From: Euprymna scolopes
Lineage: Eukaryota
Length of the DNA: 64,000 nt
Direction: 5' to 3' (one strand)
Assembly (NCBI GenBank): GCA_053919585.1
Contig: CM132802.1
In this document: piece by piece, positions 1 to 64,000 of the stretch
How the letters are laid out: each line of letters opens with the position of its first letter
Position numbering within the stretch: position 1 is the first letter of the stretch
Program-made: the position numbers and the translations under genes
Notes under the pieces: model-generated
Databases searched by the model: none
What the model saw: the letters and a program-made list of their open reading frames with translations, nothing else
Told to the model about the DNA's origin: nothing

Positions 1-668
1 ACTCATAACTTTGTAAGTATACCCGAAGACCCATGAAAGATCACATGTCGAATGTGAACGATGAGTTGGACGTAATGTAAAAATGTACCGAATATAAAAC
101 GGAACGAAACTATTTTCCGTTCCATTTTTACAAAACCGTAAAACAGAGCATTGCCCACGAGTTTTACCAAAGTTAGCATACTAATGTTATTTTTAAGTAA
201 AAATAATATAAAGATTTGCATATAAATTCCTAAATTCATTTTACTCTAAATAATTTAGGTGACTAAAATAGGAATCTGATTGAATAGTTAATTTCCTGAA
301 TAGTGAAAAAAATGATCCACAATAGTTCATTTGCTGCTAATATTCATTTTCGATAAATATTTGGCAGGAAAGCGACCATATGTGATTAATTTTAATTAAA
401 ATATAAATGTCTAAATTTACCCATATTGTAAACACATTCTGTATGCATGAGCAGGACAATGTTTATAAGTATGCCGTGGCGAGAATAAAAGTTCCTTTTA
501 GTTAAAAAAAATGCCCATATTGCTACAAAAACACCTAATTTATTAAATAAAAAATTAGTATAATGTTATAATCAGAAAGATATGTAAATATAGGCATGGA
601 TACGGTGAAAATACTATACCAAAATATCGAAGAAAGTGGTTCAGTGTTTATTTTAGTTTATCGAAAAC

Positions 669-843
669 NNNNNNNNNNNNNNNNNNNNNNNNNNNNNNNN
701 NNNNNNNNNNNNNNNNNNNNNNNNNNNNNNNNNNNNNNNNNNNNNNNNNNNNNNNNNNNNNNNNNNNNNNNNNNNNNNNNNNNNNNNNNNNNNNNNNNNN
801 NNNNNNNNNNNNNNNNNNNNNNNNNNNNNNNNNNNNNNNNNNN
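669..843. other. Assembly gap (N run); others at 15956-16154, 23398-23530, 33357-33519, 48910-49049, 53104-53232, 60519-60666
   Basis: Runs of n in the sequence. Confidence 0.99.
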
Positions 844-873
844 ATGCGTTTATATTTACATACACTCTCTCCA

Positions 874-884
874 ACACACACACA

Positions 885-945
<61 letters not shown>

Positions 946-1100
946 GTATTGAAATGTTAATTTTAACAAAAGTGAAATTTTGTATGTATATTGACTGTTA
1001 AAATTTCGCAAGTGATAATTTATAAGACAATATATATATATACATGTACACATATATATATACATATATATACATGTATATATATATATATTTATATCTA
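874..1100. repeat. (CA)n/(TA)n microsatellite and degenerate TA/CA tract
   Basis: Pure (TA)n at ~887-941, degenerate TATACA tract at ~1030-1100. Confidence 0.95.
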
Positions 1101-1109
1101 TCTACATAC

Positions 1110-3430
1110 AGTACTGCTTAGCTGTATTACAGATTATCACTGTGGCTGGACTAGCACTCATATCTTGCCAGGGACGAAATCTACAGCTATCTAGTTTATA
1201 GACAGCGGTTCTACGTCGATGTGAGTGATGCTCTTTTATTATATTTCTAAATTCCTCTTTATATACAGACCCGCCCGCTTATTTCGGTGCTTGATCTGCT
1301 TGTTTATTTACAAACAAACGCTAATTTAGCAGAGGCTGAAATCATATTACAAAAGTGTTTTCCTTGTACTGGATTTATGTTAGATATATCTGGGGCATGC
1401 GTGCTTCCTTCTTTCAATAGCAGCTGCGCAAGTAGAAGTAAACAATTGGGGAGAGAAACGTTTGCTATAAGTTATTTAATTGCCGCTTTGAACGATCGAG
1501 TGATATTATCTGCGCACAGTAAGAGAAAAGATAATTCCCCAGAGGCATTTCCGATGAGAGCCCTGATTGTTTCTTATTCAGCGTATTCATATAGCTTGTT
1601 TTGGACAATAGCTCCTCAGAGTTGGATAAAGAGTTTCGAGTGATTTTTTTCCATTATCACAACGTAATCACCATTCCCAAGTGGGCCATGGATATTTGTT
1701 GCACAATCATCGGGAACTGTAGTCAAAATTAGATCGAGAAATGAGGTTAACGTAACCCTTCTTAATACGGAATGAATTATAGATAAGCTATGAGTAATGC
1801 AACCAGGAAAATTACTGTGATAGACTAGGTGTATCAGAATTTTGGGTGAATTTTTGACACCCCTAACAAGAAACTGCGAATAAAATATTAAAATAAAACT
1901 CGTAATTTCTCCGTTAAAAGTGGGTTGTTTATTTTCTTTATGAATTATAATTCCAAAATAAAATATTAAAGTTGTATAAAAAGTAATAGAAATATTATTT
2001 TTTACTTACAAAACAACATTTTTATGTAATTCAATCAATTGAATTTTATGAGTTAAATATTTGTCAATTTTTAAACTTTAAAAATCTATCAAAATTTTTC
2101 TGTTGGTTCGATTTTTGCGATATTTTTAGGGTCAATGTGAAATTTTATGCTCTTTTAATAAACAGAATATAATATTTTAGACAAACGTTTATTTAAAATT
2201 CACGCCCCTCATTTTGAAATGTCTATTAAAAAGTAAATAAATAATTTAGTCACAAAAGTTTTATATATCACAAATTCAAGATAAAAGATCACTAAGTAAT
2301 ATATTCAAATTTAAACAAGAAAGGAATTGTTTTTAAAAATTTACCTGTAAAGTCCGAAGTTTTAAACCTATTTTGTTAAAAACCACCTTGTTTTTTTAAT
2401 GACACCTTGGTCTTTGCTCCTTTAATTGAACAACTATTAGAGGTTGAATTACATTTTTTGAGTAGTTATAAGCTTGGAAATATAGGGGGTCGAATTATTC
2501 AGTAATTTTTCACGCATTCGTAAGGTCAGTCTCTGACACACCTAGTGATATGCATCAAGTCACTAAATACCTGTACTCGCACGCTAGTATCAAGGGAGAG
2601 TGCTGTACCTATGCTGTTAGAAACTTGGTTGGGTCCTGAGTCGATGCAGAGTGGTAGAGAAAATATAAGTTAAAAACGGCGGAGTGTGAGATAACCGGGC
2701 ATGGAAAAGTGGTTGGACAGGAGGGAAGAATCTAGGATAGTTTCACTAAGCTTCAAGATAGCGGGAATTTTGCTAGGAGAAATGATCCAACATGCCCAGA
2801 TATTCGTGAAGGCAAGCCTCAAAGGAGGAGACGGATAGGGTTTGTTTGAGTTAACACATAGTTCTATCGTGATTTTTGATTGAACTGTCATTATATTTTA
2901 TTTACAAGTTTCGGTTTTAGGATTAGATGTGCTGGACTAATGGTTGTGGAGAATGTCAAACACAAAACACAAGTATATCATCAGCCGACTCTCCCTCTAC
3001 AAGAATATTACCTCGAGAAAGCCCACCGGAGATGGGTGCAAGTCTATTTATGCATGACATTGTATTAGAACTATTCCGATATTATACAGCTGCTGATGGA
3101 TCAGCTGCACCAAGTGCTCCCAAAGCGTTAAGGCTCCTATACTGCCAGTCGGAATATAGCAGCCAAACAAACTGCCACACTGGTACCCTCAACCTGTCAG
3201 AAAAAAAAACAGCACAATCCGATTGCATTGCCATATATGCCACCCAATCACGCCCACGATGCCTATTTTTAGGGATGGGAATATGGAAGGTGTGGGGAAC
3301 GGCGTCCATTGACCTAGTCAGGAAACAATGTCCAACATCGAGTGTTCTGTCGACTCTCTGTAATCGCACTTCTACGCTTGGCAAAGAGGTATTATTAAAG
3401 CCGGGCGATAAGCAGAACCTCTCCACTCCT
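1110..3430 (-). mobile_element. Old CR1/Zenon-like LINE, 5' portion (5' UTR, APE endonuclease, linker), interrupted by a MITE at 1823-2547
   Basis: Minus ORF 2670-2891 reads LRLAFTNI...LKLSETILDSSLLSNHFSMPGYL (APE N-terminus). Across the MITE junction it reads VFSD-(F/N)-AYHS (GDFNAHH-like). At ~1660-1745 it reads FLDLILTTVPDDC..HGPLGNGDY (SDH motif region), and at ~1400-1450 FTSTCAAAIERRKH. A GC-richer non-coding leader lies at 2900-3430. Many stops and frameshifts. Confidence 0.75.
1823..2547. mobile_element. Non-autonomous DNA transposon (MITE-like, ~725 bp)
   Basis: Terminal inverted repeats gACTAGGTGTaTCAGA (1823-1838) and TCTGAcACACCTAGTg (2532-2547). ATA flanks both sides (1820-1822, 2548-2550). 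The interior is AT-rich and non-coding, and removing it rejoins the LINE endonuclease. Confidence 0.75.
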
Positions 3431-4155
3431 TAAGCAGTTTATGTTTGCCAAACGTAATTTGTTCGATTCAGCAGCTCTAGAAAAGTCGTCGACTAGTACA
3501 GGAAAGGCCTCTCCATCCCTTTATTTAGTGGCAAGCCATATGAGCTTAGTAGCACATATTTAGCTTCAGAGTTTTTCTTGTCATGTACGGATTACCTGAA
3601 ATGATTTACGGGTCAATCAGCGACGATAAGGTAAGCCCCCTCCTGGGTAATAAACCATGTATTTTTGCTACTCTGCATATGTAGTTATAATAAATTGAGT
3701 TTCTACTAAAGGTTATATATCTACTGAAAATTTTTAATGAAAATCTTGTGAGTAGAGAAAAAAGCATTTACGCTTGTTAATGAATCATAAAGCATAAGCT
3801 AAACAATAATCCGAGTATAAATATAGATTAAGATATATATCGAAAAATGAAGTTTCAGTGGAAAGCTTATGGCATTTATAGCAGACATTCATACACAATT
3901 ACTGCCAAGAACTGCATTAATATATATGGACCTGATAAAACGAATTACTGATATGGCATTGAACATAATTGGAAACAGCAAACCAAGACAATTAATATCT
4001 TTGCGTATTAAAGTTCATAACTTAAAAACCTAAAGTCTATTAAGTATTTAAGAATTATTCATAATTTAGAACGTATTCAGTCAATCGTGAAACACAGAAA
4101 AAATCATGGTATTTCTGACAAGGAAACAGAAATATAAACGAAATATTTATTATAC

Positions 4156-4589
4156 TTTTTTTTATTACATTTTCACCCCAAACAAGGCACATTGCCACTT
4201 TGGTGTAGGGGGCTACTATCAGGGGAAACATCTACTGGGGTACTATGTAGGGATTAGGGCAGCGAGATGTTGGTTCACGTTGCACTTGAACTTATGCATG
4301 TCAGTACAGTTAGGGAAGCAGTGACCTGGAATGGAATTCCAAAGTCTAGCTGTTCTGGGGAAGAAACTACTGGAGTAGAAAGATCTTTTACATCTAGGGA
4401 TCTTTACAGTGTGGGGGTGGGATTTTGCAGCTTGTCGGGTCTTTCGAGGGTGTTCACGTCGTGGGGGCACAAGTGCTTGCAGTTCTTCAGAGCATTCACC
4501 ATTATAATACTTGTAGAACAGGCAGAGGGATGCAACGTTTCAACGATGGGACAGAGGCTGAAGTTTAGATGCCAGTTTAGGGCCTATCA
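4156..4589 (-). mobile_element. 5'-truncated CR1/Zenon-like LINE, family A 3' end
   Basis: ORF 4243-4470 (FFPRTARLWNSIP..FKCNVN) is highly similar to 55571-56010. It has the family A 3' UTR and an A-rich tail (T run on +). Confidence 0.92.
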
Positions 4590-5894
4590 TAACCAACATA
4601 AACGCAATAACTGTATATAAATGCCTAATATAAAAAGTTGAACATACATTTATACGTTTTGGAAAAAAACAACATTAATTATTAACGGAGAAAAAACCCA
4701 AAGATAAAAGAGTAATACTAGCATTATTTAAAAGGTGCGAAGAAATATTCCCTAATTTTACCTAGGTAGCACATGCTTAACACACGCATAGCTGATTAAA
4801 TGAAAATAACTCTAATCCGTTTTAGCGGGATGCCCCATTTGAAAATGTAATACTCAAATTTATTAAATTCAATTAATTTTAATATATAAATAAATTAGCA
4901 TTTGTTATCTGTTAAATTATAACACGTTTTCCATATATGATCGGATTCTATTATCAATAGCGATTAGAGATAAAGTATAAACTCTACTACTCCTATCTGT
5001 TGATACTCAAATCTTGTTACCTTATTTTAGACTTATCATCGATCATTCAATGTTCAACTTAAGTGGTAGTGTTTGATTTGCTTTGTATTCATCATATTAT
5101 CCTTAAACGCAAATTTTATGAGTAGTGTAGTGTCTGTTCAGTTATTTTGACATAACCCTTACAGGCATTACTTTCTGTTTTTAGATGTACTATAGTATTT
5201 ATTATACTATATTTTAGTCGTTATTCAATTGAAGCTTATAATATAAAGAATATGAGAGTGTTGACATTATTAATAGTATAAGAGATCCACTTGTTCGATA
5301 GGAACTACTCATCTACGAAAGAAAAAATCCATATAATTATTATAAAATTGATAGTTTTGATTGATATATTTCTTTACACTTTTTCATTACAAACAATGCA
5401 TATTGCACTTGGAACGTTAGGGGCTATTTTGGGATCATGTAGTACAGGAAACTGTAGGGAGTTGGACAGAGAGATGCCGGTTTAGAGTTCTGCATGTGTG
5501 TACAATCATGGAGGTAGAAAACAAGATGAGCTTTAAAAGTCAGGCAGTTGAAGATTTTCTTAAATCTGGGACTTTATACGGGAAGGTGAGATCGGATTTT
5601 ACTGTTTGTCGAACTGGTTGGAAATACGAACGACGAAGGGCGACTATTACGATGAGTTCATTAAAGTATATTCAATTTAAGCACGTAAACCACACTGAAG
5701 GGTGTAGCATTGCAGTGATAAGACAGTTATTTAAGATGGCCGAGAGTACGGTATCTCCTAGATTTGAAACTTTTCTGGCTCATATACAAGGGTAAAAGAC
5801 TAGGGATAGATTCACTAGCAAGGGTATATCAATTATACACTATTGACGTTTTATAAATGTGATTAAATGATTCACCATAAAATGATACACACAC

Positions 5895-5896
<2 letters not shown>

Positions 5897-5945
<49 letters not shown>
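5897..5945. repeat. (TA)n microsatellite
   Basis: Direct reading. Confidence 0.95.
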
Positions 5946-7189
5946 ATATTGAGAAAAGTGTGTCTTCAAGCAGCATACTCGATAGTATAGTAATTTGGCC
6001 TATTGAATTATCAAACCCATTAGTCTATTATTATCTATAAATTTAATGCAATGTGACATAATTAAGAAAATTCATTCACAACTATAAATGAAATAACTGT
6101 TTGCGTGTAGTTACTTAAATTCAGACTTTGAATCTTCACCTATTTGTATTCCTAAAAACAACGGATTAACATCGATGTTTTGTCGTTTTATCTACTCTAA
6201 ATCTATCTCTGCCCGGCCTGCTTAATTCGGGCGTCCCCATTCTGTTTTCTGCTTTTCTAACCTGCAGAAATTAAAATGTATTGCGAACAGACATGTGCCT
6301 AGTAAAAACCGTATTGACCCACGTTAGACACGATCGCAAATAGTAGAATTTTATGGCCAAATATCAATCCACTTTATTAGGGGTGAAAAAATAAATAAAA
6401 TATTTTAACATCTGTTGAAACAGAAATGGAAGGAAAGAAATCATGTACTTTAATTTTGTGTACATAAGTTGCGTTCATGTGCATTTAACGAAATAAATTA
6501 GTTATGTTATAGAATTAGACATATATTCTATTATTTATAGTTAAAAATCATTAAAATTAAATAAAAACTTGTTAATAGAACGTCAGTGCTCCAAAATTGA
6601 TACCACGTCATAAAGTTTGCTAAAATGTTAGAAGTATTTTATGTTATTAAATCTAACTATGATTTTCATAGCTTTACAAAAAGAAGGAAAACAATCAACG
6701 ATACTAATAGTATGTCATAAAATTTTATACATAGAACTGTTATCGACTTGTTTATTTAAGAAAGATCAACCTCCAAAAATATAGAATTTCTCATCCTTAC
6801 ACTAAATTTGAAACAACCATGATCTATATGGCGAATTCATCGTTTTTCAATATTCGAAAACCAACTAATAGCTTTTTTATTGTTTGCGTCCAGGGGTCTA
6901 AATTAGACCCCTAGCACGTTTATGTTTACTCGGTAAGACCATAACATGAAAAAAAAAACAAAGCAAGTAGTTGTTTTTTTTAAACGAATTTAAATCTGTT
7001 AAAATCTATTATTCTTGGGCGACTTTTTGCCAAAAAAATTATTATATAAAAAAACAGAATAATATACTTTTTTTTACTATTTTAAAGAGCATTTTAAATG
7101 AAAAAAATTCTAAAACCACATTTTTCACCACAATTTCATCCCGATCGATAAAACATTGAAATATTTTTAAAAATATTCTTGAGCCTGTT

Positions 7190-10100
7190 TGGGACGCACT
7201 CCTATTATTGGGAATAATGAACTATTCCATGACGTTACTTCCGTCCATAATATCACTACCGGTACAAAAAACGTTTTACGATAGAGTCGGACACAGACAC
7301 GTGAAGAGGGTGTTCGTGCACAACTAGTCCTGCCATGAGCAAATATATTGTTCAATTCCAATTTTTATGTATTTTTAATGCATATTTATTTTATCGTTAC
7401 TGTGCCTTTCTCGTCATTTATTCAACAACTAACACCACAACTGGAAACGAGATTTAGAAAACTCATGAGAAAAAAAACACGATATTAAATTACCTCAGTA
7501 TTTTTACAAAACTTCCGACAACGATTTCCAATTACATGTGAAGCCCTAAAAAGCACTTTGGTGACAAAAAATCCGGCTCTTCCACATGAAACAGGAAACG
7601 AATAGGAAAATCTTGTTACTCAGGGACCTTTTGAAAGAAACAGAAGAAAACATGCAAGTCGGTGATTGCGAAGACGTTTCAGATGGAAGTGTTTCAACCT
7701 GGCAAAACGCGAGGACGAAGAATACCTCACCTTCGCCTCAATTGCTTACAAATAAAAAGACAATGTTAGGGTAGCTGAATTATCAGTGGACAGTTTCAAA
7801 TCTTTACTTCTCATCTAAGAAAAAAGAAAACATAGAGATGAGACGATGTTCTATCTACACTTGAAAACAAACACGGGCTAACTCTCCAGAAGTTGGACGA
7901 GGATTGACAACGTGTGGTTTGTGTAAAGAACGACTCACAAAACATCGAAAAATAAGGCGTATCGTACGTACGAAAGATTAGTTTCAGACCAAAAAATAAC
8001 TTTCATGGGGGAAAATACAAACAAATGAGAAGCTAAAACCAATCAAAACCAAAGTTTGTCCATCCAAACTCCAACCCGAATTCGTCTACAAGTCAGTGTT
8101 ACCATTGCGGCGGAGAACATTGGTTTGATGTTTTAACAAAAAAAAATGCAATTAGTGCGGCAGGAAAGGCCATACAACGACGCATTGCAAAAGGAACAAG
8201 AACCACAGGCTTCGACAAACAATATTGGATAGGAAAGTCGAGAGTAACTGGAGTAAATATGCCTCAGTCAACATCCTCAAAAAGATAGTAGAGTTACAGT
8301 TGGATTTTGGTTCAAACCTGTCTATTATCACCCTAAGGACAGGTGAAAGTTTGAGGAAACCAACCATGCGTAAAATGAATGTCAGCTCGAGCAGTCAGAG
8401 GCGTTAGAATAAAATTCAAGAGAGAACTGACACTCCCTGTGGCGTTAAATGGCACGACCAAAAAAGTGGAATTTATGTGCATAAGATGAAAACCTCTTCA
8501 GAACGGATTGGATGGAACGATTTGAATTGTGGGGCCAAGCAATGAACAAATTCGGCAATAAAATAGAAGACTCGTCTACACGGGCACAACGGCTGAAGGA
8601 CGAGCTAAGGACATTTTTTCTAGAATTTTCTCAGCAGGTCCCGGAAGATGTACAAAAGCTATAGCCAGATTCGAACTGATGGAAAACGCTCTACCCATTT
8701 TCAAGAAGAAACGAAACCTTCCGTTTGCGGCAACTGAAAAAATCGATAAGGTACTTGATCGACTATAAAAGGCAGGAATGATATAAAAAGTCAGTACTAG
8801 CGTTTAAGTAGCAACCACCGTATATGTGACCAAAAAGAAAAATCAGATTCGTGTATGCGCGGATTTCTCAACGGGTTTGATTACCACTATCCCCTATCGA
8901 CACCAGAGGAGGCATTCAACAAAACGGTGATAAAATATTTTCTTAGGTTATTTAAGTGACTCGAACTTACAGATCTACGTCGAAGAGAAATGTTCTAAAC
9001 TCCTCTACATCCTCTATACACAGGGAACCCTACAAGCTTGAGAGGTTAGCTTTCGGGATCAAGATAGCACCTGCGATTTTCAACGGGTAATGGACACCAT
9101 GCTGAGCTGCCTCGACTTCACTTGCGCCTATTAGACGACATCTTCATTGCCAGTAAATCCACAGCCGAACATCGCAAACACATGCACGAGGTTTAAAAAA
9201 ATACAAAGCTTCGGTATCAAAGAAAAAAAGCTACGTGTGACTGAACGATATAAAATACCTATGTCATATAATTGATAAAAATGCTACACGCCCCGACTCT
9301 GAGAGGGCGGAAGTCAAAAAGAACATGCCTGCTTCCTATAATGTGCAAGCACCCCGATGTTTTTTGGGGTTGGAAAACTACTACCAAGTCTTCATAAAAA
9401 CATGCCTGACTTTCGCGCCCCATTGAACAAATTACTGAAGAAAGAAAAAGCTGTGGGTTTAACGCCTGAATGCGAAGCGGCGTTTGAGTAAATCAGGAAA
9501 ACATCGGAGATTTTTTTTAAACATTATGATTCAAACCAGAAAATAATAATAGCTAGTTGACACAAGCCCATATGGTGTTGGAGTTTTATACGTCATTTAA
9601 TGGCTGACTGTACCAAAACACGACCACTCCCTGCATCCAGATAGCTACTACCAGTCGATAGACCGTACTCGCAGATTGAAAAGGAGACATTAAGTATTAT
9701 ATTTGCCGCAACGAAATTTCATAGATACTTACATGGCAGATAATTTGCTTTGCAAACAAACCATAAGCCATTCCTAAAAATGTGTAGATCCAAATAAGGC
9801 CTATCGACATATACTGCCAATAGACTGTTGAAATGGGGTACGATCTTACTGAATTATAATTTCGCACTGGAGTACCTGTCATTAAAACAAATTAGCCATG
9901 CGGATAGCCCATCTAGATTGATACCTATTAAAAAGGAACCTTTTGAGGGGTCCATTATTGCCGCTCTTCGTACTGACTGCGATATAAAGACAATTACAGG
10001 CAACACAATAAGAGCGCTCCATCTACCTGAAATTAAAAAAAGCAGATAAGGATGACTTTATCTACAACATCAAAAACAAGATCGCCATGAAGGACGGCAA

Positions 10101-10712
10101 TGTTCATGAAGTATACTTGCTTTGCGACGATGTTTTACTATGTGGCGAAATAGTGATAATTCCAAAAAGTCTACAGAAATGAATTCTACGAGATTTCATT
10201 CACGACACCCTGGAAAAAAAACGAATGAAGAGCTTAATAAGAAGGTACATCTACTGATCTAACATGGGCATAGATGTAATGGGGATGATAGAGGCTTGCA
10301 CAGGTTGCACCTTGCAGGTCCGCTCGAGGACAACTATTATTAATCGTAGTCGAGAGCTACACTAAGTGGCTTAAGCTATTAAGGTGCAAAAGACCGTCAA
10401 CTGGAACAACGCTAAATTTTCTTACATGAACTGTTTGCTCGTTTTAGTGTAGTAGACTGCATCGGGAGCGACAATGGGACTCAATTCTGTCTTTAGTTAT
10501 AAAGTTTTTGTCACGCATTCTAAATTAAACACATAACAACTCCACAATATCAATTAAATCGAATGGGAAAGCTGGACGCTTCGTGGAATCTCTCAAAAAA
10601 GCGCCGAAGAAGGCTCAAGAGACCCAAAAGATGAAGCCCTTGAACAATTCCTACACGTATATAGGATTACACCTAGGCCTAACACCACAACAGCTGTCTC
10701 ACTAGCGGAAAA
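7190..10712 (+). mobile_element. Decayed Ty3/Gypsy LTR retrotransposon (Mag/K02A2.6-like), 3' end missing
   Basis: Domains appear in Gypsy order: CCHC knuckle CN*CGRKGHTTTHC (~8147-8188); protease LQLDFGSNLSIIT (~8293-8331); RT IRVCADFSTGL (~8847), LAFGIKIAPAIF and (L)DDIFIAS; RNase H SPYGVG and YSQIEKE; integrase H..HPG, C..C and SDNG (~10467). A degenerate PBS-like TGGAAACGAG at 7442 follows ...CA. The 5' boundary is approximate. Many stops and frameshifts. Confidence 0.88.
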
Positions 10713-10714
10713 TT

Positions 10715-12200
10715 ACATTATTATAAACTTAGTTCTCCATTTAATAATCGGTGAAAATGTCGTATTGATTGGATAATTACTTGATTTTGGTAGATTTTTA
10801 AAGAAAGATTTTGTCAAGAAATATTAACTCTCTCCTTCTGTTTTAACCGTACTTTGTGTTCAAAGGGAAACCGAGTATGACTGCATTCCGAATGAGCTCT
10901 ATTTAAAAGCGTTGATCTATCTTCGCGTACAATTGGAATAGGGCGAACAACGGGAATTCACAACTCCATTCTCGACATAAAGCTTAAGTTGTAAATTTAA
11001 TCAAAAAACATCAATGTAGAATATAAAAAACGGAGTTGTTGTCAAGGACTTCAAGGCCAAGTAAATTAAATACGCCATGCTGCATCGTTTCACAGCTCTA
11101 AAAGTGTCGTCCACACCACATCATAATAGATATACGTAGTCATTAACTATTGCCTATATATGCCTTAGTAACCGTTTAAGATGCACAAAGCTGGTCTAGC
11201 AGCGTTTTCCGGAGTTCGATCGTATAAGTCAACTGCCCATAATTTGTCTGTTTTGTTATCAATGCCATTCGATTAAGGTCAGCTCTTTTTATCTCAACGC
11301 GGACCTACCGTAATGTACCATGTCGAAATTTCTGAAGGACCCAAACTTCAATACAACAACGAACAATTTTGAGTCTTAGATATATTTACATACGACAGGA
11401 AATTTCATGTCCCGTCTTTTGGCTTAGTCCTCAACCACTAACTAGACAGCAATAATTAATAGGTCCATACTCGTCCAATTCTGCTCTCTTGGCTATCCAC
11501 TCAAAAATTGAACATTATCTCTAAAGCACCATCTTGTTTCGAGAGTTCAAAGTTTCTGCGGCTCCTATTATCTTTTTAATTATTTGAGTTTAAACGCCTT
11601 TGTCTTTTCGTGAATTTTAACCTAACATGCGCCACGATCCTGGTCCGAGAAGTACAGTCTTTAATATTACATTATTATATGTGTTTATTTATTAAATTAA
11701 CAAAAAGTAGCATTGTAGCAATTTGATATTCTAAAACTGTCATAGCCTATAGCGAAGCTGATCAATTTCCTATGATTTTGAAGGCCACACGTTTCTGTGA
11801 CGACCCAGATCAATATTTTAATAAACTGTCGTGCATTACAATATTAAATTATAAGTATAATAGACAGTCGATTGAATCCGGTGCCATATCATATTTCTTT
11901 TTTACCGTCATTTATATTTGTAATTTCTCCATTCAAAAACTTTGAGAGTCACCCAGTGTTCCTAAACACGAGACATTTAATGAATAATAAATACTGTAGT
12001 CCCAAAGCCGGTTGCACTAGCAGCCTCGTTGCCCGATATAGATACCCTCAATCAATTTTCTTTTTAGATATCTCTATTGTCGCAAATAATCCAATTTTGT
12101 CATTTACTGTTTTTCTTGTCGAATATATACCAACGAATGTTTTGATCTCGTGAGATAAGCAGGTGAATTATCTGAACAAGTCACCTTGCGCAATTTGTTA
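10715..12200 (-). pseudogene. Decayed leucine-rich-repeat coding remnant
   Basis: Manual translation gives GVFNLLGLEVLDNNSVFYI (11017-11076) and FLTKSFFKNLPK (10781-10820), with weaker LRR-like stretches up to 12150. Interrupted by stops. Confidence 0.45.
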
Positions 12201-14299
12201 CTTACTTATCATGCTGGAATGACTAGGTCTTTATTGTCTTATTAGTCATGAGACGTTTTCTGACTGATAATTCATATTATTAGATTTCATTCCTGCAAAA
12301 AATATGTGTACTGATTTATATAGTGCTATATTATAAGACATATATTGCTTGGAGGGGAAGACCGAGGAGGAAAATTGAGACAGCAAATCTGACAATTTTA
12401 AAACAAGTGTATCTGTATCTCTACTACTCAAATTTTAGCCAATACTTATTTATTCTTTTCGTTGTTGTCCATTTCCTCGTATATGCGTCAAATATTTACA
12501 ATTGATCCATGACAATCATATATTATATCCAAACATCAATTTTTATATTATGCGTCCCTTGTTCGTTTAGGACATAGACATAAATTCGGCTTCCAACGTT
12601 ATACAATAACTACTTTGAATTCACTGTAATAACCATGAATTTCAGTGATATATTCTAAATCGAAATAAGCCATACTTACTGTCACTGGCGATGTGTCCCT
12701 TCATGCAAGGTCGATATGTCAAGGCTCTAAACAAAACGTTAGATTCCTGCTTGTCTTTTCTACGATAACGTTGTTAAACATGTTACCTTAGGAAATGTGT
12801 GGAATAATATTTTATTTTAGTAAATTTATAGTTAAACAGATAAAAATTCATGTAGTTATATCAAGTTCTGAAATAATTTCTTGTTATTCTAAATACACAT
12901 TTATGACTTTGAATAATTTCAGTTGTATACAAGAAGATGAGAATTTTGATTGGTTTAGAAAAACATCATGTGATCGATTAATTTTCATTAAATTCAATCG
13001 TCAGTTAATAGTCTACACACTGTTAGATAATTTAATGACGGGAGATGACAATAGTGAGTAGACACACACGTTTTGAAGCGGTTCTATGCATTTTAAAAAT
13101 ATTTGGAAGTTATGAGTCCACCCCATTTCGTCTCCTCTTTATATCCCGGTCTTCCCACCGCCACTAAACTTAAAGAAATGCTAACATGTCTCGTTTACTG
13201 CTCCGTGGCCAAATTAACATAGAGACGTAATCCTTCACGCTAAAATGTTAAATTTTGATTATATTTTGAAAATTCCTATAAGCAAAAAGGTGATGTTGAT
13301 TCCTCTTTAGGAGGTAAATTACGCTGGATTATGTTTAAAAAACACACATTTTAAATAAATGTGTAAATTGATCAAGTACTTTTTAAAATTTTATTTTGTT
13401 TTAAGATTAGAAACCCTTTTCTGTTTTTTTTTTGTTTAAAAAAAATACAACTTTAAATGAAAATACTTTCAAAATAACCTTTTTTAAAAAAATCCGGACG
13501 CTAAAACCGTACATTGTTTAAGGGGAAAGTCCTATTATCAAAAGCATCCGTGAACAATATGTGGTAGAAAAAATCTGTTTATATTGTTTAAAATTATGAA
13601 TAAATTTTGTATAATTATGCACGTTTTATCTATATTGTTTCAAATTAAGCAAAAGCTTTATGCTGTTAAGAATTATAAGACGTTCAATTTATTTTGTTTA
13701 TAATTAAATAAATGGCAGTCTATATTTTTTTTAAATAAATAGTTATCATTATGAAGTTATGTTTACATTTTTAAGAGCTTTCTACTTGTTTAACACTGTT
13801 AATTCTGAAATGTAAATGTTATTGTTTACATATCATTTACATAGTAACATAATGGTTATTAGGGGACTTTCTTCCGTGTAATATAAGGATCGCGAACGTT
13901 TAGCCACTCAATTTCAAACCTTACCCAATAATTTTATTCGTAACACAAAGCAACTTTTTAAAAAGTAGTTATAAAAAGTCAGATGTTATTATGTGTTGAC
14001 CGTCGAGCATAACACGGTTTGAACAACTGGGCAAGCTGATTTAACTAATTTCTTCGTCTATAAACTGCCAATTACAGAATATAAAAAAGACATTAAATTG
14101 TAAACATTTGTTGTTTTTGTTTGAAAACGATTACAACTTGCAATGAGAAATACAAATAAATTTCGTAAAATGCCGATCTAAAACCATACAAAATGTATTA
14201 CCATCTTTTTTCTTGCTTTTAATTATTTAATATTTATTTATTTAATTTTTTATTTATTTTAAACGCGAAAAAATTGTTGTTTAAAAAAGCTTTTGTTTA

Positions 14300-14373
14300 T
14301 ATTTCTGACGCATACGGATCGTAAAGCGGAACTGGATAGACGCAAACCGATTTGAGTTTTATAATAGTATAGA
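14300..14373 (-). mobile_element. 5' end of a non-autonomous Helitron-like element
   Basis: Minus strand begins A|TCTATACTATTATAAA, resembling Helitron 5'-TC termini. The 3' end was not located. Confidence 0.4.
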
Positions 14374-16924
14374 TACGAAAACTACACTGAATAAGAACCC
14401 TGTAACCTATTTTCTGCTTCTTTGAAGTCGTCACTTTTAGGAATTATAATTACCTTTCTATTACAGGATTTACTTAAGCATTTCATATGCATATATATAC
14501 GGCACGATAACGTTGACAGAGCGACATGCATTCAGCCGACGAAGTTAAGCCACCTTGAGTCTTGTCAGTCCTTAATAGATTACATATGGTAGGACCAGTA
14601 GTTGTATGCATTTTCCGTTTATCTTAACATGTTTTCCAATGTTCCTGGAATTCTCTTTACAAATTGATTCAAGCAGTACTGATTCCAGCGAAGGTTAGGA
14701 GCTTGTTGCACGGAACTTGCTTCACAATATGCAGCCACCCAACCTTACAGAAGAGGTGCATTGTCTAAAAGTATTAAACAATGTATATACAGGTGTATTT
14801 ATACGAATAGACCCTCACTTTAATTTCTCACGCGACTAATAATCAGTTATCTCTCACTGCAAAAGTAGAAACCGATGATGCGGCCTGGAATATTATTGGC
14901 AACACATTTCTCTTAATATCCAGCACTGTATCTTTTTTGCTCACTATTTTAACGGACTTTATATCGTCCCCTTATTTCTTTATCATTGTGTTCTTCCTGT
15001 ATAATCTTCTTCTTTCAGTACTGTACGCTCCTTTTTAATTCTATCAATCCACGCTATTTTCAATCGTTTATTATGGTACCAAATAATTCACACATGAGAT
15101 GCTATGCATGCTATAGTTAAGGAAAACGTTTTAAGCTATTATAGATACTTTAAATATTGATGATAATTATAAACGGAATAGCTTAAAGATTTTAATATAT
15201 CATATTAATATACAGCTATTAATTCCAGTACATGCTTTCCAGCAATTGCAAGCGGGTGGGACTCTCTTCCTGTTGAGTGTTTCCTGCAACTTACTGGTTT
15301 ATTACGATTTGTCTTAGACAAATATGCACAACATGCAACTGCCAGAAGATTATCTATGTCCTGTTTCGTAGCTCATCAAGTGGCTTCATACCGTACATAA
15401 AGCGAGCTCCATAAATATGGCCACATGACTGACATACTGGGCGAGAATAATAGCTTCTTAAAGACATGTTTTGATGTATATTGGAAAAGATGTTTGTATT
15501 TAATCTGTGCGCTTTCCGAAGGAGATGCCATTTAACAGTGAAAACTAATACGAACTATCACGTATGTACTAGGGCACAGGTCTATTAGTAGTTAACGAAA
15601 TCAAGAATTTGTAATGTATTGTTCTCGAGCAATGTCAATATTCTTTGCCAGTGGATACATAAAATAAAGATTTTTTTTCCATGAGAACTCCAGAAAGTTT
15701 TAAGATTATCTTTAAAAGTTTCGAACGTAGCGATAGACTCCAAAATGCTCTCACACAAATCTCTTCTCTCGCATATCCATTCTAAAGAAAATTCTTTGAA
15801 GGATCACAAGTTCCGTAATCTGTATCGATCACTAATCTCAATGCACATAGAATAAACCGCGTGTGTGTCTCTGCTTTGAAGACAATATGTAATTCGTTGT
15901 TATAGAAGCATACACAAGGTTAGTCTGCAGAATCCAAATGCTATCATGCGTCGTGNNNNNNNNNNNNNNNNNNNNNNNNNNNNNNNNNNNNNNNNNNNNN
16001 NNNNNNNNNNNNNNNNNNNNNNNNNNNNNNNNNNNNNNNNNNNNNNNNNNNNNNNNNNNNNNNNNNNNNNNNNNNNNNNNNNNNNNNNNNNNNNNNNNNN
16101 NNNNNNNNNNNNNNNNNNNNNNNNNNNNNNNNNNNNNNNNNNNNNNNNNNNNNNAAAATCCATAATCTATATCTTAAATGCAAGAAAATTACGGAATATT
16201 GGATGTAATTTTTTTCATTTAATTCACGGGTCTGTAAAGTTGCGAGAATATCATCCCAGATAAGAACAATTTTCGGAATGATTAATATAATTCAATGTTT
16301 TACCAAAAAATAAACATAATTAAAAATTTGTGACGATCCGAAACAATACATGAATGGAAACAAATCGAAATTGGTAACGAGTACAAACTGTCTGCAAGGC
16401 CACGTGACATAACGGATAGAGTTCTTAATAATATTCAGTTTTAAGTAACAGCTTTTGGGAATTAGACCTTTCATCATCAGTAAAAATAATGCTATGCATA
16501 CAAGTATAGATTACCTGATACTTTTACACGATCCTACTTCATGAAACGAGGACAAACACGTTCCGTTAAATAAATATATGTTTCGGTCCAAATATCCGTA
16601 TAACTTTTGGAGTTTGACAAAAAGATTCTCAAGTTTCATAAAATGCAGCTAGAATAGAAAGTTATATTAGTCGTACCATGCAAAAAATATGGAAGCTGGC
16701 GATTATTTTCAGGCCATGCCATATTCGTAGATTCAAAATAAGATTTTTACCATTTTGAGTAAATAAAATAAACTCATCGTTTTTTTATTTAAATGATACT
16801 TATATAACAATAGGAATTATTTTGTATAAGGGAAACCTGCAACTTTCATAATATTGTCGAGCCTCAAACGTATTTATTATTTCAGAATGAATAGTATAAT
16901 AAACCACAAATAACACATATTGAT

Positions 16925-17224
16925 AACTGGTCCTGGATATGACATTAAACTATATCCGATGGTGAGACCCCAGCTTGCGGGCTTTGGGGAGTGTGGAGCC
17001 ACCATTTAATTGCCACCGCTTCCAGGTCCACTCTGATCCGGAGTAGGAGTACCTGTTAGGGCCCCAACTGTTGGTTAAATAGAAACAGACTTAAAAAATG
17101 TATTCTATTAAAAAAATGTTCTTCAAAATCATTGGATTCGGTATTAAATGACCTGCAAAGGGTTGATATGCCGTAAAACAAAACAAAAAAAACAACCAAC
17201 AAACAAACCAACAAACAAACAAAC
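16925..17224 (+). mobile_element. SINE-like interspersed repeat with (AAAC)n tail
   Basis: GC-rich ~150-bp body in AT-rich context, ending GATATGCCGTAAAAC followed by an (AAAC/AACC)n tail, which is typical of retroposed elements. Confidence 0.55.
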
Positions 17225-17834
17225 AGATTTAGATGGGTTGCACGTTGCCGTTTTAGAAATATAAATATACGTGATCCCACTTGCTAATATGGATCTTAAA
17301 AAGTTGTTTCATCGCATGTAAAAATAGAAAATGTTTCGGATAATCGTATACTAGTTATGCATATGAGAGACTTTATGGATACCACCTGTTAATCTACTTT
17401 ACAAATTTCATTTTCAATTTACATAATTTTCAATTTCAATTTCGAAAGTTTTTTTTTGTTATATAAGTGTATCTCTGTAATACGATTATGAGATATCTAG
17501 TTAGATATCCGTAATTCACTATTTTAGACATATCTAAAAAGAGCCTGTGATTTACATCCTTCACTGTCAATTAACCCTCATCACCGTAATATTGTATCCT
17601 GTTGCCTGTTTTACTACTTAAGTACTTTAATTGAATGTGTTTTAACAGAATTGTACCTTGACTACCATGACACGCAGCAAAATTACACCCCTTCAATGTA
17701 GAAGTTCCGTGATAGTTAAAGGTTTTTCAAGTTAATAATGTCTTCTTTAAAACTCCAGGATATTAGAATTTTCTTCTCGTTTCCTGCTTTCCTGACTGTA
17801 CTGCCATTCTGAAATCCGAATTAAATAGGACTAA

Positions 17835-18127
17835 ACTTATTGTTGCTCAGCACCCCGCGCTTTGTCTGGGTAAATATTGCCTTATTTGTTTTGAAGAGTT
17901 ATAAGTAAATGAAACAGACTTTAAATTTCCTATTGCACATTGTCTTTAATGTTACCCTTTAACAAAGAATATATAGGTAGGGGGATAGATAGGTAAATAT
18001 AGGGAGAGAGGAGAAGTTTAGAGAAGGTAATAATGAGAAAAAGAGATACAACATGGCAAAGAGGGAAGAATAGAAAACAGTGTCAAAAGAACCTACACTA
18101 CGTAGATATAATATATATTATAAGATG
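17835..18127 (-). mobile_element. Possible non-autonomous Helitron
   Basis: GC hairpin remnant ACCCCGCGCTTTGTCTGGGT at the left end and a minus-strand TCTTATAATATATA start at the right end. The CTAG end is degenerate. Confidence 0.3.
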
Positions 18128-18753
18128 TATTCCTTTAGCGACATCAAGGTTACATTTATAAAAAAAATATTTCAGATTATTTGAAAACGCCAGCAGGATA
18201 ACCTATTAGCTTATCTTGTTCCGCAAGACATAGTGGCAAGCCTACGTGAACTCTATGAAATAATGAGAAAAAGTGACATTTACAAAGTATCAGACAACCT
18301 AAGCGTGATTGTGTAATGAAAAAGCAACTCCAGATTAAAAAGGTCAAATATCTCGTCATTTAAAGAAATAACTAGTAGCTACAGTGCAAAACGTTTTACA
18401 CACTAGTAAACTCTCATAGACGTGGAGAAAATACCACAGATTAAATCTTCTTTGCGGTCTCATTAGCGCTGATTTTCCTGTAAGAAAATAAAGCAAATAC
18501 TTTGGGATATGCGTAGGCATATATAAATCATTTTGTCCGGGATTCCATACCGATTGAACATAATTTAAATTTAATGACATATATAGAAAAATGATAAACT
18601 AATGTTAAATTTTGACATTTTTAAACCTAAAACGAAGTGAAATATCCATTCTAGACACTTTCTGTCTTCCTATTTTCAGAATCGCAAACAATAAGAAAAA
18701 CACAATATGCATCGGCTACGGTAAATAGTTTTGGCTAGAGAAACGGTGAAACG

Positions 18754-19738
18754 TTTTTTTTTTTTTTTTTTTTTTTTACAAAGGCATCACCACATTATCA
18801 AGGCCCAGAGGCCACTCAAGGATAAGGGTTAAAGAGTGTACAGTAGAAGTTGGTCAATATAGTAATCATTAGTAATGAAAATTTGGTAAATTTAATAACT
18901 TATATGGAACGGCTCATCAAGAACTTATTTACTTTAGACTTGAACACAACCATATTGTAGTCAGCCGGAAAGCAGGAAAACGGAAGACAATTCCACAGGC
19001 GTGCAGTTCTAAGAAAGAAGCTTTGTTCATGGAATCTATGTTTAGGTTTAGGCACAGATAAAGAGTGGGGGAAATTATTGATAGTGTTTACAGCTAGACG
19101 AGTGTTTCTTGTGAAAGTTTGGCGAGGGGGGACCATAGATTGAAGCTCAGTTGAACACTTTCCATGAAAATAACGATACATCAGAGACAAACTCACAACA
19201 TCTCTTCTGTGAGATAGAGGTTGTAAGGAGGAGAAAAGGACATCTCCTACGAGGCTACGAAGTCTATTTTGAACTCTATCAAGGCAGGACAAGTCTTTTC
19301 TAGCAGCTCCTGCCCAGATGTGGCAACAGTATTCCATCATTGGACGTACCTGGCTCTTATATAGATAGAGAATAGCATCAGCAGTGAGATATCTACTGGA
19401 TCGATAGAAAGATCCCACCATTTTTCCAGCGGCCTTGGCAACAGATTTGATATACGTGTTCCATTTAAGATCAGGAGTAATGGTCAAGCCCAGAAACTTG
19501 TCAAAACTTGAGGCCTCCTGAAGACGAGAGCCATTCATTTCAATTGATGACAAATGTGGATTAGAATGTTGATGATGTAAAGAGAGAAGCTTGGTTTTAG
19601 ATGCATTAAAAGTAACCAGCCACTCCTTTCCCCATTGTACTACATGCTCAAGATCAGAGGAGAGAGAATTGGAGAGTACTTGCTCGTTTACTGTCTTAGA
19701 TGTGGTACCATAAATGGTAGTGTCGTCAGCATAAATGT
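18754..19738 (-). mobile_element. 5'-truncated CR1/Zenon-like LINE, family B, RT C-terminal half open
   Basis: ORF 18900-19784 contains YADD, WLVTFNASKT, MEYCCHIWAG and FFLRTARLWN. 3' UTR stem-loop and ~24-nt poly(A) (T run from 18754). Confidence 0.95.
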
Positions 19739-19849
19739 TTGTCAAGTAACAAAAATAAACAAACACTATAAATGTTTGAGTCAAGAATTACGCTCTACAG
19801 ATGAAGATCAATTAAATTATTACAAAAACTACACAACTACATACATCAT

Positions 19850-20430
19850 CTGAGACTAACCTTCATTCCTGATCTGAAAAGAAACACCCACATAAAATTT
19901 GTTTCAAAGATTGCTAGAAAATAGGGTTGGATCACTACCACTGCAGTAGGTATCTCATTGCCGATAAAAATTATTTATCTGTATTAGAGTTACGTACGCA
20001 GTAAAACAGAGAACTGTTGCCACATCTGGGTAGAAGCTGCTCGATACGCCTTATCGTCCCTTGATAGAGTTCAACACACGCTTCAAAACATAGTAGGTGT
20101 CACCCTTTTCTCTTTTCTCCCACCTCTTTTTCAGCGAAAACACGTTGCGAGACTTTATATGCAGTATTGTTTTTTTTTCACGCCAATTGCTCATTTGACA
20201 TCTAATCTATAGTCCACTAGTTGCCAACCTGTCACAAATAACTCGAGTAGCTACAATCTGTATATAAGATTAGCTCTATTTGTGTCTAAAACTAAACACA
20301 GATTCCATGAACAACGCTTGTTTTTTCGAACTGCCCGCCTGTGGAACACTATTGCATTGGTCTACTTCCAGATTGTATTCAACATGGTAACTTTAAAATC
20401 AAATGTAAAGAAGGGTTTTTAATCCGTCCC
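19850..20430 (+). mobile_element. Older, degenerate family B-like LINE fragment
   Basis: Remnants of PDLK..IK.V.K, CCHIW, SLDRVQ, FFRTARLWN and FKSNV, with stops and frameshifts. Confidence 0.8.
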
Positions 20431-20526
20431 TGTAAATATACACATTCTACCCAAATTATCCAATTAACGTTTACAATACTTACTTAATGTTACAATATTT
20501 TTTACTATAATGGAGTAGATATTTAA

Positions 20527-21232
20527 TTGTTGCCCACCTCAGCAATATTTGGCACAAGGCCAGAAAGTGGGGATCAATGCAGACTCCCCTAAGGTAGGGG
20601 CACTCCTATAATTGCAAACATTGCATGAGTAAACCCGTCGGTATTCCCCGGTTTGGGCGCCTCAAGCGACAAGCAATAAACTTGCACAACCGGAGGGCAC
20701 GGTGGCAAGGCCTAGGAGGGTGGTCCTCCTGGGTATTATCCAGGCGGTGTATCTCAGTCCGAAATGTGCTGGGCTGGTTCCCGGCCCTCACCTGTCGGGC
20801 TGAGAGTCAAGAGCGGATCCTTGATGTGTACTACTACTCTGCCTCCCTGCATCCGAAGCCGCTAGGAGACACATCCCATCATAGTCGGACTATAATGGGG
20901 TAGTATCTATTTGCTGCACACCACAGCAAAATGTGACACAATGTGGAGAACAGGCACGCTCCCCTAAAGAAGGGGCACTCTCGCCTCAACAAAACTTGCC
21001 TGGACACACCCGTCGGCATTCCCCGGTAATGGAAATACCGGTGGCAAGGCCTGGGAGGGTGGGCCTCCTAGGTAGTACACAAGCGGTGCCCGTCACGTGC
21101 TGGGACGATTCCCGGCCCCTTACCTGTCGGGCTGAGTGTCAAGAACGGATCCTTGACGAGTACACTACCCTGCCTTTCTGCAGCCGAAGCCACTAGGAGA
21201 CACATCCCATCATACCGGAATTTATTATGGTA
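20527..21232 (+). repeat. Tandem dimer of a GC-rich, multi-hairpin unit (20527-20902 and 20909-21232); candidate structured RNA element
   Basis: Shared blocks include CTCCCCTAA..AGGGGCACTC, CCCGTCGG.ATTCCCCGGT, GGTGGCAAGGCCT, ACCTGTCGGGCTGAG, CGGATCCTTGA and CTAGGAGACACATCCCATCATA. Stems are conserved with compensatory changes. Confidence 0.85.
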
Positions 21233-22549
21233 TGCTCTCGCACAGTCGGGAGAGTCTATTCATAAATGATGCTGGTAGGAACTGACGAATCGAATTAATT
21301 CACGCCCTGCTACCAACCAATCAGAAACGAGAATTGCTCCATAAATATTAAACCTTTCTGTAGCAATTTCGCATATATTTTCTCCGTCTCAACACGGGAA
21401 GAGCCTTTTGCTCTCTGAGTTCCAACTCGAGAACTATCTATTGCAAACCAGTCACCTCCAGGAATTGTGTAGAACAGCGAACTATCAGAAACTATTCTGA
21501 AACTAAACATGGCTTACACATCTAGAAACCTACCGCATTACACACATTAATCTTTATTTTCGGGAGGCTTTCATTATAAATGATGACTCCCAGTTGAAAA
21601 ATTACTTTTTCAGATTAAATAAGCTATAGATAAGCAGTTATAAAATTCCATATATATAAGTCTCATATGATGAAAATTTAGTATGATTTTTTAAGGAAAA
21701 TCGTATATGTTAAAACAGGTTTAACTAACGTCTCTTTCTATTATATTTTGTCATTATATATTCAAGAGATATTACTTAAGAAATAGTACCTAGTTTTCGT
21801 AATAATTTAAAAAAAAATAGAGTTTTATTCTTCTAAGAGAAACAGACTGTTAAGAGTAAATAAGTAATTTTATGATTTATAATATTTTATAATGTATACT
21901 TGTTTAATTCTACTTATAATTCGAATACCTATTCTAGTATATACGACTCTAGCATCAATCGTTTACATCAGGAAAACCCCATCTCTAGTTATATCTGTTA
22001 AGCTCAAATTACTATAAGAACATTTAGCTTTCCTTCCAGTTTTCTATACTATTCCAGATAGTATAAATGCATCTCCACGTACGGGCACATATATTGAACA
22101 CGCAGCCCATAACATATCATGGCAAACTGCGTAACAATTTTACATACCACCAATCTTTTCTATATAATAGCAACAATTTTCTTCTATTACATTAATTTCT
22201 CTAGTTCTCTTATCTCCATCCACAATGCATCCCCGTTTTCCTCTCGCGATTCATTATTTGGCTCCTCATGTAACTATCGCCTAATATGTAATCAAGCATC
22301 TTCTCTCCTTTTCTAATGAGAAATATTAGGCTTCAAATATCTATGTATAAAGGGTTTACTTATCCTACATACCTAACGGATGTAAAACCGTTATTGAATA
22401 AACGATGTAATCTATATACATTAATATACAAGTTACAAAAGCATCTTATCCAAGGCATGAAAATGTTTTTTACTATAGGCTTTAAAAATAAAGCTACAAA
22501 ATACAATTTGAAATTTGTTTATCTTCAAAGTGCACTTTTATAAATATTA

Positions 22550-22706
22550 CAAAGTAAGGTATACAAATTTAATTTAAATTGGATCCAGAAATTACCTTGG
22601 ATTTATTTTATGTAATGTTCATTCTGTTGCACTTTAAAAAATCATTTAAAATGTTATATCTATATTAGTAATTGCTAGATGAAAGATAAAGTGTTTAAAC
22701 TGCAAA

Positions 22707-22737
<31 letters not shown>

Positions 22738-22788
22738 ATCCAAGGTAATTTTTTGATTCAATTTAAACTAAATTTTATACCTTACTTT
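22550..22788. repeat. Long imperfect inverted repeat (~58-bp arms) enclosing an (AAAT)n tract; MITE-like
   Basis: AAAGTAAGGTATACAAATTTAATTTAAATTGGATCCAGAAATTACCTTGGATTTATTT pairs with AAATAAATCCAAGGTAATTTTTTGATTCAATTTAAACTAAATTTTATACCTTACTTT. Confidence 0.75.
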
Positions 22789-22874
22789 TTTTTATAACAA
22801 TTTTCGGTTCTTGGATAAAATTCTTTTCTAACTTGTATCTTATCTTTTTTTCAGATTATATTTTAAAACTTTAC

Positions 22875-23040
22875 TTTTCTCTATTTCAGTTTGTATTTCT
22901 CCTCACATCACCTCTCATTTTTGCAATCCCCTCTTTTATATTATTACAGGTCTGAATATTCTCTCTGTTTAAGTTTGTATTTCTCCTCACACCACAATTC
23001 ATTTTCTGCAACCCTCTGTTTGTAATACTGGTCTGAAAAT
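22875..23040. repeat. Diverged tandem duplication, ~83-bp unit x2
   Basis: AGTTTGTATTTCTCCTCACA...CATTTT.TGCAA.CC...GGTCTGAA occurs twice. Confidence 0.8.
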
Positions 23041-23261
23041 AAGAACATCTGATTTTTTTTAACAAAAACTTAAAAAGAAATTTTTAGATTAATTTTGTTA
23101 TACTTCTTTCAGAATAGAAATCTTTAAAATTTAATAAGGACCATATTTTATATAGGTTTCATTAACAAATATTAAGTAAATAACGAGAAAAATAGAAATG
23201 AAATTTTCAAAAGGAATGTATAACTGTTTACGGTTAATAGTAGTCCTCGCCAGTGAACGAC

Positions 23262-23264
<3 letters not shown>

Positions 23265-23324
<60 letters not shown>

Positions 23325-23342
23325 ATTATTATTATTATTATT
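23265..23342. repeat. (TTA)n microsatellite
   Basis: Direct reading. Confidence 0.97.
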
Positions 23343-23599
23343 TAAAACATTCTGTGTCCTGATCTTTCGCTCAAGGACTAATATTTATACATTGTTGNNN
23401 NNNNNNNNNNNNNNNNNNNNNNNNNNNNNNNNNNNNNNNNNNNNNNNNNNNNNNNNNNNNNNNNNNNNNNNNNNNNNNNNNNNNNNNNNNNNNNNNNNNN
23501 NNNNNNNNNNNNNNNNNNNNNNNNNNNNNNACCGAACTGAATGAAGGAAGAAGATCATGGACTATATAACAATATCGATATTCATATGCATGGAAAAAC

Positions 23600-24150
23600 A
23601 ATATAAATAAATCATAATAAAATTCAAGCGTCAGGCTTTTGCTTCACAACCTTGACTTCTTATTATACCAGTAAGACATGCATTTCTTCTTGTTAGAAAA
23701 CACGTAACGCGTATTCAATGCTAAAGGTCATATTTAGAGTGGACCTGGCATTTTCTCTACGACCTGTATTACTATCTTTGTCTCATGGTTAACATTAACA
23801 AAGCATAGATAACTTAAGAGAATCTTACAAGGAGGTTAGAAAATTTACGCAATCGACCTGTACAGCAGATGCATGTTTACATCAACGATGTTTGTACGTT
23901 TAAAAATCCTGAGTAACACGAAAGTTATATGGTGAGTTCATCCCGCTAACACTAACTCTTTATTAAATTGAATATTTTAAATAAAATTTGTGAAAGGGAA
24001 ATTGTACGAGATAAATCAAATGATATCATTAAAAAAATACATAAAGAATACATTGATAAAAACTAGTTGGGAGGATTTAACTTTGATAGCGGTTTTTTAG
24101 AAAGATCGATTTGGTAGAATGAAATACATGAATTTACATTTGTTACATAG
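23600..24150 (-). pseudogene. Decayed LRR coding remnant
   Basis: FYQIDLSKKPLSKLNP (24072-24119), ISFDLSRTISL and KELVLAG in manual translation. Confidence 0.35.
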
Positions 24151-24240
24151 ACCATAAGGAATTAATAAGACGTTTATTAGACATACTATTATAAATTTTA
24201 TTTATTGCGGACTATTATCCTCATCTTTTAGTTGTTGTTT

Positions 24241-24284
24241 CACGACGTTTCAGCCAACTATTCCCCTGGCCTTCGTCAGGTTGT
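24241..24284 (-). ncRNA. Minimal type I hammerhead ribozyme of Penelope-like element type
   Basis: Minus strand reads caacCTGACGAa-ggcca-ggggaatagt-tggct-GAAAcgtc-gtg: intact core boxes, 5-bp stem II, palindromic ACGT stem III, GUC cleavage triplet, and only a 2-bp stem I. A degenerate second copy lies at ~24362-24405. Confidence 0.65.
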
Positions 24285-25163
24285 AACTGCGATGGGATAG
24301 AAACTCAGAATCTCCTAACTGCATCCGCACCAATTACTGCCTTCCATAGTTTTTGTCATCTCACAACGTTTTGGCCAAGTAAGCCGCTGGCCGGCTTTGA
24401 GTAGGATTGTAACAGGTATCTTCAGACAGTTCTCAGCTGAAGACAATTCTCACCTGGAACCGTAGAGATTCAATGTCTCTATCCATTGCGCCACGGGCCC
24501 CGAAGGGCGATCATGGTGTAATTTTTTGGTCTCATAAATGCATGTCAATTTATTTTCTGATCTTTCATGGTCGGGTCCGTACCAAATGTTACATATATTA
24601 TTTAATTGGAATTCATTATTGAGATGAATATTATTTATTCATTTTATTTATTCTCGACTATTATGTTCGTCTTTAAATTTTTGTTTCACGGCGTTCGTTA
24701 ACTTAATCATTTTTTATGCCTCGTTCACTGTGCACTTACGGGGGACCATGTGCGCTTCACTTGTTTTATTTCATTTCGTTGTATTCTCATATATCTTTGC
24801 ACTAAACGTACTCTTTATCTTATTCTCGTTCTGCGTCTTGTTACCGGTGTTCTTATCCATCCAGTTTTGCCTTCCATATTTTGTTATCCAGCTTATTTTA
24901 ATGAGTAGTCTTATTTTTCTCTGTTGTCTTCATCATTTTTTCTTCTCTCAGAATTTTTCTATTGATATATCTCTTTCATTGTCATGTGTTCTTTTTCCGG
25001 CGACCCATAATTCACTTTTTCTCTCGTTGATTTCACCTGTCTTAAGATATTCTTTGGATAAGACTAGTTAATATCATGACAAAACACTAAATTATCAGAA
25101 AATCTAAATATGCTCCTACCCACTCATTGTTCATACAGATGCCACCAAAATAAATGTCAAATG

Positions 25164-25166
<3 letters not shown>

Positions 25167-25220
<54 letters not shown>
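25167..25220. repeat. (TA)n microsatellite
   Basis: Direct reading. Confidence 0.97.
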
Positions 25221-25224
<4 letters not shown>

Positions 25225-25546
25225 ACACAAAAACTTCAGAACAACACGTTTTGTTATATATTTTAAAGTTTAAAACTTGTTTAGTTTTAAATATGATACG
25301 AGTTTAATAGTGGTATTACAAAGATTGGTGTAACATTTTTTTCAAGATATTAAATTAATATCCGTTAAAAAAATTGAACTATTTTTGTATCTTGAGTGTT
25401 ACTGTTTAAATAGTGTTGTCTCTACTGTACTTTACAGTGCCGTATTTAAGTCGGGAATTTTTCTAGCGATTACGGGAACATATGAAATCTTGAACGGAAG
25501 CATTTGTTAAATTTATTGTTAACTTACTCTCGTTAGCCTTACAGTA

Positions 25547-26277
25547 CAGGGTGAAGCAGAACAACTTGATTATTTGAATTTGGCGCCCGAAAGCGATGGG
25601 TGCTCCAAGGATGATAGAAATGGACTTATTCGAGAGCATGGGGCTTTAAACTTGGTTTTTAACGTGCGTTATTAAATTTTCTATATATTTCTACTACATA
25701 CACAGCGCGCGTCAATGACTGTTTTGCGGCAAAACTTCCCAGGACACCCCACCCTCTTGAGCAGGGATCTGCATTGTTGTTGTTATCACTAGGGCTATGA
25801 TAACAGAATATTCGTTTCATTGTTTGTACTCTTGAGCATATACCCCGCACAGTTAGACACAGTTAATCACCCGAAAATCACACCACACAATATAAAAGCA
25901 TATGTGATATCAACTCGAGAGTCAAAACAATGAAAAATATACTGTTGTCATAGCCCTAGTTAGCAACATGTGACTATTTTTATGTGGGTTTCTGCACTCA
26001 ATCGTTTACAAAGATCCTTCTAGCACCTTTTCTCATCTGAAAAAAACAAAATCTTTCGAGCCAACATACCCAACGATATGTTGGAGAGAGTTGACCGAAA
26101 CTTCAGAGTTCGATTTATTCAGTGTATAGAGAAGAGTGGACGCCATCTTACGGATATCATCTATAAAACTAATATATAACATATAATATAATTTAAGTCC
26201 AAAGGATTACATGTATAGCTGCATTACTTGTGTTTTAATTAATATTCCAAATAAGTATATTGTTCTGTCTCACCCTC
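25547..26277 (+). mobile_element. Internally deleted Tc1/mariner-superfamily transposon
   Basis: TA|CAGGGTGAAGCAGAACAA...TTGTTCTGTCTCACCCTC|TA inverted termini with TA TSD. Transposase remnants HTARASMTVLRQNFPG, CDYFLCGFLHSIVYKD and IQCIEKSGRHLTDIIYKT. Confidence 0.85.
25790..25958. mobile_element. 169-bp hAT-like MITE nested in the Tc1/mariner remnant
   Basis: ~43-bp TIRs TAGGGCTATGATAACAG.../...CTGTTGTCATAGCCCTA. Imperfect 8-bp TSD GTTATCAC / GTTAGCAA. It interrupts the transposase near the SPDL region. Confidence 0.8.
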
Positions 26278-26399
26278 TATTAAGTAATTCGTAATTGTGT
26301 TTTTAGTAATGCCTGCAGTTTTGAAATTTACAGAAGATTGTTACATTGAACTAAGATTATAATAAAGCATCAGCTGTGAGAACACATAGGTACTATTTT

Positions 26400-27900
26400 T
26401 TATGTAATAAACAATCAACAACGATAGCGGGGAGTATCAACAAAGATGGCGGTAGTAAATCAAATCAGCGAACTATCAGTGTAGTAACGATCTCGAGTGT
26501 TGAGTAATTCTTAGGAGCAAAGATGGTTGCGCAAAAACAATGCAGCCATGATTCAATCATTTTAAGAGAGAGGTTGACAGCGAACTGAATTTAATAAAAA
26601 AAATTCGATATTTTTTATAATAAAGTTGGAGGCTTCTGATTAGTTGATTGTCCCTACCGTAAGTTATAAATAAGATCGTCGAAATCATTAGTGTCATATC
26701 ATCATTGCCAACCAGAAACATTTTAACAGAAATTATCATCCTTGGCGATGCTGTGTAAGTTTTTCAGAAGATAAAAGATTATAAGGTATGCAATCACATT
26801 CTTGTTTCCTTTGCAGTTGAACGAATTAGAAAAGCTATAATTAAATAAAGAATATAATACAATCATATAATTTATTATATCCCACTTGTTTGTAATTCCT
26901 TATAAATAAGCAGGTGGGTAAATCTTTATGTCTTTTTTGCATTTTGGAACAATCAGCTTCGCCATCATTCAAAGAATACGAATAAGGAAATTGAATTATT
27001 TTTAACACTTTGTTACGTAACACAGTTGGAATCATTCAAATGGTACAAATTACAGTGATATATAGCAAATTACAGTGATATATAGCAAATTACAGTGATA
27101 TATAGCTATTTTTCTTTGATGTCCGTTTTATCTCAGCTTACATTGAGCAGTAAATATTCATGATCTGAGAACATGAATGATTAAATTAAAATGGCAGAAA
27201 TATTTTTTCTTTCTACATAATCAAGAACTTACATCTACCAAGAATTAAATCTCATGAAGCTGAGCCCATTTCAACGAGAATAAGGAAAGTGCCAACAAGA
27301 CATAATGCCAGAACTTAACGATTATTAATGCAATATTAGCATGTTTACAGAAGTGTTATAACTATTGATAAAAACGATAGAATAACATTTATTGAAATGG
27401 CAGACAGACGCAATAGACTGCATTTACAGATAATTGTTCAATCTGTAGTCATTCACAATAGATGTCAAACTGCACAACATGTATTTAGAAATGATAGTAT
27501 TTTAATCGAAACGAGTGATCTTTGGTGTCGACTGGAAAGAGAAGTATCATAGAGAATATAGCGATGTTATGTACCTTTCTTGATTTGGAGATATTTCAGT
27601 CAGTAAAGAAAAGGTTAGAAGAAGAGGTTCCTAGTGATCGGGATTTCATAATGAATTGTGTTCTCTAACTTTTGATTATACACCTATTGAATGAAATCCA
27701 CCTCATCTGAGTGGAGTAATTATAACTTAAGCAAAGATGAGTTTACCTAAAAATATATTTCGAATTATATATACAGTTGAAAGCTCATGATAGTTACAGT
27801 TATCACTATATATTATCCACACGAACTGCCACAGATTAATTTTTTGCTTCTTTATTTACCGTTGGTATAGAAGATTACTCCAACACATAAAGGAAAATAC
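26400..27900 (-). pseudogene. Decayed LRR-like gene remnant, paralogous to 29790-30035
   Basis: 26760-27000 is a diverged copy of 29800-30035. Shared minus-strand peptide YSLND..AD, DI.IYP.AY, FSNSFN and YNLLS. Confidence 0.45.
27046..27105. repeat. Perfect tandem repeat, 20 bp x3 (CAAATTACAGTGATATATAG)
   Basis: Direct reading, no spacers. Confidence 0.95.
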
Positions 27901-28149
27901 ACAATTACACCTATGAATTCAGGATTTAAGCATTATAAATATTGCAGCCATATATTACCCACACACGATGTTAGAGATCTTCATTTCCTATCCATTTTTT
28001 GTCTTACTTAATTACATATAATAATGTTTATCTGATAGCTACACATTTAGAATAAAGATAATTCTCTAATTAAAACTTATTACCGTTTCCTCTTCAGAAT
28101 CTAATTGAGAAGTTTGTATAATTATATAAACCAATTAATAAAACCCGTT

Positions 28150-30200
28150 ATTTAGAATATCTCGTGATTGTTTATCTGTTAATTACACATGCATTATAAA
28201 AATCCGGCCATGTCTTGTAATATTTATTTCAACTTTGATTGGTATTATAGTCAGAATATGTAACCTCTATTTAAATTTACTCCAAATGGTAAACCATACC
28301 ATGCTATTGCGAATCTAAAGAATATGTTTATATGTACAATTGTGATATTTCTTACTAGTCTTGTCATTTTAATGGTTATTTCTAACGTTTCGTTCAATGA
28401 AACCTCCGGATTTATTCAAAAGTACCTTTCGAACTACGGACTGTTTCTGCTGAACTTAGAAATCTGTACGGAATTTCGAATGGAATCCTTTATTTTATCC
28501 ATGATTGTAGCGTGCTCTTTTTTCGTTAACAAATAATATGCAATTGCATTTTGACGTTCGCCTGAACTAAGAATTGGACTGCAACATGAAGAGGAGCATT
28601 AATTTAAAACTGAATTACCATTTAATTTACACAATACACAACGAGTCCTTGCAGATTACTCAGGCGAAAAATTAAACGAAAAAATTTAATATGAATACTT
28701 GTATTACCAAACATTTTTTATTTATCGAAACAAGTAAGATAAGTGCGTATACGAACTGGGTTGATATCCTAGAGTTTGAAGTGGAAATATCTATCTCGAA
28801 ATATACATCATATACGAAGACTACTGAAATATTTTTGAGTTTGTAACAAGAGTACAAATCATGCAATGGATATATAAGAAAGACTCCTTCAACAATAAAC
28901 TATTATGAAATGGTGCACGTCTTCGAGTTTAAAGCGTTATTCAGGTAATCGGCTCCACATACGTAAGTAACGCGAATTTCAATTCAACTGGACCAATTCC
29001 TATAATATTCTATGAAAACGAGTGTTCACATTCAGTGAAATTGATTGGATAGTTTGTTTGTGAATTACTCATACATTATCAAACGATAACCTCTGTTTAT
29101 AATATTTATTTTACGTTTGAATTTTACCATAGCTGTAGTTAGTCGCCTGTATGTGAATAAACTACTAAAATAAACAATATGTTGTTGCTGTAATTTATAT
29201 TCGGTTAATTTGTTAGCTTCTGTCAAGTTTCTTTCTGTATACACACGCTCAAATCTCGTGACATGCAGGTGTTTACCTAGATTATGAAGAGATGCAATGT
29301 TGAAATCATGACTATGCATAGAACAGTACAAACGTGTAAAAGTCTTTATTGTTTAAATTCATCATACTCTTTTCCGATCCCGGTTTTTGCCACTATATAT
29401 TTGTAGAGCTTCAATATAACCAAATTTTAGACGAACACCTAAACTATCATGAATGTTTGGATGTTGAACCATGCCATAATGCATGTTCACTGTTTGCTTT
29501 CCACTTGACTGGAGCAGAATGATTATCATTGGTAGAAGTTAAAGTAATTAACTTGTAAACGCGTAGTAATATATCCATCATTTTAAAATTATAGTAATCA
29601 ATGTTTAAATGTTTTAAAACTTATGACCGTACAGTAAACCAATGCAAGCACATCTTAATAAAGTAAATGAACAGAAACAAATACTGATAATGAATCAGGA
29701 ACGCGGGTAAACATATACGCTATTTTCTTATCAAATAAACAATTGACACAGATAGCGGAGGAAGAGGAGAATTATCATATTTGGTGATACATTGTCTGTA
29801 GTTTCAAAGGATAAAAGATTATAATTCATACGAGAACGTTTTCGTTTACTTCTTCAGTTGAACGAATTAGAAAAGTAATATATAAATCAAGACTATAATA
29901 CAACAAAAGTATGTTTTATTATATCATACAAGTGGGCCATTCCTATAAAATAAGCAGTTGGGTAAATGGTTATGTCTTTTCGTCTTTGGGGACGATCAGC
30001 CTGGTGATCATTCAAAGAATACCAATCAGTAAAGAAGGTTCTTTAATGAAATTAGATTCTCTACTTTTGCTCAAGAGATTAGGAAAACGGCTAAGAATTC
30101 TTTGGTGAACCGACGGACGAAATCTTGATTAACTGCGAGCAGGGAATAACTATGACCATCGAGTTGCTGCCAGTGATGCGAAATTTCGCAAATCTAATAA
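28150..30200 (-). pseudogene. Decayed TLR-like gene (LRR - hydrophobic segment - TIR-like)
   Basis: ILSRFPNLLSKSRESNFIKEP (~30033-30098), IASLHNLGKHLHV (~29260-29300), hydrophobic QFVYALILLVSI (~28722-28757), TIR-like ATIMDKIKDSIRNS..KFSRNS (~28440-28512) and NKYYKTWPD (~28201-28228). Confidence 0.45.
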
Positions 30201-30530
30201 TGCTGCATTGTCTTATCGCTATTGGAGAGGTTTATAAAATAATATAGGCATGCGCGAACAACACACAAACACGTCAGTGCGCATGTATTTATACACACAT
30301 AGCTGAGCGTTAAGTGTTTGTGTATAAAGATGCGGTGACATATATGTATATATATATGGTTATTGGTTAATATTTATTAGTTACACACACACATATATAT
30401 ATAGATATATATACATATATATACATATATATACACATATATATATATAGATATAACTAAAAAATATTAAGCTATAATAAAAACAACAAAAAAATATAAA
30501 TACACGAAGCCTCAAAGGAAAAGGAAAATA

Positions 30531-30566
<36 letters not shown>
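30531..30566. repeat. (AAC)n microsatellite
   Basis: Direct reading. Confidence 0.97.
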
Positions 30567-30654
30567 CGGCTTCTGGTTATAATCGGGCGCATCGATAGAA
30601 AGCGCTCAACTAGAATATGGTTGAACACCAACTTTTGGGCGCCATTTTGTACAA

Positions 30655-30779
30655 ATGCCGATTGAAATAAAAACGATCGCTCGCCAAACCGAAAAGATAT
30701 CCAGAAAAATCCTAAAAAAAGAATAACTGTGTCGTTTTCAATCAGATGTGCTTTAATAAGGACTTACTGCTAAAGTATT

Positions 30780-30781
<2 letters not shown>
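30655..30781 (+). mobile_element. Penelope-like element N-terminal ORF fragment abutting (TA)n at 30782-30847
   Basis: Reads IEIKTIARQTEKISRKILKK/NCVVFNQMCFNKDLLLKYS, resembling the R..EK...K....FN..C....LLPKY N-terminal motif of PLE ORFs (from recall, not a search). Confidence 0.5.
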
Positions 30782-30850
<69 letters not shown>

Positions 30851-32520
30851 GTGTTTATCTTGCGCCATTAGTTATTTAGTAGTGAAAGATTTAAAAATAT
30901 ATTCATATAAATTCTATATGGTCCACATAATACGATAATATCCTAACAAAAGTTATATTACAATTAAATAGGATGCGTGTTGAACACTGTGAAGCCAAAT
31001 AACTGCAATGGTAAGTCATTCATTTTCTTTTTATATTTTCTATATAGTTAATACCTTTATCAATATGATGTTTCGAAGATTTATAAGCATTTTAAGACAT
31101 GCATGCTTACCGTAATGTGTAAAAGTAAGGGCTATATTAAGTTTAATGGAATTTCATAAAAGTAAAGTACAAAATGGGTAAATATCTTCGGATTTTAAGA
31201 AAGCTAAACTATTGTTTTGAGTCAATGATTGCTAATATATCATATATTTTTTATTTATTCATGGTAAATTACATAATTATACAGAGTCTGGTAAGTTTTA
31301 TACAGAAAAACCATCACATGAATATTCCAAAATTAGGATTATGCATTTACTTTTATCCATAGTTATTAGATACTAATTTAGTATTATTATCTATAAATTT
31401 TACCCTATATATGCTGCTAAGCTTTGGCACGAATTTTAGATGTTTTCTACAAAAACGTCTAACGGATTCTTAATAAAGTTCGAAAAAATTCTTTAGAGGA
31501 AATGTTGTTCAGCATTATCTAGTGATTTTTATCTAAAAATAGGCATAAAATATGCAACACTGTTATGTTTGGAAAATTAAATTTATTTTATTAACAATAG
31601 GTGTATAGCTTTTTGATGATGATATATAAATAACAACACCGTTGATTTATTGTGCTTTGTAGATTACTGAATTTAATTCATTTAGTTGTTGGCAGTATTT
31701 ATTCATAATATATTATCAAGAGACTTTGCAAATGTATGATAGAGCATGCTTTCTATCTATATACACTAGACAAAGAGCGTAATTTGTTAGAATAACAATA
31801 TAATTTGGAAGTCTATAGACCAGGATATTTTTGTAGCATTACAGTAACTAACACATTTCCTGTACCTATTTGCTTCAAAAGATTTACATTTTTAGTCGGT
31901 TTATAAATCAAATCACAGTCGTAAATTCCTCCCAAAATATTCGTCTTAATCAAATCATGCGACACTTACATATTGTATCGATGAGTGTACCTGATTTTTA
32001 CTAAATGCTACTGAGCGATTTTGATTTGCCAAACCTTATTGCTATTTCTCGTGCACCAAATTAAGTTTTTTTATCAATTAATGCTATTATTTGCTCGCAA
32101 AGTATTCTGCCTAAACGTTCTTTAGTAGCTAGATAAACATTTTCAGCTCTAACTTGTGCAACTAACTTCTCTACATTTCTCTAAGCATAATCATGTTATC
32201 CGTGCACTGAAATAACTCTTTTGTAGTTTTTGAGGCAGTTGGGCATAGACAGGTACTATGTATCCGGCTGTTTCTTTTTTTCATTTTCAATGGACACCAG
32301 ACTATAAAAATTTAAACTTCATTTCTCAACAGTAGGCTTCAACGGGAAAGGGAAGCGCAATCGTCGTTATTTTACCTTTCATAAACCTGTCTATGCAAGA
32401 ACAAAGTAAATTCGTCTGTACAACCGGATACACTACAATTATTTAACAATTTGAAGAAATAAACATATTTAATTATGCAAATCTCTCCCACTCTTTCTCT
32501 TTCTTCCTTTATTCATATAT

Positions 32521-33096
32521 ATCCTATACCTCTATAAGGCAGTATAGTATACCTCTATAAGGCAACCATTCGCCCATGTATGGAGTATTGTTGTCACATT
32601 TGGGCTGGTGCATTTGCTGCTTGTCTGCTCCTGGACAGGGTTCAAAAGAGAGTCGCCAACCTGATAGGTCCTGAACTGTCATCTAGGCTTCAGCCTCTGT
32701 CCCATCGACGAGATGTTGCATCCCTCTGCCTGTTCTACAAATACTTTAATGGTGAATGCTCTGATGAACTGCAAACACTTGTACCCCCCCGACGTAACTA
32801 CCCCCGATAAACCCGACAAGCTACTCTCATCCCTTTACAGTAGAGATCCCTAGGTGCAAGAAAGCCTTTTACTCCAATGGTTTCTTCCCCAGAACTGCGG
32901 GTCTTTGGAACTCCCTTCCGGGATTCTGCTTTCCTAACTGCAATGATATGCAGAAGTTCAAGTGTAATGTTAACAAACATCTTGATACTCTTCTCCCTTG
33001 ATAATGACCCCGCTAATTAAGTCCCTAATAGTAGCCCCCCTGCTTCAAAGTGGCACTGTGCCTTGTTTGGGGTGAAAATTGAATAATAAAAAAAAA
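32521..33096 (+). mobile_element. 5'-truncated CR1/Zenon-like LINE, family A-related subfamily
   Basis: ORF 32580-32810 MEYCCHIWAG...LQPLSHRRDVASLCLFYKY. The 3' UTR GTGCCTTGTTTGGGGTGAAAA and A tail are shared with the 4156 and 55571 copies. Confidence 0.93.
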
Positions 33097-33524
33097 TTAA
33101 TGGACGTTCACGTGTTTCGTCATTCTATATCCCTTTAGCGTAGCTTGACTGTTCTATGACTTAAACCTCGAATCATAGGTCCTATAAACGAAGAAGTTTA
33201 CCGTTGCGCTACAGAGCCTTGCTTACGTTACGTGCTATTTTGTCATTTAAAGTTTTTTCGATTGCTTTGTTGTTAATATTTTTACAATGAATAAATATTC
33301 GAGATTCCTACGAGATCAGGAAATTATTTCTCTAATAAAGGTCGGCAATATTTTTGNNNNNNNNNNNNNNNNNNNNNNNNNNNNNNNNNNNNNNNNNNNN
33401 NNNNNNNNNNNNNNNNNNNNNNNNNNNNNNNNNNNNNNNNNNNNNNNNNNNNNNNNNNNNNNNNNNNNNNNNNNNNNNNNNNNNNNNNNNNNNNNNNNNN
33501 NNNNNNNNNNNNNNNNNNNTATTT

Positions 33525-33930
33525 CTGTAATTTTAACACAACCTGACCAAGACATTAATAAATAATTTTAAAATGCAAAATTCCAAACAAACATTTTTTT
33601 ATGAAAAGTAATGTCTTTTAACTATTGCCCATTTCCAACTTCCCATATTTGTGCTCTTTCCAAAACATTCATGACAGATTGCAGCATATATGGATTGCAA
33701 TCTAACGTCCTTATTTCGTCCCTGTTGGTTTCTGCAATTCCTGCTGGGTTTGGTGTTTGTAAACATACTCTTTGTTTAAGATATACTCACAAGAAAAAAG
33801 TTAGGGCTAGTCAAGTATGGACAATATGGTTTTCATTTGACATTGTCATAGCGAGAGGTAATGTGTCCAAATAATTGCCTGACTTTGATAAAACAATTCC
33901 ACAACTTCCGTACGTTGCTAAATGCTATAT
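33525..33930 (-). mobile_element. Tc1/mariner-superfamily transposase C-terminal remnant
   Basis: ITSRYDNVK*KPYCPYLTSPNFFL*VYLKQRV...MLQSVMNVLERAQIWEVGNGQ, matching the WPP.SPDL.P.DFFLWGYLK..V type motif. Confidence 0.7.
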
Positions 33931-34044
33931 TTATCCATAGTTAATTTTCCAAATTTTCTGTAAAATATTTGAAATGGAGAAAAAACAACCATTAATGGTA
34001 AAATCACAAAAGGTGTTGAACCTTTCGTAAAATTTTGGACATTC

Positions 34045-34045
<1 letters not shown>

Positions 34046-34104
<59 letters not shown>
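34046..34104. repeat. (TA)n microsatellite
   Basis: Direct reading. Confidence 0.97.
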
Positions 34105-34106
<2 letters not shown>

Positions 34107-34432
34107 GTATATTTTTCCGTTTGAATTAAACGTTATTACGTTGCAGCATTTAAAAAATAAAAAAATAAAAATAAATAAATACAAAATACAATCTTCTTCC
34201 ACAAACAGCTAAAATAATCCACGTGAACTTTTTCGATCATGATTGCTAGGAAGGAACGCTGTTCACACTACAAATATCTAGTTTTTTTCAGCGGTTTTCT
34301 TTTTCTCTTTCATTCGATACTATTTTGTGACCAAGACGAAGGTTGAAATATAAAAAATAACAATAAAAATATTAAATACAAAAAGTAACATCGTTTTTCA
34401 TGCTTCGAAAAACCCTCATAACCTTTAAAACA

Positions 34433-34433
<1 letters not shown>

Positions 34434-34512
<79 letters not shown>
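34434..34512. repeat. Compound (CA)n(TA)n microsatellite
   Basis: Direct reading. Confidence 0.97.
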
Positions 34513-34514
<2 letters not shown>

Positions 34515-34757
34515 CATGAATATAACCGATACGGTATAAATAACAATATTTGGTTCTCTATCTCTCGCAATATATAGAAAACAAATTCCACAGACACGTG
34601 CTCCGTGTATCTCCGATCCATCCGCATAGCTGTATCTAGCAGGAATTGAAAGCTGGACATCAGTGTTTGAAGTTCAGTGCTGCAGAAAGTAAGTTAAGGA
34701 AACTGCAGGCAATTGTAAAGTAATTTATATTTCATGAATATTTTAATTGATTCATAT

Positions 34758-34795
34758 ACTAACAGGGTGCCGGTTAACCGGCGTTGCCCGATGGA
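34758..34795 (-). mobile_element. Helitron-like 3' terminus
   Basis: Minus strand CGGGCAACGCCGGTTAACCGGCACCCTGTTAG|T: GC-rich palindrome just before a CTAG-like end. Confidence 0.4.
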
Positions 34796-36039
34796 AGAAT
34801 ACACGTTCGCGTAAAAATAAAGTACGGTTGTTGTTGTTGTCTCCTAACCTGCTTATGTTAAAACAGTTTTCAGCATAGACCGTTAAACCTCATCATGGTA
34901 AGAACCACTGTAGCAATAGACACCACGACCTCCACAAGTTAATTTACAGTGTAAAGTGCAGGTATTTATATCTTGAAAAATTCCTGTCTGTGCCAAATAT
35001 AAACGACTTTGTGTTACTAAATATAGGAGAAAACTTATAAAACACGTCATGTTCAATAAAATTTTCTGTTGAATAAAAAATAAAATAAAAATTACGCCTT
35101 TCTACCGCAAAAAAATGTAGAAGCCGAAAAGTGGAAAAATAATCCCTCCCCCCCCCAAAAAAAAAGAAAACATAGCCGCCCTTCCCGAAAAATAGGTTCC
35201 TGTAAACTTAACCATGCAAGCATTAACAACGACCCCAATCCCAAAAGGAATGCTGTTCAAACGGTTGGGAAATTGCAATTATTTAACGTAAATAGCGTAA
35301 AAATATTGTTCTTCTTTCACGCTCTTCCTTGGTAGTGGTCAATGTTTGCTACTTTCAAAGTATATAAGAAAACCCCCTTAATCATTGTGTAGAGAGAGCT
35401 AGTGAAACTCAACCGTCCCACCCTCACAAATAAATAATAAAAAAGAGAAGTTATGGACAAATATGATAATGAATGATCGTTGAAAACGGTTGGTTATTGT
35501 ATTTAGTTTAAAATAAACGTAACTTAAAAAATAATAGCGCTCAAAGGAAATAATTCATTAGGTTTATTAAGAAGGAGGGAGAGCAAAAGAGAGAGAGAGA
35601 GAACGTGTAGATGATAAACTAAATGCAAAGTAAACGGTAGCCATTAGGTAAATTTGTTGGTAGTTAATGTTGAAATACATGCGAGCGGTCAAAAAGTAGA
35701 CAATCTAAACGAAATTTTAGTTTCATGTATGTATATGGTATAAAAATTTGGGGTAACATTTGTCTTGCAGACGGCATGTTATGTATAAATCGTGAGGGTT
35801 CTTTTTTAATCTGGAATAACAGAATTACAGCTGGCATCCAATGAGAAAGGGTCGAATGAGCAAAGCGAGAAATCAATATTTTTGTAAATCTGCAAATCGT
35901 AAGTGAAAACTATTTCTATAAGTTTATGACTCATTTAAGAGGTTGGACGGGGCCATACAAGTATACTGTGTGTAATTTCATGTGGTGTAGAATCGGGGCG
36001 GTGAAAGAGTAATGAATTAGAGAGAAAATATGAACTACT

Positions 36040-36700
36040 ACTTCTAATGGTATTGGCGATAGTAATGTTTTTCCCAAAGACTGAATTGTAGGATGTTCTA
36101 AACCTGTCTATAATGAAGTTGTATAGTTACATACTGTAGTGGATAATTGTCTAGACACAGTAAATTTGTATGTGATATCTGTTGTTGCAAACCTACCGTA
36201 ATTTGGCTAAGATGGGTCATTTCTGCAACGAAAATATTCTATACAGGATTGACGATATTGATAAACGAACCGCAGTGATTTAATGCCAACCGTAAATGAT
36301 AATTTATTCTATATGAGTGATAAACAGATATTTATATGCATTTGTACATTTATATATTTACAGATCCACTGCTTATATTAAACTAATCTAGAAAATTGAT
36401 TGTTCTCATTTTTTATTTAAAATTCTGATCCATATTTCATGGGTCATTCAATTGTATGAAATACTTGTGAATATGACCAGAGAAACAAAGGAGTTTGTTA
36501 TTAATGTTTAACAATATTATGAGCGACCGAGCAATGAAAAGAGACATATAATTAGACCGGGCTGTATTAAGCTGATTCCATGGCATTCAAAATTAATCGA
36601 TACCGTTTCAGATAGCCAGAGATAAATAACCAATAGAAAAGTTCATAACAAATTAACAGTTGATAAATTGGGATTACCCGTTTTTAGAAATTGTTAAGAA
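36040..36700 (-). pseudogene. Possible further decayed LRR remnant
   Basis: LLCLDNYPLQYV, GISLIQPG, SVAHNIVKH and ITNSFVSL..SISYN in manual translation. Confidence 0.3.
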
Positions 36701-36839
36701 ACATATATAAACCTATAAAGAGAGCGTTAATATAGAAACTGGCACCATTTAATTTTCCTACATTTATAAGAAGTGGTATAATTTATAACAAAATGAATTA
36801 TCTTTTGCCACTAATTTTAATGCTTTTTGTGTAAGATCT

Positions 36840-36844
36840 ACACG

Positions 36845-36875
<31 letters not shown>

Positions 36876-37025
36876 GTATATAAATATATATATAATGATA
36901 ACGAGGATCAAACTAACAACCCACATTATCTAATTATATAACAGTCTGATATATATATATATATATATATGTACATATATACATACATATATATATGTGT
37001 GTGTGTATATGTGTATATATATATG
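36840..37025. repeat. CA/TA microsatellite cluster
   Basis: Direct reading. Confidence 0.9.
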
Positions 37026-40000
37026 TATTGATGAGGGAGTGGATGTTTTTATTTATAAAACAAACTATTATAGAAGGTGCTGGACAAAGGCGAAAGAGAC
37101 GGCGGATGTAAAAAACAGAGACGAGGAGAATAAACTAGCTTAAATACGTGGGAAATAGAAAGTTTGCTATAGAGATATAACATAAAATTTTAACCGTTTC
37201 TGTACTTTTATGACGCTGTGTAACGCCAAATATATCTACTGGTTTGAATTATAAAAAAAATATTTGATCAAAACAATGCATACTTCTTGGGAAATTATGC
37301 CATGAAAAATGAATTATGCATTTTCATATCATTTACACAGCCTTTGAAAATCAGATTAAAACTGTTGTAAAAATTCTTTATTTTCGTTCAAACCCGCTTT
37401 CAACTGGATTAACAGTCAATAAAAGTGGACGTGTTCAAGTACTAGTTTTTATATATTTTCCTCTCACATTTCAACGAATAAATTGAAACGGTTTTCCTGC
37501 ATTTCATACATTTCGCTCTTTAATCTTGGTTTATGTTCTCGTTTATTTGTTTTTTGTCCCCTATTAATATATAGACGAAAAAAATAAGAAACTCTCAACG
37601 ATTATTACACATAAATTGTAGCTTTACTGTTTAAAACAGACAAGACAGAATAATTTAACAATTGTTAGGTTCACATAGTAGATTTCTAATAGATATCGTC
37701 CGATGTAGTTAATTTTATATGAAACCACTCTAATCTATTTACCTAATTTTGTTCCTAATGTAATAACTAAACGCCATTCCTCTTTTTTCTGTCGTCGATT
37801 TTTTAATTTATTACTTTTCGCTTCTTTTTACTTATATTTACTTGTCCGATATTCTATTTATCTTACTTCCTACTTTTTCTCTCCTTTTCCTTCAAATATT
37901 AATTTCCTCCCTTTTTCCGCCATTTCCTTACTCTTTCATTTCGTTTCTTTTATGTTTCCTTAGCTTTACTGTGACTCTTTTTATTCATTTTTATCGTCCT
38001 TCGTTTTATTTTTTTATTGATAATTTCATCTAACATTCTCTCGCATACCAGTACTTTATTTACCCGTTTCACCCGATGCCCTCTTTAAACTAATCAGTTG
38101 CTATACAACTTGCCAGCTTTCCGTTTGAACTATTGCGTCCACCGAGAAAGATACTTGTGATTTTTATTCTTCTCGTTATCTGGCTACGTCCCACGAACCT
38201 TACGATTTAAATTATCCAACATTCAGCCATTCCTCCCTGTTAGTTTCTCATAAATTGCTTATTTACTCAACCAGCCATTTCAAATGTCGCTAAATGTATT
38301 ACTTGCTTTTTTTTGCTGGACACGTTTAATCAGTGTAATAGATTTTATTTTCAAAATGGCGGTGTTAGCGCGCGGTTTTGATAATCTACATAATCATTGG
38401 ACAAAGTGAGTGTAGTGAACGATTATGGTCAAATTTCAGACACTAATGCTTATTCAATACTTACTCGAATATGAAACTTCTCTGGCATTTATTTAAAAAA
38501 GAGTGTCACTATACTGACCATTATTTGCCTGGCGCAGTGCTACTGACCAATTCTGTTCCTTATCAAAAGTATTGTTTTTGCCTACCCGTTGTCTAAGGGA
38601 GGGTTATAATAAAAATATATACATCTTTCTTGGGGGGGGTTATAAAATGCTAACCTACTGTTGCTACAATAAAATAAACATTACAATGAACTCTGTATTT
38701 ATACCATGGAGACATGTAAAATTTTACACACGTGACAAAGAAAGCTTTTATGTAATGCATACATTTAAAATATAAATATAAAGTACTGTCAATTAGGTAC
38801 ACTCTCTATCCTTCTTTTCCCTATTACTCTCTCTCAACAGCTAAACCAGGCTTAGGCCAATGTCCTGGCCACTACTGCTGAACATTATATAATTAGATGT
38901 ACTCTGTGTTTATTGCTGATTAGACATACAATTTTAAATTCTCCTGTTTCCTATGGTAATTGACAATGAACTAAGAGTTGAATATAAAAAGTAGATAACG
39001 CAAATATAATTTGGCAAGTAATTTGGATCATTCAAACGGCAATAATTGACATATATATGACTGAATATTGCGTAAGCATGGAACAATAGAAACTTCAGAT
39101 TATAATGAATAATGTACATATAAAATATTATAAACATACACGTTTATAATATTACTATACAATAACGGTGTAGGTAGAATTTATTACAAGCTGGGAAAGA
39201 TTCATTTATTTCTTTGGTCTGACCAGATGAGTCTCTTTTATCAAGAATACTACCGAATCATTTATTCGCATATGTAACCAATAATATTTGTATAAGAAGC
39301 AGACTATATATCTATAATCAATCTTTTAAAATAATTTTTAATCAACAAAAATATATCTAAACTATTACCTCTCCACTTGGTTTTAGTTGTGTGAGAAATA
39401 TAATTTTCTTTCTTGTTCTAATTGGCATACATTTGTGGACTTAAAATTTAGTAAACACAGGACGTCGACAAGAATACATAAATAATCTTTTATTAACAGA
39501 AAACTATTTAATCTTGCTAAAAATAGCACTGTGCGCGGATTTTTTTCTGAAGCGGATACGTGGATTTTCGAAAAGGTTACAGTGACAGTTTGGTGAGATT
39601 TTCAAAAAAGCATCGCACTAAGTGAAGTATACTATAACCTACATCGAAAAGTGTTGGAATTCCGGCGGAATTCTGGGATCGGGGCACTTCAGGCGCTTTG
39701 ATTTAAACAAACCCTCATCAAAAAGACGAAGTAACCTGGAAATGTAGACTTAATAGGACTTAATTGAACTATACCTATATAATTCTGCAGTATTGCTACA
39801 GTTTGATTGCGGATGTTATATACACGATCAATACATGTTTAATTGGCGGCTTTCGTTATCTCCGTTTCGGTGCCACCGATGATACTGCGGGTTTCTTTTC
39901 CGACGGTTGGGCTTTCTCGCAAGTATGTTTTATGTCCTATATAGCGGTATATTTTTGCGTATTCAATGTATGTTAATTACCTTCGTAATTGGGTATTTCT

Positions 40001-40135
40001 CCTACTCTCACACCATTTACTACAGGATATAAATATTCTTTCGTTTCTGTTTACATTTTCTTCGTGTTATTGTTTTATCGTCCAAGTCAAATTATGAAGA
40101 CCTAAAAAGTCCCAGATTGTTTTTGAATCTAGGAG

Positions 40136-41981
40136 TATGGGCGCCTTAAATAAGTGTTCAAACTTTGTTTGGATAGACACTTATATTAATAGTACACAAA
40201 TGAACATCTAGCCCCAATTGAAGTAATCTCCTCTGGGTGAAATGCACTTGTTCTGTTCCAACAATTTCTAGAAGGTGCCATGAGAGTCCCCTTGTGTGAG
40301 CATGTTAATAACTCTTGTCACAGACTTTTTCATCAACTCGTCTCATAATGGCATCTAACGTTTTATTGGAGCTTAGAGAATCACGAAAATTCACAAAAAA
40401 GCAAGGGCTGTACAATCTGGAGCCTGGAGAACTGTCTTTAATCTCCCTCTTGGACAAATAGTCTGTGACAAGGATAGAGTTGGGGACTGGTCCAGTGTCC
40501 GGTGGAAATGCCACTGGCCAGATTTGAAAAATGCTGGTGCTTGCCGACGGACTCTCTTTCTTAACTCCTTAAAAGCTAAGCATAGTAGTTCCTGTTGACT
40601 GTATGTTCAGTGGGAACCCAGTACATGTAGATTATTCCATTGCTTTTAACAAAAGGACTCATCATAAGTTTCTAGTGGATTTTTTCTCATTCTTGGGTCT
40701 GAGGGAGCCAGCATGCGTCCACTGTAAACTCTGTCTCTTGGTATCTTGGTCATAGAAGTTGATTCAGCTTTCATTACAAACCACCAGAACATTAATAACC
40801 GCGGAATCTTAATAGATCAGCTCGACTATCGCCCTGCTGTAAGGATAGCGTCATTCTTATATTTCTAAGCCCTATGAGGAAGCACTTTGCGCAAATATTC
40901 TGCATTATTAATTCCTCGCGGAAAATTGTGTACAGATCCCGTACTGGCATCAGAGTGTGTACTTATTGTCTCTATAAGCGCAAAACTGTCGTTATCCATG
41001 GACTTCTTAATTTGGTCAATCAACTCTGATGTTCTAACTAGTATTCTGCCATAACACAACCCTCATCATTTATCAGACTCCCTGCATTCCTTTAATCTTT
41101 TATGCCAGTGAAAAACTGATGCCTGATTCATGCAAGGTTGTTCACAAACAAGCTGAAACATTCTACATGCTTCTGTGGAATTCCTGCATTTCGTTCTCTT
41201 CAAATATCCGCACATGGCGATTGCATTTAAAAAAAAAAAATCACAATCTCTGAATATCATGCTTCAGTAAGGTGTATACCAATTCCGGCTGTAGCTGTTC
41301 ATTTGAACCTGGAATCATAAATATTAGTAAATTATCTCATAAGATATACAGCAATAACATTGAATGTTCAAGCGTCTACGAGAATTTTAAATGCCTGTCC
41401 AATAAAGTTTTTTTTTTACACAGTGATGACCACTTATCAAGGCCTGAAAGCCACTCAGAGATAAGCGTTATTGCAAGTACATTACGTTAGTGTGGAGATT
41501 TGATGAAGTGTTTACTTAAGGGGGCGGTTCATTAGGAAGTTGTTAACATTGGACTTGAAGACATCCAAGTTGTAGTCCGGTGGGAAGCTGGCAGACGGAA
41601 CAGAGTTCCACAGGCGTGCAGTTCTAAGAAAGAAGCTCTGTTCATGGAATTCGCGTTTTGATCTAGGCACAGATATAGAGTGGGGGAAATTTTTCACAGT
41701 GGATTCAGCTAGACGGGTGTTTTTCGTGAAAAATTGGCTAGGGGGACCAGAGATTGGAGTTCAGACGAGCAGCTGTCATGGAAATAACGATAAAACAAGG
41801 ATAGGCTCGCAACGTCTCTTCTGTGGGAGAGAGGTTGCAGGGTAGATAAAAGGGCATCCCCCACTAAGCCACAAAGTCTATTTTATGCTCTGTCAAGGCA
41901 GGATAGGCTGTTTTAGCAGCTCCTGCCCAGATATGGCAACAGTATTCCATCCTTGTCTTAAGATTATTGAACGCATCCCTA
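40136..41981 (-). mobile_element. Decayed mariner transposon, with a LINE inserted in its 5' TIR
   Basis: N-terminal HTH remnant STEACRMFQLVCEQPCMNQASVFHWHKRLKE (ORF 41066-41260) and C-terminal KLLEQNKCISPRGDYF (~40220-40270). Degenerate TIRs at 40136-40205 and at 41365-41408 plus 41960-41981. Confidence 0.82.
41408..41955 (-). mobile_element. 5'-truncated CR1/Zenon-like LINE, family B subfamily
   Basis: ORF 41512-41697 (FFLRTARLWNSVP). MEYCCHIWAG at the 5' end, 3' stem-loop and poly(A). Confidence 0.93.
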
Positions 41982-43199
41982 AAAATGACTCATTATAAGT
42001 TAAATTGATTACTAATAACACAACTGATATCAATACAAGCAAGCTGAGAGTGTGCATAAAAAATTATCAACATTGCATGGCAAGAAAACATGTAAATATA
42101 AAAACGATTACAATTACGACTGTATGAAGGGAAATACAAAGAAAATAGTATCATCAAATATCAGCGCATTTATTGAAACAGTTGCGTTGTAAAATTTCTA
42201 AAATATTTATACTGACGATTCTGTATCATTTATGGGTATGCATACGACCCGTAGCATATGTCAAAAGGCAGTATATGAGAGAAGTTAAAAAATGTGAATG
42301 TATCTAAAGGTCGGTGATAAAGGCAATCTATAGGTCGCTTATTCGGTGTGCTAAATAAAAGCAGAAAAAGAAAGATCCGTGTAACAGAGCAGATAAGAAG
42401 GAAAAACGTAGTTTATTTACAAAATAAATCAACCCTTTATTTAACAATTTCAAACGTATCTTTATTTTTGTGTATTTTTTTATTCTTGACTGGTCGCATA
42501 TACTTAAGACATTACATTTGTGTTTCTTTCTTTCCAGTAAATGTTCACCATATTATAGAGTCAATGAATTTGATAATGCTTTGCTCATAGTTTATTTGAA
42601 ACAAAATGTGAAATGGGTTTTTGTATTCATAAGATACGAGTATTTTTTAAACAAGAATAAATTATTTAGTTTATTTTCGTTATTAAGATCATTGGTTCTA
42701 TTTTGAGTGCTATTTTCACAATGTATAGCCGAGGAAACACCCAGCTATCTTTACCTTGCCGAACCTGGGAATATTAACGTCGAACTAGTTGATTTGCATA
42801 CAATTTTGAACGGAATCCGAGCGCAATGGATACGATTCTCTGTAAAATCCAGTTATAAATGTTACATTCCTTTCGAGTTTAAGCTCCTTTTTTAGGCGGT
42901 CAAAAACATAATTGAGAATTACTTAAGACTTCATCCCACTTATTGCTGAATAAGTGAGTGGGAACTGTTTCACATTTGGTGCACATTTTCAAGTTTTACA
43001 GGTTACACCTTAAGAAGCTAAGAGTTAACATCAACTGAAATGTTCCGATAATAAAATTTAAAAAAAAAATCAAACAGTAATCTGAATCATCTACTGTAGA
43101 ACATGTCAAGGAAAAATGCCTAAACAAACGAGTGTTACTTTAAAAATAAAATATGCTCTGAGTGCGCACATAAAGGTCACAAAGCAACTATGCAAAAAG

Positions 43200-46140
43200 G
43201 AACGAGGCCGTATGCCTGAAAGAGTAAATACCATCAGTTCTATAAAAAATCTTTAAATGGTAAGAAAAGAAAGTAGGTAGATATCAAAATTAATAGCTGG
43301 AAAATTAACCGCGTTTTGGATACTGGGAGGTATATATCACTAATTAATGAACTAGCCTGAAAAAAAATGGTCATCCAAAGTTACAAAATGCAGAAAAACT
43401 TGCCAGACGTGTTTCTGGAAATAGACTAAAATTCAAAGGTGATGCTTTATAAATGTGACACCGAATAAAAATATAGTAAATACCAAAATTTATGTCATAC
43501 CAGGAAAAGCATTCTAATTTATTTGGTATCACCTTATGAAAAATTGAACTACTCTGAGTGGACATCACCCTCGGTATATGTAAACAAATAAGAAGATCAG
43601 CGTATGTGCGGATTTTTCACTGGGACTAAATAATTGCTTAAAAGATCATAAATATCCGCTCCATACAACCGAAAAAATATTTCAGAAGTTGAATGAAGGA
43701 AAACATTTTCTCAAAAGCGGATTTATTTGAGGCATATTTGCAGGCCAATGTCCAGGAAGATTTTTCAAAATACCGGACGGTAAATTACCATAAAATATTA
43801 TTTGCCTTAAAACGGTTGGCTTTTGTTTTTAAAATAGCCCCACATTTATTCCAACAAATTATGCATACCATGTAATCAGGTCTGGATTTTGCAATGGCTT
43901 TATTTGACGATATTCTAATGAGAAGCAAGAATATTGAAGAACATAAAATCCATCTCCGTGAGGTATTCAGGAGAATAGCAAACTATGGATTCAAAGTGGT
44001 CTCAAAAATGTTAACTTGATATGAACACAATTGAATATTTAGGACAAAAAATTGATCGGAAAGGTAGAAAACCTACTCCAAGTAGGACAACAGCAATTAG
44101 AGACATACCTTAACCGAACAATGTGGTGAAATTACAGTAATTCTATGGTCTAGCAAACTACTATAAACCTTATATCAAAAAAATGCATGAATTGAGAACA
44201 CCGTTTAATGAATTATTGAAGAAGAATTACAAAATGGCGCTGGACAAAAGAATACGACGAAACATTCCCCAACATATTTTAAAAAAAATGTTTTTATCAC
44301 AGCTAGCTTTGGCACATTACGATCCGAAAAAGGAGTTAATTGTAGCAGCAGATGCGAGTGAATAAGAGTTAGGAGCCGTGCTTCTACATAGATTAGAAGA
44401 TTGCCTACACCTGAAAGGTATTGTTGCAGAGAGAAATAACATTCAGATTGGGAAAGAAGGTCAGGCAATTGTGTACGTTATGAATACATTTAATAAATTT
44501 ATTCATGGAGAATCATTTGTTTGCAAACGGACCATAACCATTACTGTTGATTTTGGTTTACGTAAAGATATTTCTACACATACTGCGAAAAGAGGGCAGC
44601 GATGGAGCATTATTTTGCTCAACTATAATTTTAAAATGCAATACATACCATCTAAGAAATTTGCACATGTAGATGGTCTGTCCAGATTGAATCCAAGTAA
44701 GAAGGAATTGCTCGAAGAAATGTGATGACATCACTAAAAGTAGAAAATGAACTAACAGATATACTAATAAATATTTTTAAAGAACTACCTATAACACACG
44801 AAGAAATAAAAGAAGCAGCAAAAATGGATGAATACATTAACAAAATAAAAATATAAGTGGGGCAAAACGAAAAGAAGAAAAAAGAATTAAATGTTTCCGT
44901 TGTTGATATGTGACGAAACTCTAATGGATTCAAATAGTAGTGGTAATACCGCACGTGTGAAAAATGAAACTTCTGTAAGAATTTTATATGGCCATTCCTG
45001 GAATCTCTAAAATCACGGTTCTAAAGAGAGTATATACATACTGGCCTAAAATTGACAAAGACAAAGAAAATATTGCAAAACTATGCAAAAGTTGCCAACT
45101 AGAGCAAAATCTCCACCCATAAGGACGCAACCTTGGCCGAAAACTAATGTACCCTGGACACGCATCCATAGAGAGTTCGCAGGACAACTGAAACAATATT
45201 ATTTACTGGTAATCGTTGATAGTTTTTCAAAATGGCCGGAAATTTAAAATATAAACACCCCTACAGCTGCATACACTATACAGGCGTAAGACGAGGTATT
45301 TAGTCGTTCTGGAGTACCAAAAACAATTGTTGGTGACAATGGCACTATGTTCACAGTACAAGAATTTAAGGACTACTCTGAATCACTGGCCATGGAACAT
45401 ATCACGACACCAACTCATAGACCTTGATCTAATAGAGAAGCAGAAAGGTTTGTCGATACCTCCAAAAGAGCATTGGAAAAGAATAACAATATCGACACGG
45501 AAGAACAGAGTATTCAGAAATTTGTAACAATATATAGGATACACCCATACCAGAATACTAATCAAAATGTATCACCAGATGAAATAATGTTTGCAAGAAA
45601 AGTAGGTCTGTGTTCGAATGAGTTATTCCTAGAAAAACGGAAAAAAATTATTAAAGATAATGCAAAGTACAGGACGTGTAAGGACGGTAATAATGTTTTC
45701 TGTAAAAAGCTATCGAGTTTTTGGAAAGATTGAATAATCTCCAAAAGAATCGGGAGAATGCTCTATATCATAAAAGGACGCAGATGTTCCTATAAAAGAC
45801 ATTTAAATCAATGGCGACCAAGATACACGGAAACGGTCGAAAACCGAGAGCTTCCAATGATAGCTTTGTACGACACTTTCCAAATTGAATCTCCAGACAA
45901 CAAGAAAATACTCAGAGTAACTACAGAAACTAGTCACTCTCCATAATCGAAGAATTCATAAATGCAAACTGTAAGAAGTGAAAGAACAGGGGAAAGGGCT
46001 GAACGCTTTAGATCGAGGTCAAAAAGAACTAAATGGCAAAGCTAAATTCTAAGAAAGAATTTATCTAGAGGAAAGTTGTTGTAATGGAATGACCTAGCCC
46101 CCTCCCTCTGGACAATAAGATAGCCATTCTGAAATGGTCT
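43200..46140 (+). mobile_element. Second decayed Ty3/Gypsy element (pol region plus start of 3' LTR)
   Basis: Protease LDTG (~43315), VCADF (~43603), FKIAPHLFQQIM, FDDIL, LIVAADASE, HVDGLSRL, H.GHPG, PWTRIH..FAG and GDNG (~45332). A purine tract AGAGGAAAG at ~46067 is followed by TGTTGT at 46077. Confidence 0.88.
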
Positions 46141-46142
46141 GT

Positions 46143-46318
46143 GGTTAGATTCATTCACACGCTCACACAAACAGATGCCATGGGGCCTTCCAGAAATTGT
46201 TGGAACGAATTGCAGCCGGAGGAGATTACTTCAAAGGGGACTAGAGTTTCATGTGCGTACTATCAAAAAAAAGTACCCATGCGAAACCCGTTTAGAAACT
46301 TATTAAAAGCAACTCGTA
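46143..46318 (+). mobile_element. Mariner 3'-end fragment (same family as 40136-41981)
   Basis: HTLTQTDA/HGAFQKLLER..AAGGDYFKGD* and a TIR ending GAAACTTATTAAAAGCAACTCG|TA. Confidence 0.8.
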
Positions 46319-47157
46319 TGTTTTATTTTTAATTTTATTTCATATTTTTTTTATTTTATAAGAAATGCTAATCTCTCTGATGTATTTACTTCACAAAATC
46401 GTTTAAACTAAACCGGGATATAAAAGAGCCATTAGAAAATTATCCTTGTTTTGTTATTGCGTTTTGTTTGCGGATGATTATTTCACTTCGCATACGAGAG
46501 GTTATTGAGGATGTCTATTTTTAGTAACTTGTTTTTATATTCTTATATATTGTTAATCAATCTTTTTCCAAAGAGAAATTCTTATAAAACTTTTTTTACT
46601 TTATTGTTTTGTTATTTCTTCATTGCACATTTATCTATCAAATGTATGTGTTATAACAAGCGTTTTGGCAAACATAAGTACGAATTAATAATTAATTTTA
46701 AATAACGGCATTTTAGAAGTGAACAGGTCAATATTCAGTATAGGCGATATTACAAACACAATTACGAATTACTTAAGACTTTAAACTAGTCGTGGCTGAT
46801 AAATGCAGATTAAGAATGTCTCGTTAATTAGAAAAATGGTTTCGTTTAAAATTCAGTCGACATTTACGAGTTCATAAACATTGACGAGTTCTTGAAAACT
46901 CATATTTAAAAAGAAACTGGAGGTTAAGTTGGTCGACACGTCGTTTGTATCACTTCGAAATTAATATCTTTTGAATAATTCATATGATATACGCTTCTTT
47001 TAATTCTTATTTTTCATTTGATTTAATTTTCTTTTATTAATTTTTACGTAGTGCCCATTTTATTGTTAGATATAAATGTATCTATTTTATTATAAATTGT
47101 TTACTCCTTCCCGTTATTCTGTTTTATTGTCAGGTTTTTGTCATCAAATATATTATA

Positions 47158-47889
47158 CTAGCAGTATTACCCGACCTTGGTCGGGGGTTGATTAAATACC
47201 ATTTATATTCCTATGAAGTGTAAGATTAAAGGAATATTTAAAAATATAAATTTTCGAAAATAAAAAACTCAATCAAAATTTACTAAAAGATTAAATGAGA
47301 AAAGAAAGAATTTAAAAAAAGTGTCCGTAAATGCATAAGTAATATAGAAGCAATGTAGTTTCATTGTTGGTATGAGTGCTTTGCTTTGATTAGGTAATCA
47401 AAGAAAAATCACTTTTAATAAGTTTATGAATTTGTATTTGTGTAAATAAATGTTATTTAAAGTGTTAATGAAAAAATGGAAAAATTAGTTTTTCCAATTA
47501 ACGGAACAAACTTAAGAAGTTACGTCTAAAAAAAACAGAAAAAAAGAGAAAACACGCTGCAATAGTCATGTTTGCGCGTGTGTGTAGTAGTATTACGAAC
47601 AATTCCATAACATAAAAAACGGTGTCAGCGTCGGTCTGGCTAGTCGCTATGCAACGAGCTGAAAAATGTCCAGTCATTTTTAGTTGGATACGTACAATAA
47701 TACTTTGCGATTATCTATTGCCGACCCTTGTTGGAAACATTTCGATGCCAAAACCTTGCTAAAAACACTGCCAGGCACAACAAGTACCTTCATGTGAAAT
47801 TTCATAGAAATCGGTCCAACCGTTTTTTAGCCTGTAACGAACGAAGCCACACGCACACAGACAAAGCTGCATTTATATAAGTGAAGAGA
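47158..47889 (-). mobile_element. Non-autonomous Helitron (~730 bp)
   Basis: Minus strand starts A|TCTCTTCACTTATATAAA and ends with hairpin CCCGACCAAGGTCGGG, then TAATACTG, then CTAG|T. Inserted at an AT site with no TSD. Confidence 0.78.
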
Positions 47890-49964
47890 TTCTGCAACTT
47901 TCCATATTCGCCTATGCCATTGTCATCCTGATTGAAGCCACCAAAATAATCAATAATCAGCATGAGGAATTGAATTATGAGTTTTGATAGTGACATTTTA
48001 TCGCCTGAAGATGAGTGAACTGGAATTAGATGAAATACTGAAGTAAATTCCATTTCTAGACAGATTTACAAGATGATAAATTAAATCAGTAGAACAAACT
48101 CAGCTGTTATATTAAATCTTTTATCGTGTTCCTTATTATGCAATGTAACCTTATAAGTCTCCACCGAAAATAGGTAAAGAAAAGAGTGTGGTGTTTATTC
48201 ATAATTAAAGGCCCTTGCTCTCGCATCGCATGGACGCGAATCATAGACGTTGTTTTTTCTTAGCATAGTATAACTTCTCACCTTCTCGATCACATAATAT
48301 TGTATATGATTCAAACTAAACTTCCCTTTTTCCACTCACCTCTGACATGTTTGACTTTCGGCCTTTGCCTTTAGACCAATACCACAATGTCTGTGAACGA
48401 TTACATGTTCACTTACACAAAAGTAAAATGGACAATATATGATAAAAGATTAAATGCAAAACATTTAATCTGCAACAAGAATTAGCATATTTTATGTGCA
48501 TATTTCTTTGTATGAAACGGAATATTCCTTATGTGTTCGTTTTTCTTCTTATTCCTCTTGAATATATTTACACATATTCAATTTATTGATAATAGTAGCA
48601 ATAAACTTGATTTTTATATTCCATTTTTCGCTTTTTCTTTCCCGTATTTTTTAATGTTTCAATCCCATATGCCCAACAATTTCTAAACAATTTTATTGTA
48701 GTTACTAGTTAAGAAATTTTTAGTCTTATTTGATTTTTTTTATTTCTCATGTTTTTTTTCTTTTTTGTTATTATCTATATAGTTTTTTTTAAATATTATT
48801 GTACATTTTTTATTTATTTATCGTATTTTCTATTACAGTTTACATTCTCCCATTTCTATTACATTCTCTTTCTTTATTTTTAATGCATTATTCTCTTTTC
48901 CATTTTTGCNNNNNNNNNNNNNNNNNNNNNNNNNNNNNNNNNNNNNNNNNNNNNNNNNNNNNNNNNNNNNNNNNNNNNNNNNNNNNNNNNNNNNNNNNNN
49001 NNNNNNNNNNNNNNNNNNNNNNNNNNNNNNNNNNNNNNNNNNNNNNNNNCAGCATATTTTCATTTAACCAAAAAGGCTTTTGTTTAGTATTACCCTTTCT
49101 ATTATTCCAAGTTTTGCTCTTGGCTTTCGTCATGATATCGTCAGGATAATGTCTAAGATATGTCGTGCTAACTGGCAGATTGTGATAAGTAGTTGTAGTA
49201 ACGGTTATTGCGTGTGAGACAGTTAGTTCTAAGTTGTAAGGGAGGATTTGCCTGATGTTTTAAATGAGAGCATGGCAAGCAAGTGGAAGGGAATATGATT
49301 AGCATTTTAACATGTTTTGTCTAGATTGTTATGTAACCACACTGGGGACAGAGTTCTATGTCTTTAAACAAACCGCTGCTATTTTTTTTAATTTCTTAAC
49401 TTTCTTTTTATAATGCATTATTTGTGTGCTGCTGACAAAGCTTTCTCTAGCTTTGGAGTGGTCAGTTATGTTTTTTGTAAAAGTTATAATATAGCAATAG
49501 ATTCGACATAATGCATGTTAAGTCGACGGGATATCGTGGTCGTTGTATAAAACGTGGTGTGTTATAATGCGTATCATAACCCTCACCCTCTTCTCGGCTC
49601 TTGCCCATACATAAAAACCGAACACTCTCTCTCAACTGAGAGAAACCGGCCTCGCACGCATAAACTGTTCCTACCACTAATAACCACAATCCGCCCGTCA
49701 TCACAACCAATCTTGCACATTATCCTGACGATGTTCTTACGAAATACGGAGAACAAAATAAAACCCCCAAAACATCGCATCATGATCCGAAGGGAAAATT
49801 CTATGGGATATTTTTAATATTTTTAATCTACGCACAATAAGAATTATCAGAAAAATCGAAAAAATAAAAAAGTTATAACTAAAAAAAAGCTCTCTGTTTT
49901 CTTTGAGAATGTTTGTTTAAATCCGTGTATCTATCTGTCTATATATCTATATATCTCTTTCTCT

Positions 49965-50025
49965 TTATATATATATATATATATATATTAATTAGACTCA
50001 TTAGAGGATTGTAATTATATATATG

Positions 50026-50059
<34 letters not shown>

Positions 50060-50062
50060 TAT
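49965..50062. repeat. (TA)n tracts
   Basis: Direct reading. Confidence 0.9.
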
Positions 50063-50499
50063 TCGTTTGTTCTAGTTTTTGTAACAAATGATTTTCTTCA
50101 TTCTTCAATCTGTTTTGTGCATGTTTTCTCTTTTCAGCCATAACAATTCTAATCATATTATATTACCATTTGACCTTTCTATTGTTCTGTCTCTTTATGT
50201 ACTTACTTTTGACTAACGTATTCTCCACCATTTATATTTGTAATCACATAATTATATTTATATCAAGCATTCACGCGTTTCTTATCGTTATGTTCAGCTA
50301 CTCGGGAATTCCATCGTGGTAATTTAACAACAAAAATATCGGTTGATTTAGAAAAATACATTCACTCTATAGACAAAATATTGAGATTATTAGCGATGGG
50401 ATCACGGTTATTGTGCACATTAAAATAGCTCGTAGCAAATTAGTTTTGTTTGGACAGAGTAAAGGCGGGCCATTTTCTAAAGAAACTTGAATACAAGCT

Positions 50500-51300
50500 G
50501 CTAGAGAAAATAAAGATTCCTCGCGATTAAGATCGTTCATCCATTCTTTTTGTCAGATTTCACAAGGGAGAATGCAAACGACAACATAAAAGAAATGGTT
50601 CCAAAAAAAAACAAACTGAACGGGAAGAATTCAATGTCACGCGGAATGACGTCTGCAAATAACGAAACATTTCTAACATTTCTATTTTGACGTCTTGACT
50701 GCGTTCAATAAATTGAAAATATATGCACACAGATTTACTTAATTTACAAAAGACAAACATTTGGAAACAGTAAAAGACGATAAATATAATTCCAACTGTT
50801 TCCTACACATGCAAGGACACATTTAGTTTAGCGACGTTAATTTTAAAGCCAATCAAGCATTATAATATATAATATCTTGTTATACAATCTCCGCGACTAT
50901 CATTGGAAATTAATGGTATAAAACGTCAGGTCCTGGTCGTTACAAATCAGCCCATCATTGGGGTCAATTAGGATTTTCTTTTCATATATCCTCAAAGCGA
51001 GTTGTTTTCTTCTTATTTATAGTCGTAACTGTAGAAGGTTATTAAATGCCCTTCTAACCTTCGCTCTTGCATGGTTCATGTTGAGCAATATTTGGCTTAA
51101 GAGATCTGTTACATTATTTCTGTTTTCTCGGTTCGGTGAACTACGAATTGTAATTATTACATCCGTCAGTGCAATGCCAACGTTCTCCTTGGTGATGATT
51201 TCAGTTATCTTCTTATTAATTTATGGCCAGATCGGATTACATTACTGAAGATTTCCTTTTTGTTTCTTACCATTTTCACATAGAAATACCTACTGATATA
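50500..51300 (-). pseudogene. Possible decayed LRR remnant with LRR-CT-like end
   Basis: VRRAFNNLLQLRL*IRRKQL (51001-51058) and EMFRYLQTSFRVTLNS...EPFLLCC (ORF 50560-50760). Confidence 0.35.
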
Positions 51301-51534
51301 TTGTCATTATGCCAGCCAATATGAACACCGCGTCTAGTGGTGTTGTATATATAATACACATTAAAAATATCTTAATTTTCTCTACGGAATGAGTGTTCAT
51401 TTTCGCATGACATGTTTGAACACACTTTAATATTATAGGAATGTATAGATTCTTCCTGTAGCCAGGGATTGAATATTAAGATCAAATATAATCGCATATT
51501 TTCATTGTGCAACTAATTTTAAATTCTAAAATAA

Positions 51535-51554
51535 CACACACACACAAAAGGTAG

Positions 51555-51622
<68 letters not shown>
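51535..51622. repeat. Compound (CA)n(TA)n microsatellite
   Basis: Direct reading. Confidence 0.95.
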
Positions 51623-51625
<3 letters not shown>

Positions 51626-51805
51626 GATCACCGCTTATCAAGGCCCGAAGGCCGTTCGAGGATAAGGATTAATACGCTTGAGGAGGTTGTTGAGATAACA
51701 CAGTAATGATGGGTTGTGGTGGGAATTTGGTAGACTTTTTATAGTTGAGAAGCTTATATACATTGGACTTGAAAACGACAATGTCGTAATTAGCTGAAAA
51801 GCAGC
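51623..51805 (-). mobile_element. Short degenerate family B LINE 3' end
   Basis: 3' stem-loop CTTATCAAGGCCCGAAGGCC..GATAAG plus remnant (V)VFKSNV. Confidence 0.7.
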
Positions 51806-51933
51806 CCCAGGGTATGGGGTTATGAGGATAAAATACACGATATATCATTAAATGAAATTTATTTCATGTCTTAGGATAATCGCATTTCATAGATTCAAAC
51901 AATTCCCTTTAAGGGTATGGATATTTTGAATTT

Positions 51934-53015
51934 GTTTTTTTTACATAGACGTCACCACTTATCAAGGCCGATAGGCCACTCAAGGATAAGGGTTAAAGAG
52001 TGTAGAGTAGTCAAAAGGACAATATAGTAATCGATAATAATGGAAGTTCGGTAAATTTGTTAACCTAAGTGGAACGGCTCATCAGAAACTTGTTCACGTT
52101 GGGCTTAAAGACAACCATATTATAGAAAGCTGGAAAGCAGGAAAACGGAAGACAATTCCACAGGCGTGCAGTTCTAAGGAAGAAGCTTTGATCATGGAAT
52201 CTATGTTTAGGTTTAGGTACAGATAAAGAGTGGGGAAAATTATTGATAATGTTTTCAGCTAGCCTAGTGTTTCTTGTGAAAGTTTGGCGGGGGGGGACAA
52301 TAGATTGAAGCCCAGTCGAACACTTTCCATGAAAATAACGATAAAGCAGAGACAAAATCGCAACATCTCTTCTGTGAGACAGAGGTTGCAGCGAAGAGAA
52401 AAGAGCATCTCCCACCAAGCCCCGAAGTCTATTTTGAACTCTATCAAGGCAGGACAAGTCTTTTCTAGCAGCTCCTGCCCATATGTGGCAACAGTACTCA
52501 ATCCTTGGACGTATCTGGCTCTTATATAGATAGAGAATTGCATCAGCAGTGAGATATCTACTGGATCGATAGAAGGATCTGACCATTTTTCCAGCGGCCT
52601 TGGCAACAGATTTGATGTACGTATTCCATTTAAGATCAGGAGTAACGGTCAAGCCCAGAAGCCTGTCAAAACTTGAGGCCTCCCCAAGACGAGAGCCATT
52701 CATTTCAATTGATGCCAGATGAGGAACAGAACGTTAATGATGTAAAGATAGAATCTTGGTTTTAGATGCATTAAAAGTAACCAGCCACTCCTTTCCCCAT
52801 TGTACAACGTGATCAAGATCAGAGGAGAGAGAATCGGAGAGAACTTGGTCGTTTACTGTCTTAGATGTGCTACCATAGATGGTAGTGTCATCAGCAAAAA
52901 TGTCTACGAATGATGTAAGGATGTGATTTGGAAGATCATTAATGTAGATCAGGAAAAGAGTTGGGCCCAGGATCGACCTCTGAGGGACTCCAGCATTTAT
53001 ACTGTGAGCTTCTGA
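51934..53015 (-). mobile_element. 5'-truncated CR1/Zenon-like LINE, family B
   Basis: PQRSILGPTLFLIYINDLP and IFADD upstream of a stop. ORF 52065-52703 is highly similar to 18900-19784. Stem-loop and poly(A). Confidence 0.95.
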
Positions 53016-54418
53016 TTTTTTTTTTGAAATGATGCAATCAATAATTTAGAAATTCAGGAATTAGTATACTCACAGTGAGTATTCATATTCTATTAATGTT
53101 GTANNNNNNNNNNNNNNNNNNNNNNNNNNNNNNNNNNNNNNNNNNNNNNNNNNNNNNNNNNNNNNNNNNNNNNNNNNNNNNNNNNNNNNNNNNNNNNNNN
53201 NNNNNNNNNNNNNNNNNNNNNNNNNNNNNNNNAGCTAACGATATATGCATTGTATTTTCGCCATTGTAAATAAATTATTACCACATGTTATATATGTCTA
53301 TAACTACGGGTTCATTTTAATAAATTACCCAACAATATATGGCATAAATGCTCATAACATATCTGGTGCGAATAAACAGTCTTTAAAATAATTATTGTAA
53401 GCCTGATCACGCAGCCATTTGCACAAGACAAATAGGATGCAACCTTTCTATCTACTACAAAAGTATTACGAAGTGTATATTGTATATCCTTGTATTAATT
53501 TATGTGAACGACTACAAACTGACGGCGAGAATATAAATTCACAATAATGATAGACTAATTCTTGATTTAATTTTCGTCTGGGGGTAACCTTCATATCTAA
53601 AAGTAAACTTGCTAGTACAAAATCTAACACAATAAGTAACCAAATAATATCGTCGTCACCTCATACGCAATGACTAACATTAGATTAATATATAATGAAT
53701 GAAGTGTCTTACTTCAGATTTCAAATTTCCTGTGTTTATATTGTGGCGAAACTACCTTTTTACCTATGAACGTATTGGTCCACACACAATAAATACCGGA
53801 AGACAAGGTCACGCGACGAGAGTCCATATTTGATGGACTAACAAAAGTTGTTCCCCAGTTAGACGAACAACCCCTACTTTTGTATTTTTAATGGATACGT
53901 TTTTCTACCTTATTTCTGTGTTTTATTTTCTTTTAATCCTTTTAACGTGGTTATAACAATAGCGACGAGAATTCACTAAACTCACAAATAAAAGCTGGGG
54001 TTAAACACACAAGTGTTCGCATAACAGATGCGACAAACATTCGAAGTCGCAAATGGTTGCCGAGTTTACATACCACAGGATTCGTTTAACACCGAGGAAC
54101 AAATGTTTCAGATTGCACGAAACAACAGTATGTATTAAGAAATAGAAAGAAAATATACATTTCGTATCGGAAAAAATAAACTAATGACGAACTACGAGTT
54201 CCAATTATGTCACTTAAAAAAAAAATCTTTTTTTTCGGAAATGCACGAAGCCTTATCGTCGTATTAAAAAAAACAACAACGAAACAACAGCATATCGTAG
54301 TAGGGAAAAAACTAAAGAAGGACACCGTGTTAGCGTTGATCCAAAACACATACAGTGTTTTTTTCTATTCTGACGAAATCTTAACGTATAAACGTGGCAT
54401 TGTTTGCAAAACAGATGA

Positions 54419-54830
54419 TTTTTTTTACATAGTGGTCACCACTTATCAAAGTCCGGAAGCCACTCGGGGATAAGGGTTATTACGTGGACAGTAATCAATG
54501 GGATAATATCGTAGTAATCGTTAGTCATGGAGATTTGATAAAATGTCTTACTTAAGGGGGCGTTTTATCAGGAATTTGTTTATGTTTGACTTGAAGACCT
54601 TAAAGTTGTAGTCAGGTGGGAAACAGGCAAACAGAACAGAGTTCCACAGGCGTGCACTTCTAAGAAAGAAACTTTGTTCACAGAATATACGTTTTTATTT
54701 TGGCACAATTATAGAATGGGGAAAATTATTGACAGTGGTTTCACTTAGACGGATGTTTTTCGTGAAAGATTAGAGGGGGGACCAGAGATTGGAGCTCAGA
54801 CGAGAAATTGCCATGGACATAACGATAAAT
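54419..54830 (-). mobile_element. 5'-truncated family B-subfamily LINE
   Basis: Similar to 41408-41800 (FFLRSARLWNSV..FPPDYN). Stem-loop and poly(A). Confidence 0.9.
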
Positions 54831-55299
54831 ACGAATAATATAACATTAATAAATTGCTGCGTAAAAAAATGTGAAAAAGAATATTTCATTTTTGTTTGCC
54901 ATTTCTTAGTTTGTCCACTACGGTTACTCATCGGATAGTCTGCATTGAATAAAAGAAATTGAACTACGATTAATTTTTGTATTTACTGCTAAATATTTTA
55001 GAACAATTCAGTGTATATTTTTCTTTAAACAAGAATTTTGATTTAGAGAAAACACTAATACTTCCAAGGGACTATAAAAAATAAAACATTGATATTGTAA
55101 GTATAGCAAACTGCCAATGTTTTTATTGAGTGCAGAACTAGAAGAAAAGGAATTACTGTTTCTTTTTGTTTCTGTATTGTACTAAAAATCATAATTTGTT
55201 TAATGAACATGGTTTGGATATAACAACACTGTATATTTGTCGTTTTTACAAACTATAAAATATGGACGCGCTTCATGGAACGTTAGAGTACAATTAAGA

Positions 55300-55460
55300 A
55301 TAAAATCAACAACAATTATTCGAACACCAGAAACGTACGGACGACAAAGAATAAAAAAAAATACAAGAACTATTGGTAAAATAACAACATTAGCAACGGT
55401 AACAACAACAACAACAACAAAAGTTGCAACAACAACAACAACAAAACTAATAAAACTACG
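55300..55460. repeat. Degenerate (AAC)n tract
   Basis: Direct reading. Confidence 0.8.
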
Positions 55461-55570
55461 GGCCCAGCAACATGACATGTCCAGAAAAAAAAGTCGTAAA
55501 ATATTATTCGTCATCTGAGAATAATACCGCGTTTTCACAAGATTCAATATGCAATGGAAGTGGCATCTAC

Positions 55571-57325
55571 TTTTTTTTTTATTACATTTTCACCCCAAAC
55601 AAGGCAAATTGCCACTTTGGTGTAAGGGGCTACTATCAGGGGCAACAACTACTGGGGTACTATGTAGGGATTTGGGCAGCAAGGTGTCGGTTCACGTTAC
55701 ACTTGAACTTCTGCACGTCAGTACTGTTGGGGAAGCAGGGACCTGGAATGGAATTCCAGAGTCTAGCGGTTCTGGGGAAGAAATTATTGGAGTAAAAAGA
55801 TATTTTACATCTAGGGATTTCTACAGTGTGGGGGTGGGATTTAGCAGCTTGTCGGGTTTGTCGAGGGTGCTCACGTCGTGGGGGAACAAGTGATTGCAGT
55901 TCGTCAGAGCATTCACCACTAAAATACTTGTAGAAAAGGTAGAGGGATGCAACATTTCGTCGATGGGACAGAGGCTGAAGCTTAGATGCCAGTTCAGGGC
56001 CTATCAGGTTTGCGACTCTCTTTTGAACCTTGTCAAGGAGCGAGAGACTAGTAGCAGATGCACCAGCCCAGATGTGGCAGCAATACTCCATACATGGGCG
56101 AATGGTGGCCTTATAGAGGTACAGGATACTTTCGGGTGTTAGTAGTTTTCTAGCACGGTAGAGAGAGCCCACCTTTCTTGCAGCGGCCCTGGCAATGCCT
56201 TCAATGTAATTGTTCCAACTCATGTTTCCTGTGAACGTTAGGCCAAGGAGTTTGAAAGATGGACTCTCAGATAAAGAGTCGTTGGCCATTGCTATGGGTG
56301 GTAGAGAGGGTTTCTTGTAATTATTGAATGAAACTAGTTTAGTCTTGGCAGCATTGAACGCGACCAACCACTTTTGTCCCCATTCCACTACAGATTGGAG
56401 GTCTTCCTCTAGTGTTTCTGCCATTTCTTTAGAAATGTGTTCATTTGTCTTTCTGTCGTGCCTGCCATAGAGTGTAGTGTCATCAGCATATATACCCATC
56501 TCAGAGCCAATGTTGTCGGGGAGGTCATTTATGAATATCAGGAACAATAGAGGTCCAAGGATAGAACCCTGGGGCACCCCCGCATTTATATCATATTGTT
56601 TAGATGTACGACCGTCGAGGACAACCTGGATTTTTCTTTTATCTAAGAAGGATTTGATTATGTCAAGTATTCTACCAGTGATACCTTATGATCTGATTTT
56701 ACTGAGGAGACCCTCATGCCATACCCTGTCCAAAGCCTTAGATATATCTAGAGCTACCGCTCTGCCCTCCCCCGCTTTGTCCAGTGAATGGTATATACGT
56801 TCAGAGATCACAGTTAGGATGTCTGCTGTGGAACGGGCTTGTCTAAATCCATATTGTTTGTCAGTCAGTAGTTTAGCATCTGTAAGATGATGGACTAGAG
56901 CATGGTTAATTATGGTCTCAAATATTTTGGCAAAAAGCGGGAGGAGGCTAATGGGGCGATAATTTGATGAGTCAGTCCTTTCGCCAGAATTCTTGAATAC
57001 TGGTACAACAGAAGCAGTTTTCCAACAGCCCTGAAAGCAAGCTTCATTAAGGCATTTGTTGTAGAGTTTGGAGAGAACTGGAGCTACTTCGGCTGAGCAC
57101 TTTTTTAATAGCACAGCTGGGATAAGATCGGGTCCACATGCTTTTGAGGTGTCAAGTTTTTTATGATAGCATGCACCTGAGCAGGGGTAGTTTTCAGATC
57201 GTCTAGTGTGGCGTCTGTCCGCATAGGAAAGTCAGGTAGGGGGTGGTTGGAAGGGTCATTGTGGAGTTTGAGGCAAACCGACTGGCAAGCATGTTAGCCT
57301 TGTCGGTTGCTGAGGAGACAACCTC
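55571..57325 (-). mobile_element. Longest LINE copy (family A), containing the whole RT domain with one nonsense codon
   Basis: ORFs 56686-57114 (NYRPISLL, QYGFR, ALDISKA.DRVWH) and 55660-56577 (PQGSILGP, YADD, MEYCCHIWAG) are in the same frame, separated by a TAA at 56686-56688. Frameshifted linker runs to 57325. A-rich tail. Confidence 0.96.
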
Positions 57326-59439
57326 GTACTATTCCGTACTAGAAAAAAGTACGTCATTTTCAGATTGCAATAGAAGATACGATAAATAATTCGTATAGAC
57401 TGCCAGCATGGTCCTAAAACAAAAAAGCTAGTTTGCTCTGACGTAAATTGGGGGAAAAATATAATAAATTCTTGGAATTTATTTTGCCAGGAAAAATTTG
57501 GGAGATATCTTTCGCCGATTTGAAAGATCTTCTTCCAGAACAGTTTAGACAAAAAAGTGTCTCTATATTTTACATTGCGACAAATTTAAACTGTAAGCCC
57601 TCTGTGCGGACAATTTTTAATGTCTAATATTTGCTCAAAGAATGACACCAAATTGAGATGCTGAAATCAAAAGGTGTGTTCTAACAAAACCAGAAAAGAA
57701 TTGAATTTAACTGTACAATAATTAACAGTAGCTCCTCAATTCACTTACGGAATCAACCAATCAATCTATGCAGAAAAATGAAAAATGCACTAATGGATAA
57801 TTAAGGAGAGAAAGACAAACAGAAACTTCAGCTGTTATAGATCACGAAAGACTGAAAAGAAGACGAAAATAAACCGATCTCATCCCCTAATCCAAACTAA
57901 GAAACAAAAAAGGCAGGAAGGACATTTTCTTGGTTAACCTAAAGTAATGACGCCGTATCAAACCGACCAATATTACTACGGATGATTTTTAACCGCATAC
58001 CTAAAGTACACTACAATATATCCCGGTGGCCACCCTGTTTTTCCCAGTATTGGAACTTCCTCTACCTTCAGTCAATGTCACTCAAATATATTACGGTAAG
58101 CAGATTAATAGAACCCAAACAGTTTTTCCACAATATCGAATAACTACCAGGCCATTTTAACCGATGCCTCTTCCTTATCGACAGTTCCCGGGTTACAGCA
58201 CTAGATGAACTTCCCTGGGTCATTAGCACAACTTGTCTGATTGATTATTAAAATCGGGGTCCTAAGTGAGGTTGTTGATCCCTAATTATTTGTGGCTGAG
58301 TAAGTAACCCATTATTCTTTCCAATTCTCTCGATTATTACATGAGAAAATAGCAATAAAATATTTTCTCTCTGGTACAAAATATCAAAAAGAAAAAAAAA
58401 ACGTTTGCTATTAACAATTAATCTTCCCCAGTCGTTGAGGAAATCGAAATGCTCAACAACACATTGATACAATTAATATAAACATTTTATGTTGTTAGTG
58501 CCTTTGGCCATTTATTGACCCGTGTTGTAATGAAGGGTGATTCTTTTTTCAATTGATTCCATCGCAGTTATCCTGTAGTCTTATACGATATTTGTTTATA
58601 CATCAAATACTTTTTCACTCCCACACACACATGAAAATCACCGCCACTCAAGGACACCGTTATTTGTCAGTTTCATACTATTTATTACAAAGAAATAGAT
58701 GTGAATCATTCGAGTCTGACCCGGTCAATTGCTGAATCATCGTCTCTCAAAATGTCTGGAAGTCACTGTGCGTTTGAACATGTCTCACATTCATGTATAG
58801 ATTTTTAAAATCTTACTCTCTCCTACTCTCTTTAGATGTTCCCTCTCTCTTTTTACATTTATTCACGACGACCACAAGCAAAACCTTTAAAAAAATCATA
58901 TTCATTTTCTATCAAGTAAAATTTATATTTTAACTTTTCTTTCAACCGTTAAAAATTAGTTCCTCCACTGTTCATCCACGGACAATTTTCCTGGAGTGTC
59001 ACCGTCAATATGTTCGTCATTTCTATGACTTTCGTCGATCACAATACACAGAAAATGGCTGCCATCTTCCCTGTTCACAAAGGTGGGCTTTAATGTGGTC
59101 TACCTCAGAATTACTGGAGGTGGTGTGTGTGTTGTTCGCTATGTTTATTTCATTATTCTTTCACTATCTTCGTAACTTATGAGTATTTTTAATTGTCTGT
59201 GTACTTTTGGGGTTAGGACTAGTCTGTTGGTAGGAAACTTTTCATCATATCAACAACTATTTTATATTGTTTTCATAACCTGTCTAATTTTTAAATTATT
59301 TTTTTTTAATTTAAACAAAAGCACAATCGATACTAACCATTATATAACGCCACCACAAAATTACGTGAAACAAATGTCACAGTGACATTTTATTCATGTA
59401 AATTACAATGAGTTTCTTGTATTGTTTTATACGAGTTTT

Positions 59440-60340
59440 GAATGCTTCTGTTTTTCGTGTCAAGTTATTGCATCCTGCCCGATGTAGCCGTAATTTAATT
59501 AATTGTCGTCTCGTTTTCCTCTTCACACTCGCCATCGCTTGGTTTATATTTATATCAGCGTCGCCAATTTAGGTTAGATTATTTTATCATCCTCGTCAAC
59601 GTGCTCTACATGATTCTTATAACCATCATTCCCATCATCACTATAATTATCATTGTCCTTGTATTGTGGCTTATTTTTTTATAATCAGCAACGTGTTCTA
59701 CCTTATTATGTTTATCGTCGTTATTATCATCGGGTTCGTCATCGTTGTCATCACTTCTTTCACTTAGTTTATTTTCATAGCCATCATCGTCATAATCACC
59801 TAATGATAATCATTGTCGCATTCATTATTCAATTTATTGCTGTAGACATTGTCGTCTATCATATCGTCATCTATCGTACCTTTATCAACAGCATTACGCC
59901 CGTCATCATAATTATCTTCATCAACATAATCCTCATCCAACATTTTCCTAAAGTACAATGTCGATTTTTTGCCAGAGAAAAAAAAACTGGGCGTTTTTAT
60001 TTCTTTGTAGGTGTAGTAGTAGTGTTAGTAGCAGTAAAAGTAGTAGGACTAAAAGTAATAATACTAGCATTACTAGGTTTAACTCGCTACCGATCTCCGT
60101 CGTTATTCTTCTTGGCTATTCCTTCCTTATCTCTGGCACAGTGCTTGTTATAAAATTCAGCCATATAATCATGATAGGAAAATTATGCTTTTACCCCATC
60201 AATATTCTCGTTTATATTCGCAGATCGATGTCATCCTTTAAAACGTTAGCTTGTATTCGTCGGTCTGAACATCGTTATCTTCACTAAAAGAATTATTGTC
60301 GTTAACGATTATAACTTTTAAACTACTGCTGATGTATTCA
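59440..60340. repeat. Decayed (ATC/GTC)n and (TAG)n low-complexity region
   Basis: Pervasive CAT/CGT/TAT triplets and GTAGTAGTA tracts. Confidence 0.7.
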
Positions 60341-61237
60341 ATTGTCCGAATTCTGTTGTGTGCCTGTCAACAGAATCATATATTGTATCGTCCCGTGCCC
60401 ACTGTTTTTGTGGGGTGTCACCATCAGTAATATGTTCGTCATTGCTATAACTTTCGTAGATCTCAATGCACAAAAATGTCTAGCTTTTCTTCAGTTAACT
60501 GCGTGCCATATTCTCAGTNNNNNNNNNNNNNNNNNNNNNNNNNNNNNNNNNNNNNNNNNNNNNNNNNNNNNNNNNNNNNNNNNNNNNNNNNNNNNNNNNN
60601 NNNNNNNNNNNNNNNNNNNNNNNNNNNNNNNNNNNNNNNNNNNNNNNNNNNNNNNNNNNNNNNNNNGACTCCGAAATGACCAAACAGATTTTCTCTAAAA
60701 TTCACGGACCTCTGGTATATAGGTCTGGGAGTGATCGTCGTTAAGTTTTGTCTCGGGATACTGCCGATAATTTCCGATGATCGATAATCGAATCTGTTAT
60801 TTAAATTTATCATCGGTAAAGCCATTTTTTCTATGTTGCTTAACAACAATGGTAGAGCAACCGGCTGTGTAAATTTTACTGACGGTAAGTCAATAGTATG
60901 TTTGTTTGCTTTTGTTTCGTTTTTGTTTTTGCATGAAGTGGTTTGTAGGTTTAAACTATGCGCTTACATTTCTAATTTTTTTCCATTAACTGCAAAGAAT
61001 TTTATAAGACTTGCAAATTTACGTCTTTTTTTTATTTTTGCGTGATGTGGTCCGTAGGTTCGAACCCCACACGTACATTTCGTAATGTTTTTTTTTCGTT
61101 AGCTGGAAAGAAGTTTATCTAAGATTATGTTATAAAGGAAACAGTAGCTCAATGTAGAAAAACATATATTTTAGACTAACCTCATGTATGGATGCATGTG
61201 AAGCATCCTCCCGCGTGATTTCACGGATTTTGATGAC

Positions 61238-61267
61238 AATCCCGAGCAATATCGGGTCTCCCTGATA

Positions 61268-61270
<3 letters not shown>
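61238..61270 (+). mobile_element. Helitron-like 3' end before (TA)n at 61268-61309
   Basis: Hairpin CCCGAGCAATATCGGG followed by TCTCCCTGATAG|T. Confidence 0.4.
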
Positions 61271-61315
<45 letters not shown>

Positions 61316-62508
61316 CCGCTCTCCTACCTGCTGTTTTCTTTTTTCCCTATCACTTTTCGTCCAGTGTTTTTACCCAGTCTCTAACTCGCTTTAAATATTT
61401 TACCCCTTTTGTTTCTATTTATCTTCTTTTTTGTTTGAAATCCGAAATTGTCATCTTTGTATTACCTGAATTAACCAAACTAATCTAAACAGAAAACAAA
61501 AAATAAAATGGAAAACGCAACCAATAACAACGAAACAATTTGAATTGGCACAGGATAAAGTGTTTTTCACTAACATAGAATGCACTTAAAAAGTCCAACC
61601 TATCGAAAAGTTTTTTGACGATTTCTGTCCTCGCCAATATCAACCTGCGCTTGGAGACACAAACCACTTGGTATTTTATTTTGATTACTTCTGCAGTTGC
61701 TATTGACGTAACTAAAGTACCAAATGGAACGTGGGGGGCGGACTTACTTAAGGATAATGTAATGCGCATTCTATTTTGAGCTAAATTGCCATTGCATACG
61801 TTATTGAAAAAAAAACAGTGAGATAGTGGATCAGTTAGACAGATGGACAGAAAGGAATCAGAGACGTAGAAACGTCAACTAATATTGAGAATAACAAAGG
61901 AGGGCATGATCAATAAAAAAAAAACTTAGCAACTTAGCATGTAAATTGAAGGCAAAAGCTCTTTTACAAACGCAAATTATACATCTATCTAAATGAATCA
62001 ATGCTAAATTTGTCTTCCAAATATATTTCTGTATTAACATCGAACGAGGTTTTATTATTTAAGCAAACACATTGGTGTGTAATATATAGTTATCATCTTC
62101 CTCTAGTAGCGTTTTGCATTTTTTTGCATATATATTTAATTAACTGTACACTAGCAAGACCTGTGGAAATTCCACAGCGGCATCTCTCCTATGTAATATG
62201 TTGCTGCAGTCATTCTATGGGCGTTAAGCATGAATGAAGACACCATCATATCATTCTAGTTTTTTTGTTAAAATTGTATCGCCACCACCCCCTTACTAAA
62301 ATAATAAATTTGATATATTGTCTAAGCTGGTGATTTCATTACGAACACAATTAACTCACATTTCAGCATTTTCCATAAATCTTTGATATGTTACTAATTT
62401 CGACTATAATTTTTCCTACTTTTAACCCACATTATTGCCCAAACTTACTAAAATAATAACTTTGATATCTTATCAAAAGTATAATCAAATAATGTAATGT
62501 TTAGTGCG

Positions 62509-62705
62509 TAAACGGTTTCATTTATTTCCGGGACTGATTTCATACCCCCACCCCACTGTTAAAATATACACGAAATGAAGTACTGTTTAAATCGTAAACA
62601 GTTTCAGCCATTTTCGGGACGGACTTCATATCCCCCACTCCACTGTTAAAAATGTACTTGAAATAAAGTACTGTTTAAATAATAAACTGTTTCAGTAGCT
62701 TTTCG
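62509..62705. repeat. Minisatellite, ~87-bp unit x2.3
   Basis: TAAAC.GTTTCA...CGGGAC.GA.TTCATA.CCCCAC.CCACTGTTAAAA...AAGTACTGTTTAAAT repeated. Confidence 0.85.
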
Positions 62706-63711
62706 AAATTAACACTGTTAGGGATTAGGTAACTATTACTTTAACATGAATTTCTGAGTGTATTCGGCATTCCAGTTACTTTGATAATTATATATATATA
62801 TGCATATATATAGATGCATATATATATATATATATATTCGAGAGAATTGTGTTGTTTTTTACCTAGAGAATAACTAATAAAAGCAATTATTTCTTAACAA
62901 CTTTGCATGTACCAGAAAGATAAAATCCTAAATCTTATAGAATAAAAACTAAATAATATAAAACAATATATAAAATTGTTAATCGAATTTGAAATTTTAA
63001 TTTTACCCTAAAAAATCAATGAACAATTTTTCACACTCATCTTACATATTTTCTAATTTTTTAAAATCGATTCAACTATTTTTATGTCTAAATAAAAATA
63101 GAGAACATCTGTTATAAGAATATGTAAATGAAAATGTGTGAATAAAAAAGCAAAGAAATAATTATATTTTTAAGGAAATTAATTTTATTTTGTTTCGATA
63201 GATAAATAATAGAAGTATTTCTTTTCATTAAACAAAGTAGAAAATAGAAAATTAAATAAAACCAACAAGAACTATTATAAACCAATGTCAAATCACTTGC
63301 ACATATTTTTTAAATATAAAAAATACTATCAACATGCCCCGTTTTTTAATTATGAAATAAAATAGCCTATTTGAAACAGTAAACAGGTATTTTGTTAGTT
63401 TGGGAAAACTTTTGCAAAGTAAATCGTTTAATTCCTCTGTCAAAGATACAGAGCTACTTTAAAAGAAAGATGGATAACATTAAACGACAGTTATTTGGAA
63501 GATAAAAGATTTAAGAGTGACACACAAAATGACACACACTATCTTATTGATATATAAAGTATATAGAAGATAGCGGATTCCGTGTAAATTACATGGAATG
63601 ATATTTTCAATACTAATTATCTTGTTCCTAACTTGTACATGTTAGGATAAAATGTGATGAGATTTGAGTTGATTATATAATTTCAAAAAATGAACAATAC
63701 ATAAAATATTT

Positions 63712-64000
63712 TTTTCTTTTTTTTACATAGGCATCGTCACTTATCAAGGCCGAGAGTCCACTCAAGGATAAGGGTTAAAGAGTGTACAGTAGACATTGAA
63801 CAATATAGTAATCATTAGACATGAAAATTTGGTAAATTTGATAACTTATATAAAACGGCTCATCAAGAACTTATTTACGTTAGACTTGAACACAACCATA
63901 TTGTAGTCAGCCGGAAAGCAGGAAAACGGAAGACAATTCCACAGGCGTGCAGTTCTAAGAAAGAAGCTTTGTTCATGGAATCTACGTTTAGGTTTAGGCA
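63712..64000 (-). mobile_element. Family B LINE 3' end (runs off the window edge)
   Basis: Very similar to 18780-19055. Stem-loop and A-rich tail. Confidence 0.93.

What the first reader, a model, noticed from the sequence alone, without database searches (positions are those of the whole stretch)
20527..21232. Tandem dimer of an unassigned ~300-nt structured RNA with compensatory base changes between copies
Seen: two diverged GC-rich units in AT-rich DNA, with no credible ORF. Stems are kept while loops vary. (a) CCCCT-aaggt-AGGGG vs CCCCT-aaaga-AGGGG. (b) CCGGTT...AACCGG (20648-20693, 34-nt insert) vs CCGGTA-atggaaa-TACCGG (21023-21041), a covarying pair with a variable-length arm. (c) CCTAGGAGG/CCTCCTGGG vs CCTGGGAGG/CCTCCTAGG, where U-G becomes U-A and A-U becomes G-U. 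(d) GCTGGG/CCCGGC in both. (e) GTCAAG/CTTGAT vs CTTGAC. (f) A possible long-range GGTGGC pairing with GCCGCT vs GCCACT. Most wobble pairs work only on the + strand; the last hairpin (20875-20899) favours the minus strand. Inference: structure has been selected at the RNA level. Candidates are a retrotransposon 5' UTR/IRES-like leader, a SINE or retrozyme-like unit propagated as a multimer, or a new ncRNA/ribozyme. I see no match by eye to tRNA, SRP, RNase P, hammerhead, HDV or twister cores.
Basis: partly seen in the sequence, partly recalled or inferred. Interest (0 to 1): 0.8.

Follow-up and report, generated by a model that had tools for sequence, protein, structure and literature searches.

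The report
Hairpin-rich tandem repeat inside copia LTR
The two GC-rich units are worn copies of a 383-base, hairpin-rich, non-coding module that sits in variable tandem number near the start of the long terminal repeat of a Ty1/copia jumping gene; here it lies in an old, lone LTR, so it is not a new RNA gene, although the module's folded shape has been kept by selection in the active elements.

Summary
Window 20518-21232 holds two head-to-tail units that are 81% identical, with no ORF. They are not a free-standing RNA gene, SINE or retrozyme. They lie inside a 1,039-bp solo LTR (20488-21526, + strand) of a Ty1/copia retrotransposon.

Two full-length elements elsewhere in this 5.9-Gb genome have the same LTR head and tail. 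Their LTRs flank gag, protease, integrase and RT in copia order. Four solo LTRs have 5-bp target duplications.

The 383-nt module sits 30-31 nt inside the LTR, upstream of the promoter-like boxes and so in U3 (inferred). It occurs in 0 to at least 10 tandem copies.

Across 83 units the module folds into about 15 helices (z about -8). Several pairs change on both sides and stay paired. Between unit subtypes, stems change 3-5 times less than loops. The window copies decay equally in both, so they are dead. Pairing is equally good on both strands, and no known RNA family matches.

A second copia-type LTR family, with an unalignable LTR body, carries units 96-98% identical at the same spot. The module has therefore moved between families.

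Its function is unknown; my best guess is a cis-acting structure in the element's 3' UTR. The scan had already reached the copia-LTR reading on two other windows, and I re-tested it here.

The parts
20488..21526 (+). Solo LTR of a Ty1/copia retrotransposon (1,039 bp; starts TG, ends CTAGA), old and decayed
   Evidence: It aligns to the 5' LTR of the full-length element in L061 at 74-83% identity over head, units and tail. Head and tail are conserved at more than 25 other loci. No PBS follows it, no PPT precedes it, and no second LTR lies in the window. The 5-bp flanks CTTAA and AACCT do not match.
20488..20517 (+). LTR head, 30 nt, ending in the short repeat TATAATGG(A/G)GTA that also ends every unit
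   Evidence: The head is conserved in type-1 LTRs. In LTRs with no unit it is joined directly to the tail.
20518..20902 (+). Module unit A, an old 'A-type' subtype, 385 nt
   Evidence: Alignment A2. It differs from the A-type consensus at 13.6% of unpaired and 10.4% of paired sites, and 106 of 120 pairs remain. Fold z is -2.8.
20903..21232 (+). Module unit B, an old 'B-type' subtype, 330 nt, with a private 36-nt deletion and a further 8-nt gap
   Evidence: 71 of the 88 pairs that can be scored remain. Fold z is -1.0.
20875..20900 (+). Junction hairpin at the end of unit A (CCCATCA, variable middle, TAATGGGG). Its 3' arm is the repeat that also ends the LTR head.
   Evidence: Across the family there are 40 distinct middles in 64 units, and 37 of 40 fold better than their shuffled versions.
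21233..21526 (+). LTR tail. It holds a TATA-like box (about 21259-21267), a CCAAT (21317-21321), a second TATA/ATTAAA-like box (21340-21352), and the remnant of the gag start codon (21510-21512) 15 nt before the LTR end.
   Evidence: The tail is conserved in more than 20 loci and is 78% identical to the L061 tail. In L061 and L062 the gag ORF starts at this ATG. The promoter role of the boxes is inferred from sequence only.

Best explanation
Shown:
- The finding is the internal tandem repeat of an old solo LTR of a Ty1/copia retrotransposon.
- The LTR is built as a head of about 30-31 nt, then N copies of a 383-nt module, then a tail of about 290 nt.
- Every unit ends with the same 12 nt (TATAATGGGGTA) that ends the head, so the units are bracketed by direct repeats.
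- N ranges from 0 to at least 10 among copies, and is 1 versus 0 in the two LTRs of one element.
- The A-then-B dimer seen in the window recurs at seven or more independent insertion sites. It was therefore copied as a dimer by retrotransposition and was not made in place.
- The module is non-coding and folds into about 15 helices.
- In the lineages that kept transposing, stems were conserved 3-5 times better than loops, and several pairs were repaired by changes on both sides.
- After insertion the window copy decayed neutrally.
- Units 96-98% identical sit at the same spot (...GGGGTA|TGA...) of a second copia-type LTR family whose LTR body is otherwise unalignable. The module is therefore a cassette that has been exchanged between families.

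Inferred:
- The module lies in U3. It would then be transcribed only from the 3' LTR, as part of the 3' UTR of the genomic RNA, and copied early in minus-strand DNA synthesis.
- Copy number changes, and the transfer between families, come from reverse-transcriptase template switching or unequal recombination at the short direct repeats.
- The most likely role is a cis-acting nucleic-acid structure that helps the unspliced genomic RNA (export, stability or expression), in the manner of retroviral CTE, RxRE or RcRE elements. I put that role at about 0.3. The identity as a copia-LTR repeat I put at about 0.95.
For: LTR identity:
- The head and tail flanking the arrays are conserved at more than 25 loci.
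- 5-bp target duplications are present: L019 AAACG, L014 AAACT, L013 GATGA, L018 ACAAA.
- LTR pairs lie about 4.7 kb apart. In L061 and L062 they flank ORFs with Retrotran_gag_2, Pol_BBD, gag_pre-integrs, rve and RVT_2, with integrase before RT.
- The two LTRs of each element are 98.3-98.4% identical. A polypurine tract precedes the 3' LTR of L062, and a PBS-like GGTTATGTGCCCAGCG follows both 5' LTRs.
- The window aligns to the L061 LTR along its whole length.

Copy number:
- About 20 of 30 LTRs sampled by their tail have 0 units. The others have 1 to 4.
- L029 has 10 or more units.
- RNA and DNA contigs show both the form that skips 382 nt and the form that goes back 378 nt.

Structure:
- The consensus unit has an MFE of -184.7 kcal/mol, z -7.9.
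- 94.6% of cells are paired, against 37-47% when the 3' partners are slid by 1-3 columns.
- Pairs changed on both sides include 5/15, 55/79, 165/173 and 234/270.
- The stem-versus-loop substitution contrast between subtypes gives p 3e-5, 3e-3 and 8e-4. For the window copies against their own subtype consensus it is not significant.

Exchange between families.
Against: - The window LTR has no matching 5-bp duplication.
- The transcription start and the poly(A) site were not mapped, so the U3 placement rests on sequence motifs alone.
- There is no strand asymmetry. G-U-type and A-C-type variants are equally common, and the minus strand folds slightly better. This does not favour a purely plus-strand RNA function.
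- Elements with no module have transposed recently (L062, and about two thirds of the young LTRs sampled). The module is therefore dispensable.
- The RNA libraries hold the units, but the unit-to-gag depth ratio is similar to that of a probable DNA run. Expression is therefore not shown.
Confidence: 0.85

Rival explanations
1. The module is a selfish hitchhiker. It is a non-coding cassette with no benefit to the retrotransposon. It persists because its hairpins and flanking short repeats make reverse transcriptase pause and switch template. That multiplies it in tandem and copies it into other co-packaged LTR families.
For: - The module is dispensable: about 20 of 30 young LTRs and both LTRs of L062 lack it.
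- Copy number is unstable, 1 versus 0 within one element.
- Near-identical units occur in two LTR families whose bodies cannot be aligned.
- Pairing is equally good on both strands, as expected if both the RNA template and the minus-strand DNA template matter.
- Junctions with truncated units occur in type-2 LTRs (L065, L068).
Against: There is no direct evidence that hairpins raise switching here. Long persistence with stems conserved 3-5 times better than loops would also fit a benefit to the host element.
Confidence: 0.25
2. The module acts on DNA as a U3 enhancer or regulatory array. It would be a set of inverted-repeat protein-binding sites upstream of the LTR promoter, amplified like the enhancer repeats of retroviral LTRs.
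For: - It lies upstream of the TATA- and CCAAT-like boxes.
- It occurs in variable tandem number.
- The strand symmetry of tolerated changes suits double-stranded DNA.
Against: Changes on both sides that keep complementarity, and a junction hairpin with 40 different self-complementary middles, point to nucleic-acid pairing rather than fixed protein half-sites. Fifteen different helices in 383 nt is not a typical enhancer layout.
Confidence: 0.2
3. The module began as a small mobile or cellular RNA, such as a SINE or a small RNA gene, that was captured in the LTR. This would match the Cassandra, Helenus and Ajax elements (PMC10886601).
For: The unit is bracketed by a 12-nt direct repeat that looks like a target duplication. 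One hairpin (GGGCCGG, loop, CCGGCCC, with GGTTCCCGGCC) resembles a tRNA T-arm and box B by eye.
Against: - ARAGORN finds no tRNA in young units.
- Rfam finds no tRNA, 5S, 7SL or snRNA match at E up to 10.
- There is no significant similarity to this genome's own 5S rRNA.
- No free copies outside LTRs were seen.
Confidence: 0.1
4. The module is an independent structured RNA: a new ribozyme, retrozyme or viroid-like circular RNA, or an ncRNA gene.
For: The units are tandem, GC-rich and highly self-complementary, with a size typical of such RNAs. A tandem junction is present in RNA-library contigs.
Against: - No self-cleaving ribozyme family matches on either strand of old or young arrays.
- The units are embedded in LTRs with their own ends and target duplications.
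- The tandem junction also exists in the genome, so it says nothing about circles.
- There is no strand preference.
Confidence: 0.03

Closest known systems
Tandem repeats in the U3 region of LTRs (for example the enhancer repeats of murine leukaemia virus LTRs; variable repeats in the LTRs and UTRs of plant and Drosophila LTR retrotransposons). Cited from my own knowledge.
   Same: A variable number of head-to-tail copies at one fixed place in U3. They are gained and lost through template switching or unequal recombination and are inherited through retrotransposition.
   Different: The unit here is long (383 nt) and GC-rich and is built of about 15 helices. It shows compensatory changes and stem-specific conservation, and it is shared by two LTR families that cannot otherwise be aligned.
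Cassandra, Helenus and Ajax (TRIMp3): LTR elements whose LTRs carry a 5S rRNA- or tRNA-derived sequence (PMC10886601)
   Same: A structured, foreign-looking RNA-like module sits inside an LTR. That paper proposes an origin by insertion of a small element into an LTR.
   Different: No 5S, tRNA or Pol III box could be recognised here. The host is an autonomous copia element, not a TRIM. The module is in tandem and is optional.
Retroviral cis-acting RNA export or expression elements in or next to the 3' LTR (MPMV CTE, HTLV RxRE, HERV-K RcRE). Cited from my own knowledge.
   Same: Multi-hairpin RNA of a few hundred nucleotides in the 3' part of an unspliced retroelement RNA. CTE activity is known to rise with copy number.
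   Different: There is no sequence or Rfam similarity. Function is untested. The lack of strand bias and the dispensability of the module do not fit an essential RNA signal.
Retrozymes (tandem or LTR-borne hammerhead elements that give circular RNAs). Several families in this same genome were reported by earlier notes of this scan.
   Same: Non-coding, tandem, structured units a few hundred nucleotides long.
   Different: There is no hammerhead or other known ribozyme. The units are part of a copia LTR rather than self-standing arrays in (TA)n.

Membership tests
Ty1/copia LTR retrotransposon (LTR) | Two direct LTRs flank an internal region that encodes gag, protease, integrase, then RT/RNase H (integrase before RT) | tested here: met
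   In L061 and L062 the LTRs lie about 4.7 kb apart. Pfam finds Retrotran_gag_2, Pol_BBD, gag_pre-integrs, rve and RVT_2 in that order. The ORFs are split by stops in both copies.
Ty1/copia LTR retrotransposon (LTR) | Defined LTR ends (TG...CA type) and 5-bp target-site duplications | tested here: met
   Family LTRs start TGTTGC and end CTAGA or CTACA. Target duplications are AAACG, AAACT, GATGA and ACAAA at four solo LTRs. The window copy itself shows no matching duplication (CTTAA versus AACCT).
Ty1/copia LTR retrotransposon (LTR) | A PBS directly after the 5' LTR and a polypurine tract directly before the 3' LTR | tested here: met
   GGTTATGTGCCCAGCG follows both 5' LTRs. AAAAAATAAGGAGGA precedes the 3' LTR of L062. 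Reading the PBS as complementary to the anticodon arm of initiator tRNA-Met, as in Drosophila copia, comes from memory and was not tested.
Self-cleaving ribozyme element / retrozyme | A recognisable ribozyme core (hammerhead, HDV-like, twister, pistol, hatchet, hairpin, VS) in each unit | tested here: not met
   Rfam at gathering threshold on the whole window gave nothing. At E up to 5-10, the window dimer, a young LTR and a young three-unit array gave only noise such as miRNA and lncRNA models. A wholly new ribozyme class cannot be excluded this way.
Self-cleaving ribozyme element / retrozyme | Unit-length circular or linear RNA | not testable with these tools
   Only contigs of runs were available. 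The junction that goes back 378 nt also exists in genomic arrays.
SINE | A Pol III head derived from tRNA, 5S or 7SL | tested here: not met
   ARAGORN finds nothing. Rfam finds nothing. The local alignment score to this genome's own 5S rRNA is matched or beaten by 131 of 500 shuffles on the plus strand and 8 of 500 on the minus strand.
SINE | Dispersed free copies with their own ends, a tail and variable target duplications | tested here: not met
   In the loci sampled with the unit, the arrays whose flanks could be read lie between an LTR head and an LTR tail. Most are type 1 and three loci are type 2. A few are truncated or run off the locus.
Satellite DNA | Long homogeneous arrays that are independent of a mobile element | tested here: not met
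   Arrays of 1 to at least 10 units are bounded by LTR head and tail. Longer arrays were not surveyed genome-wide.
Retroviral-type cis-acting RNA element (CTE, RxRE or RcRE-like) | A conserved multi-hairpin fold in the 3' UTR or 3' LTR of the genomic RNA | tested here: inconclusive
   The fold and the stem conservation are shown. The 3' UTR location is inferred from promoter-like boxes. There is no strand bias.
Retroviral-type cis-acting RNA element (CTE, RxRE or RcRE-like) | Binds an export or expression factor and raises the level of unspliced RNA | not testable with these tools
   This needs reporter and binding assays.

The most novel reading that the evidence does not exclude
The 383-nt module is a semi-autonomous non-coding cassette of LTR retrotransposons. 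It moves between copia families that are otherwise unalignable, always landing at the same short motif near the start of U3. It multiplies there in tandem, and selection on its roughly 15 helices keeps it intact. Its role would be either a copy-number-dependent RNA export or expression element for intronless genomic RNA, or a parasite of reverse-transcriptase template switching. Its junction hairpin, with a hypervariable but always self-complementary tip, would be part of that mechanism.
Probability: 0.3. Interest if true: 0.65.

Novelty: new variant of a known kind. Interest (0 to 1): 0.38.

Why it matters
The window itself holds only a dead solo LTR, which is an ordinary object. The family is more useful for three reasons.
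- It is a clear natural case in which non-coding structure inside an LTR is under measurable selection. Stems are conserved 3-5 times better than loops between active lineages, and there is an internal neutral control in the dead copies.
- It shows a structured cassette exchanged between LTR families.
- If the module turns out to be an RNA export or expression element, or a driver of template switching, it would give a tractable model for cis-acting structures in invertebrate retrotransposons, which are almost unstudied.

It also warns annotators that GC-rich, covarying tandem units in this genome are LTR parts and not new RNA genes.

Tried and rejected
- Tandem Repeats Finder did not report the dimer, which is too diverged and has indels.
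- The repeat finder with 9-nt seeds missed the short stems.
- Rfam at gathering threshold on the window, and at E-value thresholds on the window dimer, a young LTR and a young three-unit array, gave only chance-level hits.
- ARAGORN found no tRNA-like gene in the window or in five loci.
- RNAalifold on all 83 units gave a poor, partly long-range consensus (35 pairs, -21.9 kcal/mol). Decayed and gapped rows dominate the alignment. I used the MFE of the majority consensus and my own pair counts instead. I did not send a 412-character structure string to the count of structure pairs.
- A 5S rRNA origin, which I suspected by eye, was rejected against this genome's own 5S gene.
- The strand call from wobble pairs showed no asymmetry.
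- RNA evidence: two RNA-seq libraries (oligo-dT and polyA) hold contigs of the units, the tail and gag. All runs are kept only as contigs, and the unit-to-gag depth ratio resembles that of a probable DNA run. There are no ends, no strand and no proof of transcription.
- My first idea was a SINE-like retroposon with variable target duplications. I dropped it once the 5-bp duplications, the TG start and the LTR pairs with copia genes were seen.
- A nested insertion as the cause of the type-2 context was rejected. No type-1 head or tail is present at those junctions.
- L069 (a type-2 LTR followed by a PBS-like sequence) has no long ORF downstream, so the internal region of the type-2 family was not identified.

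Full report
**1. The observation**

Window 20000-21800 shows two GC-rich blocks in AT-rich DNA.
- A pairwise alignment gives 81% identity. Unit B has one 36-nt gap and one 8-nt gap.
- In the register set by the family, the units are 20518-20902 and 20903-21232.
- No reading frame of a consensus trimer stays open for more than 70 codons.
- The whole window has no Rfam match at gathering score, and 20400-21400 has none better than E 0.12. ARAGORN finds no tRNA.

**2. It is a high-copy repeat with fixed flanks**

A search of the window's own genome (5.9 Gb) with the dimer gave 5,536 first-look candidates. All 40 that were scored gave matches, at 69-87% identity and mostly in arrays with a period of about 383 nt.

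The arrays are not free-standing.
- At more than 25 loci they are preceded by the same head of about 30 nt (TGTTGCAATATTTTGGAGCTATAATGGGGTA).
- They are followed by the same tail of about 290 nt, ending GGCTTACACTTCTAGA. Beyond these the flanks are unrelated.
- Four copies have clean 5-bp target duplications: AAACG, AAACT, GATGA and ACAAA.

In the window the whole element runs from 20488 to 21526.

**3. It is a copia LTR**

Two earlier notes of this scan, on other windows of the same genome (s1-279847, s1-295498), say the 383-nt units are a repeat inside a Ty1/copia LTR. I tested this myself.
- A search with the tail alone found two pairs of tails about 4.7 kb apart on the same strand.
- The fetched loci L061 and L062 have head plus tail on both sides of an internal region of about 4.3 kb.
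- The ORFs of that region hit Retrotran_gag_2, Pol_BBD, gag_pre-integrs, rve and RVT_2. Integrase comes before RT, which is the copia order.
- The two LTRs of each element are 98.3-98.4% identical.
- A polypurine run precedes the 3' LTR of L062, and GGTTATGTGCCCAGCG follows both 5' LTRs. From memory, this resembles the complement of the anticodon arm of initiator tRNA-Met, the primer type used by Drosophila copia. I did not test that.
- The gag start codon lies 15 nt before the LTR end.

The window copy aligns to the L061 LTR over head, both units and tail at 74-83% identity. It has no PBS, no PPT, no second LTR in the window and no matching target duplication. It is an old solo LTR or LTR remnant.

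**4. Where the module sits and how its number varies**

In LTRs without a unit, the head is joined directly to the tail (...TATAATGGGGTA|TGATCCC...).
- Each unit ends with the same 12 nt, so the units are bracketed by direct repeats.
- The module is 30-31 nt from the LTR start. It lies upstream of a TATA-like box, a CCAAT and a second TATA/ATTAAA-like box in the tail. I infer that this is U3, but no transcript ends could be mapped.

Copy number varies widely.
- Of 30 LTRs sampled by tail only, about 20 have no unit, four have 1, three have 2, one has 3 and two have 4.
- L029 has at least 10 units.
- L061 has 1 unit in its 5' LTR and 0 in its 3' LTR. Copy number therefore changes quickly.

Units fall into subtypes. 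The window's A-then-B order recurs at L003, L006, L007, L013, L005, L021 and L016. The dimer was therefore inherited through retrotransposition and did not arise in place.

**5. Is the structure real and selected?**

The majority consensus of 83 aligned units (A2) folds at -184.7 kcal/mol, with z -7.9 against dinucleotide shuffles. The minus strand folds at -197.8 kcal/mol, z -8.7.

For the 120 local pairs in 15 helices:
- 94.6% of cells are standard pairs, against 37-47% when the 3' partner is slid by 1-3 columns. This control is generous, because the structure was derived from the consensus.
- Pairs changed on both sides include 5/15 (TA 67, CG 11), 55/79 (GC 64, AT 12), 54/80, 143/157, 165/173 (GC 70, CG 6) and 234/270 (AT 53, GC 21).

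The cleanest test compares the consensuses of three unit subtypes.

| Comparison | Unpaired sites changed | Paired sites changed | Fisher p |
|---|---|---|---|
| A-type vs B-type | 16.4% | 3.7% | 3e-5 |
| A-type vs young | 11.4% | 3.3% | 3e-3 |
| B-type vs young | 16.4% | 5.4% | 8e-4 |
| Window unit A vs A-type | 13.6% | 10.4% | not significant |
| Window unit B vs B-type | 14.6% | 11.3% | not significant |

Stems were therefore protected while the lineages were active, and the window copy has since decayed neutrally.

Between the two window units themselves there is no pair compensated on both sides. Thirteen pairs changed on one side and stayed paired, and 19 pairs are lost in one unit. Their folds are only weakly better than shuffles.

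- (a), (c), (d) and (e) are family helices.
- (b) is a private deletion.
- (f) is unsupported.

**6. Which strand?**

For pairs that are Watson-Crick in the consensus, single transitions that give G-U (tolerable on the + strand) and those that give A-C (tolerable on the - strand) are equally frequent. The counts are 45 versus 52 sites shared between loci and 30 versus 26 private sites.

The + fold has 5 conserved local G-U pairs. The - fold gains a similar number where the + strand has A-C.

The pairing cannot be assigned to RNA of one strand. It may matter in both the RNA and the minus-strand cDNA, or in DNA.

**7. The junction hairpin**

Each unit ends in CCCATCA, a variable middle, then TAATGGGG. 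The 3' arm is the direct repeat.
- Among 64 units there are 40 different middles, and 37 of 40 fold better than their own shuffles.
- Middles are often shared within an array and differ between arrays.
- I could not decide whether this reflects selection for a stem or a palindrome-making mutation process.

**8. Exchange between LTR families**

Three loci (L010, L017, L024; L010 and L017 cover the same array) carry the array in a different context.
- That second LTR type starts TGTGAAATG and ends CTTAACA. It has 5-bp duplications (TTCGG, AATAA) and gave 1,948 first-look candidates.
- Its tail shows no BLAST similarity to the type-1 tail. Yet the units inside it are 96-98% identical to units in type-1 LTRs.
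- They sit at the same ...GGGGTA|TGA... junction, and no type-1 head or tail is nearby, so this is not a nested insertion.
- Most type-2 LTRs have no unit. Two have truncated units with other junctions.

The module has therefore moved between families. I infer that this happened by template switching or recombination at the short shared motif.

**9. Origin and expression**

- No tRNA, 5S, 7SL, snRNA or ribozyme model matches young units.
- This genome's own 5S rRNA shows no significant similarity.
- Two RNA-seq libraries (oligo-dT and polyA) and several unlabelled runs hold contigs of the units, the tail and gag. These include both the no-unit junction and the tandem junction.
- Only contigs were available, and the unit-to-gag depth ratio resembles that of a probable DNA run. 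Transcription is therefore not shown.

**10. Reading**

- Shown: the finding is the internal repeat of a dead solo copia LTR. The module is structured, selected in active lineages, optional, unstable in number and shared by two LTR families.
- Inferred: it lies in U3 and so in the 3' UTR of the genomic RNA. It acts in cis as a nucleic-acid structure, with an export or expression element as my leading guess at about 0.3. The rivals are a selfish template-switching cassette (0.25) and a DNA enhancer array (0.2).
- An independent RNA gene, ribozyme or retrozyme is very unlikely (0.03).
- Related published designs are the LTRs with captured small-RNA sequences (Cassandra, Helenus, Ajax; PMC10886601). 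This module fails their defining test, which is a recognisable small-RNA gene.
- The kind (tandem repeat in an LTR) is known. The long, covarying cassette shared between families is a new variant.

Noticed in passing
L061 (G000:C31:51970300-51979800), reverse-complement coordinates 1853-2007 and 7005-7160: In this full-length copia element both LTRs are preceded by the same (TA)n run plus about 125 nt. These are 99% identical between the two sides. The repeated block is therefore longer than the LTR as defined at other loci. This could be an LTR variant with a 5' extension, a tandem-element arrangement or a duplication.
   Followed up: partly
L061 and L062, LTR end and first bases after it; remnant in window 21510-21526: The gag start codon lies inside the LTR, 15 nt before its end. 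The PBS-like sequence is read in frame as part of gag, a layout I recall from yeast Ty1.
   Followed up: partly
L064-L074 (type-2 LTRs): The second LTR family (TGTGAAATG...CTTAACA, about 1,948 first-look candidates) has its own short tandem repeat of about 60 nt near its 3' end (GCCGCCATCTTTGTTACTGGCAATTACACTCAGGATC...). It occurs in one to six or more copies. In L069 the LTR is followed by GGTTATGGGCTCAG, a PBS-like sequence close to that of the type-1 family.
   Followed up: partly
Family-wide; window 20875-20900: The tip of the unit-junction hairpin is hypervariable: 40 variants in 64 units. It is nearly always self-complementary, it is shared within arrays and it differs between arrays. 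No explanation was established.
   Followed up: partly
window 18900-19784 (- strand): A 294-aa ORF has a weak RVT_1 match (E 2e-5, below Pfam's cut-off). It is probably a fragment of a non-LTR or Penelope-type reverse transcriptase and is unrelated to the copia LTR.
   Followed up: partly
L020 (G000:C41, about 52851000-52852810): A four-unit LTR is inserted in a (TG)n microsatellite, with TG repeats on both sides.
   Followed up: no
G000:C18:127.42-128.24 Mb: A large 5S rRNA gene cluster (dozens of hits at about 115 bits) turned up while I tested the 5S-origin idea. One further strong 5S hit lies on C5.
   Followed up: no
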